A DNA stretch of 64,000 nucleotides from Sulfurospirillum sp. (GCA_045047115.1 JASFYR010000012.1:1-64000); one strand, 5' to 3'; positions 1-64,000 are shown, counted from the stretch's first letter. Numbers and translations are program-made. Notes: generated by a model from the sequence alone, not told the origin.

Positions 1-60
1 AAAAAATTAATGAACTCTAAGCCCTAAACTAGGGACTTAGTAACACTCGTTCTCTCAAAC

Positions 61-104
61 GAGGACGAAATTATATACAATCATTGCTTAGAGTTTGCTT
101 AGGA
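61..104 (-). promoter_or_regulatory. sigma70 promoter for a transcript running off the left edge
   Basis: TATAAT on the minus strand (70-75) with upstream periodic TAAG motifs. It is followed by TTCGTC, the same context as the tRNA-cluster promoter at 54783-54788. Confidence 0.55.
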
Positions 105-211
105 TTGAAAGAAGATTTTAAAAAATTTGGAGACTATTTTTCTATTGTTTATCATTTATTTATCATCTTATTATAAAATCCTATCCTATAATAAAAAATC
201 AGGAGGAAAAA

Positions 212-919
212 ATGGCTTTATACGATAGAAAATATATCAGTCAAAACGCCAGGGAATCTAGTGAGCATTTTGGACAGACTAGAACAAGTAGCAATATGGC
301 TATCTTTGTAAAACAAACTTATCAGCTATTTGCTGCTTCTTTGTTGGCTGCAAGTGCAGGTGCTTATATAGGATTAGGCTTTGCGGCAACAATATCTAGC
401 ATGTACTTCATGTTTGTCATATTGGAATTTGCAGTTTTATTTGGTCTTTTTGCTGCCAAGAAAAAAGCCGGACTAAATCTTGTATTGCTTTTTGCTTTTA
501 CTTTTTTGAGTGGCTTAACTTTAGCACCACTGTTAACATCTATACTGGGACTCAATGGGGGTGGCGCTATAATAGCTAATGCATTTATGCTTACAACTGT
601 AGCTTTTGGATCTTTGTCTGTATTTGCTATGAATACAAAAAGAGATTTTTCTGTTATGGGGAAAATGCTTTTTGTCACTTTGATAGTTGTAGTAGTTGCA
701 AGTATAATCAATATTTTCTTGCACAGTCCAATAATGCAAATAGTAATAGCAAGTATAAGCTCTATACTCTTTAGTGCTTTTATACTTTATGATACTCAAA
801 ACATCATAAAAGGAAGATATGAAACTCCAATTGAAGGCGCAATTGCTCTGTATCTTGACTTTTTAAATCTTTTTATATCTTTGTTACAAATTTTGGGTAT
901 TTTTGGAAGTAGAGACTAA
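212..919 (+). CDS. Bax inhibitor-1/YccA family membrane protein
   Basis: 7 hydrophobic segments; C-terminal YDTQNI...ALYLDFLNLF motif; AGGAGG RBS. Confidence 0.9.
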   Translation: MALYDRKYISQNARESSEHFGQTRTSSNMAIFVKQTYQLFAASLLAASAGAYIGLGFAATISSMYFMFVILEFAVLFGLFAAKKKAGLNLVLLFAFTFLSGLTLAPLLTSILGLNGGGAIIANAFMLTTVAFGSLSVFAMNTKRDFSVMGKMLFVTLIVVVVASIINIFLHSPIMQIVIASISSILFSAFILYDTQNIIKGRYETPIEGAIALYLDFLNLFISLLQILGIFGSRD

Positions 920-952
920 ATAGTTGAAGGGGAATAACCCCTCAACTATTTA
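917..952. terminator. bidirectional intrinsic terminator
   Basis: TAAATAGTTGA(A)GGGG...CCCCTCAACTATTTA hairpin between convergent genes. Confidence 0.75.
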
Positions 953-1007
953 TAAAGTTTTATAAATCATCACCATTATGTCGTGCAACAACCTGTTGCT
1001 TATACGA

Positions 1008-1325
1008 TTAACAAGATGGTACATTACCGCTATCGCTAGCGTAGTTATTTAAGAAGTCATAAACATTTTTTAAATATCTTTTTTTCAAAGGCTTAGCTTT
1101 TGGGCATAACGTTTTAAGTTCTGCATTTAATTTTCCACTTTTGAAAATAGTTGTCCACTCTTCTTGAGTATGTTTTTTTGCTAAAACTCCACCATTAAAA
1201 CCACAAGGTCTTTTTAGCTTCTTGACAATTATCTTTTGTCCCTTGTCGCTACTTGCAAATGCCGAAGTGCTAACAAAACTCAAACCAACGATTGCTGCAA
1301 ATACTATTACTAGTAATTTCTTCAT
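1008..1325 (-). CDS. small secreted Campylobacterota protein (family often labelled 'cytochrome c', but no CxxCH here)
   Basis: Signal peptide MKKLLVIV...SAFA; KGQK...CGFNG...KHTQEEW...ASDSGNVPSC; AAGGAG RBS before the Met at 1325. Confidence 0.8.
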   Translation of the reverse strand: MKKLLVIVFAAIVGLSFVSTSAFASSDKGQKIIVKKLKRPCGFNGGVLAKKHTQEEWTTIFKSGKLNAELKTLCPKAKPLKKRYLKNVYDFLNNYASDSGNVPSC

Positions 1326-1427
1326 ATTTTTTTCTCCTTTCATAAGATTTAAGGGTTTAGTCAAGTTGACTAAACCCTTTATTACTATTATTATAACATA
1401 TTAACTGTGAAGTAAATGTGAAATTTC

Positions 1428-2690
1428 CTAATGTTCTCTGATTTTTGAGACAGAAAAAAGCATATTTACCAACTTGTAGACCGCTAAAGCCACCCCGAAT
1501 GAACCTATAACTATAAAAATTTCAGCCATATGCGGCCACTCATAGTTTATACTATTTGCCACTGCATAGAAATCATACTTTTCATATCCTGTTGCAAATC
1601 TATCTGAAAGAGGATTTGCATTTCCACCATATACAAATAAATATCTACCTACATATCCACCAACAATTGTCGAAATAGATGCTATAATAGTCAGTATAGG
1701 CCTTCCTTTATTGAAAGTCAATAGAAATGGTAAAACTAATGCCAAAAGTATATAGCCACCAAAATAAGCATATTTAAAATACCCAAAGAGTATATTAAAA
1801 GCCCAGGTTTTATCAACAACAAGATAGGCAAATACTTCATATGCACTTAAAAATATAACAAAAAACAGTATAGCTTTTCTGATAACTTCCATCAAATCAC
1901 CATAAAGAGATGATTTTCTGTGATCAAAAAATGCGTACAATCCCATAAAACCAAGCGATGATACAAAAGCTGATATGATGAAATAAAATGTCAAAGCCGG
2001 AAACTCTGTCCAAAGGTGTCTGGCTACATTCATAGAAAAAAGTTTTGCCTGAATAAAATACTCGATGATATCAACACCGACACTCAATAACAATACAATC
2101 ATAGCCAATCTTTTTGCCCACTCTCTCTTGTTTGTAATTAAAAGATAAATCTCAAACATGACAAATGGTATGTATATAAGATAAAGTGGGAGCATCAGCC
2201 ACATACCTGCATTGAAGTTTGGAGATGTAAGCATACTTAACATATTTAGCATATTTAAATCTGTTGCAATCGTAAAGAGTCCCGCAAAAACCATCGAAAG
2301 GCCAAGTGCCATAAAACCTGCTGCAGTTTTAGCAACAACTTCGATATTCAACAACTCTGCCAAGGCAACCAGAAAAATTATACCACTGCCTGTATATATC
2401 ATATACATATAATTCACGATAAACAACGTCCAAGGATTTTCTCTGCTCACTTCACCAACATGCCCAAAAACTGCTTTTTTCATGGCTTCTACCAAATAAG
2501 GATTTGTCGGATCAAGTCCTGCCGTATGTGCATTTGCCACAACACTAAAATATCTCTCGTCAAAAGCTTCATAGATACCATATATTCCGACAGCCAATAA
2601 AACATAGGCTACGAACATTGCTTTGTTAAAGAGTAGCTTAAAGATGCTAACTCTGTTTATTTCAAGTCCGGCTATTATGATTTTGTCCAT
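1428..2690 (-). CDS. psrC: polysulfide reductase membrane anchor (NrfD/PsrC family)
   Basis: Polytopic membrane protein with a PWTLFIVNYMY NrfD-type segment, downstream of the Fe-S subunit. Confidence 0.8.
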   Translation of the reverse strand: MDKIIIAGLEINRVSIFKLLFNKAMFVAYVLLAVGIYGIYEAFDERYFSVVANAHTAGLDPTNPYLVEAMKKAVFGHVGEVSRENPWTLFIVNYMYMIYTGSGIIFLVALAELLNIEVVAKTAAGFMALGLSMVFAGLFTIATDLNMLNMLSMLTSPNFNAGMWLMLPLYLIYIPFVMFEIYLLITNKREWAKRLAMIVLLLSVGVDIIEYFIQAKLFSMNVARHLWTEFPALTFYFIISAFVSSLGFMGLYAFFDHRKSSLYGDLMEVIRKAILFFVIFLSAYEVFAYLVVDKTWAFNILFGYFKYAYFGGYILLALVLPFLLTFNKGRPILTIIASISTIVGGYVGRYLFVYGGNANPLSDRFATGYEKYDFYAVANSINYEWPHMAEIFIVIGSFGVALAVYKLVNMLFSVSKIREH

Positions 2691-3340
2691 TCTTTACTCC
2701 TCTTAGCCTTTATCTCATCATAGTATGGTTTTATCTCATCCCAAGTATGAATCTTTGTCTCTTTTCCTACGCTTCTAACCAAGAAATTCTCATCTTCCGG
2801 TACCAAATAAAATAGTTTTGGTACAGTCTTTTCGCCCTCTTTCAGGAAAAAGAACTTTCTCTTTTTAAGAAGTTTAACCAAATCACTATTTTCATCATCC
2901 AAGTCACCAAAGAGTCTCACTTTTGTAGGGCAGGTTGCCTGGCAGGCAGTAGTACCATACTCATCAATTCTATGATAACAAAATGTACATTTGTCAACTG
3001 CTACAATAGTATCATCAACAAATCTTGCATCATATGGACAAGCCTCCATACATCCTTTGCACAAGATACATTTTGTAGGATCTACCATAACAACACCGCC
3101 ATCAACTATATGACTTGCATGTGTCGGGCAAACACTTACACAAGGCGCATCCAGGCATTGGTTGCATTGCGATGGATACAGATTTACAAAAGGGCTTCCA
3201 AATAAAGAACCCTCTGTTACTCCAACCCAAATTCTCTGTTTATCAGCTCCGAGCTGAACTCCATTCTCTTCCTTGCAGGCCACTTCACATGCCTTGCAAT
3301 TTATACAATTTTGATAATCAAGTGCCATTGCATAGTTCAT
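2675..3340 (-). CDS. psrB: polysulfide reductase 4Fe-4S subunit
   Basis: Four Cys clusters: CINCKACEVAC, CNQCLDAPCVSVCP, CILCKGCMEACP, CTFC...CQATCP. Confidence 0.88.
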   Translation of the reverse strand: MNYAMALDYQNCINCKACEVACKEENGVQLGADKQRIWVGVTEGSLFGSPFVNLYPSQCNQCLDAPCVSVCPTHASHIVDGGVVMVDPTKCILCKGCMEACPYDARFVDDTIVAVDKCTFCYHRIDEYGTTACQATCPTKVRLFGDLDDENSDLVKLLKKRKFFFLKEGEKTVPKLFYLVPEDENFLVRSVGKETKIHTWDEIKPYYDEIKAKRSKEWTKS

Positions 3341-3342
3341 AA

Positions 3343-5781
3343 TCACACCTTCCTTATATCTACAATGGTATCATGCATAATAGCACTACCAAAAACCGGT
3401 TCAATTCTATCTTCTATGATTTCATTGTCACTTGCTCCATTCCTGTGGGCAAAAGTTAGACCGGTTGATTTTGCACCAAAGCCATGTATGTAAAATAAGG
3501 TTTCTGGAATAATTTTAGGAGTAGGATATGCTTTTATCCTAACACTTCCTATCTTACTGGTAACTTCAACCTCATCTCCAAATCTTATGCCTCTTTTTTC
3601 TGCCTCTTTATCATTTATCCAAACATAATTCTCTTTCATAAGTTCAAGCAGCATTATATTATTTTGTGTAGCATCCTGAGTAAATTGGGCGTGACGACCG
3701 GTGATAAACTTAAACTTTCCCTGAGGAATTTTTACATAACTCTCTTCTCTCCAAGTCGGCATCGCATCAATACCTTTTTTCTTAAAATTACCCAAATAAC
3801 ACTCTATTTTCTTACTAGGTGTCTTAAAAAACTTCCTAAATTCAGATATATCTCTTGGATTTATGCAGGTATCATGTAAATACACGTCCTTATTCGCCTT
3901 TTCACCCAATTTATCGATAGAGTAGTATTTTTTATTTTCAGGATAGTATTCAAAAGTGTTATTATCAATCTTTTTGAAATATTTGTCCATATTTGGATAA
4001 AATACACCTTTGATACGAAGTTCTTTCCAAGCTTTTTCACCATATTTTCCAGCAAACATTTTTTTATTCATCTCTTCTTGAGACTCTCCAAACATATCCG
4101 TCAAATCATAACCGTTTTCTTTAAAGTACTTCTTTAAGTCTTCAGGTTTCATCCCTTCTGTATCGCTTTGGACATCTTCATCGTATTTTAGAGTATTTTT
4201 CCAAAGTGGCTCTGTCAAAACTTCAGCAAGACCTTTCATTATGTCAAAAACAGGTTTTGTCTCATACATTGGATCTATAACTTTTTGCCTGAGTACAATA
4301 GCCGGCTCTGTACCTCCAAAAGATTTCACAGGGTCCTCTCTCTCTAGATAGGTACACTCTGGAAGTATAACATCCGCCATCATTGCCGTATCACTTGGCA
4401 TTGTATCAATCACAACTACAAGATCTAATTTTTCAAACATCTCTTTTGTTTTTTTTGTATTTGGCACTGAAAGCATCGGATTTTGTTTATAGACAAACAA
4501 CCCTCTGACAGGATAAGGAGTATTGCCTTGTGCCACCATATTTCTCCAAGCCACCCAAGAACCGGTTGCCCCTATAATAGCTGCAGCTTTTTTTTCTATT
4601 CTCTCTTGTGTATTTGCATATATAGGTGAATTTATCTCTTCTTTATTCAAAGGCAAATTTTTACCAAAAATGATACCACCTTTTATGTCAATTCCACCAC
4701 CAAGTGCACTAAAGATAGCTTGTGCGCGACGAAGTTGAAAATCCATGGCCCCCCAAGTTGTTCTTCTACCTTGATAATATATTGATTCAGGCGCATTTTC
4801 CATAAACTCATATGCTATTTTTTCAATTGTTCTAGCAGGTACTCCAGTAATTTTTTCTGCCCACTCAGGTGTGTAATTGTTCTCTAAAATATGCAGTCTA
4901 TAGACATTGAAATTATCAAAGTTTTTATCTACAAACTCTCTATTGTAGAGTCTATTTTTTATCGCTACATATGTAAGCGCCAATACAAATGCCAAATCTG
5001 TACCAACTTTAATAGGAACATACCTATCAGCGTGGATTGCTGTATTTGTAAATCTCGGATCCACAACTATCAGTTTTGTACCTCTTCCTCTTGTCCTTTT
5101 AAACAGATTCATAGTGTCAGGAGTAAGAATGGCTTCTGCTCTGTTTGCTCCTGCCATGATTACATATTTTGCATTTTCAAGGTCAGCTTGTCCATATCCT
5201 CCTATAGTTAAAGCATAGCCGGAAATCGCAGTTTGAAGACAAAGAGATGCATGATTTATAAAATTTGATGACCCAAATTTTTCTGACATAAACTCTTTAT
5301 AAGTAGGTTCAGCCATGCCTTCGCCCGTACAATAACCTATACATGAACGATTATCTTTTTCCTCATCCAGAATTTTTACCATTTTTTCTTTGATGAGAGC
5401 AAATGCTTCATCCCAGGTAGCCCTTCTAAACTTACCATCACCTCTCTTTCCATTTCTGATAAGTGGATATTTGAGACGATCAGGGTCATACAGAGCATGA
5501 ATACCTGCATCACCCCTTGCGCAAAGCATATTTTTAGATTTTGGAAAAAGTGGGTTTGGATCCAGTTTTTTTATGACACCGTTTCTAACTTGAGCGATAA
5601 GTGCGCATTTGTTTACGCACATCTCACATAGTGTAGGGGTTTTCTTCGTAGGTCTTATCTTGGCATCTTCACTCTCTTTGGTATCTGCCAAAATGCTTGT
5701 TGTTCCAAGTGCAGTCGCACCGGCAACACTCAAAGCAACACTACCTTGAAGAAATCTCCTCCTCGAGATCTCTACTTTCAT
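3343..5781 (-). CDS. psrA: thiosulfate/polysulfide reductase molybdopterin catalytic subunit
   Basis: Tat signal SRRRFLQ; CEMCVNKC...C Fe-S motif; molybdopterin oxidoreductase motifs; GGAG RBS before MKVEIS. Confidence 0.88.
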   Translation of the reverse strand: MKVEISRRRFLQGSVALSVAGATALGTTSILADTKESEDAKIRPTKKTPTLCEMCVNKCALIAQVRNGVIKKLDPNPLFPKSKNMLCARGDAGIHALYDPDRLKYPLIRNGKRGDGKFRRATWDEAFALIKEKMVKILDEEKDNRSCIGYCTGEGMAEPTYKEFMSEKFGSSNFINHASLCLQTAISGYALTIGGYGQADLENAKYVIMAGANRAEAILTPDTMNLFKRTRGRGTKLIVVDPRFTNTAIHADRYVPIKVGTDLAFVLALTYVAIKNRLYNREFVDKNFDNFNVYRLHILENNYTPEWAEKITGVPARTIEKIAYEFMENAPESIYYQGRRTTWGAMDFQLRRAQAIFSALGGGIDIKGGIIFGKNLPLNKEEINSPIYANTQERIEKKAAAIIGATGSWVAWRNMVAQGNTPYPVRGLFVYKQNPMLSVPNTKKTKEMFEKLDLVVVIDTMPSDTAMMADVILPECTYLEREDPVKSFGGTEPAIVLRQKVIDPMYETKPVFDIMKGLAEVLTEPLWKNTLKYDEDVQSDTEGMKPEDLKKYFKENGYDLTDMFGESQEEMNKKMFAGKYGEKAWKELRIKGVFYPNMDKYFKKIDNNTFEYYPENKKYYSIDKLGEKANKDVYLHDTCINPRDISEFRKFFKTPSKKIECYLGNFKKKGIDAMPTWREESYVKIPQGKFKFITGRHAQFTQDATQNNIMLLELMKENYVWINDKEAEKRGIRFGDEVEVTSKIGSVRIKAYPTPKIIPETLFYIHGFGAKSTGLTFAHRNGASDNEIIEDRIEPVFGSAIMHDTIVDIRKV

Positions 5782-6056
5782 ATTTTTCTCCATTGATTAC
5801 GAACAGTCTTGAAACAACCTCCAAGAAATCATCGTTTGATAGTGTAATTTTATTGGATATTCTTTATAAATTTATTAAATTATTTTTGAACTATAATAAT
5901 ATTTTATCATTTTATAGCAATATCGTTGAAATAGAGGGATTGCAAAAAAGTAAAAAAAATAGAAAAAAATACTTTTCTTGTGGAAATAAAGTAAAATAAT
6001 TTTTATAAAAATGAGAAAAAAATACTTTTTTTTAACAAATGTAAAAAATATATTAT

Positions 6057-6752
6057 CTAATTTGTAATAAAAGCAACTTCAAATTCAAGGTATTTATAAG
6101 GATAGTATTCTAATAAGTATTTTATTTCCTTATAATTTAACACTCTGCTACCGCCACTTGTTCCACTCATTTTTATATATTTCAACATAGAGATTGTATC
6201 ATCAAAATTAACTCTAAAAAGCTTTTTTTCAATATTTGAATTTTTAAAAATTTTTGATAGAGAAACCAATGACTCAAATGCAGGCAAAAAACTCTCTCTA
6301 TTTGTAATTTCATATATCGCCCTAAAGGTTTTATTTGTAAAAATTGAAAATGCTATTTTTTCACTCAAACTTCTATAGGCTTTAAAGGCTATCTCCATAT
6401 TTTGTGCCCATTGTAGAGACGATGACGATATAAGCAGGTCAAAAGGCGCATAGTTGCTCATTTTATTCAAAAACTCCTCAGATTCAAAGTCGCTATGGAT
6501 AATTTCTACATTTTTATTTTTTGGATGCAGTTTGCACATAGTGCTTGAGCAGTCCACTGCAACAAAGCTATCAAGCTCCCAAGATATATTTTTATATATC
6601 TCGCCCGTACCACAGCCCAAATCAAGGATAGTTTTTGGTCTAAAATTTAACTTTTGCACCAGCTCTTTTGCAACTTTTTTTTGTATCAAGGAGTTTGAAT
6701 CATATGTTTTTGCATATTTTTCAAACTCTATTCTATGCCTTTTGCTATACAT
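6057..6752 (-). CDS. BioC-like SAM-dependent methyltransferase
   Basis: F..YA.TYD...IQ; LDLGCGTG; SSSSLQW; start codon uncertain. Confidence 0.75.
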   Translation of the reverse strand: MYSKRHRIEFEKYAKTYDSNSLIQKKVAKELVQKLNFRPKTILDLGCGTGEIYKNISWELDSFVAVDCSSTMCKLHPKNKNVEIIHSDFESEEFLNKMSNYAPFDLLISSSSLQWAQNMEIAFKAYRSLSEKIAFSIFTNKTFRAIYEITNRESFLPAFESLVSLSKIFKNSNIEKKLFRVNFDDTISMLKYIKMSGTSGGSRVLNYKEIKYLLEYYPYKYLEFEVAFITN

Positions 6753-6890
6753 TTTATTAATACTTTCTGTTTTTAGTATATATTTCATCTGTTTTTTAAT
6801 ATATTTTGGATATAATCACCGATTATATCAAATCGTACCTCAATAATTGCATAAATTTTATGAGGTATAAATCAAAACAAGGAAAATTTT

Positions 6891-7232
6891 ATGACCTCAA
6901 CACTATTGGTCTTACAATTTATATTGGCAGCTGTTTTAACTATAGCAATACTGTTACAAAAAAGCTCTTCAATAGGACTAGGAGCTTATAGCGGAAGTAA
7001 TGAATCACTATTTGGCGCAAAAGGACCGGCTGGTTTTATGGCAAAATTCACATTCATCATAGGATTTGTTTTTTTAATAAACACCTTAGCACTTGGATAC
7101 TTCTACAACCAAGAAAAAAAAGTCTCTATAGCTGAAGATATCAAGATAGTAAAGCCTCTGGTTCCTACTGCACCTACAACACCGGAAACTCCAAAGGCTC
7201 CAAAAGCTCCTAGCGCACCTAAAACCAAATAA
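6891..7232 (+). CDS. secG: preprotein translocase subunit SecG
   Basis: ILLQKSSSIGLGAYSGSNESLFGAKG, two TM segments. Confidence 0.95.
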   Translation: MTSTLLVLQFILAAVLTIAILLQKSSSIGLGAYSGSNESLFGAKGPAGFMAKFTFIIGFVFLINTLALGYFYNQEKKVSIAEDIKIVKPLVPTAPTTPETPKAPKAPSAPKTK

Positions 7233-7235
7233 GAT

Positions 7236-8189
7236 ATGAAAAGTCTGCTGCTGTCGCTACTCTTCGTGATGACTCTATGGGCAGATGCTCATATATTTGT
7301 ATATCACAGATTTGGCGATAGCAGATACCCTAGCACAGACACCACAATAACCCAACTAAAAAAAGAGTTTGAATATTTTAAGACAAACAATTATAAAGTC
7401 ATTCCGCTAAAAAAGCTGATTATGGCTTTAAAGAGAGGTGAAAAAATATCTGATAATTGGGTTGTATTGACTATTGATGACAATTTTAGAAGCTTTTATG
7501 ATAATGCTTTTGATATTTTTAAAGAGTACAACTATCCATTTTCACTCTTTGTCTATGTAGAAGCCACACAAAAAAAGTATCCGGATTATCTGAGCTGGCA
7601 ACAACTAAAAGAGATAAACAAATATGGATCTTTAGAGTTTCACTCTTATGCACATCCTCATATGACCTATTTGAGCAATGAAAAGCTTAAGGCGGATTTT
7701 AAAAAAGGTTTGAAGATTTTTGAAGAAAAGCTGCAAATCAAACCAAAATATTTTTCTTACCCATACGGAGAGTATAATAACAGAGTCAAAGATATTGCAA
7801 AATCTTTTGGATTCGATGCTATTATCAACCAAAACATGGGTGCTGTCGGAAAAAATAGTGATGTATATGATTTAGACAGGAATGCACTTGTCGGTAAAAC
7901 AAATTTAAAGTATCTATTGAAATTTAAGTATCTAAATGCCATATGGATAGAACCAAAGTCTTATCCCAAAGATGGGATCATCAAAGCTCTACATGTGCAG
8001 ACCAAAGAGAGTGCAAAATATGCTGGTCTATATATAAGTGGAAACGGTTGGAAAAAAATACCTATAAACAGTGGCGTAATAAACCTCAAACTAAACAAAA
8101 AACTGACAAGAGAAAGAAATAGAATAATAATTTCGATAAAAGATAAAATTTCAACAAAACTACTCATAAAGGATAAACAATGGGACTAA
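7236..8189 (+). CDS. polysaccharide deacetylase family protein
   Basis: Signal peptide; YHRF, LTIDD, HSYAHPH, YPYGEY motifs. Confidence 0.88.
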
Positions 8190-8740
8190 ATCTAATATAT
8201 GAAACACAAAAAGAGCATATAGACAAAACTTTGGCATCTCTAAAGAGAGACTTTAGCACGATTAGAAGCGGAAAAGTTTCAGTATCTGTGCTTGACAATA
8301 TAAAAGTGGATTACTACGGAACTCCTACTGCACTAAATCAAGTAGCAACAGTTTTGTTAAATGATGCTACAACTATCAGCATAACTCCATGGGAAAAACC
8401 TATGCTAAAAGCCATAGAACATGCGATTGGCTCTGCAAATATAGGTGTAAACCCGAACAATGATGGCGAAAGCGTTAAACTGTTTTTCCCGCCTATGACA
8501 ACAGAGCAGAGAAAAGAGGGTGCAAAACAGGCAAAAACTATGGGTGATAAAGCAAAAATTGCCATAAGAAATATAAGAAAAGATGCCAACGACAAAGTAA
8601 AAAAACTCGAAAAAGATAAAGAGGTAACCGAAGACGAGGCAAAAAAAGCTTACGATGAAGTACAGAAAATAACTGATATTGGTGTCAAATCAGTAGATAG
8701 CGCCGTCAAAGAAAAAGAAGCAGAAGTACTTAAGATATAG
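8180..8740 (+). CDS. frr: ribosome recycling factor
   Basis: IRSGK...[26 protein letters not shown]. Confidence 0.97.
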
Positions 8741-8742
8741 AT

Positions 8743-9351
8743 ATGGATATAGAAAAAATATATAAAGATGCAAATGCTCTGCTAGAGGGGCATTTTCTGC
8801 TTAGCAGCGGAAATCATTCACGATTTTATCTCCAAAGTGCAAAAGTTTTAGAAAACCCTAAAACTTCACAACTTTTGGCAGATGAGCTTGCAAAACAGAT
8901 AAAAAAAAGTGGACTAAAGATAGACACTGTATGCTCTCCTGCTCTTGGTGGGGTTCTTGCAGGTTATGAGCTTGCTCGATCTCTTGAAGCAAGATTTATA
9001 TTTGCCGAGAGAGTAAATAAAAAAATGACCATCAGAAGAGGTTTTGAGATCAATAAGGGTGAAAATATTCTCATTTGTGAAGATATAATCACCACCGGGG
9101 GCTCAGCTCTTGAAGCTGCAAAAGTCGCCGAAGACATGGGGGCAAATATAGTCGCCTTTGCAGCCTTGGCAAACAGAGGATTTTGTAGAAGAATTGGTAG
9201 TGGTAAAGATGCAAAGCCTGCATGTAAACTTCCAAATGATACTCCATTTTTTGCTTTGGCTGATTTCGAATTTGATATTTACAAACCTGGAAATTGCCCA
9301 CTTTGCAAAGATGGAAGTGTAGCTTATAAACCAGGAAGTAGAGGAAATTAA
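8743..9351 (+). CDS. pyrE: orotate phosphoribosyltransferase
   Basis: [15 protein letters not shown] motif [11 protein letters not shown]. Confidence 0.96.
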
Positions 9352-9358
9352 TAACTAA

Positions 9359-9823
9359 ATGAGATGGAGAGATGCCAAAAAAGGTAAATTCAAACACAAA
9401 ACAGAGATAAAAAAAGAGACTCTGCATATCTCTCCAATCATAAATAGAATAAAAGCCTTTTTGACCGATGCTTTTATGATATTTATGCCTATAATCTATG
9501 TTGTTTTTTATGTTGTTATGGGCTCTCGTGAAGAGTTTAGAGCAAATATGCTAATGGGCTGGTTATGCATCCTGATTCCACATTTCATCATCACGACACT
9601 CTTTTTATATATCAAAAATCAAACTCCCGGATATAAAGCTTACAATATAAAACTGAGTACCTTCAAACATACAAAACCTACATTTGTGCAAATAAGTGTG
9701 AGATATATAGTTTTTACCATCACTATATTTGCTTTTCCTCTTCTTTTTATCCCCTTCTTTACTAAACAAAAATTAGGATTGCCTGATTATATCTCTGCTA
9801 CAGTTCCACTGTATTCCAAATGA
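9359..9823 (+). CDS. RDD family membrane protein
   Basis: RIKAFLTD...QTPG...D pattern. Confidence 0.8.
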   Translation: MRWRDAKKGKFKHKTEIKKETLHISPIINRIKAFLTDAFMIFMPIIYVVFYVVMGSREEFRANMLMGWLCILIPHFIITTLFLYIKNQTPGYKAYNIKLSTFKHTKPTFVQISVRYIVFTITIFAFPLLFIPFFTKQKLGLPDYISATVPLYSK

Positions 9824-10932
9824 GTACATTTTCCAAAACATCCTCTTTTTATTTTTTTTATTTTTTTTTAGTAGCAATTTATATAGTATTTTTACCTAAA
9901 ATTTTGCAAAATCTGGGCTACAGTACTTTTCAGATAGGCATAATCTTTTCACTCGGACCTCTTATGAGGTTTTTTATACCATTCTTCTTTTTAAAAAGAT
10001 TTAATCTAAATAAAAAGGTTTTTCGAACAGCCTTGATATTTGCACTCATATCTTCTGTGCTTTTTTATTTTACAATTTCAAATTTTTATCTTTTTATAGT
10101 TCCAAACATACTACTGGGTATCTCTTTTGGAATTATGCTTCCATACATAGACACCTATGCCCTTGGCCTACTGAAAAAAGAGAGGTATGGGCGCACAAGA
10201 CTCTTCGGCTCTCTTGGCTTTATGATTTCAAGTCTTGTTTTAGCAAGAGTTTTAAGCAGTTATAGTGTGGGCTTGAACTATATCTTACTCTCTATGTTGT
10301 TGGTTGTTCTCTTTGGATTCTTGATTACACTACAAAGAGACAATACAAAAACATTTCAAAAAACTCTTAGCGAAAAGTTTGTCTTTAAAAAGACCCTGTA
10401 TCTTTGGGTAAGCCTCTTTTTTATGCAGATGAGTTTTGGTATATTTTATAATTTTTTTACCATATACGAGACGAATCATGGTATATCTTTGAAGAGTGTC
10501 AGCTATCTTTGGACATTTTCTATCATTTGTGAAATTACACTTTTTTATTTTCAATCATACTTTTTTAAGAGATTTGAGCTTTTAACACTTATAAAAACAG
10601 CTGTCTTTATAACTATAATCAGATGGCTGCTGTTATATCTTTTTCCTGCTTCTTTGGCTGTTTCTTATATATCCCAATCCTTGCATGCTTTTGGATTTGC
10701 ATTGCATCATACAGCCTCTATAAGCTTTTTATATCTTGTATATGAGAACAAAAAACTCTCAAATCAGTTTTACTATGGTATCTCTTTTGGTTTGGGTGGA
10801 TTTCTAGGCTCAATATTTGCAGGGTATTTATATGGGATAAATCTCTTTTTATATGCTGCTCTTATAGCTTCCCTCTCTTTTATTTTTCTATTTTTTCAAA
10901 AGAATTCTACGGCGCTAAAACAAAATTTCTAA
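9820..10932 (+). CDS. MFS transporter (HcaT/maltose-permease-like)
   Basis: About 12 TM segments; YGRTRLFGSLGF; QSLHAFGF. Confidence 0.8.
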   Translation: MSTFSKTSSFYFFYFFLVAIYIVFLPKILQNLGYSTFQIGIIFSLGPLMRFFIPFFFLKRFNLNKKVFRTALIFALISSVLFYFTISNFYLFIVPNILLGISFGIMLPYIDTYALGLLKKERYGRTRLFGSLGFMISSLVLARVLSSYSVGLNYILLSMLLVVLFGFLITLQRDNTKTFQKTLSEKFVFKKTLYLWVSLFFMQMSFGIFYNFFTIYETNHGISLKSVSYLWTFSIICEITLFYFQSYFFKRFELLTLIKTAVFITIIRWLLLYLFPASLAVSYISQSLHAFGFALHHTASISFLYLVYENKKLSNQFYYGISFGLGGFLGSIFAGYLYGINLFLYAALIASLSFIFLFFQKNSTALKQNF

Positions 10933-11374
10933 AATATACATCCAAAACATCATATCCAAATGTATTGTAGATTACCTTTTTTAAATTGTCTTTATACTCT
11001 TTCTTGCCTTTTTCTGTGATTAGTTTATCGCTGTTTTGGGTAGAAGTGTATCTCAAAATCAAATCTCTTACATCTTGAATATTTTTTTCCAGTGCTTTTT
11101 TATCATCTGTGTTTTTCATCTTCAATGACATATCGGCTTTCATATAATGGAATTTCCCTCCACCAAGAGTGATAACTATACCATCAAGTGGGACTTCTGT
11201 CTTGTCCGTACCTTGTGTGGATTTATTTGTTCGTCCTGCAACATGCCTGGAAAATTTTTGAAAGTTATCTCTTGTCTGTCCGTCTCCATGCATAAATATA
11301 CCTACTATAAAATAAACAAGCGCCACCAAAACAATTACAATTAGAGAAATTTTTAAAATTTTCATCCCATTCAT
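10907..11374 (-). CDS. fliL: flagellar basal body-associated FliL family protein
   Basis: N-terminal TM; VRDLILR...L.T..GK; C-terminal DVYFRNFVL. Confidence 0.75.
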   Translation of the reverse strand: MNGMKILKISLIVIVLVALVYFIVGIFMHGDGQTRDNFQKFSRHVAGRTNKSTQGTDKTEVPLDGIVITLGGGKFHYMKADMSLKMKNTDDKKALEKNIQDVRDLILRYTSTQNSDKLITEKGKKEYKDNLKKVIYNTFGYDVLDVYFRNFVLAP

Positions 11375-11813
11375 CTTAAATCCTCTTAAATTAGTTTTTA
11401 CAAAAGTCATTATACCAATTTTTATACAATAGAGCCAATTTCAACTCATGAGTGTTTTAAGATTATATCTCCATCCATATGATACTTTAAGTGTTATGCT
11501 ACAATGAAGTCTCGTGTTATTTAAAAGCCGTACACACTCTTTGCAATAACAGCTGTTGCTATCTCTTCTCCATCTTTTAGAATATTTGTAAAAATCTTTA
11601 TCCAATTTTAGATAGATTTGAAGATATTTTTGGTAAAATTGTCTCTATAGAAAGGCTTTTAAAAATTCAATATAACTTAAATTATGAGTTGTTTGTTGTA
11701 ATCATAAGTAACTCTATGCGCTTTTCATTTTTGTTTCATCTAAAGGATTTATTTGTCAAATTTCTTATAAATATTTTGATACTAAAAGCAGACTATGCTA
11801 TTAAAGGAATAAT

Positions 11814-12281
11814 ATGGTATCTATAAAAATTGATAATTTATTATGTACAAAAAACTTGCCAAATTATAAAGAAATTTATAAAGAGAATATAGGCATTTTT
11901 CGCGAATGTGATTATATGTTTAAAAGATATGGTGTAAACTACTCAGTTGTTTTGATAAAAATGGACGACAGGATAAAAAATTGTACATATGATTATAGAG
12001 GTATCATTAGATTAACAGATAAATATATCAAAATAGACAATCAATTTCATCTTCTAATTTTTACTTTTTCAAATCCAAAAGAGGTTTGTGGTGCTATATT
12101 TGCAATAGAAAAGAAGATACTTTTATATTGCAATTTGTATATTGATACTGTATTTAAAGCAATCATAGTCCACAAAAATAACAGCATATCATCTTTGGAT
12201 ATATTAATGAATATTTTTCATAAAATTGATGAAATTGATGAAACTGATGAAACAATCATAGAAATTGAAGAAGTCAATTAA
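11814..12281 (+). CDS. hypothetical protein, degenerate GGDEF-like fold
   Basis: AAGGA RBS; RYGVNYSVVLIKMD and IIRLTD resemble the GGDEF scaffold, but there is no GGDEF motif. Confidence 0.55.
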   Translation: MVSIKIDNLLCTKNLPNYKEIYKENIGIFRECDYMFKRYGVNYSVVLIKMDDRIKNCTYDYRGIIRLTDKYIKIDNQFHLLIFTFSNPKEVCGAIFAIEKKILLYCNLYIDTVFKAIIVHKNNSISSLDILMNIFHKIDEIDETDETIIEIEEVN

Positions 12282-12419
12282 AAAAAACAGAACCTATAGA
12301 GACAGCTTGCTTTGTGGACTCAATAGCCAATATAATTAAAATAGTCTTAATTTAATTAAGACTATTTTTATCTTATTTAGATACAATACTATTATCAAAA
12401 ATTATATTAAAGGTAAAAA

Positions 12420-12920
12420 ATGTCACAAACTCATTTAAAAGGCAACCCTGTTAGTCTTGGCGGAAACGAAGTAAATATTGGGGATAAAGCTCCAAAAGTT
12501 ATTGTAGTTGGAAAAGATTTAAGTGAAATCGAAATAGGTGGGGCAACGGGTAAAAAGCAAATCATAGTAGTAGTTCCCTCTCTTGACACCCCTGTATGTG
12601 CAGCAGAAACCAGAAAATTTAACGAAGAAGCAGCAAAGGTTGACAATGCAAGCATAACCGTAGTATCCATGGATCTTCCATTTGCAATGGGTAGATTTTG
12701 TACAACTGAAGGTATTGAGAACCTAAGCGTAGGAAGCGACTTTAGAAACAAAGACTTCGCAAATGCTTATGGTGTTTTGGTAGCTGATGGTCCATTGGCC
12801 GGCGTTACATGCAGAGCTATTTTTGTTATAAACGAAGATGGCAAAGTAACATACAAAGAAATTGTTCCTGAAATTACAGCTGAACCAGACTATGAGTCAG
12901 CACTTAATGCTATAAAATAA
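12420..12920 (+). CDS. tpx: thiol peroxidase
   Basis: PSLDTPVC; SMDLPFAMGRFC; EPDY. Confidence 0.96.
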   Translation: MSQTHLKGNPVSLGGNEVNIGDKAPKVIVVGKDLSEIEIGGATGKKQIIVVVPSLDTPVCAAETRKFNEEAAKVDNASITVVSMDLPFAMGRFCTTEGIENLSVGSDFRNKDFANAYGVLVADGPLAGVTCRAIFVINEDGKVTYKEIVPEITAEPDYESALNAIK

Positions 12921-12926
12921 ATATAA

Positions 12927-12958
12927 ATCTTCTGGGGATGTAAAATCCCCGGAAGATT
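12927..12958. terminator. bidirectional terminator between tpx and typA
   Basis: AATCTTCTGGGGAT...ATCCCCGGAAGATT hairpin. Confidence 0.75.
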
Positions 12959-14756
12959 ACCTTGACGCTCTCTTTCTTTTAGTGGCGTCTAAAATTCTTT
13001 TTCTTATTCTTATGCTTGTTGGTGTTACTTCTACTAGTTCGTCGTTCTCTATCCACTCTAGAGCGAGCTCTAAGCCCATCTCTCTTGGTGGAACCAGTTT
13101 TATGGCTTCATCTGCTCCACTACTTCTTACATTTGTCAGGTTTTTACCTTTTATAGGATTTACATCCAAATCATTTGGACGGGCATGTTCACCGATAATC
13201 ATTCCCTTGTAAACTTTTGTTTGAGGTCCTATAAAGAGTGCTCCTCTGTCTTGAAGATTGAAGAGCGAATATCCAAGTGCAACACCATCTTCCATAGAGA
13301 TTAATGCTCCATTTTTACGATGCTCAACCGCACCGCTTAAGCTTCTAAACTCTAAAAATGAGTGGTTCATAACACCCTCGCCTTTTGTATCAGTCAAAAA
13401 CTGTCCACGAAAACCGATAAGTCCACGAGCCGGGATCTCAAACTCTATCCTTGTCTGTCCGTCACCTGTCGGATTCATCGCTATCATCTCTGCTTTCTTT
13501 CTTCCAAGTTTTTCTATAACCACACCTGTAAAATCATCAGGAACATCTACGACTAAATGTTCATAAGGCTCCATTTTTACACCATTTTCCTCTTTGGTTA
13601 TAACTTCAGGACGACCCAGTGAAAACTCAAATCCCTCTCTTCTCATATTTTCTGCGAGGATTGTTATCTGAAGCTCACCACGACCGGAAACTTTGAACTT
13701 TCCCTCGCCCGCATTTTCATATTTCATAGCTATATTTGTTTTCATCTCCGCCTCAAGTCTCTCATCAAGCTTGTTTAAAGTGACATATTTACCCTCTAAT
13801 CCTGCAAAGGGCGAGTCATTTACTGCAAATACAACTGAAAGTGTAGGCTCCTCTATATGGAGCGGATCAAGCGGCATTGGATTACTTGGATCTACCACGC
13901 TGTCACCAACATCCAATGCTTCAAAACCTGCAATTGCAACTATGTCACCGCTGCTTGCTTCGTCTATATCTATCCTCTCAAGCCCTTGAAAACCTATGAG
14001 TTTAGAGATTCTACCCTTTAGTGTCTCTCCGTTTGCTTTGGCTACCATTACATTTTGATTTTTCTTGATGATACCGTTAAAAATTCTGGCGATTCCAATT
14101 TTTCCTACATAATTATCATAATCGAGAGTAAAAACCTGAAGTTGAAGTGCATTGTCTGCCGAACCTGTAGGGAGCGGAACAGATTCTAAAATAGTCTCAA
14201 AAAGAGGCTCAAGGTTATTGTTATCATCTTCCATATTATACTTTGCATAACCCTCTTTTGCGGCAGCATAAATCACAGGAAATTCCAACTGTTCATCATT
14301 CGCATCAAGTGCCACCAAAAGATCAAACACCTCATCGACAACTCTCTCAGGATCAGCGGCCGGTTTGTCTATTTTATTTATAACAACAATTGGCTTAAGT
14401 CCCAAAGAGAGAGCTTTTTTCAAAACAAATTTTGTTTGAGGCATTACACCCTCTTGGGCATCTACCAAAAGTAAAACACCATCCACCATCTTCAAGACTC
14501 GCTCAACCTCACCACCAAAATCGGCATGGCCCGGGGTATCTATGATATTTATCTTTGAATTTTTATAGTGAATCGCAGTATTTTTTGAAAGAATCGTAAT
14601 TCCTCTCTCTTTTTCAAGATCGTTGCTATCCATAACTCTTTCATCTACTTTTTGGTGCTCTGTAAATGTACCTGATTGTTTCAATAATTCATCTACCAAT
14701 GTAGTTTTTCCGTGATCAACATGTGCAATCACAGCAATATTTCTAAACTCTTGCAA
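12957..14756 (-). CDS. typA: translational GTPase TypA/BipA
   Basis: [32 protein letters not shown] start with AGGAG RBS. Confidence 0.97.
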
Positions 14757-14870
14757 AAACTTCTCCTGATTTATCGCTTTTAAATATGTAAAATTAAATA
14801 GTGATTTTATATAAGGGTTGCATTATACCCAAAAATTTCTTTAAAGAGATAAAATTCTTTAAAGAAATTT

Positions 14871-14888
14871 TTGGAATGGTTATTGCTT
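14871..14888 (+). promoter_or_regulatory. sigma-54 (-24/-12) promoter of fliK-flgD-flgE
   Basis: TTGGAATGGTTATTGCTT = GG-N10-GC, 35 nt upstream of fliK. Confidence 0.85.
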
Positions 14889-14921
14889 TAAAATAATATG
14901 ATAAATTTATAAGGCAGAAGT

Positions 14922-16610
14922 ATGAACAGTTTGATGACACTAATTAATACAAATCAAAAAGTTACAACTCCGACAAAAGAGATAGCTTCAAATATAAAAG
15001 ATGGGGGGGATAACTTCATATCCATACTTTTCAGTCAAATAGAACATGGTACAAAAAAACCATCTAAACTAAATATTCAAACTGCCCTCATAGACAATAC
15101 GCTTGACAAACAACCAAAAAAAGACAATCAACCCAAAACACCAAATGAAATTTTATTAGGTGATATTTTAAGTATAATAGATCAATTAAAAAATCCTGAT
15201 TCAAAATTTCACTTCCCAAAATTTACAGACAAGATGGATAAAATTTTACAAAATGTTGACATAAAAAATGATTTCAAAAATGTTAAAAGTATTGATGATA
15301 TAATCAAGCTATCTAAAAAATACAATCTTGGACTTGATAATATAAAATTTACAAAAGAGAGTATAGATGATCTAAAAAAAGATTTTCCAAAACTGAATTT
15401 TCAAAAATTTTTCCAAAGCAAGATTGACAATACCCAAAAGACCGGCAAACAGACACAAACTCTTACCAAATCAAACAAGGGTGCTGTCATCACTCAATTA
15501 TTAAATAATCAAACAAATAAAGAGTCTGTTGATCTACCCAAGAATATACTTCAAACTCTTTTAAACAAAACAGATAACGAAACAGGTAAAGTCATAATAA
15601 AAAGCAATGAAGAAGATAAAAAACTAAAAGTTGAAAATTACCTAAAAGATGATAAAAAATCAATCAAAAAAGATAATGAAATTACTGTACAAGAAAAAAC
15701 AACGGTGAAAAAAAGTGCTGAAAATGTAGTACAAAATGCCCCAGATAAAAACCTTATATCCAAGAAAAAAAATGAAGCTGCACCAAATAAACAAAACAGT
15801 ATCTATACAACAGGTAAAGAGATTTTGACAAAAGCTCCTTTAGAATCCATTTTAAGAGACAACAAAATAAAGAGTAATTCTTCTGTTAAGAAAAAAATTG
15901 ATTCAAAAGATAATATTTCACAAAAAACCAGCGAAGATACAAAACAACATAAAACAACAAAAAACACTGTAACCAATGAAGTAAGAACACAAGAAGCACA
16001 GATAGACAAAAATACTCAAGATATAATTTTACAGAAGATCAAACCTCACAAACAGACCAAAACACAAACTATAGTTGAGACACAAAACAAGGCTGTAAAT
16101 AATGATTTGGAAAACAACTCTACTTCTGAGAATAAAGAAAAGTACAGTGAACCTATAAATCACAAACAAGAGTTTAAAACTTCCTTTCAAAGTGAAAACA
16201 TTAAAACGCCAAAACATATAGAAAACAAAAGCAGCTTAAACCATTTTGCAAATGATTTAAAAGAGAAGATGGAGCAGTATAAACCACCTGTTATGAAAAT
16301 CCAAATGGCATTAACTCCCAAAAATCTAGGAGAAGTGGAAGTTACACTTATACACAGAGGAAACAACCTACATGTAAATATTGTTTCAAACACAAACACA
16401 ATGTCACTATTTACTCAAAACCAGGCAGAATTTAAAAATTCACTGGTAAATATGGGATTTACAAACTTGGAGATGAATTTTTCAGACCAGGGGAAAAACA
16501 GTGGACAAAATCAACAAAACAGTAGAAAAAACAGAGACTCTTTTGAAGAATTACAAAACCCTGATAATTACGAAAACTCTTTAGAGCTTGTAATTCCAAG
16601 GTATATTTAA
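14922..16610 (+). CDS. fliK: flagellar hook-length control protein
   Basis: Long low-complexity region; C-terminal LTPKNLGEVEV T3S4 domain; upstream of flgD. Confidence 0.9.
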   Translation: MNSLMTLINTNQKVTTPTKEIASNIKDGGDNFISILFSQIEHGTKKPSKLNIQTALIDNTLDKQPKKDNQPKTPNEILLGDILSIIDQLKNPDSKFHFPKFTDKMDKILQNVDIKNDFKNVKSIDDIIKLSKKYNLGLDNIKFTKESIDDLKKDFPKLNFQKFFQSKIDNTQKTGKQTQTLTKSNKGAVITQLLNNQTNKESVDLPKNILQTLLNKTDNETGKVIIKSNEEDKKLKVENYLKDDKKSIKKDNEITVQEKTTVKKSAENVVQNAPDKNLISKKKNEAAPNKQNSIYTTGKEILTKAPLESILRDNKIKSNSSVKKKIDSKDNISQKTSEDTKQHKTTKNTVTNEVRTQEAQIDKNTQDIILQKIKPHKQTKTQTIVETQNKAVNNDLENNSTSENKEKYSEPINHKQEFKTSFQSENIKTPKHIENKSSLNHFANDLKEKMEQYKPPVMKIQMALTPKNLGEVEVTLIHRGNNLHVNIVSNTNTMSLFTQNQAEFKNSLVNMGFTNLEMNFSDQGKNSGQNQQNSRKNRDSFEELQNPDNYENSLELVIPRYI

Positions 16611-16621
16611 AAGGATAAATT

Positions 16622-17281
16622 ATGTCAACAACTATTACCAACTCACTAAGCGCAACCAGCAGCGGTGTTGTACAAAATCCAAATGGTGTTTTAGATAAAG
16701 ACTCTTTTATGAAGTTGCTTTTGACTGAACTACAATATCAAGATCCAACCAGTCCTATGGACAGTGGTAAGATTCTTACCCAAACTTCACAACTGGCCAC
16801 ATTGGAATCAGCAGACAATACAAATAAAACCATGAAGGATTTGGTCAGCAAACTAAACAACTCTATGGATATGGGAGCATTGTCTGCCATAGGAAAGATG
16901 GCAAGTCTTGGAACAAATGACATAACACTGCCCCAAACTGGAAACTCAACTTTTGAAATATATTTTTCAAACAAGATTCAAAACGGAACACTTACCATAA
17001 CTGATGCAAAAGGCAACGCAGTGAGAAAAGTGCCACTAGACTCTCAAGCAGGGAAAAGCGGTGTACTCTCTTTCCAGTGGGATGGAATAAATGATGCCGG
17101 TAAAAAAATGGATCAAGGCACATATAAAGCAAGTGTTGAATATACTGATTCCAATGGAAAAAAACTCGTAACCCAGCCTGGAGTTTACCCCGTTGAATCT
17201 GTCAGATATGACAAAGGAAAACCTTTGATGAAACTGGGATCCAACTACATTCCTATGGAAAATATCGCTGAGTTTTATTAG
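16622..17281 (+). CDS. flgD: flagellar hook capping protein
   Basis: LDKDSFMKLLLTELQYQDPTSPMD; WDG. Confidence 0.95.
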   Translation: MSTTITNSLSATSSGVVQNPNGVLDKDSFMKLLLTELQYQDPTSPMDSGKILTQTSQLATLESADNTNKTMKDLVSKLNNSMDMGALSAIGKMASLGTNDITLPQTGNSTFEIYFSNKIQNGTLTITDAKGNAVRKVPLDSQAGKSGVLSFQWDGINDAGKKMDQGTYKASVEYTDSNGKKLVTQPGVYPVESVRYDKGKPLMKLGSNYIPMENIAEFY

Positions 17282-17291
17282 GGAGATATAA

Positions 17292-18725
17292 ATGAATACA
17301 TCATTTTACAATGGTTTAAGCGGGATTAAAACAGATCAGTTTTACTTAGACACAATTGCAGAAAATATAGCAAATGTAAATACAATCGGTTATAAAAAGA
17401 CAAATAGTCCGGAATTTTCCACTGTATTTTCAACAACGCTCTCGGATAACTACTTCAGTACAACGACAAATGATATAGGACTTGGCGTTAGAAAAACAGC
17501 ACCAACATTAAATATGAAACAGGGTAATTTACAAGATGCGGGAAACAGCTTTGATCTAGCCATAGGAGGTGATGGTTGGTTTGGAGTACAAGGTTTTGAC
17601 AATAGTACCTATTATACAAGAGCAGGCGCATTTAATGTAGATGCAAATGGAGATTTGGTTGATCAAAATGGAAATTATCTGTTGGCAACCAGTGGTAACA
17701 ATATATCACCAACAACACTGCCTCAAAGTGTTCAAAAAGATATAGGCAAATATTATAGCACTGGTACTACTCAAACAAATACGGCATATGCAATAACTGA
17801 GATTTCAGACATTCCCTTAGGTGCAACAGATTCACAAACAAAAGTAAACCTGCCTTCTGTTTTGTATTATCCTCCGACTCCCACAACAACAGTATCATAT
17901 CAGGCAAATTTAAATCCTGAGATACTCAAAGATGCAAATGGTAATGAGATTTCAAATGTAGAGCATTTTAGCTCAAGTATCATTTCACCAAGTGGGAAAA
18001 AAGATATACTGGATATGACCTATACAAAAAGAGTTCCTCAACCTGTTGAAGGAACTACTTGGGATGGAAAATTACAAATTTTATCTTTTTATGAAACATA
18101 CGATCCAAATAAAACTTATGATCCAACTCTCTTTAAAGTAAATGATACAACAAAAAATGTTTATAATATCATCGATTCAAAAGATGGTGTTGTAAAGTTT
18201 TCCACCACAGGAGAACTCTTAAGTGCAGATATACCTACTTTATCAAACAGTGGCACACCTTTAAAGGTAAATGTAGGAACACCAAATAGTTTTGACGGAT
18301 TTAAATCCAGTGTAAATTTTGATAAATCCAGAAGTGAACAGCATAATGGATATGAGTATGGCTTGTTGAAAAATTATGGTGTTGATGAGAGAGGAAATGT
18401 AATAGCAGATTTCAGTAACGGAAGAAGTGTACCTGTAGCAAAAATTGCCATTTACCATTTTCAAAATGATCAAGGTTTGGAAAAGGTTGATTCTACTCTA
18501 TTTAAAAAATCAGACAATAGTGGAAAACCAATATTTTTTACCGATGCAAATGGCAATCAGATACTTGGCGCAAAGATACATTCACAAAAACTTGAAAGTA
18601 GTAATGTAGATTTAACGATTGCTTTAAGTGAGTTGATTTTAGCGCAAAAAACATACGGTGCAAGCTCTAAAAGCATCTCAACAAGCGATCAAATGATACA
18701 AAATGCAATAAATATGAAAAAGTAG
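17292..18725 (+). CDS. flgE: flagellar hook protein FlgE-like (short paralogue)
   Basis: AENIANVNTIGYK; DLAIGGDGWF; YTRAGAF; LESSNVDL. Confidence 0.88.
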   Translation: MNTSFYNGLSGIKTDQFYLDTIAENIANVNTIGYKKTNSPEFSTVFSTTLSDNYFSTTTNDIGLGVRKTAPTLNMKQGNLQDAGNSFDLAIGGDGWFGVQGFDNSTYYTRAGAFNVDANGDLVDQNGNYLLATSGNNISPTTLPQSVQKDIGKYYSTGTTQTNTAYAITEISDIPLGATDSQTKVNLPSVLYYPPTPTTTVSYQANLNPEILKDANGNEISNVEHFSSSIISPSGKKDILDMTYTKRVPQPVEGTTWDGKLQILSFYETYDPNKTYDPTLFKVNDTTKNVYNIIDSKDGVVKFSTTGELLSADIPTLSNSGTPLKVNVGTPNSFDGFKSSVNFDKSRSEQHNGYEYGLLKNYGVDERGNVIADFSNGRSVPVAKIAIYHFQNDQGLEKVDSTLFKKSDNSGKPIFFTDANGNQILGAKIHSQKLESSNVDLTIALSELILAQKTYGASSKSISTSDQMIQNAINMKK

Positions 18726-18740
18726 GAACATTTTTTGCTT
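18723..18740 (+). promoter_or_regulatory. sigma-54 promoter of the second flgE
   Basis: TAGGAACATTTTTTGCTT = GG-N10-GC. Confidence 0.85.
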
Positions 18741-18867
18741 TTAATTTATACAATTTAAGATATTAATTCTCGACTTTAGTCGTAGCTTTAGTGCAATGAA
18801 TTTATCAGGAATTTAATTCGGGCTTTGCCCAAATTAAAAAAACCATATTAAGTAAAAAGGATTTAAA

Positions 18868-21090
18868 ATGTTAAGATCACTTTGGGCTGGTGTTTCCGGA
18901 CTACAAGCACACCAAACAGCGCTAGATGTAGAAGCAAATAATATAGCAAATGTAAATACCGCAGGATATAAATACTCAAGAGCCAATTTTTCCGATATGC
19001 TTAGTCAAACATCAAAAATAGCAACTGCTCCTCAAGGTGAACTCGGTGGTAAAAACCCTATGCAGGTAGGACTTGGCACACAAGTAAGTTCAATTACCAA
19101 AATCTTTAAACAAGGCTCAGTCCAAACAACAGATAAAAATACTGACCTTGCTATCCAGGGTGATGGTTTTTTTGTAGTAAGTCCTGATGGTGGCAAAACT
19201 TATAAATACACAAGAAATGGCGATTTTGTTTTTGATGCAAAGGGAAATTTTACAGACAGTAACGGATACATAGTACAAGGCTGGGTAAGAGATCAGCAAA
19301 TAGGTGCAATTGATTCTACTACGCCAATTCAAAACATCACAATTCCACCAGGTCTTACAACTCCGGCAAATGATACAAGCTATATAACACTAAAAGCAAA
19401 TTTAAATTCCGGTAACAATATCATAAATAAAACACCAATTTATACACTAGACAGCCTAAACAATGCAGTTGACTTAAACGGAAATGGTGTTGTCGATGCA
19501 GGAGAAGCACATAATGAAAATGATCTCGGAAGTAATATCTTTAATTCTAAGAAAAAACTCTATGAGAGATCTGTAGATTTTGGAGTACTTTTTAATGCCT
19601 CAGGACAGGCATTAAATATTCAAGACGGACAGGGAATGTGGGTTAGTTATGCTGATGCAACAAATAAACAAACCATCACAACTACCGGTCCATCAACAGT
19701 AGATTTAACTCTTAACGGAACTGCGATAACAGGTACAACTTCTGGTAGTGGAACAGCAGCTGAAAATGCTCAACAAATAGCAACAATTATAAATCAAAAA
19801 AGCGCTTCAACAGGTGTAGAAGCCACAGTAAACGGAGCTGATATTACATTAAGAAATAATAATGGTTCCGGCACAACAGATTCTACAAAAAATATAAATT
19901 TAGATATTGGTAGCAGTGATAACACTGGTTTAAATGCCAAAGAGGTATATACTGCATTTTATTACCAATATGCCACAAGCGGAGCTGCTCCGCTCCAAGG
20001 TGTGCCTGCAGCAAACCAACCTTTATCATCAAGAACTTTTACTACTACTGAAGATTTAAGAAGTGCTATACAAAATGACGCTAGAAATAACACAAATTAT
20101 GACAGCTCAAATGATGCAGGAGAAGCCAGTTCTGCCGATAGTAATGATGGAGTAAAAGTAGAAGTAAACAATCTGGGTCAATTTCAGGTAGAAAACCCAA
20201 CAAGCGGTTCAAATGATTATAATATGGCACTAAAAATCACATCATATACAAATGTAGTAAATAATGTTAGTGAAAACTCTAAATTTACTACTTCTTTATC
20301 TGCCCTGCAGGGAAATTTACCCTCCGGAAGTACACTTAGAATTTCTCAAGGTATATATACAGCAAGCCATGCTTCAAGCATCGATGTGTATGATTCTCTT
20401 GGAACCAAACATACAGTCAGATTTGAGTTTAAAAAGACAGGCTTTACTTCAGATGGAGGAACTCAATGGGGAGTTCTAATATCCGTACCTGAACCAGGTG
20501 ATATAAATGGGGGACTTGCTCCAAAAAATATAGTGACAGGACAAATAAGCTTCAACAGCGATGGCTCACTGTCATCTTTTACACCTTCAAATCTCACTTA
20601 TACTGCAAATAACGGCTCTAGTCCAAATCAAAATATCAACTTACAATTTGGAACAGCCGGAGCATTTGACGGAATGACAAGTTTTGATGCTACATCAAAC
20701 ACATCAGGAATCAGCCAAGACGGTTTTCCAGGTGGGGATCTCTCCGGTATAAGAGTAGATGAAACAGGAACACTTATAGGAACATTTACAAATGGTAGAA
20801 GTTTCGGTTTGGCTCAGGTAAGTATGGCAAAATTTACAAATAACAATGCACTTGAAAGTGATGGAGGAAATACCTTCATACAAACCTCAAACTCAGGAGA
20901 TCCTATCATTGGCCAGGCTGCTGTCGGTGGTCGTGGATTTATCCAAGCAAGTGCTCTAGAGATGAGTAATGTCGATTTAAGCAGATCTTTAACTCAACTG
21001 ATTGTTATCCAAAGAGGTTTTCAGGCAAATTCCAAAACTATAACAACCAGTGACCAGATTTTAAACACTTTATTACAACTAAAACAATAA
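18868..21090 (+). CDS. flgE2: flagellar hook protein FlgE (long, FlgE2-type)
   Basis: MLRSLWAGVSGL..HQ; ANNIANVNTAGYK; LEMSNVDLSRSLTQLIVIQRGFQANSK. Confidence 0.93.
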   Translation: MLRSLWAGVSGLQAHQTALDVEANNIANVNTAGYKYSRANFSDMLSQTSKIATAPQGELGGKNPMQVGLGTQVSSITKIFKQGSVQTTDKNTDLAIQGDGFFVVSPDGGKTYKYTRNGDFVFDAKGNFTDSNGYIVQGWVRDQQIGAIDSTTPIQNITIPPGLTTPANDTSYITLKANLNSGNNIINKTPIYTLDSLNNAVDLNGNGVVDAGEAHNENDLGSNIFNSKKKLYERSVDFGVLFNASGQALNIQDGQGMWVSYADATNKQTITTTGPSTVDLTLNGTAITGTTSGSGTAAENAQQIATIINQKSASTGVEATVNGADITLRNNNGSGTTDSTKNINLDIGSSDNTGLNAKEVYTAFYYQYATSGAAPLQGVPAANQPLSSRTFTTTEDLRSAIQNDARNNTNYDSSNDAGEASSADSNDGVKVEVNNLGQFQVENPTSGSNDYNMALKITSYTNVVNNVSENSKFTTSLSALQGNLPSGSTLRISQGIYTASHASSIDVYDSLGTKHTVRFEFKKTGFTSDGGTQWGVLISVPEPGDINGGLAPKNIVTGQISFNSDGSLSSFTPSNLTYTANNGSSPNQNINLQFGTAGAFDGMTSFDATSNTSGISQDGFPGGDLSGIRVDETGTLIGTFTNGRSFGLAQVSMAKFTNNNALESDGGNTFIQTSNSGDPIIGQAAVGGRGFIQASALEMSNVDLSRSLTQLIVIQRGFQANSKTITTSDQILNTLLQLKQ

Positions 21091-21130
21091 TACAATATAA
21101 TATACCCTAAAAATCAATTTAGGGTATATT

Positions 21131-21742
21131 ATGAAAATCACTCTTCTACAACACACATCATTATCAGTCTGTGCAAGTGCCATAAGAACTTGTTGGCAAA
21201 GTTTTGATAAAAGCGACAATGGCGGTGAAAAAGATAGAAAACTAATAGACAGGGTCGGCAATAAATTCAAACATGCTTCTACACTTGAACATCTAGTATA
21301 TACATTTTATATCCAAGGTATCAGCAGAGCACTGCTTCAAGAGTTAGCAAGACACAGAATTGCATCACTTTCAGTAAAAAGCACAAGATATACACTAAAA
21401 GAATTGAAAGAAGAAGAGAGCTTTACATACAGAGACTTTAAAAAAGCCGGTAAATATCTTGTGATGACAGATAATGAAAAAGTTAATGAGATGAGTATAA
21501 AAGCTTTAGAAAATTTAAGACTTATTTTAAAAGACGGCATAAGTAATGATGTCGCGAAATATTGTCTCCCGGAAAGTTATAAGACTGAGCTTACCTGGAC
21601 CATAAATGCAAGAAGCTTACAAAACTTTTTGACTCTTAGAAGCAGCAAATCAGCCCTTTGGGAAATACAAAATTTAGCTCATGAACTCTATGATAGCCTA
21701 CCTCATGAGCATAAGTACCTTTTTACATGTGAGAAACTTTAA
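21131..21742 (+). CDS. thyX: FAD-dependent thymidylate synthase
   Basis: [33 protein letters not shown]. Confidence 0.97.
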
Positions 21743-22202
21743 TACCATTTGCATAAGTTAATGCTATAGCTATGGCATCTGTTATATCAAGTGGTTTTAT
21801 CTCCTGTTTTATACCCAATATCCGCTTCACCATAAAAGCCACCTGCTCCTTTTTTGCTTTACCGTTTCCTGTTACTGCTTTTTTGACCTGAAGCGGTGTA
21901 AACTCATGAAAATTTCCAATAACCTGAAGTATCTTTAGACTCAAAGCACCCCTAAACTGCGCCAGTTTGAGCACTGTTTTAGGATTGTAAGCATAAAATA
22001 TATCCTCTATAACAACTTCATCAATTTTATGATTTTTAAAGATGATATCTAGGCCCTCTACAAGTTCGACTATCTGGTGTTGTAGGATTTTTTCCTTAAT
22101 TTTTATAAGCCCGGCTTCTACTAATTTTATCTCATTTTTATTCTTGTAGATTATCGCATATCCACAATTTTTTGTACCAGGATCTATACCTAAAATAGTC
22201 AT
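21723..22202 (-). CDS. ruvC: Holliday junction resolvase
   Basis: [32 protein letters not shown]. Confidence 0.97.
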
Positions 22203-22329
22203 CTTACTCCCTTTATTCATATACTTATTCATATAGTGAAAAACTTTTTCACATTAGATTTTGGGCATTTTAACATATAACTAATAATATTTTAGATAAA
22301 ATAAGTCAATATAATGTTAAGGGGTGTTT
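22203..22329. other. oriC1 subregion of a bipartite replication origin
   Basis: DnaA-box-like TTATTCATA (22213, 22225), TTTTTCACT (reverse, 22235) and TTTTTCACA (22245) between ruvC and dnaA, as in other Campylobacterota. Confidence 0.75.
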
Positions 22330-23652
22330 TTGTTAGCGGATAATGTACTAATTCTTTTAAAAAATGAGATATCCCAACAGGAGTATGAGAGATATATCAA
22401 ACAACTTGAATTTGATGAAAAGAACTCACACTCTGATCAAAAGGTATTTAGCGCTCCAAATGCACTCATTCAAAATTGGATAAAAACAAAATACACTGAA
22501 AAACTCTCACATCTCTTTGAAATAAAAACAGGTATAAAACCTGATATAAAAATTATTTTAAAAAACAGATCCCAATCAAACTTTAAAAAGACAAAAAATA
22601 TAGACATATATGAAGTAAATAAACCAACAATAAACACTATATTAAACCCTTCATATACATTTGAAAGTTTTGTAGTCGGAAGTTCCAACCAGTTTGCATA
22701 CTCTATCGCAAAATCTGTTGCAAAAAAACCGGGCATCGTGTATAATCCGGTATTTATCTATGGTCCAACGGGACTTGGAAAAACACACCTAATTCATGCT
22801 ATAGGAAATTATTCACAAAACCGAGGCAAAATCGTCATATATGCTACTATCGAGCAGTTTATGAATGATTTTACTTATAATCTTAAAAATCAGACTATGG
22901 ATAGATTTAGAGAAAAGTATAGAAACTGTGATATTTTACTCATAGACGATACTCAATTTTTATCAAATAAAATACAAACCCAAGAGGAGTTTTTTCACAC
23001 TTTTAATGAACTTCATGCTGCAGGAAAACAGATAGTCCTGACAAGTGATAAACCGCCAAAGATGATAAATGGCTTAGAAGAGAGGCTTAAAAGCAGATTT
23101 GAGTGGGGGACAATAGCAGATATCGGTATACCGGAACTCGAGACAAAAATTGCTATCATAAAAAAGAAGTGTGAATTAGACGGTATAGATTTAAATAACG
23201 AAATAGCAAGCTATATAGCTACAAATATGGGTGATAACATAAGAGAGATAGAGGGTGCTATCATAAATCTAAATGCCTACGCTACTTTGATGCGTCAAGA
23301 TATAACTATGGAGTTTGCAAAAAATGTTATGAAAGCTCAAATCAAAGAGAAGAAAAATCATATCACTCTTGAAGACATAATAAAAGTAATCTCAAGAGAA
23401 TTAAATATAAAACCAAGTGAAATAAAATCTAAAAAAAGAAATAAAAATATCGTAGAAGCCAGAAGAATCGGAATTTATCTAGCAAGAACTTTGACACCAA
23501 ACTCAATGTCTTCTCTTGCATTATTTTTTGGTATGAAAGATTATACGGCAGTTTCACACAATATGAAAAAAATAAACGAACTGATAGAAACAAATGAGAC
23601 ATTTAAACTAAAAATAGAAGAGCTAAAAAATAAAATTTTGGTAAAGGAGTAG
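22330..23652 (+). CDS. dnaA: chromosomal replication initiator DnaA
   Basis: NPVFIYGPTGLGKTHL; QEEFFHTFN; NIREIEGA; TTG start after AAGGGG. Confidence 0.98.
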   Translation: MLADNVLILLKNEISQQEYERYIKQLEFDEKNSHSDQKVFSAPNALIQNWIKTKYTEKLSHLFEIKTGIKPDIKIILKNRSQSNFKKTKNIDIYEVNKPTINTILNPSYTFESFVVGSSNQFAYSIAKSVAKKPGIVYNPVFIYGPTGLGKTHLIHAIGNYSQNRGKIVIYATIEQFMNDFTYNLKNQTMDRFREKYRNCDILLIDDTQFLSNKIQTQEEFFHTFNELHAAGKQIVLTSDKPPKMINGLEERLKSRFEWGTIADIGIPELETKIAIIKKKCELDGIDLNNEIASYIATNMGDNIREIEGAIINLNAYATLMRQDITMEFAKNVMKAQIKEKKNHITLEDIIKVISRELNIKPSEIKSKKRNKNIVEARRIGIYLARTLTPNSMSSLALFFGMKDYTAVSHNMKKINELIETNETFKLKIEELKNKILVKE

Positions 23653-23795
23653 AAAGTTATATAAAAATATGTGAACAAATATGAAAAATTTATATTTTTT
23701 ATTCATATCTGTTTTACCTATTTTTAGGGTTTATAGTGTGGTTTTCACTTATTCAACCTAAGCTACTACTACTTCTATTTTATTTAAAAATATAA
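23653..23795. other. oriC2 with DnaA boxes, DnaA-trios and AT-rich unwinding element
   Basis: Boxes at 23670 (reverse TTGTTCACA), 23680 (reverse TTTTTCATA), 23699 (TTATTCATA) and tandem GTTTTCACTTATTCAAC, then CTACTACTACTTCTA trios (23763-23777) and an AT-rich tract. Confidence 0.85.
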
Positions 23796-23806
23796 AAGGA
23801 GATTTG

Positions 23807-24874
23807 ATGAAAGTTTCAATAAATAAAGGTGTATTGGAGACGATACTCATAAACACACAACCATATTTAGAAAAAAAAGATTTAAGCCAAATCACATCCC
23901 ATCTTTTAATAACAACAAATGATGATGAGTTGATCATAAAAGCAACAGACTTTGAGATAGGATTAAGTTATAACAGTAAAAATATAAAAATCCAAGATCA
24001 TGGAACTGCCACTGCAAATGGTAAAAAATTACTTGACATAATAAAAATTTTAAAAGATGATGAAGTTATACTTGAAACCATAAATGACAACCTTTACATC
24101 AAACAAAACAGTTCAAAATTTAAATTGCCTATGTTTAATCCAAATGAATTTCCATCATTTCCTCAAATTGAAGATAAACCAAAATTTGATATAAACAGCT
24201 CTTTATTTGTAAGATCTATAAAAAAAATAGCACCGGCAATAGATAATAATAATCCAAAATTTGAATTAAATGGTGCATTGATAGACATAAAGGATGATAT
24301 TATCAACCTCGTTTCTACAGATACAAGAAGACTTGCTATTGTCAAACTTGAAAACAATACAGGAAATCATTTCTCTTTAATCATACCTAAAAAAGCTATC
24401 ACAGAGATTCAAAAACTTTTTTTTGATGAAATAGAGATATTTTATGATGAAAATACACTTATAGCAAAATCTACAAATTTCCAATTTTTTACAAAACTTA
24501 TAAATGGAAAATTTCCGGATTATGAGAGAATTATCCCAAAAGAGAAAAACTATAGACTACTTTTAAACAGAGCAAAGATAGTAGAAGCTGTAAAACAGAT
24601 TTCCATCATATCAAATGAGATGAAAATTACATTTAGAGGTGATAAGATAATCTTTGAGAGTCTAAATGATGAAAATATAGAAGCAAAAACAGAGATAGAA
24701 TATAACACTGGTTTAGATACTGAGATTTATCTTGCAACAAACAGCAGATATCTTTTGGATTTTCTCTCAAACATAGAAAACAGTGATTTTACTCTTGGTT
24801 TTAATGACAGTTCTCTGCCATTTACACTGGAAGATGAAAATTTTATAACAATAGTTATGCCGATAATGATATAA
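23807..24874 (+). CDS. dnaN: DNA polymerase III beta sliding clamp
   Basis: KATDFEIGL; STDTRRL; LINGKFPDYERIIP; IVMP. Confidence 0.97.
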   Translation: MKVSINKGVLETILINTQPYLEKKDLSQITSHLLITTNDDELIIKATDFEIGLSYNSKNIKIQDHGTATANGKKLLDIIKILKDDEVILETINDNLYIKQNSSKFKLPMFNPNEFPSFPQIEDKPKFDINSSLFVRSIKKIAPAIDNNNPKFELNGALIDIKDDIINLVSTDTRRLAIVKLENNTGNHFSLIIPKKAITEIQKLFFDEIEIFYDENTLIAKSTNFQFFTKLINGKFPDYERIIPKEKNYRLLLNRAKIVEAVKQISIISNEMKITFRGDKIIFESLNDENIEAKTEIEYNTGLDTEIYLATNSRYLLDFLSNIENSDFTLGFNDSSLPFTLEDENFITIVMPIMI

Positions 24875-24884
24875 GGAAAATTAA

Positions 24885-27193
<2,309 letters not shown>

Positions 27194-27194
<1 letters not shown>

Positions 27195-28603
27195 TGCTCT
27201 ATTCTGAATCAAAAGAGAGAGGAAATAGATTTTTAATAGCACTAAAAATTGCCTTTCCTTTTCTCATTTTGATTATCTATCTGATTTATACATTTAATAC
27301 AAATAAAAACAGTGTATCTATCATACTTGTTACAATCTTGATACCGATATATACTTATTACATCTTTTATCTTATATATAATGGTTTTAAATCAACTCTT
27401 ATAGATAAAATTACAAAAACATTCAATAGAAAAGAGATACTGGAATTTATACAAAAAGAGACTCTTAAAGATCAAAACTCCATCATAGTTCTTGTAAGTA
27501 TAGAAAATATATATGACATTGATGAGAGATATGGTGTAAATAACGCTGATAATCTTCTAATGGAATTTGCAAAAAGACTAAATACATTTTTAGAAAATTA
27601 TAACTTTAAAAATATCCCAATAGGAAGATACTCTGGGGGTAGTTTTTTATTGATAATAAAACATAAGAAAAAAGAGTTAAAACATCTAATGACTATATTT
27701 TCAAAAGAGTTGAAAAATATAGGCATAAATGATATAGAAGTTAAGGTTGATTTTTCTTTAATAGAGTCAAATTATGACTCAAGAGTTGAAAATATTATAA
27801 AAATTCTTTTTGATTTAATAGACGAAGAGAGACAAAATGAGTTTGAAATCCAAAATATAAAGCCAAATGAGTTTGAAAAGATAATTTATGATGCCGTAGC
27901 TGATGAAAAATTTCTTTTAAAATACCAACCGAGTCTCAATCTTATAACCAAAGAGATAGAGATATATGAAATTTTAGTAAAAATATACTCAAAAAACTAT
28001 GGTCTTATTTCAAAAAACCAAGCTCAAAAAGCTATAAATTTTGGTGGATTTGAAAAAATATTTGATAAAAAAATATTTGACTATTTTTTAAAAGAGTTAA
28101 AATATTTGAAATCTAATAATGATAAAAAAAGATACTTTAGTATCAATGTATCGGCAGTTTCTCTAAGAGATAATGACTTTAGACTCTACCTTAGAGAGAT
28201 TTTTTATAAAAATAATATAAAAATAGAAAATATAATTTTAGAAATAAATGAAAAAAAAGCATATAAAGATCTTAAAAGATTTGCTGAGATTTTAACCCAG
28301 TATAAGAAAGCTGGATTTAAGATAGCACTTGATAATTTTGGTGGAGATAACTGTTCTATCAAATATCTAAAAAATCTACCGATAGATTTTGTTAAATTTG
28401 ATATCCAATATACAAAATATTTTCAAAATGAAAAGTATAAGAAAACACTCAAAAATCTATTGAATCTTTGTAAAGATTTAGATGTAAAAACAATGATAAA
28501 ATTTATAGATAAACAAAGACTTTATGAGCAAGTTATAGAGTTAAATCCAGCATATATACAAGGTTTTTATATATCAAAACCAAAAAGTATAAAACAGCTA
28601 TAG
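27194..28603 (+). CDS. membrane-anchored degenerate GGDEF-EAL protein
   Basis: 2 TM segments; RYSGGSF replaces GGDEF; EIL, DNFGG, VKFD, IKFID, QGFYISKP. Confidence 0.8.
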
Positions 28604-28611
28604 GAGAAGAT

Positions 28612-29001
28612 ATGAGATATGGTGAAAAAGAGATAAAAGAGTTTAATATAGACAGAGATTTGGAACTTTGGCCAAACAAATATCAAAAAAATTACATCAT
28701 AAAGATGGAATTACCGGAGTTTATGTGTCTTTGCCCAAGAAGTGGGTATCCTGATTTTGCAACCATATATGTGGAATATATACCAAATGAATTAGTAGTA
28801 GAGTTAAAAGCGATAAAACTCTATATAAACAGTTTTATGTATAGAAATATTTCCCATGAAGATAGTGCAAATGAGATATACGACACACTTTATACAAAAT
28901 TAAAACCAAAATGGCTAAGAGTATTTGCTGATTTTAATCCACGTGGAAATGTGCATACAACTATAGAGATAGACTCAGACAAGATGGATTTAAGATGTTA
29001 A
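28612..29001 (+). CDS. queF: preQ1 synthase (7-cyano-7-deazaguanine reductase)
   Basis: PEFMCLCPRSGYPDFA; ELKAIKLY; SHE; FNPRG. Confidence 0.95.
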   Translation: MRYGEKEIKEFNIDRDLELWPNKYQKNYIIKMELPEFMCLCPRSGYPDFATIYVEYIPNELVVELKAIKLYINSFMYRNISHEDSANEIYDTLYTKLKPKWLRVFADFNPRGNVHTTIEIDSDKMDLRC

Positions 29002-30200
29002 AACCCCAACTCATAGAGCATATATTTGCAGCAGCCTCTATACAGAGGTGGAATGACTATCCAAGGATGGTTGAGTTAGTTGAGCTTGACAAACAGGCTC
29101 ACAAGTTTATCATAGCTTATTTTATGGCAAATATGGAAGAAGATGTAAATAGAGTCCACCTTATAGAAGCTGGTATTTTTGAATTTTTAAGGCGTGTTGT
29201 AGTAACAGATATAAGACCTGATGTCTTTAGAAAAGCTCTTCAAAAAAAAGAAAAAGAGATAAATGAGTGGGTTCTTTCAAGACTATCAGATTCGATAAAA
29301 GATATACAAAATGGAAAATTTTTGCAGAGATTTAAAGACTATCTTAGTGATCCGCAAATGTATAAGAAAGAGAGATTTATACTAAAAGCCGCTTCATACA
29401 TATCTACAAGATGGGAATTTTCCATAGTCTATCAGACAAGTCAATTTTTAAGTGGCATAGAGAAAGTAAAAGAGGCGGTTGATGAAGAGATTGAGGATTA
29501 TTACGAGCTTGTGAGTGTGCGTAAGATTTCACTGAACAAAAAGATTTCAAAGATTATAGACTTAAGTGGAAGACTCAGATTTCAAAAAAGATGGGCTCAA
29601 ACACCCAGAGTTCCTGAGACTTCTGTTTTGGGACATATGCTCACAGTTGCAATACTGGGTTATTTTTACTCTCTACATGTAGAGGCATGTGAGAGTAGGA
29701 TTTCAAGTAATTTCTTTTGTGCACTTTTTCATGACCTCCCCGAAGCTCTTACAAGAGATATAATTTCACCCGTAAAGTACTCAGTAAGCGGACTTGATGA
29801 CATCATCAGCGAGTATGAACTAAAAGTGATGGATGATGACATATTTCCATATATACCAAATAGTTTTCTCAAAGAATTTCAGTACATCTTAGGTTTATAT
29901 GATGGTAAGAAAAATGAATTTTTGGATAAAATCCAAGATGATGGAGAGATTAAGATTGTAGATGATATAGAAAATTATAATGAAGATAAATTTCAAGCCA
30001 TAGACGGTAAAGCACTAAAAAATTGTGACAGACTCTCAGCTTTTATAGAGGCAACTTTGTCCATATCTCATGGTGTAAAATCAAAAGAGTTGGTTCAAGG
30101 CAAAGCTCATATATTGGAGTCACTAAAAGAGAAATCCCAAGGTGGAGCTGTAAATTTTTACAATTTGGCAAAAAATATAGAAAAATTTGTGGAGAGTTGA
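28995..30200 (+). CDS. HD-domain protein (duplicated YfbR-like HD domains)
   Basis: IQRWND and QKRW...SVLGH...FHDLPEALTRDIISPVK. Confidence 0.85.
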   Translation: MLKPQLIEHIFAAASIQRWNDYPRMVELVELDKQAHKFIIAYFMANMEEDVNRVHLIEAGIFEFLRRVVVTDIRPDVFRKALQKKEKEINEWVLSRLSDSIKDIQNGKFLQRFKDYLSDPQMYKKERFILKAASYISTRWEFSIVYQTSQFLSGIEKVKEAVDEEIEDYYELVSVRKISLNKKISKIIDLSGRLRFQKRWAQTPRVPETSVLGHMLTVAILGYFYSLHVEACESRISSNFFCALFHDLPEALTRDIISPVKYSVSGLDDIISEYELKVMDDDIFPYIPNSFLKEFQYILGLYDGKKNEFLDKIQDDGEIKIVDDIENYNEDKFQAIDGKALKNCDRLSAFIEATLSISHGVKSKELVQGKAHILESLKEKSQGGAVNFYNLAKNIEKFVES

Positions 30201-30212
30201 TATATTAACAAA

Positions 30213-30316
30213 CCCTCCTCCAGATTACTGCGGCACACACTTTAAAAGAGTGCTCTGCTGTGTTCCCACCCTGAAGCATTGCTCAAAGAAAGTATTGCAC
30301 AGGTCTAGAGGAGAGC
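30213..30316 (-). ncRNA. ffs: signal recognition particle RNA (small type)
   Basis: Minus strand contains the conserved TCAGGGTGGGAACACAGCAG core; paired ends CTCCTCTAGA/TCTGGAGGAG; TGaTATAAT at 30324-30332. Confidence 0.9.
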
Positions 30317-30391
30317 GGATAGAATTATATCAAGTTTTACTTAAATAAAAGTTTTATAGAGTATAATTCGCAGAAAAACAGGGTATCAAAT

Positions 30392-31978
30392 ATGTTACAT
30401 AGTGAGATTTTTTATCTTTTTTTGATTATCTCTATTGGTTATATTTTAGGCAATATAAGAGTAAAAGGTTTTTCACTGGATATTACTGCAATGCTTTTAG
30501 TTGCCTTGATAGCCGGACATTTTGGTATGGTTATATCTGATAATTTCAAACTCTTTGGTTTAGCTATATTTATCTATGCAGTAGGACTTCAATCAGGTCC
30601 CGGATTTTTTGAGACTATAAAAAATGAGGGTATTAAACTAAATATCATAGCTATATCACTTCTTCTTAGTATATTTACTTGTATCTATATCATAGGTTCA
30701 TATTTTGGTTTAAGTAAAAGTATTATAGATGGTATATTTACTGGCTCGCTTACAAGTGTTCCGTCTCTCGCAGCTGCTATCGAGGTTAAAAATGATCCTA
30801 TTATATCAGTTATATTTGGAATAGTCTATCCTTTTGGGATTTTTGCTACTATACTTTTTATTAGGATACTGCCTATTATATTTAGAGTAAATCTTCAAAA
30901 GGAGGTGCAGATTTATGAAGAGCAGAAGAGGCAAAAATATCCACTTATACTCACAAAAAACTTTAAAATTACAAATGAAAACTTTAAAAAACACCCTATA
31001 AAAAAGTCACAGATAGAGGAACTTACCTCTACTCTTATAGAGAGAGTTGAGTCAGTTGACCAATGTGAATTAGATGAAAAGGCTTGTAGACATCTGCATT
31101 ATAACGATATAGTAAGAGTTTCAGGTACAAAAGAGCAACTCGAAGCACTTAGTGTGATGTTAGGTGATGAGATGGGAGAAGCATATAAATTTCATGATGA
31201 TATGAAAGTTTACAGACTGCTTTTAACTTCAAAAGATATAGTAGGAAAGAAAATTGCGAGTATAAAAGAGTTAAAATCTCTTCGTGCTGTTGTGACAAAA
31301 GTAAGAAGAGCCGGAATCGATATAAAACCGCACCCCTCTTTAGCTTTGATGCTTGGTGATAAACTATATGTGGTAGCACCCCAAAAGTATGGACAGAGGG
31401 TAACTGATTTTATTGGAAATGATCTATTAAAGTATCCTGCTGCTGATTTTTTGCCTATATCGGTCGGTATTGTATTTGGTATTATTTTGGGCTCTATTCC
31501 CTTCAATCTGCCTTTTATTGGGGATATAAAGCTTAGCTTTGTCGGAGGTATCTTGATAACCGCACTCATTTTGGGTAGGTTTGGCAGAGTCGGACCGATC
31601 GTATGGCAACTCTCACCACACTCAAATACTCTTATGAAGACGCTAGGCCAGCTCATATTTATGGCTGCCATCGGTACAAATGCAGGTAAATATCTACTGG
31701 AGGGTTTAAAGACAAATGGTTTTTTACCCATATATATAGCACTTTTTTCACTCATATTTTCACTCTTTTTAGTGGCATTTGTTTGTAGAATCTTTTTAAA
31801 AATGAATTTTTTACATATCTTGGGAGTTTTGAGTGGCGGTATGACATCTACACCAACACTAACGATGGCGAATAACATCTCAAAATCAGACTATCCGTCT
31901 ATCTCTTACGCAGCAGTATATCCAATGGCTTTGGTGTTTGCCATTGTTTTAGCTCAGCTTCTACTCAAGCTGTTTTAA
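30392..31978 (+). CDS. AspT/YidE/YbjL family antiporter with TrkA-C domains
   Basis: Duplicated membrane domains (GLQSGPGFF, GSLTSVPSL / GGMTSTPTL, YAAVYP) flanking a soluble region. Confidence 0.88.
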   Translation: MLHSEIFYLFLIISIGYILGNIRVKGFSLDITAMLLVALIAGHFGMVISDNFKLFGLAIFIYAVGLQSGPGFFETIKNEGIKLNIIAISLLLSIFTCIYIIGSYFGLSKSIIDGIFTGSLTSVPSLAAAIEVKNDPIISVIFGIVYPFGIFATILFIRILPIIFRVNLQKEVQIYEEQKRQKYPLILTKNFKITNENFKKHPIKKSQIEELTSTLIERVESVDQCELDEKACRHLHYNDIVRVSGTKEQLEALSVMLGDEMGEAYKFHDDMKVYRLLLTSKDIVGKKIASIKELKSLRAVVTKVRRAGIDIKPHPSLALMLGDKLYVVAPQKYGQRVTDFIGNDLLKYPAADFLPISVGIVFGIILGSIPFNLPFIGDIKLSFVGGILITALILGRFGRVGPIVWQLSPHSNTLMKTLGQLIFMAAIGTNAGKYLLEGLKTNGFLPIYIALFSLIFSLFLVAFVCRIFLKMNFLHILGVLSGGMTSTPTLTMANNISKSDYPSISYAAVYPMALVFAIVLAQLLLKLF

Positions 31979-32356
31979 TCTCCATCTTTCAATCCTTAAA
32001 TCATTATCAAGTGTATGGTCTATGAGCCATTTTTTTGTAGCAATTTTCATCTGCTCTTTCAGAGATTTTAAAGAGCGATTGTCTTTGATAAGCTTAGTAA
32101 AGCTCTCTATAATCTCTTGATGAAGCTTGTGATGATGTTTTAAAAGAGGATAGCCGATACTTTTCATATAAGCTTCCTCATCTCTAAAATGCTCTCTCAT
32201 ATAGATAAAAAAACTATTTAAAAGTCTCCTTATATCGTCTTTTGTTGTATTTTTATCTAAGGAATCCACCAACGCTGAAAGTCTAAAGAGTTCTTTGTGT
32301 TGCCTATCAATATTGCCTATATGTAGAGAATATTTTTCATCCCATTGTGAAATCAT
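31961..32356 (-). CDS. bacteriohemerythrin
   Basis: W...YS....IDRQHKELF; HFRDEE; HHKLH; WLIDH...D. Confidence 0.9.
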   Translation of the reverse strand: MISQWDEKYSLHIGNIDRQHKELFRLSALVDSLDKNTTKDDIRRLLNSFFIYMREHFRDEEAYMKSIGYPLLKHHHKLHQEIIESFTKLIKDNRSLKSLKEQMKIATKKWLIDHTLDNDLRIERWRLKQLE

Positions 32357-32415
32357 TAAGCAAATCCTGTATATTTTTGCTATTATTATATAAAAAATTG
32401 GTTAATATTATGATA

Positions 32416-32886
32416 ATGGGCAAAATTTCTCATAACACTATGCTAGATGATTATATTCTAAATTTTGAACTCTCAAGTTTAGCGGATATTTCATCAAATG
32501 CTTATAGGTTTTGGAAAGGTGTAAGGGCTGTCAAGTATGATGAGTCAAGAGTAGTCTACCTTGAAAAAAAATCGATTCCTTACAAATATCGAAACTATAT
32601 TGATGGCTGTGCAGATTTAAGTGGCTATATTCAGGCTCAAGCCTTTTGCAAATATACTGGTTTAGCTTCTTCCCATTTGATTAAAAGTAATAATTCAAAG
32701 ATATATAAGATTTTTGATATATTGCAAGTCAGAAAAGTAAAATTTATAAATTTAAAAAATTTTTACGACTATATAGGTCTTGATTACAACTATCACATAT
32801 ATATAGAAAAATGTAGATATTTCGGACCGTTTCCATTGGAAAAAAAGATAAAACTAGATGGCGGTATGTGCGTGGGGTATTATTAA
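32416..32886 (+). CDS. conserved Campylobacterota hypothetical protein (soluble)
   Basis: LDDYI...NAYRFWK...DLSGY...FCKYTGL; start at 32410 or 32416. Confidence 0.7.
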   Translation: MGKISHNTMLDDYILNFELSSLADISSNAYRFWKGVRAVKYDESRVVYLEKKSIPYKYRNYIDGCADLSGYIQAQAFCKYTGLASSHLIKSNNSKIYKIFDILQVRKVKFINLKNFYDYIGLDYNYHIYIEKCRYFGPFPLEKKIKLDGGMCVGYY

Positions 32887-32998
32887 TGAAGTGCACTATA
32901 TATACTACTAAAAAGTATAGCCAATATAAAAGTTATACCTATGATTAAACGGAAATAGAAAGTTCTGTATTTTTTGTTCATATAAAATTATATCAAAA

Positions 32999-33024
32999 AT
33001 CGGGGAGTATAAAAACTCCCCGAT
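32999..33024. terminator. intrinsic terminator after the peroxiredoxin
   Basis: ATCGGGGAGT-ATAAAA-ACTCCCCGAT, followed by a T run on the minus strand. Confidence 0.8.
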
Positions 33025-33035
33025 AACATTAATTT

Positions 33036-33740
33036 TTATGAAAGTATTTCTTCTATAGTGATATAGTCCCCTACTCTTCCTGTCATCTTTTCGACATCAG
33101 TATTTACCGGAAGTGTTTTTTTGCCTTCTCTCCAGCCTGCAGGACAAACTTCACCTGTTTTTGTTGCATGTTGCCAAGCTCTAACCTGTCTTAAAAACTC
33201 ATTTACATTTCTTCCGACACTTGGCGCTTGTACTTCTTGAGCCACGCATACACCATCCGGATTTATAAGAAATCTACCTCTAAGGGCTATGCCTTCATCT
33301 TCTATCATCACACCAAAAGCACGACTTACATCACCTTTGGGATCAGCCCCCATAGTAAGTTTAAGGCCTTCAAGTAGAGGCTCAGTCTCTACAAATCTCT
33401 TATGTGAAAATTTAGTATCAGTCGATACAGCTAAAATCTCAACTCCAAGCTCAGTAAACTCATCATATTTGGCATTCATAGCTGCTATCTCAGTTGGGCA
33501 GACAAAAGTAAAATCTGCTGGATAAAAGCATACTACATGCCATTTACCTTTGTAATCTTCACTGCTTACTGTTGTAAAGTGACCTGTTTTTGCGTTATAC
33601 GCATCCATTTTAAACTCTGGTGTTTTTTGTAAAACCATTGATGAACTCATCTTTTTTCTCTCCTTATTTTTATCATTTTTTATCTCTGTTTCAATAACCT
33701 GTTTTTCTGTTTGAACAACAATATCTGAATCACATGCCAT
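33036..33740 (-). CDS. 2-Cys peroxiredoxin (AhpC/Prx1 type) with N-terminal extension
   Basis: FYPADFTFVCPTE; VGRNV; VCPAGW. Confidence 0.92.
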   Translation of the reverse strand: MACDSDIVVQTEKQVIETEIKNDKNKERKKMSSSMVLQKTPEFKMDAYNAKTGHFTTVSSEDYKGKWHVVCFYPADFTFVCPTEIAAMNAKYDEFTELGVEILAVSTDTKFSHKRFVETEPLLEGLKLTMGADPKGDVSRAFGVMIEDEGIALRGRFLINPDGVCVAQEVQAPSVGRNVNEFLRQVRAWQHATKTGEVCPAGWREGKKTLPVNTDVEKMTGRVGDYITIEEILS

Positions 33741-33872
33741 AATCAAATCCTTAAATGCTAATATTTTCTAACAAGGAAATTATATTATATAACTACTTAA
33801 AATAATATTAATTACTTGCAAAAAATTATTATTTATGTTATTATTCCAATAATAAATAAAAAAGGTACTGTT

Positions 33873-34280
33873 TTGTCACATATAGAATTATTAAAAAACC
33901 ATAAATTAAAAGCAACTCCACAAAGACTTTGTATATTGGATACTTTAGAGGAGTGTGGCCATGCAACTCTGGAGGATATACAAAAAATCATAAGCGAAAA
34001 GTATCCGACGCTTTCGCTTTCAACTATATATAGAAATTTAAATGATATGATAAAACAAGAGATAGTGAGTGAAGTAAAATTTGCAAACAAAAAAGACTAT
34101 TTTGAGATAAAAAAAGAGAAGCATGTTCATCTTGTTTGTCAAGAGTGCGGTAAGATAGAGGATTTTAAAATCAAAACAGATGATATCTCTAAAAAGATAG
34201 AAGATCTCACCGGAGATAAAGTGCTAAATGATACACTTACCTTCGATGTCATATGTAAAGATTGTCTAAGCGCAAAGTAG
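33873..34280 (+). CDS. Fur-family regulator, probably PerR
   Basis: LKATPQR; LSTIYRNL; HVHLVCQECG; CKDC; divergent from the peroxiredoxin; TTG start after AAAGG. Confidence 0.85.
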   Translation: MSHIELLKNHKLKATPQRLCILDTLEECGHATLEDIQKIISEKYPTLSLSTIYRNLNDMIKQEIVSEVKFANKKDYFEIKKEKHVHLVCQECGKIEDFKIKTDDISKKIEDLTGDKVLNDTLTFDVICKDCLSAK

Positions 34281-34309
34281 ATATACTCTCTTTCTTGTTT
34301 CCTGCATGT

Positions 34310-34397
34310 AGAGAGGTGTCCGAGTGGCTTAAGGAGCACGCTTGGAAAGCGTGTGTGGGGTAACTCACCGAGGGTTCGAATCCCTTCCTCTCTGCCA
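34310..34397 (+). tRNA. tRNA-Ser(GGA)
   Basis: Acceptor AGAGAGG/CCTCTCT-G-CCA; anticodon arm CACGC-TTGGAAA-GCGTG; long variable arm; GGTTCGAATCC. Confidence 0.96.
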
Positions 34398-34552
34398 CGA
34401 TAATTAATTTCGAAAATTCTGCAAATATGGTATTGGTGGTATTATCTACTTTATAAAATTACCCCCAGTATCCATAAGCTATTTTAGTCAAATTACATTT
34501 TTCCTATATATTTGATATAATAATAATTACAAATTAACTATAGGAGGTTATT

Positions 34553-34846
34553 ATGCTAGAGAAGAAGAAGATACTAAATATTTTAAAACAATATAAGATA
34601 GAACATAATACTGACTATGGTATTACAAAGATAGGTATATTTGGTTCTGTTGCTAGAGATGAAGCAAAAGAGAGTAGTGATGTTGATGTTGTAGTTGAGC
34701 TAAAAAAACCAAATCTTTTTACTCTTTCAAGCATACGATTAGAATTGGAAGATAAGTTAAAAAATCGTGTAGATGTTGTTAGATTAAGAGATAAAATGAA
34801 TCAATTTTTAAAAAGCCAAATTACTAAAGAAGCTATATATGTCTAA
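34553..34846 (+). CDS. MNT family nucleotidyltransferase antitoxin (MntA-like)
   Basis: GSVARDEAKESSDVD = GSX10DXD; AGGAGG RBS. Confidence 0.92.
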   Translation: MLEKKKILNILKQYKIEHNTDYGITKIGIFGSVARDEAKESSDVDVVVELKKPNLFTLSSIRLELEDKLKNRVDVVRLRDKMNQFLKSQITKEAIYV

Positions 34847-35207
34847 TGAAGTGTTATTAGAAGCATTAAAACAAATTTCTATTTCTGCAAAAAGAATTTT
34901 AAAAAGATTTGAGCAAGTTGATAGTGTAGATTATTTTTTAGATTCAGAAGATGGACTTGAAAAGATGGATGCTCTTTGTATGCAGTTGATAGCTATTGGT
35001 GAGAGTTTAAAAAATGTAGATAAATTGACAGATAAAAAACTTTTAATTAAATATCCTGATATAAATTGGAAAGCAGCTAAGGGAATAAGAGATATCATAA
35101 CTCATCATTATTTTGATTTGGATGCAGAATCTATATATGATGTTTGTGAAAACAATATTGAACCACTTTTAAAAACCATTGATAAGATAATAGAAGATAT
35201 AAGTTAA
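34839..35207 (+). CDS. HEPN/DUF86 ribonuclease toxin (HepT-like)
   Basis: IGE...YPDINW...RDIITHHY = RX4HXY; overlaps the MNT gene. Confidence 0.92.
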   Translation: MSNEVLLEALKQISISAKRILKRFEQVDSVDYFLDSEDGLEKMDALCMQLIAIGESLKNVDKLTDKKLLIKYPDINWKAAKGIRDIITHHYFDLDAESIYDVCENNIEPLLKTIDKIIEDIS

Positions 35208-35406
35208 ATTTCGGTGTCGTCTCGATGCATTTTATTAGTATAAAATCTAATTTTTTAAAGAATATTTAAATTTGAAAAACCCAGTAAATACGGTATTTAG
35301 TGGTATTATGTAGGTTATAAAATTGCTTCAAGCATTCGAAGCCACTATATTCAATTACAAGGGTGCAAAAGTCATTTAAATTTCGAGTTTAGGGCTATTA
35401 AACGCT

Positions 35407-35470
35407 CTTCAAGCCTGATGGCGGCAAGTTGACTAATTGTCAATAGATTGATTCCTACATCTTCTCGCCG
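35407..35470 (+). pseudogene. decayed 3' half of tRNA-Sec (selC-like)
   Basis: CTTCAA (TCA anticodon loop), long variable arm GGCAA..TTGTC, broken T arm ATAGATTGATTCCTAC, acceptor strand ATCTTCTCGCC; no 5' half upstream. Confidence 0.6.
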
Positions 35471-35760
35471 TACTTTGTAAGGATTTACAGCTACTCAGTA
35501 GCTAACTATATGTCTTTTTTAACCAATTTTTGATAGATTAGAGAAGTAAAAGTGGCTATTTTAGGGTTTTTGAACTGATTGTAAATTTTCCCTTCCTTTC
35601 TGCCATTTATATAATTCAAACAGATCTTAAATAATCTATACCATTTATGTTTGCGGCTGTAAAAGTTAAAAAAGAGTATCCCAAGAGTATCATTTAGTCT
35701 TAATATCTATGAACTATACTGTTATGTCAGAGTATTTTTCTTTACATCTTCTATATTTTA

Positions 35761-35800
35761 TGCTACAATTTCGTTATATAAAAAAAAATATAACGAAATT
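35761..35800 (+). promoter_or_regulatory. modA promoter with ModE-type operator
   Basis: TGcTACAAT extended -10; perfect 13-bp IR AATTTCGTTATAT-N8-ATATAACGAAATT containing CGTTATAT...ATATAACG. Confidence 0.85.
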
Positions 35801-35811
35801 GGAGAAATTAG

Positions 35812-36552
35812 ATGTTTAAGAAAATAGTGTTGTTCCTTGTTTTGAGTGTTGTTGTGTTTGCTTCTAGCATAAAAGTTGCGGTTGCTGCAAATGTCAGTTT
35901 TGCTATAGATGATATCATAGCAGCCTTTCATACCAAATATCCTGATGTTAAAGTAGGTGTAATTTTAGGTAGTAGTGGAAAGTTAAATGCGCAGATCAAA
36001 AGAGGTGCTCCTTTTGATGTCTTTATGGCGGCAAATATGAGATATCCCCAAGATTTGTTTAATAATGGTTTGGCTATATCGCCCGCAAAGATTTATGCGC
36101 AAGGAGCTTTGGCTATATTTAGTGTTAAAAAGAGGGATTTTTCAAAGGGTATCTATATAGCAAAAGAGAGTTCTATCTCAAGAATTGCCATAACAAATCC
36201 AAATACTGCACCTTATGGCAAGGCTGCTGTTGAAGCTTTGAAAAACGCAAAGATATACAAAGATATAAAAGATAAATTTGTTTATGCCGAGAGTGTTTCG
36301 CAAACAGTTCAGTATGCTATGACGGCAGCTGATATAGGTTTCATCGCCAAATCTACACTTTTTAGTTCAAAAATGAAGAGGTTTAAAAAAGGGAAAAATT
36401 GGATAGAGACAGATAAAAATCTATATACCCCTATAAAGCAGGGAGTAGTTATCATCAAATCCACAAAAAATCTAAAAGCCGCAAAAGAATTTTATGATTT
36501 TATTCTCTCACATAAAGCCAAAAAAGTCTTCAAAAATTATGGCTATCTATGA
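35812..36552 (+). CDS. modA: molybdate ABC transporter substrate-binding protein
   Basis: VAVAAN; GSSGKL..QI..GAPFDVF; APYGKAA. Confidence 0.95.
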   Translation: MFKKIVLFLVLSVVVFASSIKVAVAANVSFAIDDIIAAFHTKYPDVKVGVILGSSGKLNAQIKRGAPFDVFMAANMRYPQDLFNNGLAISPAKIYAQGALAIFSVKKRDFSKGIYIAKESSISRIAITNPNTAPYGKAAVEALKNAKIYKDIKDKFVYAESVSQTVQYAMTAADIGFIAKSTLFSSKMKRFKKGKNWIETDKNLYTPIKQGVVIIKSTKNLKAAKEFYDFILSHKAKKVFKNYGYL

Positions 36553-36953
36553 ATAAAATAGAAGCAATAGTTAAAGAGATACAAGGAAGTGATGCCCTGC
36601 ATGTAGTGACATTTGGGGCTAAAAATGAAGAGTTTACGATGATGGCATTGGAGCTTCCAAAAAATGTCAAAGAGGGTGTGAGGGTAACTCTTGGTATCAA
36701 GCCCTCTTTTGTGCTTATTGCAAAAGAAAAATCAAAAAATATAAGCTTGACAAATCAGATAGATGCCTCTATAACAGATTTAGATATCGGAAAGCTTTTG
36801 GTAACTGTAAAACTAAAAAGTGAAGCAGGTGTCTTTGAGTCACTTATAACAAAAAAATCTTATGATATGATGGGTTTGGAAGAAGATCAAAAAGTAGTTG
36901 TAATGATGAAAGCGAGTGAAATTTCAATCATAGAGGTCAAAGATGTCGTTTAA
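36549..36953 (+). CDS. TOBE/Mop domain molybdate-binding protein
   Basis: ISLTNQI; SLIT..S...MGL; KASEI. Confidence 0.85.
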
Positions 36954-37623
36954 TTTTGAACCGTTTTTTCTCTCCTTTAAGCTCGCATCCATAGTCAGTA
37001 TCATTCTTTTTCTCATAGCTCTTCCGCTTGCATGGAAACTTTCGCAAAGCAACTCAAAGTTCAAACCTATATATGAGGCCTTTAGTGCTCTGCCTATCGT
37101 TTTGCCCCCTACAGTCTTGGGGTTTTATGTACTTTTTGCTCTTTCTGCCAACTCGCCTTTGGGCATATTTATAGAGGATATATTTGGCGTCAAAATGGTA
37201 TTTAATTTTTACGGGCTTGTAATTGCCAGTTGTCTCTACTCTTTTCCTTTTATGCTCCAACCCTTGCAAAGTGGCTTTGAATCTCTACCTAAATCCCTCA
37301 TAGAGGCTTCATATCTATGTGGAAAGAGTAGTCTTCAAACACTTTTGTATGTTGCCCTGCCAAATATAAAATCCTCCATTATGACTGCCGTTGTCATCAC
37401 TTTTGCGCATACTGTTGGTGAATTTGGTGTAGTTTTGATGGTCGGAGGCAGTATCCCGGGTGAAACAAAAGTTGCCTCTATCGCTATCTATGAGTTTGTA
37501 GAGACACTAGATTACAGAAGTGCCCACATATATTCAGCCATCATGGTTCTTATCAGTTTTACAGTTTTGCTGTTAGTCTATATCTTTAACTATAAACAGA
37601 AAAAAATAGGGGTTTTAAGATGA
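36943..37623 (+). CDS. modB: molybdate ABC transporter permease
   Basis: [29 protein letters not shown]. Confidence 0.95.
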
Positions 37624-38477
37624 TAAATATAGGTGTAAAAAAGAGGCTGTTTGGCTCAAAAGGGGATATGGATTTAGATATAAGTCTTAGTATAAAAGAT
37701 GGTTCATTTGTCTCAATTTTGGGTAAAAGTGGAAGTGGTAAGACTACACTTTTGCGTATACTCGCCGGATTAGAAAGTGCCAAAGGTAATATTAAAGTAA
37801 ATGATGAGATTTGGTTGGATAAAAATAAAATGTTTCACCCAAGAGAGCGAAGTGTCGGTTTTGTGTTTCAAGATTATGCACTTTTTCCAAATATGAGCGT
37901 CAAAGAAAATCTCCTGTTTGCAAATCAGGATGAAGATTTGGCAAAAAAACTTTTAGAGATGACAGAGCTTGGTGAGTTGAAAGATACCTTACCTCCAATG
38001 CTCTCAGGTGGACAGCAACAAAGAGTCTCGATTTGCAGAGCATTGATGCGAAAGCCGAAGATTTTACTTTTGGATGAGCCACTTTCAGCACTGGATATGC
38101 AGATGAGAGAGAAGTTGCAACTTGAGATTTTAGAGCTTCATAAAACTTTTAAGACAACTACTATCATGGTAAGCCACAGCCCAAATGAGATATATAAGAT
38201 GAGTGACTTTGTAGCACTTGTTGAAGATGGAAAAGTCAAAAAATATGGAAATCCAAAAGAAATTTTACTAAAGACAAGCGGAAGTCAAAAGTTTTCATTT
38301 GGAGGTAGAATCCTGGATATGTACAAAGCAGATATCTTATATGTTGCTGTTATAGCGATAGACAATCAGATAGTAGAGATTGTTTTGGACTCAAATGAAG
38401 CAAAAATTTTAAAAGTTGGAGACAGTGTAAGAGTCAGTACAAAGGCTTTTTCTCCTGTTGTTGCAAAAAGCAGGTGA
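37620..38477 (+). CDS. modC: molybdate ABC transporter ATPase
   Basis: [29 protein letters not shown]. Confidence 0.92.
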
Positions 38478-38481
38478 GATT

Positions 38482-38540
38482 TTATTACTCCACTGACTAA
38501 ATACACCAATTTTTGGTGTATTTAGTCAGTGGAGTAATAA
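38482..38540. repeat. perfect 28-bp inverted repeat (probable bidirectional terminator)
   Basis: TTATTACTCCACTGACTAAATACACCAA-TTT-TTGGTGTATTTAGTCAGTGGAGTAATAA. Confidence 0.95.
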
Positions 38541-40741
38541 TCTATAAACTCTTTTGGTTGTGAAAAAAGATATCCTTGTGAATATTCTATATCTAGCTTC
38601 GCGACACTGTTTTGTATCTCTTCATTTTCAACAAATTCAGCAATTAATTCTATCCCTAAAGAATGAGCAAAATCACTGATGGTTTTTGTTATTTTAAAAC
38701 TTTTTAGATTTGTATAAATTGTTTTGATATATTTTTTATCAATTTTAATAAAGTCTATATCAAGTTCACTTATTCTTTCAAAATTTGAATACTCTACCCC
38801 AAAATCATCTACGGCAATTTTGAATCCTGCTTTTTTTATTTTCTTTAACTGCTTTATGTTGTTTTTGGCACCGATAGTCGTTATACCTTCTAATATTTCC
38901 AGCGTTACTCTGCTAGGATTTATATCATATCTTTTTACTGTTTTAAGCAGATAGTCTTCCAGCTTGTGTGTAATCAGATCATCTTCGGTGATGTTTATAG
39001 ATATCTCTATAAGTTTATCCAAACACGAGAGGTATTTACAACTTTTTTCTATTATTATTCTTGTGATTTCATGTAAAAATCCACTATCTTTTGCTATATC
39101 TATAAAAAGAAAAGGGTTATATATCATATCTTTGCTTTTTATTCTAGCAAGTGCTTCGTATTTAGTGATTTTACCCGTTCGGTTGTCTTTTATACCTTGA
39201 AAATAGGGAATTATCTCTGAATATTTTTGTAAAAATATGGCATCATACAGTAAGCTATTGTATTTGATAAAATTATCATTTGCATCTTTTTTTCTATAAG
39301 AAATGAAATCAGAAAAAGGGTATTGTTTTGCATCCTTTACAGCGATAGACATTTTGCTGAGAAGTTTCTCTTCTTTGGCAGAGACTACCCCAAAACTAAA
39401 TGAAATTCTTAAATTTATAGCACCTTTTAATATCTTGATGGAATCATTTATGAATTTATGTTTTATTTCTCTTATCTCTTTTTTGTGGTTGTATGAAAAA
39501 AATAAAAATTCATCAGAATTTATCCTATATATTTTTCTGTCTAATAAATTTTCTATTCGTTTGGTTAAGATTTTTAGGACTATGTCTCCTGTGTCAAATC
39601 CGTATGCCTCATTTATTTTGCTAAAATTTCTAACATTTAGCATAACGGTTTTGCCCTCTTTGTGTTTTTTAAGATCTTCTTTAAATTTAATTTTTTTATA
39701 TGCCCCTGTTGTCAAATCCATATAGAATAATTTCATCTTTTCATCGATTTGATTCTGAACTTCCTTGTCTAAATCAGAGATATGTCTAAGACCTTCTGTA
39801 TGTTTTTTAAACACTAAAGTGGTGGTAATTATAAAGACAATTGCCATCAAGATAATTATCACAAGTAGAGCGATTCCTTTTTGTGCCAATTCAAATTTAT
39901 CATAAACGAAAGCTGTAAATTTCCCTATTTTCTGGTTTCTTGAGTTATAAATTGGGATATTAAGAACATAGTATCCATCAATTATTTCGTCTGCTTTAGG
40001 TACAAATTTATAAGTTTTGATAGCTGCAAAATAGCCAGCTTTATATTTTTTGAATAATTTTATAATCTCTGGGTTTAAATTTTGATTTGATACTATATAG
40101 TTCTGCGTAGAGAGGTTTTGACATGGTATTTTTGCTGAGTTAGCAAATTTCTTGTTAATTATGACTACGCTATTTACCATATTGTTGCGTAACTCGTTGG
40201 AGATAGAACTAAAATCAGAGATTGTCTCAACAATACCTAAAAAATTATGATTTTTATCATAAATTGGTGCAATTCCTCTAAAACCTATGCCAAATTTATC
40301 TACATTGATATTTATGTGTGGACGAGGTTTTCTAGAGAAAGACAAGAACTCTTTTTTTTGGTTCAATGAATTTTCTTCCAATCTTTTGGCTGTCCAAGAG
40401 ATATAACGACTGATTCCATTTTTATCAATTATACGAATCTTTATATTTTCATAGTGAAAATACCCTTTTGCGTTCTCAAAAAAATAATTTGAGTATAAAC
40501 TTTGAAATTTGTCACTGCCCATGATGTCTATTAGTTTGGCATTGGTTGCAAGATTTTTTGCCAATGCTAAAGTATCATGTTTTTGTATTTTTATCTCGCT
40601 TTTTATCTCTCTTCTTATGGAGTCTGTATAATTTAACCCACTGCTTTTAAAGTAATTGTTTTGTAAGATAAAATATGAAATGATAGATAGTATAAATACA
40701 GATACTAAAAATAAAATTAATGTGATTCCATTTTTAAACAT
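38522..40741 (-). CDS. membrane sensor GGDEF-EAL protein, probable c-di-GMP phosphodiesterase
   Basis: TM-periplasmic Cache-like-TM; degenerate NSDEF; intact EAL, DDFG, IKID, AEFVE, QGY. Confidence 0.88.
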   Translation of the reverse strand: MFKNGITLILFLVSVFILSIISYFILQNNYFKSSGLNYTDSIRREIKSEIKIQKHDTLALAKNLATNAKLIDIMGSDKFQSLYSNYFFENAKGYFHYENIKIRIIDKNGISRYISWTAKRLEENSLNQKKEFLSFSRKPRPHININVDKFGIGFRGIAPIYDKNHNFLGIVETISDFSSISNELRNNMVNSVVIINKKFANSAKIPCQNLSTQNYIVSNQNLNPEIIKLFKKYKAGYFAAIKTYKFVPKADEIIDGYYVLNIPIYNSRNQKIGKFTAFVYDKFELAQKGIALLVIIILMAIVFIITTTLVFKKHTEGLRHISDLDKEVQNQIDEKMKLFYMDLTTGAYKKIKFKEDLKKHKEGKTVMLNVRNFSKINEAYGFDTGDIVLKILTKRIENLLDRKIYRINSDEFLFFSYNHKKEIREIKHKFINDSIKILKGAINLRISFSFGVVSAKEEKLLSKMSIAVKDAKQYPFSDFISYRKKDANDNFIKYNSLLYDAIFLQKYSEIIPYFQGIKDNRTGKITKYEALARIKSKDMIYNPFLFIDIAKDSGFLHEITRIIIEKSCKYLSCLDKLIEISINITEDDLITHKLEDYLLKTVKRYDINPSRVTLEILEGITTIGAKNNIKQLKKIKKAGFKIAVDDFGVEYSNFERISELDIDFIKIDKKYIKTIYTNLKSFKITKTISDFAHSLGIELIAEFVENEEIQNSVAKLDIEYSQGYLFSQPKEFIDYYSTD

Positions 40742-40920
40742 CAGTGCGATTTATATATGCTATACAAGTTTGCATTAATTCCCTTTTTAATTTGCTAGAA
40801 AACCTAAAATATATACTTAAAACGGGGTATTCTACAAGATGTAAAATTTAATGTTAAGTAATGTAGATGAGAAATACCAGCAATCCTTGGGACTGCCGGT
40901 AGGTTTGAACCAAATTCTTT

Positions 40921-41418
40921 TTACCAAATCACACTTGGTAATGATGGCGGAGGAGTTGTTGGTAGTCTATATTTTATAAATCCAAATCCAGCTCCCGCAT
41001 GACAGTTATTACAGCCTTCTTCTGCTGCTGCATATGATGCTGTAAATGCATTCCAGTCTTTTGCTTTGATAGCTTTTTGAATCGGAGCCAAATAGGTGCT
41101 CTCGAATGCTTTTAACTCTGCTTTGTGGCCAGGTCTTGTAATTTCGCCTACTTCTTGAATTTCAGGCATCTCTTTTATTTCATAGCCAGCCAAACCCCAG
41201 TTTCCCGCTCTTGCTGCATAGTATCCTACATAAAATCTATGACTATATTCAATCATAACTGTACCAAGTCCAGGCTGGATTTTAGCTATTTGACCAAGTG
41301 TCATGTGTTTGTTGTGCTTTGTAGGCACTACTTGGTCATTCATATTCTTTGCATTTGCACCAACGCCTGCAAATAATCCAATAACCGCTGCAGATAACAG
41401 TAATTTTGTAACTTTCAT
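40921..41418 (-). CDS. periplasmic monoheme c-type cytochrome (cytochrome c'-like, C-terminal CxxCH)
   Basis: Signal peptide; CNNCH near the C-terminus; AAGGAG RBS. Confidence 0.8.
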   Translation of the reverse strand: MKVTKLLLSAAVIGLFAGVGANAKNMNDQVVPTKHNKHMTLGQIAKIQPGLGTVMIEYSHRFYVGYYAARAGNWGLAGYEIKEMPEIQEVGEITRPGHKAELKAFESTYLAPIQKAIKAKDWNAFTASYAAAEEGCNNCHAGAGFGFIKYRLPTTPPPSLPSVIW

Positions 41419-41541
41419 CTTAACTCCTTTTAAGTTTTATAACGAAAGTTTAGCACCAAATGCTTTAAGCTTCATTTAAGTTTAAATTAATTTTTTTTCA
41501 TCTTTTAGCTTCGTTTTATTAATTTTTGTTAATATGTGAGT

Positions 41542-42210
41542 ATGAATATTTTAATAGTAGAAGACGATAAAAAGATAGCAAATTATTCCAAAGACGGTTT
41601 TGAAGAAGAGGGTTTTATCGTTGAAGTGGCATATAGCGGTGAAGATGGACTGAAATTTATAAAAACCAATACCTATGATGCCATTATTTTGGATTGGATG
41701 CTCCCTGGAATCGATGGTGTAGAAGTATGTAAAAAGATAAGAGAATTAGGCCTGACTACGCCTGTCATAATGCTCACAGCGAAGGTTTTTATAGAGGATA
41801 AAGTGTTGGGACTCAACAGTGGTGCTGACGATTATATTCCTAAGCCATTTTATTTTGAAGAGCTACTGGCTAGAGTAAATGCTCTTATGAGAAGAGCTTC
41901 ATACAGCAGTAACCCCTACATCAAAGTTGCCGACTTGGTATTGGATACATACAAAAGAGAGGTAACAAGAGGTGGAAGAGTGATAGAGCTTACACCAAAA
42001 GAGTATGGTATCTTGGAGCTGTTAGTTAAAAATCGAGGTAAGATTGTCAGGCTTAAGACTATCATCAATGAGCTTTGGGAAAATGAAGATGATATAAGCA
42101 GTAACATCATAAATGTCTATATGCACCACCTAAGGCATAAAATAGACAGTGAATTTGAACAAAAACTCATAACTACAGTGAGAAAGCATGGTTTTAGGAT
42201 AGAGAGTTAA
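41542..42210 (+). CDS. OmpR-family response regulator
   Basis: ILIVEDD; LDWMLP; GADDYIPKPF; winged helix LTPKEY...LRHKID...TVR. Confidence 0.95.
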   Translation: MNILIVEDDKKIANYSKDGFEEEGFIVEVAYSGEDGLKFIKTNTYDAIILDWMLPGIDGVEVCKKIRELGLTTPVIMLTAKVFIEDKVLGLNSGADDYIPKPFYFEELLARVNALMRRASYSSNPYIKVADLVLDTYKREVTRGGRVIELTPKEYGILELLVKNRGKIVRLKTIINELWENEDDISSNIINVYMHHLRHKIDSEFEQKLITTVRKHGFRIES

Positions 42211-43637
42211 AAGCTGACTATTATTTTAGTGCCAATATCTGGTTTGCTGATGACTTTTATCTTGCTTTTGTGTATCTCTATTATCTTTTTTACCATTGGC
42301 AGACCGAGCCCATAGCCTTTGATGTGACCTTTTTCAGGAGAGTTTACTCTGTAAAATTCATCAAATATCATGGACTGCTTTTCTTTTGGTATTCCTATGC
42401 CTTCATCGCTTATGATAAAAGTCTGTTTTATCAGAGATAAGGTTATCTTTTTGTTTCTTGGAGTAAACTTGATAGCATTGTCTATTAGGTTTGAAAAGAG
42501 AATTTTGAGCAGAGTTGGTTCAGCCTTGATCTCGGAACAATCTAGTCTGTTTATATCCAACAAAATCCCCTTGTCTTTTGCTATCACGTTATACTCTTCA
42601 AAAGTATCCAGTAAAACTGTATCAAGATTTACAGTTGTAAAAGTATCTCTTATGCTCATATTTTGTATCCTTGTGAGCAAAAGAAGATTCCCAACCATAT
42701 CTTGTAGATAGACTATTTCATTGTCTATGGATTTTAGAGTTTGTCTATACTCTTTTATGTTTTTATTTTTTTTCAAGGCTACATGTATCTGAAGTCTTAG
42801 AGCGGTTAGTGGTGTTTTGATTTGATGAGATGCATTTGAACTGAACTTTTTAATGTTTTCATATGATTCGTTTAATCTGGCTACGAGTTCGTATTTGAAG
42901 ATACTCAAAGCCCTTATGGACGCAGCAGCTATTACTAAAGCACAGAGACCACGAAGTGTTTGTACGGGAAAATGAAGAAACTCCATAAAAGTTTGTGTGT
43001 TTATATAATTTCCCGGAAAGTAAGAAATTTTATCGACTACTATTCCGGAGAAAAAAGAGTAGAATACAAAAGTGATACCGGAAATCTTAAAATACAATTT
43101 AAGCCTATTGATATTTTGACTTTTTTTAAGTGAATCTCCATAGTGGTAGAGCCCAAGCCCCAGTATAAAAGCACCCCAAAAACCATATGTATACCTTATG
43201 GCAGCATTTATGCCACTGATTGTAGGATGCAAAAAAACCAAAAAAGCCAAACCCAGTGTTGCAAAAGAGTAGATAGCAGGAGGATAATAAAACTTATATA
43301 TCAAGTGCTCTTTTATTTTTTTATTGGATTTTAAAAAGCTCTTTCTTATCACAAAACGGGAAAATTCAAAAAGATAGATATATGAGACGAGAAGCAAAAA
43401 AGACTGTATATAATCAAGATTTGTAAATTTTACTTTGGGATGGATATACTCAAAAAGGCTTATCCAGTCTTCAAAAGCATGAGATATGGCAAAGACCCCA
43501 AGAAGCCAAATTTTACTGGCAAAGAAATACTCACTCTCTTTTGGCTTGGAAAAAAGAACAGATACGCCTAAAACAAAAAAAGAGAGACCATAGACAAACA
43601 ACAACAGTTCCATACTCTCATTTTCTATGGCAAACAT
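42207..43637 (-). CDS. sensor histidine kinase with multi-TM N-terminal domain
   Basis: About 7 TM segments; ASHQIKTPL; NLIDNAIKF; DEGIGI; GYGLGL. Confidence 0.92.
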   Translation of the reverse strand: MFAIENESMELLLFVYGLSFFVLGVSVLFSKPKESEYFFASKIWLLGVFAISHAFEDWISLFEYIHPKVKFTNLDYIQSFLLLVSYIYLFEFSRFVIRKSFLKSNKKIKEHLIYKFYYPPAIYSFATLGLAFLVFLHPTISGINAAIRYTYGFWGAFILGLGLYHYGDSLKKSQNINRLKLYFKISGITFVFYSFFSGIVVDKISYFPGNYINTQTFMEFLHFPVQTLRGLCALVIAAASIRALSIFKYELVARLNESYENIKKFSSNASHQIKTPLTALRLQIHVALKKNKNIKEYRQTLKSIDNEIVYLQDMVGNLLLLTRIQNMSIRDTFTTVNLDTVLLDTFEEYNVIAKDKGILLDINRLDCSEIKAEPTLLKILFSNLIDNAIKFTPRNKKITLSLIKQTFIISDEGIGIPKEKQSMIFDEFYRVNSPEKGHIKGYGLGLPMVKKIIEIHKSKIKVISKPDIGTKIIVSF

Positions 43638-44120
43638 CTATATCCTTTGCAACCTTCTAAAAGTATTTAGTTTTTTATTTTTCTCTTTTTTGCTATTATA
43701 GTATCTCAGCTCATTTTTGAAGTACTCTACGATTCTTAGCTGCAAAAGGTATGTCTCTTCGTTGGTGTGATTCTTTTGGACGAGAAATTTTTTGAGATGC
43801 CTGATGTTTATTTTTGTTATATATCTGGGATTTTTACGAATCTCTCTATCTATATCTTTGATAAGAGAGTCTATATTTAGACTTTTGATGTTTATAATTT
43901 TTTTGACATACTCTTTTGTTGTTTGCACCAGTACATTTATTCTGTATGGGTCTTTATATATCTCTTTTGCCACTTCCCCCAGTATTTCGTACTCCACCGA
44001 ATCCTCTTTTTTGTTTGATGCAATCATAGAGGCAAATACTTTTGCCCGAAATTCGAGAGATTTATGGTGGTATATAAAAAACTCTCTAAATAGTGATAAA
44101 AATTTGCTTGTAAAATTCAA
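43638..44120 (-). CDS. conserved hypothetical protein
   Basis: 160-aa ORF abutting the kinase gene; FREFFIYHHKSLEFRAK. Confidence 0.7.
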   Translation of the reverse strand: MNFTSKFLSLFREFFIYHHKSLEFRAKVFASMIASNKKEDSVEYEILGEVAKEIYKDPYRINVLVQTTKEYVKKIINIKSLNIDSLIKDIDREIRKNPRYITKINIRHLKKFLVQKNHTNEETYLLQLRIVEYFKNELRYYNSKKEKNKKLNTFRRLQRI

Positions 44121-44133
44121 AAATTCACTATAC

Positions 44134-44802
44134 CTACAGGCTGTTTAGAACTTGTTTGAATTTTATCGACTCAGGTTTGTCTTTGACTTTGTCATGTACC
44201 AAGATATCATTTACATATATAAGCTTATCATAATAGTCAAAATCATCATTATCATTTACATCGAGGCTGGCGCCACTGATGGATATGCCTACAAATGCGC
44301 CACTACTTTTACCGTAGGTTACAGAATTTGCAGCAAGTTTTTCATCTGTTTTGACTCCGCTTTGCACGCCCTTTGCAACAGCAACAACACCTGCATCTAT
44401 GCCTATTGTGATTTTACCACTGGCCAAATCATCCAGGCTTCTGTCTGTTTTAAAGATGACAATTAAATCTGTAGCTTTAAATCCAAATTGCATTCCAATA
44501 CTAACTCCTTTAATGCTGACAAATATAGGTTCACTCCACTTACCCTCTTCATTTTTTATGCTCATTACACCTTTGCCGACTCTACCGCCGATAAAGAATG
44601 CTGCTTTCATGATATTTGGAAAAACAGCTATAGCTTTCGCATTATGGAGTATCTTTTTTGTTATGCCGGTTTTTGGCAGCATCATCGCATCTTTTAAAAT
44701 TTTAGCAGAAGTCAAAACTCTTCTCTCTTGATTGTAGCCGGCATTTAAAACAGATGCTAAAAACAGACTGGTCAACAATACTACTATAGATAATCTTTTC
44801 AT
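44134..44802 (-). CDS. lipid-binding SYLF/Ysc84 domain protein
   Basis: Signal peptide; KAAFFIGG..GKG; WSEPIF; G.FVGISISGA. Confidence 0.88.
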   Translation of the reverse strand: MKRLSIVVLLTSLFLASVLNAGYNQERRVLTSAKILKDAMMLPKTGITKKILHNAKAIAVFPNIMKAAFFIGGRVGKGVMSIKNEEGKWSEPIFVSIKGVSIGMQFGFKATDLIVIFKTDRSLDDLASGKITIGIDAGVVAVAKGVQSGVKTDEKLAANSVTYGKSSGAFVGISISGASLDVNDNDDFDYYDKLIYVNDILVHDKVKDKPESIKFKQVLNSL

Positions 44803-44920
44803 TTTCTTCTCCTAAATAGAATTTTCTTAAAGTATTATATCTATTTTTTAAGAAATTTTATAATTAAGCTTCAAATCGATATAATTGACGATAAAAATTT
44901 CTATATATATCGGAGATATT

Positions 44921-46432
44921 ATGGATGAAAAAAATAACTACAAAAAACTGGCATCATTGGCAAAAGAGTTTACTCTTTTGTATGTGGAAGACAACACGGG
45001 ACTTCAAAAACAAGCCGGCAAGATATTTCATAAATTCTTTGGTAAAGTTATTGTTGCCAAAGACGGCTTGGAAGGTTTGGCATTTTTTAGAGAGCACTGT
45101 CCGGATATCGTTGTAACGGATATAAAAATGCCGAAGATGGACGGTCTTGAAATGTCAAAAAAGATCAAAGAGTTGGATATAGATGCCAAGATTATCATCA
45201 CCTCTGCATTTGATGAAAAAGACAATCTACTGCAATCCATAGATATAGGTATAGCAAAGTATCTCAAAAAGCCAATTCCCGTAGAGGCTCTTATAGAGGC
45301 TCTTATAGAGATAATCGAGCAGATAAAAAATAAAAAAGATAAAAATCTTTTTGAAAATTATACACAAGATATATTTCACAATCAAGACAATCTTCTCATA
45401 CTTATAAAAAATGATAAAGTTCTTATTGCAAACAACAAATGTCTTGATTTTTTTGCCCAGGAAAACAGTAAAAGTTTTAAAAAGTTTTTCAAAAAGTTTT
45501 CAAAGCTTCTCTTGCCTCATGAAAATTTTTTGTATGACAAAGATGGAATAAATTGGCTGGATGTAGTGAAAGAACATCTTGGAAAACTTTTTAGTGTTAA
45601 GATAAAAGACAAAGATGGCAAAAATAGACATTTTGTGCTCAAAGCCACCAAGATACCCCAAAAAGAGGACTATTTTATCCTCTCATTTGATGATATAACC
45701 GAGTTAAATCTCCTAAAAGAGTATGATCCAGGTCTCTCAAAAGAAGAGCGTATCAGCGAAGAGAAGATAAGGATGATAAATCTACTGCATGTTCTAAAAA
45801 GAAACAAATCCCAAATCAGACTCTACAACTCCTATAAAGGTCTCTCTATCACCAATACAGGAACCATAGAAGAGGTTATGCAAGACCATATAAATGTAAA
45901 GACAACTTATCTGCAACAAAGAGCTATACATATAGAGAAAAAAACAACCATAGAGTCAGAGTTGTTTTCTCAAGCATTAAATTGTGAATTGGACAGTGTC
46001 AATTTTGAGACACAGATAGTAGTTTTGAAAAATTTTGTTTTCAATGATCATCTGCCTTCAGAGCAAAAACATACAAGAGTAATGCCAGAAGAGAGTAGCA
46101 AGATAGAGCTTCTTTTCAATGCAAAAAAACTCTCTTCGGAGATAAATATCTTAGATATAAGTGTAGATGGATGTAATTTGACATGTAAAGCTATACCGGC
46201 TGGATTTAAAGAGGGTAGCAAAATAGTACTCAAGATGGTATTGGGCGCAGAAAAAAAGGCTATAAATCTAAGAATCAATGCAAAAATCCTAAAGTTGCAA
46301 GAGAGAAAAGATGAGTTTGGTGTGGTTGTTGTTTTTGAGCTTGAGGCAGAGCTAAGAAAACTGTTGATTGACTATATAGCCAAAAGGCAGATGGCACTAA
46401 TCAGAGAGTTTAAAGGATTGCAGAATGAATAA
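44921..46432 (+). CDS. response regulator with C-terminal PilZ-like domain
   Basis: LLYVED, TDIKMP, YLKKP; C-terminal QKHTR...DISVDG...YIAKRQ. Confidence 0.85.
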   Translation: MDEKNNYKKLASLAKEFTLLYVEDNTGLQKQAGKIFHKFFGKVIVAKDGLEGLAFFREHCPDIVVTDIKMPKMDGLEMSKKIKELDIDAKIIITSAFDEKDNLLQSIDIGIAKYLKKPIPVEALIEALIEIIEQIKNKKDKNLFENYTQDIFHNQDNLLILIKNDKVLIANNKCLDFFAQENSKSFKKFFKKFSKLLLPHENFLYDKDGINWLDVVKEHLGKLFSVKIKDKDGKNRHFVLKATKIPQKEDYFILSFDDITELNLLKEYDPGLSKEERISEEKIRMINLLHVLKRNKSQIRLYNSYKGLSITNTGTIEEVMQDHINVKTTYLQQRAIHIEKKTTIESELFSQALNCELDSVNFETQIVVLKNFVFNDHLPSEQKHTRVMPEESSKIELLFNAKKLSSEINILDISVDGCNLTCKAIPAGFKEGSKIVLKMVLGAEKKAINLRINAKILKLQERKDEFGVVVVFELEAELRKLLIDYIAKRQMALIREFKGLQNE

Positions 46433-47180
46433 CGAAAGAGTGATATACGACGATGGAGAGCATAAGTGCGTGATTTTTAGTTATGACAATGAAGAGGTAG
46501 AAGACAGCTTTTTGGCCGTAAATCAGTATCTTATAGTGCAAAATAGATCAGCGATACTGATAGACCCCGGAAGCATGTCTGTATATGATGAGGTGTATGA
46601 CGGTGTTTCAAAGTATGTTGATATAGATGATTTAAAGTATATTTTTTACTCTCACCAAGATCCGGATGTTGCCGGTTCTATCGGGCGTTGGTCTGTGAGT
46701 TGTGGTGCAAAACAGGTGGTTTCAAAACTGTGGGTCAGGTTTATGAGTCACTATGGTCTTATGAATTTTAATAAGTTGTTGACTCTTGAAGATAAGGGAG
46801 CAAAGATACATTTTGGCAAGGACTATTTGCAGTTCATCCCTGCACATTTTTTGCATAGTCCGGGAAATTTTTCACTGTATGACAGCCACTCAAAGATACT
46901 TTTCAGCGGAGACATAGGTGCTAGCATTACTGAAAGGTATGGTGCAAATATGCTAGAGGCTGATTTTGACGAGATAAAAGAGAACATGGAGGCTTTTCAC
47001 AAAAGATATATGGCCGGCAATACATTTTGTCGCTCTTGGGTTCAAAAAGTAAAAAAACTGGATGTGCAGACTATGGCACCTCAACACGGCTCTTTGCTTA
47101 GTGGTGATGAGTATCTGAAATTTCTCTCTTGGTTTGAAAATTTAGAGTGTGGAGGGGACTTGGTGGAGCAGATATACTGA
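46425..47180 (+). CDS. oxygen-binding di-iron protein (ODP, metallo-beta-lactamase fold)
   Basis: NQYLI; IDPG; SHQDPD; AHFLHSPGN; FSGDIG; APQHG; no flavodoxin domain. Confidence 0.85.
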   Translation: MNNERVIYDDGEHKCVIFSYDNEEVEDSFLAVNQYLIVQNRSAILIDPGSMSVYDEVYDGVSKYVDIDDLKYIFYSHQDPDVAGSIGRWSVSCGAKQVVSKLWVRFMSHYGLMNFNKLLTLEDKGAKIHFGKDYLQFIPAHFLHSPGNFSLYDSHSKILFSGDIGASITERYGANMLEADFDEIKENMEAFHKRYMAGNTFCRSWVQKVKKLDVQTMAPQHGSLLSGDEYLKFLSWFENLECGGDLVEQIY

Positions 47181-48040
47181 TGAAAAAATCAAAGATATAT
47201 CATCTTTTAGTTCTGTTTTTATCACTGTTTTTGTTATCTGGATGTAGTCATAAAACACAAAAACCCATGATTTTAGCAGCAAATTTATGGATTGGCTATG
47301 CACCACTGTATTATGCCTATGAAAAAGGGTGGCTTAGAGAAAATAACATAAAGTTTGTTGCAACAATTTCACTCTCTCAGAGTCTAAAATACTTTAAAAA
47401 AGGCTCTATTGATATTTGTGCCGGTACGAACTATGAGTTCATGAAAGCAAAAGAGGTTTTTAGTGATGTAGAGGCAGTCAAGTTACTCGATATATCTAAA
47501 GGCGGGGATTTGATACTTGGCAATGCAGATATAAAAAAACTAAAACAGAGCCCTAAAATAGATGCTTATTTGGAAGGAAACGGTATCAGCACACTACTTT
47601 TGGAAAAATTTATAGCAAAATACAGACTTAATAAAAATAAGATAAAATTTATAAATCAAAGATTGGATGTAACTGCCAATATGAATATGAGACAGATACC
47701 TACTTTAGCAGCACTCTATAAGCCTTATGATGCAAATTTAAGAAAAAAAGGATACAAGGGTCATAGCAAAACGGCTAAGAGTTTGAAATTTCTCGTCTAT
47801 GATGTACTCTTTATCTCCAAAAAAAGAGCATCAAACTATAAAAAAGATATCCGTATGCTAGATATTTTGTTTCAAAAAGCACTACATGCACTAAAAAACA
47901 ACCCCAAAGAGTTCTATATGACTATAAACCCATATTTTCATTACCAAAACTATGGTAAGTTTAAAAAGGATTTGACATCTATATCTTTTAAAAGCAGCAA
48001 AAAATTGGAAGATTTGGTTTTGGCAGGAAATCAAAAATGA
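47180..48040 (+). CDS. NMT1/SsuA-like substrate-binding lipoprotein
   Basis: Lipobox LSGC; WIGYAPLYYAYEKG; DISKGGD. Confidence 0.8.
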   Translation: MKKSKIYHLLVLFLSLFLLSGCSHKTQKPMILAANLWIGYAPLYYAYEKGWLRENNIKFVATISLSQSLKYFKKGSIDICAGTNYEFMKAKEVFSDVEAVKLLDISKGGDLILGNADIKKLKQSPKIDAYLEGNGISTLLLEKFIAKYRLNKNKIKFINQRLDVTANMNMRQIPTLAALYKPYDANLRKKGYKGHSKTAKSLKFLVYDVLFISKKRASNYKKDIRMLDILFQKALHALKNNPKEFYMTINPYFHYQNYGKFKKDLTSISFKSSKKLEDLVLAGNQK

Positions 48041-50058
48041 AATTAAGACACAAAGTAACTCTCATCGTATCTATTATCTCAATTTTATCTATAGTGTTTA
48101 TGATAGCTCTGTACTCTATGTTTTTATTTCAAGAAAAGATAAAAGAGACAAAAAGCAGACTTGTGCAAAACAGTAAGGATTTGACATTTAATATACAGAG
48201 CAATCTGCTTGGAGCTTTGGATGTTGTCAAAACACTTCAAAGTGCCTATGTGGTAAAAAATTATCTGCTTCAAAGTGATAAGAACTATTCAAATATGGAT
48301 GACAAGAGAAGAGAAGAAAAGATAAAAAGACTAAACAGAAGATGGATGAATGCCATAGATAAAAATGACCCATTTGTGCAAAAGTACATAAACAACAAAC
48401 TCTCTTCTTATCTAAGAGTCCAAAAAGAGGTACTTCCCGGTGTCTATGGAGAGATATTTGTAACCAATAAATATGGTGCTATGATAGCTACGACCGATAA
48501 ACTCACTACTTTGGCACATGCTCAAAAATACTGGTGGAAAGAGTGCTATGACTATGGAGCCGGAAAAGTATTTTTTGATGACAGAGGTTTTGATGAGAGT
48601 GTGGGAGGGTATGTACTAGGCATCGTGGTCCCCATCAAAAAAGATGGAGAGATTATAGGCATCTTAAAAGCAAATATAAATGTGCAGGCTCTTTTAGAGG
48701 GTGTGGTAAAAAAATACAATCAACAAAAAGAGAGTGTTGCAAAAGTTGTCAGATCAAAAGGCCTGGTTGTGTATGAAGAAAACCTGCCACCACTTAGTAC
48801 CAGGATTTCACCGGATATTGTCAAATTGATAAAAAAACAAAAAGAAGGTATCGCCACTCTTAAAGTTTATGATAGTGTTAAATTAGTATCCTACTCTCCG
48901 CTAAGGGTATCATTGGATAATGAAAATATAACTTTTGGAGGTAAAAAAAGAAGTGTAGATCATCTCTTGGGCAATGATGGCGAGATATGGTATATGGTTA
49001 TAAGTAAAAGTATAAATTCCATATATTCAGAAGTGGGTAGTGCTGCACATGAGATAATATATCTCAGTCTCTTGTTTATTGTTTTTCTGTCTTTATTGAT
49101 CTTTTTTGTGATTCACAGGATGAGCGTTCCCATACATAAGCTTTCCATCGCTGTAAATCAGATCACCAAAGGCAACAGAGATGTGGATATAGATGTTAAA
49201 AGCAATGATGAGGTAGGTGAGTTGGCGCAATCATTTAAAAAAATGTTGGAAAATTTAGATAAAACCACAGCTTCAAGAGATGAACTAAAAGCTGAAATAC
49301 AAAAGAGAATAGAGATACAAAAAGAGCTCAAAAGAAAAGATGAGATTCTCGTAGCCCAATCAAAACAGGCAGCCATGGGAGAGATGATAGGCATGATAGC
49401 CCATCAGTGGAGACAACCTATCAGTGTTATCTCAATGAGTGTAAATAACATCTTGATAGATATGGAGTTAGACGAGTTGAAAGAGGAAAATGTAAGAGAG
49501 TGCTCAAGCGAAATACTCAATGAAACAAAACACCTATCTCAGACCATAGATGATTTTAGAAACTTTTTCAAGCCAAATAAAAAAAAAGAGACGGTTTTGG
49601 TGCAAGAACTCTATGATGATGTCTATAAGTTGGTTTGGAAATTTTTTGAAAACAATGGTATAGAGTTGATTTTTTCAGGAGATAGAGATATAAAAATATA
49701 TACATTTGGCAGAGAGCTTTTGCAGGTATTTATAAATATCCTAAACAACGCAAAAGATGCATTTGCAGGATCTTCTGTAGAAAATAAAAAGGTACTTGTC
49801 TCTGCATGTAGGAAAAAAGATGATGTTCTTTTTGAGTTTTGTGATAATGCAGGAGGAGTTAAAGAGGAGATTATGGGAAGAATCTTTGAGCCGTATTTTA
49901 GTACCAAAGATGAAAAAAATGGTACAGGACTGGGTCTGTATATGAGTAAGACGATAATAGAAAAACATCTCTTAGGCAGAATTTGGGTGGAAAACAGAGA
50001 TAAAGGAGCCTGCTTTATGATAGAGTTACCGACTAATTTAGGGGAAAACAGTGAGTAA
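48037..50058 (+). CDS. Cache/HAMP sensor histidine kinase
   Basis: 2 TM segments; HAMP (DEVGELAQSF); MGEMIGMIAHQWRQP; DNAGG; GTGLGL. Confidence 0.92.
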   Translation: MKLRHKVTLIVSIISILSIVFMIALYSMFLFQEKIKETKSRLVQNSKDLTFNIQSNLLGALDVVKTLQSAYVVKNYLLQSDKNYSNMDDKRREEKIKRLNRRWMNAIDKNDPFVQKYINNKLSSYLRVQKEVLPGVYGEIFVTNKYGAMIATTDKLTTLAHAQKYWWKECYDYGAGKVFFDDRGFDESVGGYVLGIVVPIKKDGEIIGILKANINVQALLEGVVKKYNQQKESVAKVVRSKGLVVYEENLPPLSTRISPDIVKLIKKQKEGIATLKVYDSVKLVSYSPLRVSLDNENITFGGKKRSVDHLLGNDGEIWYMVISKSINSIYSEVGSAAHEIIYLSLLFIVFLSLLIFFVIHRMSVPIHKLSIAVNQITKGNRDVDIDVKSNDEVGELAQSFKKMLENLDKTTASRDELKAEIQKRIEIQKELKRKDEILVAQSKQAAMGEMIGMIAHQWRQPISVISMSVNNILIDMELDELKEENVRECSSEILNETKHLSQTIDDFRNFFKPNKKKETVLVQELYDDVYKLVWKFFENNGIELIFSGDRDIKIYTFGRELLQVFINILNNAKDAFAGSSVENKKVLVSACRKKDDVLFEFCDNAGGVKEEIMGRIFEPYFSTKDEKNGTGLGLYMSKTIIEKHLLGRIWVENRDKGACFMIELPTNLGENSE

Positions 50059-51538
50059 TCTAGAAGAGTTAAAACAGATATGTAAAGACTTTTCAGTTTT
50101 GTATGTAGAAGACGAAGAGAGGCTGAGAATTAGAGTATGTGCATACCTGTCAAAATTTTTTAAGTTGGTTGATGTGGCAGAAGACGGCAAAGAGGGTATG
50201 GATAGATATAAAAATGGACTCTATGATATAGTCATAACCGATATATCAATGCCAAAAATGGATGGCCTGGATATGTCTTGTGAGATAAAAAAGATAAACA
50301 AAAATCAAAAAATCATAATAGTCTCTGCGTATTCAGACAGTGAAAATTTTCTAAAATCCATAAAAATTGGTATAGACGGATATATACTAAAGCCTTTTGA
50401 CTATATTCAGATAAATGAAGTTCTATATAAAGTTGTAAAAACCATCAAAGAGTCAAAAGAGAATGAAATGTTCAAAAACAGACTTTTAGAGATGGTTCAT
50501 GCCAAGATTAAAGAAAACAGAGAGTTGGAAAAGGCAAAAGAGAATAACTATAGAGATACACTATATACACTTGTGGATTTGATTGAACAAAGAGACACAT
50601 ACACAGGAGGTCACTCCCAAAGAGTCGCAAAGTATTGTAAAATGATAGCCAAACAGTTAAGATTGGGCAAAAAAGATATCGACGATCTATATGAAGCAGG
50701 TATTTTACATGATATAGGAAAGGTAGCTATACCCGACAGTGTGCTCTTAAAACCGGGAAAACTAAACGACATAGAGTACACTCTGATAAAAAAACATGTA
50801 GAGATAGGGTACAATGTTTTAGTAAGATCACCGATGTTTAAGGATATAGCAAAGATCATCAAAGAGCACCATGAAAGGATAGACGGAAGTGGTTATCCAA
50901 ATGGTTTGCGAGGGAATGAGCTTAGTTTGCACGGTAAGATTATGACAGTTGCAGATTCGTTTGATGCGATGACAACAAACAGAATCTACCAAGCCAAAAA
51001 AGAGCCTTCCGAGGCGCTAGAAGAGATAAAATCTTTAAGCGGTATCAAGTTTGATATCAAGGTCGTAGATGCAACGCTTGTTGCACTTAAAGATGTGAGT
51101 ATCGAACAAAATATAAGCCAATTGCCTACTGATGAGATGGAAAAAGAGAGATTTTCATACTTTTACAAAGATCAATTGACACAGGCATACAATAAAAACT
51201 ATCTGGATTTGGTTTTAAATCAAAAAAGCTTTATGGAGGTATTTAAGGTATTAAATATCCTGTTTTTGAAGAACTTTAGCGCTTACAATAAAAAATATGG
51301 CTGGATAAAGGGAGATATTTTTCTTAAAAGTATAGCCGAGATTTTAATCAAAAATTATCCGGAATCATTGGTTTTCAGGTTTCAAGGAGATGACTTTATA
51401 GTGCTGAACTCTAAAGGAATTGATTTTCAAGATGCGTACAAGCAGTGTAAGGAAAATATGATAAAATGTTCACACATGCAAATCGATCTTCAAGCGGAAA
51501 ATATTACTTCGGTAAAATCTTTAGGAGAATTTATATGA
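50051..51538 (+). CDS. REC-HD-GYP phosphodiesterase with degenerate C-terminal GGDEF
   Basis: TDISMP; HSQRV; LHDIGK; HHERIDGSGYP; FRFQGDDF. Confidence 0.9.
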   Translation: MSNLEELKQICKDFSVLYVEDEERLRIRVCAYLSKFFKLVDVAEDGKEGMDRYKNGLYDIVITDISMPKMDGLDMSCEIKKINKNQKIIIVSAYSDSENFLKSIKIGIDGYILKPFDYIQINEVLYKVVKTIKESKENEMFKNRLLEMVHAKIKENRELEKAKENNYRDTLYTLVDLIEQRDTYTGGHSQRVAKYCKMIAKQLRLGKKDIDDLYEAGILHDIGKVAIPDSVLLKPGKLNDIEYTLIKKHVEIGYNVLVRSPMFKDIAKIIKEHHERIDGSGYPNGLRGNELSLHGKIMTVADSFDAMTTNRIYQAKKEPSEALEEIKSLSGIKFDIKVVDATLVALKDVSIEQNISQLPTDEMEKERFSYFYKDQLTQAYNKNYLDLVLNQKSFMEVFKVLNILFLKNFSAYNKKYGWIKGDIFLKSIAEILIKNYPESLVFRFQGDDFIVLNSKGIDFQDAYKQCKENMIKCSHMQIDLQAENITSVKSLGEFI

Positions 51539-52404
51539 TAAAAACAGTATTTTTAAATGGTGAGTATATGTCAGAGGATAAGGCAAAAGTCTCTATATTT
51601 GACAGAGGTTTTATCTTTGGTGACGGTGTTTATGAGGTAGTGCCGGTTGTAGAGAGTATAGTGCTTGATAAAGAGCCATTTCTACAGAGGTTTGAACGAA
51701 GTCTAGGTGAGATGGAGCTTGAGTGGCCGATGAGTAAAGAGGAGTTTTTGGTGATGATCGATGAGATTATCAAAAGAAATGAGATCAAAGAGGGAGGAGT
51801 CTATATGCAAGTTACCCGTGGTGTTGCTCCTCGTGATTTTGCCTATCCAAAAGATATAACTCCTACTGTGATGGCTTTTGGGTTTAAAAAAGAGATACTT
51901 AACTCACCGCTTGCAAAAAGCGGCATCAAAGTAGTTACGGTTGATGATATAAGGTGGAAAAGAAGAGATATCAAATCTATAGCACTTCTTGGTCAATGCA
52001 TGGCAAAAGAGCAGGCAGCAAAAAAAGGTGCATATGAGGGATGGATGGTAGAAGACGGCTTTGTGACAGAGGGCACCTCATCGACCGCTTATATAGTAAA
52101 AGATGGCAAAATTATCACAAGGCCACTCTCAAACTCTATACTCTCAGGTATAAGAAGAAAACTATTGATAGAGATTGCCAAAGAGCACGGAGTCGAGCTT
52201 GAGCAGAGATTTTTTAGTGTTACAGAGGCACTGGAAGCTGATGAGGCATTTCTCTCAAGTGCTACGACATTTGTCTTGCCTATCATTGAGATAGACGGCA
52301 AACAGATAGGCGACGGCAAACCAGGACCGATAACCAAAAAGATGAGACAGATGTATATAGACTCTGCTCTAAAAATAGCTGGAATTACTGTAGGGCATCT
52401 CTAA
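51535..52404 (+). CDS. dat: D-amino acid transaminase (class IV aminotransferase)
   Basis: DRGFIFGDGVYEV; RWKRRDIKS; TEGTSS; ILSGIRR; ADEAF. Confidence 0.88.
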   Translation: MIKTVFLNGEYMSEDKAKVSIFDRGFIFGDGVYEVVPVVESIVLDKEPFLQRFERSLGEMELEWPMSKEEFLVMIDEIIKRNEIKEGGVYMQVTRGVAPRDFAYPKDITPTVMAFGFKKEILNSPLAKSGIKVVTVDDIRWKRRDIKSIALLGQCMAKEQAAKKGAYEGWMVEDGFVTEGTSSTAYIVKDGKIITRPLSNSILSGIRRKLLIEIAKEHGVELEQRFFSVTEALEADEAFLSSATTFVLPIIEIDGKQIGDGKPGPITKKMRQMYIDSALKIAGITVGHL

Positions 52405-52407
52405 AAA

Positions 52408-53244
52408 CTATTTTGGCAAAGTGGCGCGATTTAAGGCTGAGAGTATCTCCTCTTCAGTGTGCCACTCCTTGCCATCAACTGTTTTTTCATTTTTGCCGGT
52501 AAGACCGTCTATGCAACCAAGGCTTAAAATATGTTCCATATACTCTTCAACCTCCTCTATGGTCGGAAGTAACTTTTTTCTTGTGAAAAATTGCAAATAA
52601 GCGATAAAACCATAAGCACCCCAGTTTGATACTGATGCGATGATGGGGTAGTCACACTCAACCACACAGGGCTCTACATGTAGAGTGTTCTTTATAAATT
52701 CTTTGAAGTTTCCCATACCTATTTCATTTCCGCCGTCACCTATGGCAAAAGTGGGCGCACTCTTCTTTGCCTGTATAAAAAGTTCATCTAAAGGAGCGGT
52801 AAACTCACCGATGTCAATGCCTTTTGAGTTGAGATACTTTCCATCTCTATTTTGCCCTGGTCTCTCTATGGAGATATGGCATATGGGATTGTACTCTTTT
52901 AGGATTTGTTTATTCTCTTTTTTCTTTGTTCCGCTAAGTGGCATATATAAAGGGGTTATATCTTTAAAATACTCCAAGCAGTATCTGTCACTCACTATGA
53001 CTGGTTTGTATCCTAGTTTTTCCAGCGCCATTGCCAAAAAGTAAGTTCCCACTGGCCCATCAGTTTCAGCGTGACCCCCGACATAAAATCCGGTATATAA
53101 AAAGATTGTTCCACTCTCAAGTTCAAGAAAATTCTCCACCGCTTTTCTACAAAACTGAGTTTCGGGATACTCTTTTTGTATAAGATCCATACCCCTTGTG
53201 GAGTAACTAAGTATGATTTTATCTACTGTTTTATTGTTTTTCAT
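52408..53244 (-). CDS. DUF4392 / D-glutamate cyclase C-terminal-like domain protein
   Basis: TGF...ETDGPVG; SIERPG; IGDGGNEIGMG; ASVSNWG. Confidence 0.85.
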   Translation of the reverse strand: MKNNKTVDKIILSYSTRGMDLIQKEYPETQFCRKAVENFLELESGTIFLYTGFYVGGHAETDGPVGTYFLAMALEKLGYKPVIVSDRYCLEYFKDITPLYMPLSGTKKKENKQILKEYNPICHISIERPGQNRDGKYLNSKGIDIGEFTAPLDELFIQAKKSAPTFAIGDGGNEIGMGNFKEFIKNTLHVEPCVVECDYPIIASVSNWGAYGFIAYLQFFTRKKLLPTIEEVEEYMEHILSLGCIDGLTGKNEKTVDGKEWHTEEEILSALNRATLPK

Positions 53245-53299
53245 GGTGGATTATTCTATAATTAAAAAGCTTAAAAACAACTACAGACAAGGAAGTAAA

Positions 53300-54067
53300 A
53301 TGCAAGCAAAAGAGTTAAGAGCCAAAATCGCAAAGGGTGAGTTTGTAAAACCGACTGCAGGGTATTGTGAAGGATTTGTACAGGCAAATATGTTTGTTAT
53401 ACCAAAAGAGCATGCCAAAAGTTTTGAAGAGTTTGCTAAACAGAACTCCAAAGCTATGCCACTTTTGGAAGTTGTAAAAAACGGATTCCACGCAAAAAAC
53501 CTGGCTGAGGGTGCAAATCTCTTAAATGAACTACCACTGTATAATATCATCGAAAACGGAAAAGTAACAAAACAGGTCCAAAGTATAGAAGAATACTATA
53601 GTAAAGATTTGGTTTTTTTTCTTATAGGGTGTAGTTTTACTTTCGAGACCTCTTTATTGAAAGCGGGCATAAATCTAAGGCATGTAGAGCAAAATGTCAA
53701 TGTCTCGATGTATAGTACAAATATAAAATTAAATCCTGTTGGCATCTGGAGAGGAGATATGGTTGTCTCTATGCGTCCAATCGCAAAAGAGAGAGTAGCT
53801 GATGCCTGCGTGGTGACGAGCCACTATCCAAATATGCACGGAACTCCCATACAAGTAGGCTATCCCGAGATGATAGGCATAAAAGATATAAACAAACCCG
53901 AATACGGTGATCCTGTAGAGATAAAAAAAGATGAAATCCCACTCTTTTGGCCCTGTGGCGTGACACCTCAAAATGCCCTGCTGGATGTCAAACTTCCTTT
54001 TGCCATCACTCACGCACCCGGACATATGTTTGTCTCAGATAGAAAAGATGAGGAGTTTTATGTTTAG
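53300..54067 (+). CDS. DUF1445/UPF0317 putative hydro-lyase (D-glutamate cyclase family, YcsI-like)
   Basis: TAG...GFVQAN; FLIGCSFTFE; MVVSMRP; HGTP; FWPCGVTPQ; ITHAPGHMF. Confidence 0.9.
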   Translation: MQAKELRAKIAKGEFVKPTAGYCEGFVQANMFVIPKEHAKSFEEFAKQNSKAMPLLEVVKNGFHAKNLAEGANLLNELPLYNIIENGKVTKQVQSIEEYYSKDLVFFLIGCSFTFETSLLKAGINLRHVEQNVNVSMYSTNIKLNPVGIWRGDMVVSMRPIAKERVADACVVTSHYPNMHGTPIQVGYPEMIGIKDINKPEYGDPVEIKKDEIPLFWPCGVTPQNALLDVKLPFAITHAPGHMFVSDRKDEEFYV

Positions 54068-54295
54068 TAAATTGATGGTAGAAATGTAGTTAAAAAAGGT
54101 ACAAAAGTTATCAAAAGCAGATCAAAGATCATGATAAGCAAAAAGAGATCTATCGCCAACAAAAAGCATACTTGAGAGTATGGATGGGGGAAATAAACAA
54201 AGAACACTCTTTTTAGAAGAGGTAATCTGGCACTTTTGGGCACAGTAACATTTTTAAACTCTTGAAGTACCGTAAAATAGGGGTTTGAAGTGTAG

Positions 54296-54385
54296 TGGCC
54301 GGGAGAAGGAGATTCGAACTCCTGGAGGTGTTACCCTCGCCGGTTTTCAAGACCGGTGCATTAAACCAAGCTCTGCCATCTCCCG
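54296..54385 (-). tRNA. tRNA-Ser(TGA)
   Basis: Acceptor CGGGAGA/TCTCCCG-GCCA; CCGGT-CTTGAAA-ACCGG; long variable arm. Confidence 0.95.
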
Positions 54386-54466
54386 ACAATGTTAAAAGTG
54401 AGTTCTGATATAAAAATCAAAACAAAAAAGATTCTTAATAAACCAAACACCAAATTCTCGACAATA

Positions 54467-54541
54467 TGGAGGCGACACCCGGATTCGAACCGGGGATCAG
54501 AGCTTTGCAGGCTCCTGCCTTAGCCACTTGGCTATGTCGCC
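54467..54541 (-). tRNA. tRNA-Cys(GCA)
   Basis: GGCGACA/TGTCGCC-TCCA; anticodon loop CTGCAAA. Confidence 0.96.
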
Positions 54542-54568
54542 ATCTCAAAGCCTATCCAAATTATCTGG

Positions 54569-54656
54569 TGGTGCCCGGAGCCGGACTTGAACCGGCACGC
54601 TCGCAATGAGCGAGGGATTTTAAGTCCCTTGCGTCTACCAATTCCGCCATCCGGGC
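54569..54656 (-). tRNA. tRNA-Leu(TAA)
   Basis: GCCCGGA/TCCGGGC-ACCA; AGGGA-CTTAAAA-TCCCT; long variable arm. Confidence 0.96.
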
Positions 54657-54689
54657 AAACGACTATCAAATTTCTCTTTTTAAAATAAA

Positions 54690-54764
<75 letters not shown>

Positions 54765-54782
54765 ATTTAAAAATGAGACGAA

Positions 54783-54791
54783 ATTATATCA
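54783..54791 (-). promoter_or_regulatory. extended -10 promoter of the Gly-Leu-Cys-Ser tRNA cluster
   Basis: TGaTATAAT on the minus strand, 18 nt upstream of tRNA-Gly. Confidence 0.75.
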
Positions 54792-54870
54792 ATTATTTGC
54801 TAAAATGTAAAGGGTTAAAATAGTATAAAGCACTAAAAGCTTATAATTACAGAAAAATTAAAGGAAAACC

Positions 54871-56556
54871 ATGCGTAGTGATCAAGTAAAAAAAGGTTAT
54901 GACAGGGCACCTCACAGGAGCTTGTTTCGTGCAACAGGAGTTAAAAATGAGGATTTTGACAAGCCGTTTATCGGCGTGGCAAACTCTTTTATAGAGATTA
55001 TTCCCGGACACTTCTTTTTGAACAAATATGGTGAAATTATTAAAGATGAGATAAGAAAAAATGGTTGTATTCCTTTTGAGTTTAATACTATCGGTGTAGA
55101 TGATGGTATCGCTATGGGTCATGATGGTATGCTCTACTCTCTTCCAAGTCGTGAGCTTATCGCTAACTCTATAGAGACTGTTATGAATGCACACAAACTT
55201 GATGCGATGATATGTATGCCAAATTGCGATAAGATAATCCCCGGTATGATTATGGGAGCTCTTAGAGTAAATGTTCCGACTGTTTTTGTCAGCGGAGGAC
55301 CTATGAAAAAAGGCTACATAAAAAATGGTCAGCCGATAGACTTAGCAACTGCTTTTGAAGCAGTAGGACAGTTTGAAAAAGGTGACATCACAGAGGATGA
55401 ACTCACAGAGATAGAGTGCAATGCCTGCCCAAGTGGTGGAAGTTGCTCAGGAATGTTTACTGCAAACAGCATGAATACCCTGATGGAAGCCATGGGCATA
55501 GCACTCCCGGGAAATGGCACTATCCCTGCTCTTACTCCCCAGAGAGAAGTGCTTATACGAAAAGCTGCAAAAAGAGTTTGTGAGATAGCGCTTGATGAAA
55601 AGTTTAACTTTAGAAATATACTAAATGAAAATGCAGTAAGAAATGCTTTTGCTATAGATATGGCTATGGGCGGAAGTACAAATACGGTCCTTCACATGTT
55701 GGCGATAGCAAAAGAAGCAGGTGTAAACTTCAATATAGCAGACATCAATGCTATCAGCAAAAAAGTTTCTCATATAGCAAAAATTTCTCCATCTCTGCCA
55801 AATATTCATATGGAAGATATAGATAGGGCCGGTGGTGTAAATGCCGTGATGAGCGAAATTGGCAAGATGAATACAGATGCTCTGCATGTAGATAATCTGA
55901 CAGTTACAGGGGAGAGTATAGGCGAGAGAATAGCTAATTCACCTATCATAGACGAGAGTGTTATACATTCACTTGCCAACTCGTACTCTAAGGTTGGAGG
56001 CCTGGCTATACTGTTTGGCAATCTGGCAGAAGAAGGCTGTGTCATTAAGACTGCAGGCATAGTGGGCGAGAGAACTTATAGAGGAAAAGCAGTTTGTTTT
56101 GATTCTCAACAAGAGGCGATAGCAGGCATAGTAGGTGGAAAAGTAAAAAAAGGTGATGTAGCAGTCATCAGATACGAGGGTCCAAGAGGCGGTCCTGGTA
56201 TGCAAGAGATGTTGAGCCCGACAAGTTTGGTCATGGGTATGGGGCTTGGTGCCGATGTTGCGCTTATAACAGACGGAAGATTTAGTGGGGCAACAAGGGG
56301 TCTAAGCATAGGTCATGTATCTCCTGAAGCTGCTGAGGGTGGTATGATAGGACTTCTTCAAGACGGAGATATCATACACATAGATGTAGATAAATATATA
56401 CTTGAAGTTGAACTAAGTGATGAAGAGATAGCAAGAAGAAAGGCAAATTTCAAGCCAAAAGTAAAAGACATAAAAGGTAGCTGGCTCAAGCAGTATAGAC
56501 AGCTTGTCAGCAATGCAAGCAACGGTGCGGTTCTGAAAACGGAATTTGATGACTAA
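54871..56556 (+). CDS. ilvD: dihydroxy-acid dehydratase
   Basis: [43 protein letters not shown]. Confidence 0.98.
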
Positions 56557-57187
56557 TTTTTTTGATCTGCTTTTGCAAGATACGATAACCATGATGGCTA
56601 TAGTTGATCCTTTGGGAGTGAGTGCCATCATGCTCTCATTGCTTAGTGATAACTCCTCTAAAGAAGAGATATCCAAGATAGCATTAAAATCAACACTTAC
56701 CATTATCATCGCTTTTTTTGTGGTGTTGGTCAGCGGAAATTTCTTGCTCAAGCTTTTTGGCATAGAGATAGATTCACTCAAAGTTATGGGTGGAATTGTT
56801 TTGCTTTTGATGGCGATAAAGATGGTAAATGGCTATATAGAATCCAAAAATCAGACAAAAGAGGAGAGAGTTGAAGCGAAGGAGCATGAGGATTTTTCTA
56901 TCATACCGCTGGCGATACCCATAACTTTTGGGCCGGGAATTTTTGCTACTATACTGATACTGAGAAATCAGAGTGATAGCGTGGCTTCTTTGTCTGCTTT
57001 TGTATTAGGATTTCTTATCGTTGCCTTGAGTGTTTATCTCTCTTTTAGAAATAGTGTCTATATAAAAAAATACCTTGGAATCACAGGCTCCAAAATCATA
57101 ACCAGACTTATGGGGCTTATAGTGGGCGCTATTGCTGTTCAGTTTATAGTCGCGGGATTAAGCGTGCTTGTGAAGGAGTATATGTGA
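56549..57187 (+). CDS. MarC family membrane protein
   Basis: [24 protein letters not shown]. Confidence 0.92.
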
Positions 57188-57390
57188 ACCAGGGCGGATG
57201 GACTTGCCCGCATGATATAAGCGGAATCTGTGACATCATCAAAAAAGAGTGCGATCCGGGTGATAGAGGTTGTGTTCTGTACGGTAAAGTAAAATTTTCA
57301 GATGAAAGCTCTCCATCAAATGAGGCTTTTGAGCAAAGAATGAAAAGAAAAATGGAAAAACTTCAAATTGAGTTGCATAGGGATGGTTAA
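57184..57390 (+). CDS. small Cys-rich hypothetical protein
   Basis: GTG start overlapping the MarC stop, AAGGAG RBS; WTCPH-x4-C-x6-C-xPG-x2-GCVL. Confidence 0.7.
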   Translation: MNQGGWTCPHDISGICDIIKKECDPGDRGCVLYGKVKFSDESSPSNEAFEQRMKRKMEKLQIELHRDG

Positions 57391-57399
57391 CATCCCTAT
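57377..57399. terminator. hairpin between convergent transcripts
   Basis: ATAGGGATG-GTTAA-CATCCCTAT. Confidence 0.6.
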
Positions 57400-57492
57400 A
57401 TCAAAGGAGATTGTTTTTGAATTTCTTCAAACCCAAATCAAGAATCACTTTTGTGGTCCCTGATTTGGGTTTGAAGTTACGCGCAGAACATA

Positions 57493-57588
57493 CTACGCAA
57501 GGACTGCATAAGCAAATGCAACTAGACCGATAACGGCAACAAAATCAAAAATACCTAATACTTGAATTGGGTTTAGTTTTGAGAACAT
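57493..57588 (-). CDS. 31-aa single-TM small protein (not in the ORF track)
   Basis: MFSKLNPIQVLGIFDFVAVIGLVAFAYAVLA*; AAAGGAG 5 nt before the ATG; TATAAT at 57615-57620. Confidence 0.75.
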   Translation of the reverse strand: MFSKLNPIQVLGIFDFVAVIGLVAFAYAVLA

Positions 57589-57845
57589 TTTAGCTCCTTT
57601 AAAATAATTTCGGAATTATATATAAATAATGCTTAAAAAATAATAAAAACAAATGAATTTTAACTCATAATTTTAATAGTGTAACAATTTTACACTATTT
57701 TTTCTTAAAGAATTTACTAAATATTCTTATTTTGTTAATAATTTATTTATAGATATGACAAAAACAGGGATGAATATGATAAAAAACCTCTGTTTTTCTT
57801 ACTTTTTGACAAAAACAGAGGTTTTGTAAAGTTTTTTAAGATATT

Positions 57846-59126
57846 TTAATTTTTTTCCATAATGCTTAGAATTATATTGTCTGTCTCTTTCATTCCGGTT
57901 TTTGCCAGTATGCCTATGTTGTTTATAGTCTCTTCTATATCTCTGCCTACTATGCCCTCTCCACTGTGAAGTGCTCTATGAGAGAGAGCTAGCATTGAGG
58001 AGTCAAAGGCGGTATATACACCAGTAGCAATCTTCATAGCACACGATGCTTTTGCGCCATCACAAATAACCCCGGAGATATTTCCCAAAGAGTTTGTGAC
58101 AGCCATAGATACGCTCTCATAGTTACCATCTTCTACAAATACCAATGCACCGCTTACAGCACTTGTAGCACATATGACACCACAAAATGCGGAGAGTCTC
58201 CCTATACTGGATTTTAGATGTATCGTAGTCAGATGTGAGAAAAAGAGTGTTCGAATGAGGGTTTCATGAGATTTGCCCTGATCTATACAATACCTTATGA
58301 TAGGCAAAGAGGCCGCCATGCCTTGGTTTCCACTTCCGCTTGTAGTCATTACAGGTAAAGAACATCCGCTCATTCTGGCATCACCTCCTGCTGAAGCAAA
58401 ACTTGCACATCTGTTTCTTTGGTCATCTCCGTATAGCCCTTTTTGTATGTTTTTGTTTATCATACAACCTATGTTTATGCCGTATTTTCCATCAAGCCCT
58501 GCTTTTGCTATTTTGCTGTTTCGCTCAATCACCAAGTCAAACAGATCTTTGATGAGATCAATGTCAATGCTTTTGGCAAGCTCGTATATGCCTTTTACGC
58601 TTAGTTTTTCTCGCTCTTCATAAGGCGTGCTGAACTCTGCATCATTGCAAGCCCTGTTTATGATATTTTTGCCGTTTTTTTCTATTTTTGTTATATTTGT
58701 ATGTAGATGTTTGATCTCTACCATCGCACTTTCATCTCCGCTGTAAACAATAGCTTTTGCATATAGTGGTATATCGGTTTTGTCATGGATGACTTTGATG
58801 AGATCTCTATCTAAAAAAGCCTTGACTTCTTTCAAATCTTCATCTTTGATATGACTTATGACCATCAGCTCTCTTGAGGCATCGCCTTTGATAGCTCCCA
58901 TCGCACAAGCTGCCTCTATGCCTATCAGACCACCTGCATTTGGAATGTTCACGGATTTTACATTTTTTATCATATTACCAGAAACATATATGTCTAATTT
59001 CTCGGGTTTTGTACCTAAAATTTCAACTGCTTTTGCGCAGACATAAGCTAAAGCTATGGGCTCCGTACAACCTTGTGCAGGAACTATCTCCTCTTTTAAT
59101 AAATCAAGTATGCTTTGTGTTGTCAT
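57846..59126 (-). CDS. L-cysteine desulfidase / serine dehydratase alpha family (UPF0597, CyuA-like)
   Basis: PAQGCTEPIA; DARMSG; SGSGNQG; GRLSAFCG; CDGAKASCAMK. Confidence 0.9.
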   Translation of the reverse strand: MTTQSILDLLKEEIVPAQGCTEPIALAYVCAKAVEILGTKPEKLDIYVSGNMIKNVKSVNIPNAGGLIGIEAACAMGAIKGDASRELMVISHIKDEDLKEVKAFLDRDLIKVIHDKTDIPLYAKAIVYSGDESAMVEIKHLHTNITKIEKNGKNIINRACNDAEFSTPYEEREKLSVKGIYELAKSIDIDLIKDLFDLVIERNSKIAKAGLDGKYGINIGCMINKNIQKGLYGDDQRNRCASFASAGGDARMSGCSLPVMTTSGSGNQGMAASLPIIRYCIDQGKSHETLIRTLFFSHLTTIHLKSSIGRLSAFCGVICATSAVSGALVFVEDGNYESVSMAVTNSLGNISGVICDGAKASCAMKIATGVYTAFDSSMLALSHRALHSGEGIVGRDIEETINNIGILAKTGMKETDNIILSIMEKN

Positions 59127-59217
59127 TTTTTTCTCATTTTTTGGTTTAGTTGTTCTGCGTACACATTTTATCATAATCAAGATATTATGTAAATTGAGAT
59201 ATAATCACGGTTATTAA

Positions 59218-62446
<3,229 letters not shown>

Positions 62447-62447
62447 T

Positions 62448-63107
62448 CTATCTTGTTTTGCCCTTTACTACAGGCACAAAGAGGCAGTCGTCCAATTCCT
62501 CTTTTTTGATAGAATCTGCTGTTTTTGTAAATCTTGTAATAATCTGTTTTTTGTTTTTTTCAATGGGTGCTACCAAGATGCCACCTGTCTTTAATTGTTC
62601 AAACAGTTTATTTGGTATCTCTTCTATGGATGCAGAAAATAAGATTCGATCAAATGGAGCATATTCTCTCCAGCCGTTTTGACCGTCATCATATCTTACA
62701 TTTATGTTGTGAATGCCCAGAGTCTTAAATCTCTCTTTTGCCTCTTTTGCCAATCTTTCAACTCTCTCTATGCTAAAGACTCTACGAATCAATTTACTTA
62801 AAATCAGCGCCTGATATCCACTTCCGCACCCTATTTCAAGCACGCTGTCGGCACCTCTGCATGTAAGTGCTTCACTCATCTTTGCAACTGTTAGGGGAGA
62901 GCTTATCCATTGGTCTGCAACCAGAGGTAAAGCATCTAGTTTGTAGGCATGTCTGCCAAAACCTTTTGGTACAAAAAGCTCTCTTTCACTGTTGGCAAGT
63001 GCACTGTAAACACTTTTGTCAATATTGCATATTTTTTCTATCTCATCAGCCATTTTTTTAGATTTTTCAAGCCTCATTTTCAGGGCAAAACTGTCAATTT
63101 TTGTCAT
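62448..63107 (-). CDS. pcm: protein-L-isoaspartate O-methyltransferase
   Basis: RELFVP; QWISSP; VLEIGCGSGYQA; APFDRI; FVP. Confidence 0.95.
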   Translation of the reverse strand: MTKIDSFALKMRLEKSKKMADEIEKICNIDKSVYSALANSERELFVPKGFGRHAYKLDALPLVADQWISSPLTVAKMSEALTCRGADSVLEIGCGSGYQALILSKLIRRVFSIERVERLAKEAKERFKTLGIHNINVRYDDGQNGWREYAPFDRILFSASIEEIPNKLFEQLKTGGILVAPIEKNKKQIITRFTKTADSIKKEELDDCLFVPVVKGKTR

Positions 63108-63832
63108 TATAATCCTACATCCATATATCTTCTCATCTTTTTTATCAAATTTTTATCAAATTTTGCACTAAGCATTTTTAGCGCATCATCTTCAATACAC
63201 TTCCCAAAAGGATCTATTATGCAGCTAGCCGATGCCATATCTTTATCGCTACTGTTGGAAATTATAACAAAGCATTGGTTTGCAATACCAAGAGCAATAC
63301 CCAGAGCCTTCAGTTGAGACTTTCTTGGTCTACCCCAATATGATGGTATCAAAATTATATCAGAGCCTCTTAATTTTTGCCATAAATCTATAAATCTAAG
63401 CTCAAAACAGATGAGAAGTGAAACTTTTATCCCATCTATATCGATTATCTTTATATCTTCCGCATCCCCGCTTTTAAAATAGTTCTGCTCATCTCCTAAC
63501 TTAAACAGTTTTGTTTTTGCCCTAGAATAAATCTCCCCTCCGTTTGCAAAAATCTTGGCGTTGTTAAAAAACTTTCCACCCTCTTTTTGTATCATTGTTA
63601 AAGATAAAATTCTCTTCTTTGAGAACTCTTTTAGCTTCGGCAATACTTTTTGTGAAAACTCTGCGCTTTTATTTAAATCGTCATAACTATAGGCACTAAG
63701 GCAGAGTTCCGGTGCCAAGACAAGAGAGTTTTTTTTGGTTTTTCGTATAAGAGAACCAAGAGTTTCAAAGTTTTCTTCAAAACTCTTGGTTGCATAATCA
63801 AATTGTAGTGAAACTAGACTAGAAATCGTCAA
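63107..63832 (-). CDS. carbon-nitrogen hydrolase (nitrilase family)
   Basis: APELC; K.KLF; ICFELRF; E-K-C triad. Confidence 0.9.
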
Positions 63833-64000
63833 AAGATAAGCTTCCTTTACTGTAATTTGCTACATTTCCCTCAAAAAAGTTTGTTTTTTGTTCATTAAAC
63901 TTTGAAAAGTCGTCCACCCACTTGATGGGATGACTTGCGTTGTAGATCTTTTTAAATCCAACTGCACCTAATCTGTCATCTATGAGATAGTGTATATACT
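63819..64000 (-). CDS. nrdB: ribonucleotide reductase beta subunit, 3' end (partial)
   Basis: Manual translation [10 protein letters not shown]...HPIKWVDDF...[15 protein letters not shown]...FDDF*. Confidence 0.9.

Follow-up and report, generated by a model that had tools for sequence, protein, structure and literature searches.

Organization of the dnaA region

The window, i.e. the whole stretch of 64,000 nucleotides of Sulfurospirillum sp. DNA that was analysed, contains flgE, thyX, ruvC (minus strand) and dnaA, dnaN and gyrB (all plus strand), as identified from open reading frames and Pfam domains. According to Jaworski 2016 (PMC5043019), bipartite epsilonproteobacterial origins typically lie at ruvC-dnaA-dnaN, the order found here, and the minimum of the cumulative GC skew, at about 14-24 kb of the window, spans this site. 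The features of the region are listed below, the DnaA boxes as placed with spacer alignments; T8, C8 and A8 denote the base at box position 8.

21723..22202, minus strand: ruvC (Pfam RuvC, E 5.6e-54), likely start MTILGIDPG at 22202
22213..22221, plus strand: oriC1 box 1, TTATTCATA, T8
22225..22233, plus strand: oriC1 box 2, TTATTCATA, T8
22235..22243, minus strand: oriC1 box 3, TTTTTCACT, C8
22245..22253, plus strand: oriC1 box 4, TTTTTCACA, C8
22330..23652, plus strand: dnaA (Pfam Bac_DnaA, Bac_DnaA_C and DnaA_N; match to B. subtilis DnaA 8btg)
23509..23511, plus strand: TCT codon of Ser396 (P0001 numbering), aligned with B. subtilis Pro403 and E. coli Pro423
23542-23544, plus strand: TAT codon of Tyr407 (P0001 numbering), aligned with B. 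subtilis His414 and E. coli His434
23670..23678, minus strand: oriC2 box a, TTGTTCACA, C8
23680..23688, minus strand: oriC2 box b, TTTTTCATA, T8
23699..23707, plus strand: oriC2 box c, TTATTCATA, T8
23741..23749, plus strand: oriC2 box d, GTTTTCACT, C8, the twin box distal to the unwinding element (DUE)
23749..23757, plus strand: oriC2 box e, TTATTCAAC, A8, the DUE-proximal twin box
23763..23777, minus strand: DnaA-trio-like repeats, CTACTACTACTTCTA (bottom strand TAGAAGTAGTAGTAG, TAG-type), kept in all relatives
23778..23798: AT-rich stretch, unwinding element predicted from the sequence
23807..24874, plus strand: dnaN (Pfam DNA_pol3_beta, three domains)

Box clusters are thus found on both sides of dnaA, four boxes upstream and three plus two downstream, at positions that the spacer alignments show to be conserved among relatives in the genus. 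The oriC1 cluster, in the ruvC-dnaA spacer, consists of boxes 1 (+), 2 (+), 3 (−) and 4 (+) directly upstream of the ruvC start and is followed by the dnaA promoter region; a longer ruvC open reading frame, reaching 22232, would overlay boxes 1 and 2. The oriC2 cluster, in the dnaA-dnaN spacer, opens with the minus-strand boxes a and b; after 10 bp comes box c (+), and about 33 bp further on are the twin boxes d and e, which overlap by 1 bp and are followed by the trio-like repeats and the AT-rich stretch before dnaN. By analogy with other origins, the AT-rich stretch would be the part that unwinds and the repeats may function as they do in the B. subtilis BUS; oriC2 is the place of unwinding in the relatives covered by Jaworski 2016 (PMC5043019). 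A first-pass annotation of this DNA had reported T8 boxes at 22213, 22225, 23699 and 23680 (−) and C8 boxes at 22235 (−), 22245 and 23670 (−), all of which were found again at these coordinates; the twin boxes, CTACTACTACTTCTA and the AT-rich stretch were absent from its list. Box-like 9-mers are also present within dnaA, TTATTCACA at 22809-22817, TTTTTCACA at 22991-22999 and TTTTTCATA (−) at 23562-23570, and in C. jejuni, binding of DnaA to boxes inside dnaA has been reported (PMC6052347).

The epsilonproteobacterial origins available for comparison, those of A. butzleri, S. denitrificans, W. succinogenes and H. pylori (Jaworski 2016, PMC5043019) and of C. jejuni (PMC6052347), share with the window the location at ruvC-dnaA-dnaN, an oriC1 cluster upstream and an oriC2 cluster downstream of dnaA, T at box position 5 and, in the DnaA proteins, the Lys of K-D-x. 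The twin boxes also have counterparts: in C. jejuni, boxes 1 and 2 share 1 bp and the former has A8, as is seen in d/e (PMC6052347), and ts1/ts2 of H. pylori match the twin-box layout, ts1 having A8 like box e (PMC5043019). By position and layout, the region is a putative bipartite origin of the epsilonproteobacterial type. The known origins combine the TTCAC core (positions 4-8), called strictly conserved, with a highly conserved D-H dyad in DnaA, and C8 is given as invariant in 33 footprinted epsilonproteobacterial boxes, H. pylori ts1 excepted (PMC5043019). In contrast, four of the eight main boxes in the window read TTCAT, and its DnaA has Tyr for the His and has lost the equivalent of Pro423.

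The window has 12 matches to TTWTTCATA (6.64 expected), and a count of 12 was not reached in any of 100 shuffles. Three copies of TTATTCATA lie in the approximately 280 bp of spacer flanking dnaA, where arithmetic from the genome count (40 copies in the 2.14-Mb genome, observed/expected 1.1) gives about 0.005. With only 40 copies genome-wide, the copies in the spacers cannot be put down to chance. Neither T8 nor C8 9-mers were enriched across genome G000 (observed/expected 0.88-1.24), and a second box cluster comparable to oriC1 was not found in that genome, so there is no evidence of T8 boxes at other DnaA-regulated sites.

In some relatives (L006, L007, L008, L003/L141 and L129) the oriC1 boxes and the dnaA promoter are separated by a long-hairpin element. 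Its core, which is conserved, consists of CTTAGAGGCAAATCCTCCC, three variable bases and GGTCTGAGCCTCAC; locus-specific inverted repeats flank the core, and the element is inserted in either orientation. Genome G000 has at least five copies (C22:81612, C24:29571, C31:13723, C34:38563 and C38:4247), none of them at oriC1, and the element matched no Rfam family at gathering score. In L003 (G012) and L141, an insertion of about 280 bp separates the dnaA start from the promoter region of the gene, and the oriC1 boxes are displaced about 450 bp upstream.

The DnaA protein and its substitutions

The window protein is DnaA on all domain tests, a variant within the family and not a non-member. It contains DnaA_N (PF11638, N-terminal domain I, E 5e-9), Bac_DnaA (PF00308, the AAA+ ATPase domain III, residues 107-265, E 2e-64) and Bac_DnaA_C (PF08299, the C-terminal helix-turn-helix domain IV, residues 350-417, E 2.3e-21). 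It matches B. subtilis DnaA 8btg with E 1.2e-106, and its residues 347-429 match E. coli domain IV (1j1v, E 9.2e-9). A basic KKRNKN..EARR stretch is found in the sequence, and the Arg equivalent to E. coli R399 is described as kept in epsilonproteobacteria (Jaworski 2016, PMC5043019). The DnaA of G000 is about 86-87 % identical to its closest His-type sisters. The TTG at 22330 (MLADN...) is a likelier start than the GTG at 22324, being favoured by the spacing to the ribosome-binding site and by the relatives: the GTG overlaps the AAGGGG ribosome-binding site, and relative L002 has TTG alone. The protein P0001 was numbered from the GTG.

The signature (R/K)-D-H-(T/S) at the N-terminus of the recognition helix, a conserved feature of DnaA and not a formal family criterion, reads K-D-Y-T in the window protein. 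The codons ggt atg aaa gat TAT acg gca gtt tca cac encode GMKDYTAVSH, and this reading of the motif, with TAT at 23542-23544, agrees with that of the first-pass annotation. Six residues of E. coli DnaA make base-specific contacts, R399, P423, D433, H434, T435 and H439 (PMC2533591; PMC5043019), and according to the alignment to 8btg two of them, H434 and P423, are replaced in the window protein by Tyr407 and Ser396. The same domain, with K/R-D-x-T at the N-terminus of the recognition helix of the helix-turn-helix, is seen in E. coli domain IV on box R1 (1J1V, Fujikawa 2003) and in B. subtilis DnaA on boxes 6/7 (8BTG), but the window protein differs from both in having Ser for P423 and Tyr for H434.

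Occurrence of the Tyr variant

His at the position of E. coli His434 is near-universal in DnaA, and Tyr replaces it in one small Campylobacterales clade. Among the matches listed in a contig search, which did not include close relatives and served as a diverse sample of bacterial DnaAs, His was present in all 79 proteins having the column and Pro at the Pro423 position in 63 of 80. Within the genus (14 genomes) a dnaA match was obtained in 12, with Tyr in five (G000, G003, G004, G009 and G012) and His in six. The single dnaA of G008 (L111 = G008:C190) is His-type and 58 % identical, lies on a 2.5-kb contig and is likely contamination or mis-binning. In the family (61 genomes) the motif was found in 55, and 50 of 56 dnaA sequences encode His and six Tyr; the sole Tyr beyond the genus is in G072, which belongs to another genus.

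In a sample of 401 genomes of the order, only one additional Tyr-type dnaA was found, on a 6-kb contig of G274. The Tyr pattern had matched 33 stretches in 30 of the 401 genomes, five of them the known Tyr genomes. Ten further stretches were fetched, of which only that of G274 was dnaA, and 18 were set aside for an in-frame stop in the pattern, Cys or Trp following the Tyr, or a position far from the dnaA of the genome. G274 is labelled as another family, and its dnaA and oriC2 (L119 = G274:C74:1-4000) nest in the Tyr clade, where L119 is the sister of L129 (support 99/98); the contig is probably mis-binned. A metagenome scan gave 27 stretches, five of which were dnaA: L129, L141, L144 and L146 belong to the Tyr clade, and L145 resembles G072. 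The pattern G-x-[KR]-D-Y-[TS]-T-[VI]-x-H was found in none of 401 genomes of the phylum of Clostridium brassicae, which is a weak negative; the H/Y pattern matched only three of four test genomes there. No DnaA variant with Tyr at H434 was found described in the full-text papers searched; papers available by subscription may bear on this point.

The Tyr clade comprises five species genomes, the G274 contig and four metagenome contigs, a recurrence that rules out a sequencing error as the source of the Tyr codon. The clade is monophyletic both in a dnaA DNA tree of 27 rows (support 99/97) and in a 16-row tree (88/95), whereas G072 is the sister of the His-type G069, from another genus (96/94 in the 27-row tree). 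Tyr therefore arose twice.

Coupled loss of the Pro423 equivalent

A second substitution, which was not part of the earlier annotation, accompanies the Tyr. In the family, Pro (CCN) is encoded at the Pro423 position in 50 of 50 His-type genes and in none of the six Tyr-type genes, and there are no intermediates. The codon in the six Tyr-type genes is TCN in five and GTA in one, and the metagenome member L144 of the Tyr clade has GCT (Ala), so that the clade has Ser, Ala or Val at this position. By codon comparison, Pro423 to Ser and His434 to Tyr each require one C-to-T transition; both TAT and TAC are used for the Tyr across carriers. Comparison along the full length of the protein sets nine sequences of the Tyr clade apart from 19 family sequences with His at just four residues, 96, 396, 407 and 442, and of these four G072 shares exactly 396S and 407Y with the Tyr clade. 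Gain of the Tyr and loss of the Pro423 equivalent are thus perfectly coupled and arose twice. Speculatively, the loss of the Pro might give steric room for the larger ring.

Box position 8 in Tyr- and His-type relatives

The first-pass annotation had proposed a test for co-variation of H/Y with C8/T8 across related genomes. To compare position 8, eight orthologous boxes (1-4 and a-d) were tabulated for nine distinct Tyr-clade loci (64 cells) and seven His-type sisters (52 cells); L141, a near-duplicate of L003, was dropped. The boxes were extracted with a pattern requiring TTCA (TCA for box a) and, at position 8, either C or T. This pattern matched every locus where the DNA was present, and the invariance of the box core is therefore observed and not imposed.

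The proposed co-variation was borne out: T8 was found in 22 of 64 cells in the Tyr clade, with at least one T8 per locus and C8 in the other 42, and in 0 of 52 cells in the seven His lineages, all of which have C8. Variation between C and T at orthologous boxes is confined to the Tyr clade in this comparison. There, position 8 is polymorphic in seven of the eight boxes, with a variability like that of positions 1, 3 and 9, which are known to be soft, and positions 5-7, including C6, are invariant in all 64 cells. Neither A8 nor G8 was seen in the eight orthologous boxes. The other G:C pair of the core, C6, serves as an internal control for simple GC-to-AT mutation bias.

The orthologue of box 1 is ..CACA in all six His sisters that have oriC1; box 2 has T8 in L001, L002, L004 and L129 and C8 in all His sisters; box 3 never has T8 in the Tyr clade; and box c has T8 in seven of the nine distinct loci. 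The number of C8 boxes among the eight is four in G000, seven in G012 and eight in G072/L145, the last being the same as in the His sister of G072. The twin box e (23749-23757 in the window; also considered in L004, L119 and L129) has A8 (TTCAAC or TTCAAG) in the His lineages and most Tyr genomes, and in the Val/Tyr subclade it reads TTCAT, an A-to-T change at position 8.

The T8 pattern requires at least 15 changes on the maximum likelihood tree, four of them at box b, and at least seven on any topology, all inside the Tyr clade. Summed branch lengths, added by hand from the 16-row tree, are about 1.17 for the Tyr clade and about 1.46 for the His part. The chance that seven of seven changes fall in the Tyr clade at equal rates is roughly P 0.004, a value that is only indicative, given the kinship of the loci and a tree made from dnaA itself. 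The terminal branch of G072 is short (0.09), and about 0.5-1.2 box changes would be expected on it at the Tyr-clade rate; its C8 boxes consequently neither replicate nor contradict the box effect. Since G072 has Tyr and Ser together with C8 in eight of eight boxes, the protein change can come before any box change.

A loose, alignment-free count of NTNTTCANN in both spacers gave 26 T and 39 C in the nine Tyr-clade loci, 13 T and 143 C in 21 His loci of the family and 10 T and 82 C in 14 His loci of the order. None of the TTCAT matches near His-type dnaA genes is at an orthologous box; an example is TTTTTCATA after the stop codon of L019, and G000 contains this word 313 times.

Discussion

His434 of E. 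coli DnaA may read the G opposite C8, for which the support is indirect: this G (G2) is protected from DMS by E. coli DnaA (Jaworski 2016, PMC5043019), and D433 together with L438 reads box position 7 (PMC8235120). The reading that we prefer, with a probability of roughly 0.6 from the sequence comparisons, is that DnaA with the Tyr and without the Pro takes either C or T at position 8, after which the boxes drift. Tyr at the His434 position and Ser, Ala or Val at the Pro423 position would relax the reading of position 8 so that T is admitted beside C, C-to-T changes in the boxes would become tolerable and accumulate in the origin, and the T8 boxes would still be bound by the Tyr-type protein. 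The protein would have changed first and the box drift would have followed. On chemical grounds the Tyr may contact the purine opposite position 8, e.g. through its hydroxyl to N7, which is common to G and A; such a contact would serve both purines alike and could be the reason why only C and T are seen at position 8. The limitation to C and T points to continued reading of position 8, the base being recognised as a pyrimidine or, on the opposite strand, as a purine.

Alternatively, the Tyr/Ser pair could be neutral or self-compensating and the reading of position 8 unaltered, the T8 sites being weaker or dead and tolerated in this clade for some other reason, such as box redundancy, cooperativity or altered DnaA levels. 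Low-affinity, non-consensus DnaA sites are used by E. coli and other origins. Effectively a single clade shows the box effect, and another lineage-specific change could coincide with it; this dependence on essentially one clade-level event is the weakest point of a relaxed reading as deduced from these comparisons. The independent Tyr lineage G072 is without T8 boxes, and A8 is present in C. jejuni box 1 and H. pylori ts1 (PMC6052347; PMC5043019). Those two are, however, single fixed exceptions alongside a His-type DnaA, whereas C/T variation in the Tyr clade extends to seven of eight boxes and consists of transitions only. Decay would not stay at position 8, yet none of the 64 cells differs at positions 5-7 although C6 is under the same GC-to-AT bias, and T8 is absent (0/52) from the His lineages in spite of their longer total branch length. 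We consider such a coincidence unlikely, while giving it some weight.

A directional change, in which the Tyr-type DnaA prefers T8 and selection converts C8 boxes one by one, would account for the restriction of T8 at orthologous boxes to genomes with the Tyr, for T8 in box c of seven of nine Tyr-clade loci and for the change from A8 to T8 in twin box e of the Val/Tyr subclade. It fits poorly with the 42 of 64 cells that still have C8, with box 3, which never has T8, and with box b, where the states seem to flip both ways over its four changes on the tree. Moreover, G072 (8/8 C8) and G012 (7/8 C8) live with nearly all-C8 origins, and a protein that disfavoured C8 would probably have been inviable when it arose. 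This explanation appears improbable, and a full switch to T8 unlikely. The first-pass annotation had suggested that the Tyr "relaxes or switches" recognition of position 8; relaxation agrees with T8 in 22 of 64 cells, but a switch does not, every Tyr-clade origin keeping C8 boxes, with seven of eight in G012, and the independent lineage G072 having eight of eight. Errors of sequencing or assembly, or chance matches, are practically excluded as the source of the Tyr codon and the CATA boxes, the Tyr being found in five genomes, G274 and four metagenome contigs as both TAT and TAC, the boxes being positionally conserved and the expectation for TTATTCATA in the dnaA spacers being so low.

It is an even question whether Pro423 to Ser plus His434 to Tyr, a step taken twice, turns a strict reader of C8 into a reader of a pyrimidine at position 8, with the origin drifting behind. 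If so, three stages may have been caught, for which the odds are likewise balanced: G072, in which the protein has changed and the boxes are untouched, G012, with one of eight boxes changed, and G000, with four of eight.

Almost no variation is assumed in the recognition of the DnaA box, and a TCAC core serves as a filter in origin finders for Campylobacterota (PMC6052347); such a filter would miss half of the boxes in the window. If the relaxed reading is true, the Tyr clade is a natural experiment that links a single base pair of the box to a single pair of residues, and the order of events in an essential protein-DNA pair would be a permissive change in the protein followed by drift of the sites. 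Matched His-type sister proteins and origins are available for biochemistry on how the specificity of an initiator evolves without loss of viability. The Tyr-type DnaA and its boxes would then represent a natural, minimal and recent change of specificity in an essential initiator-origin pair.
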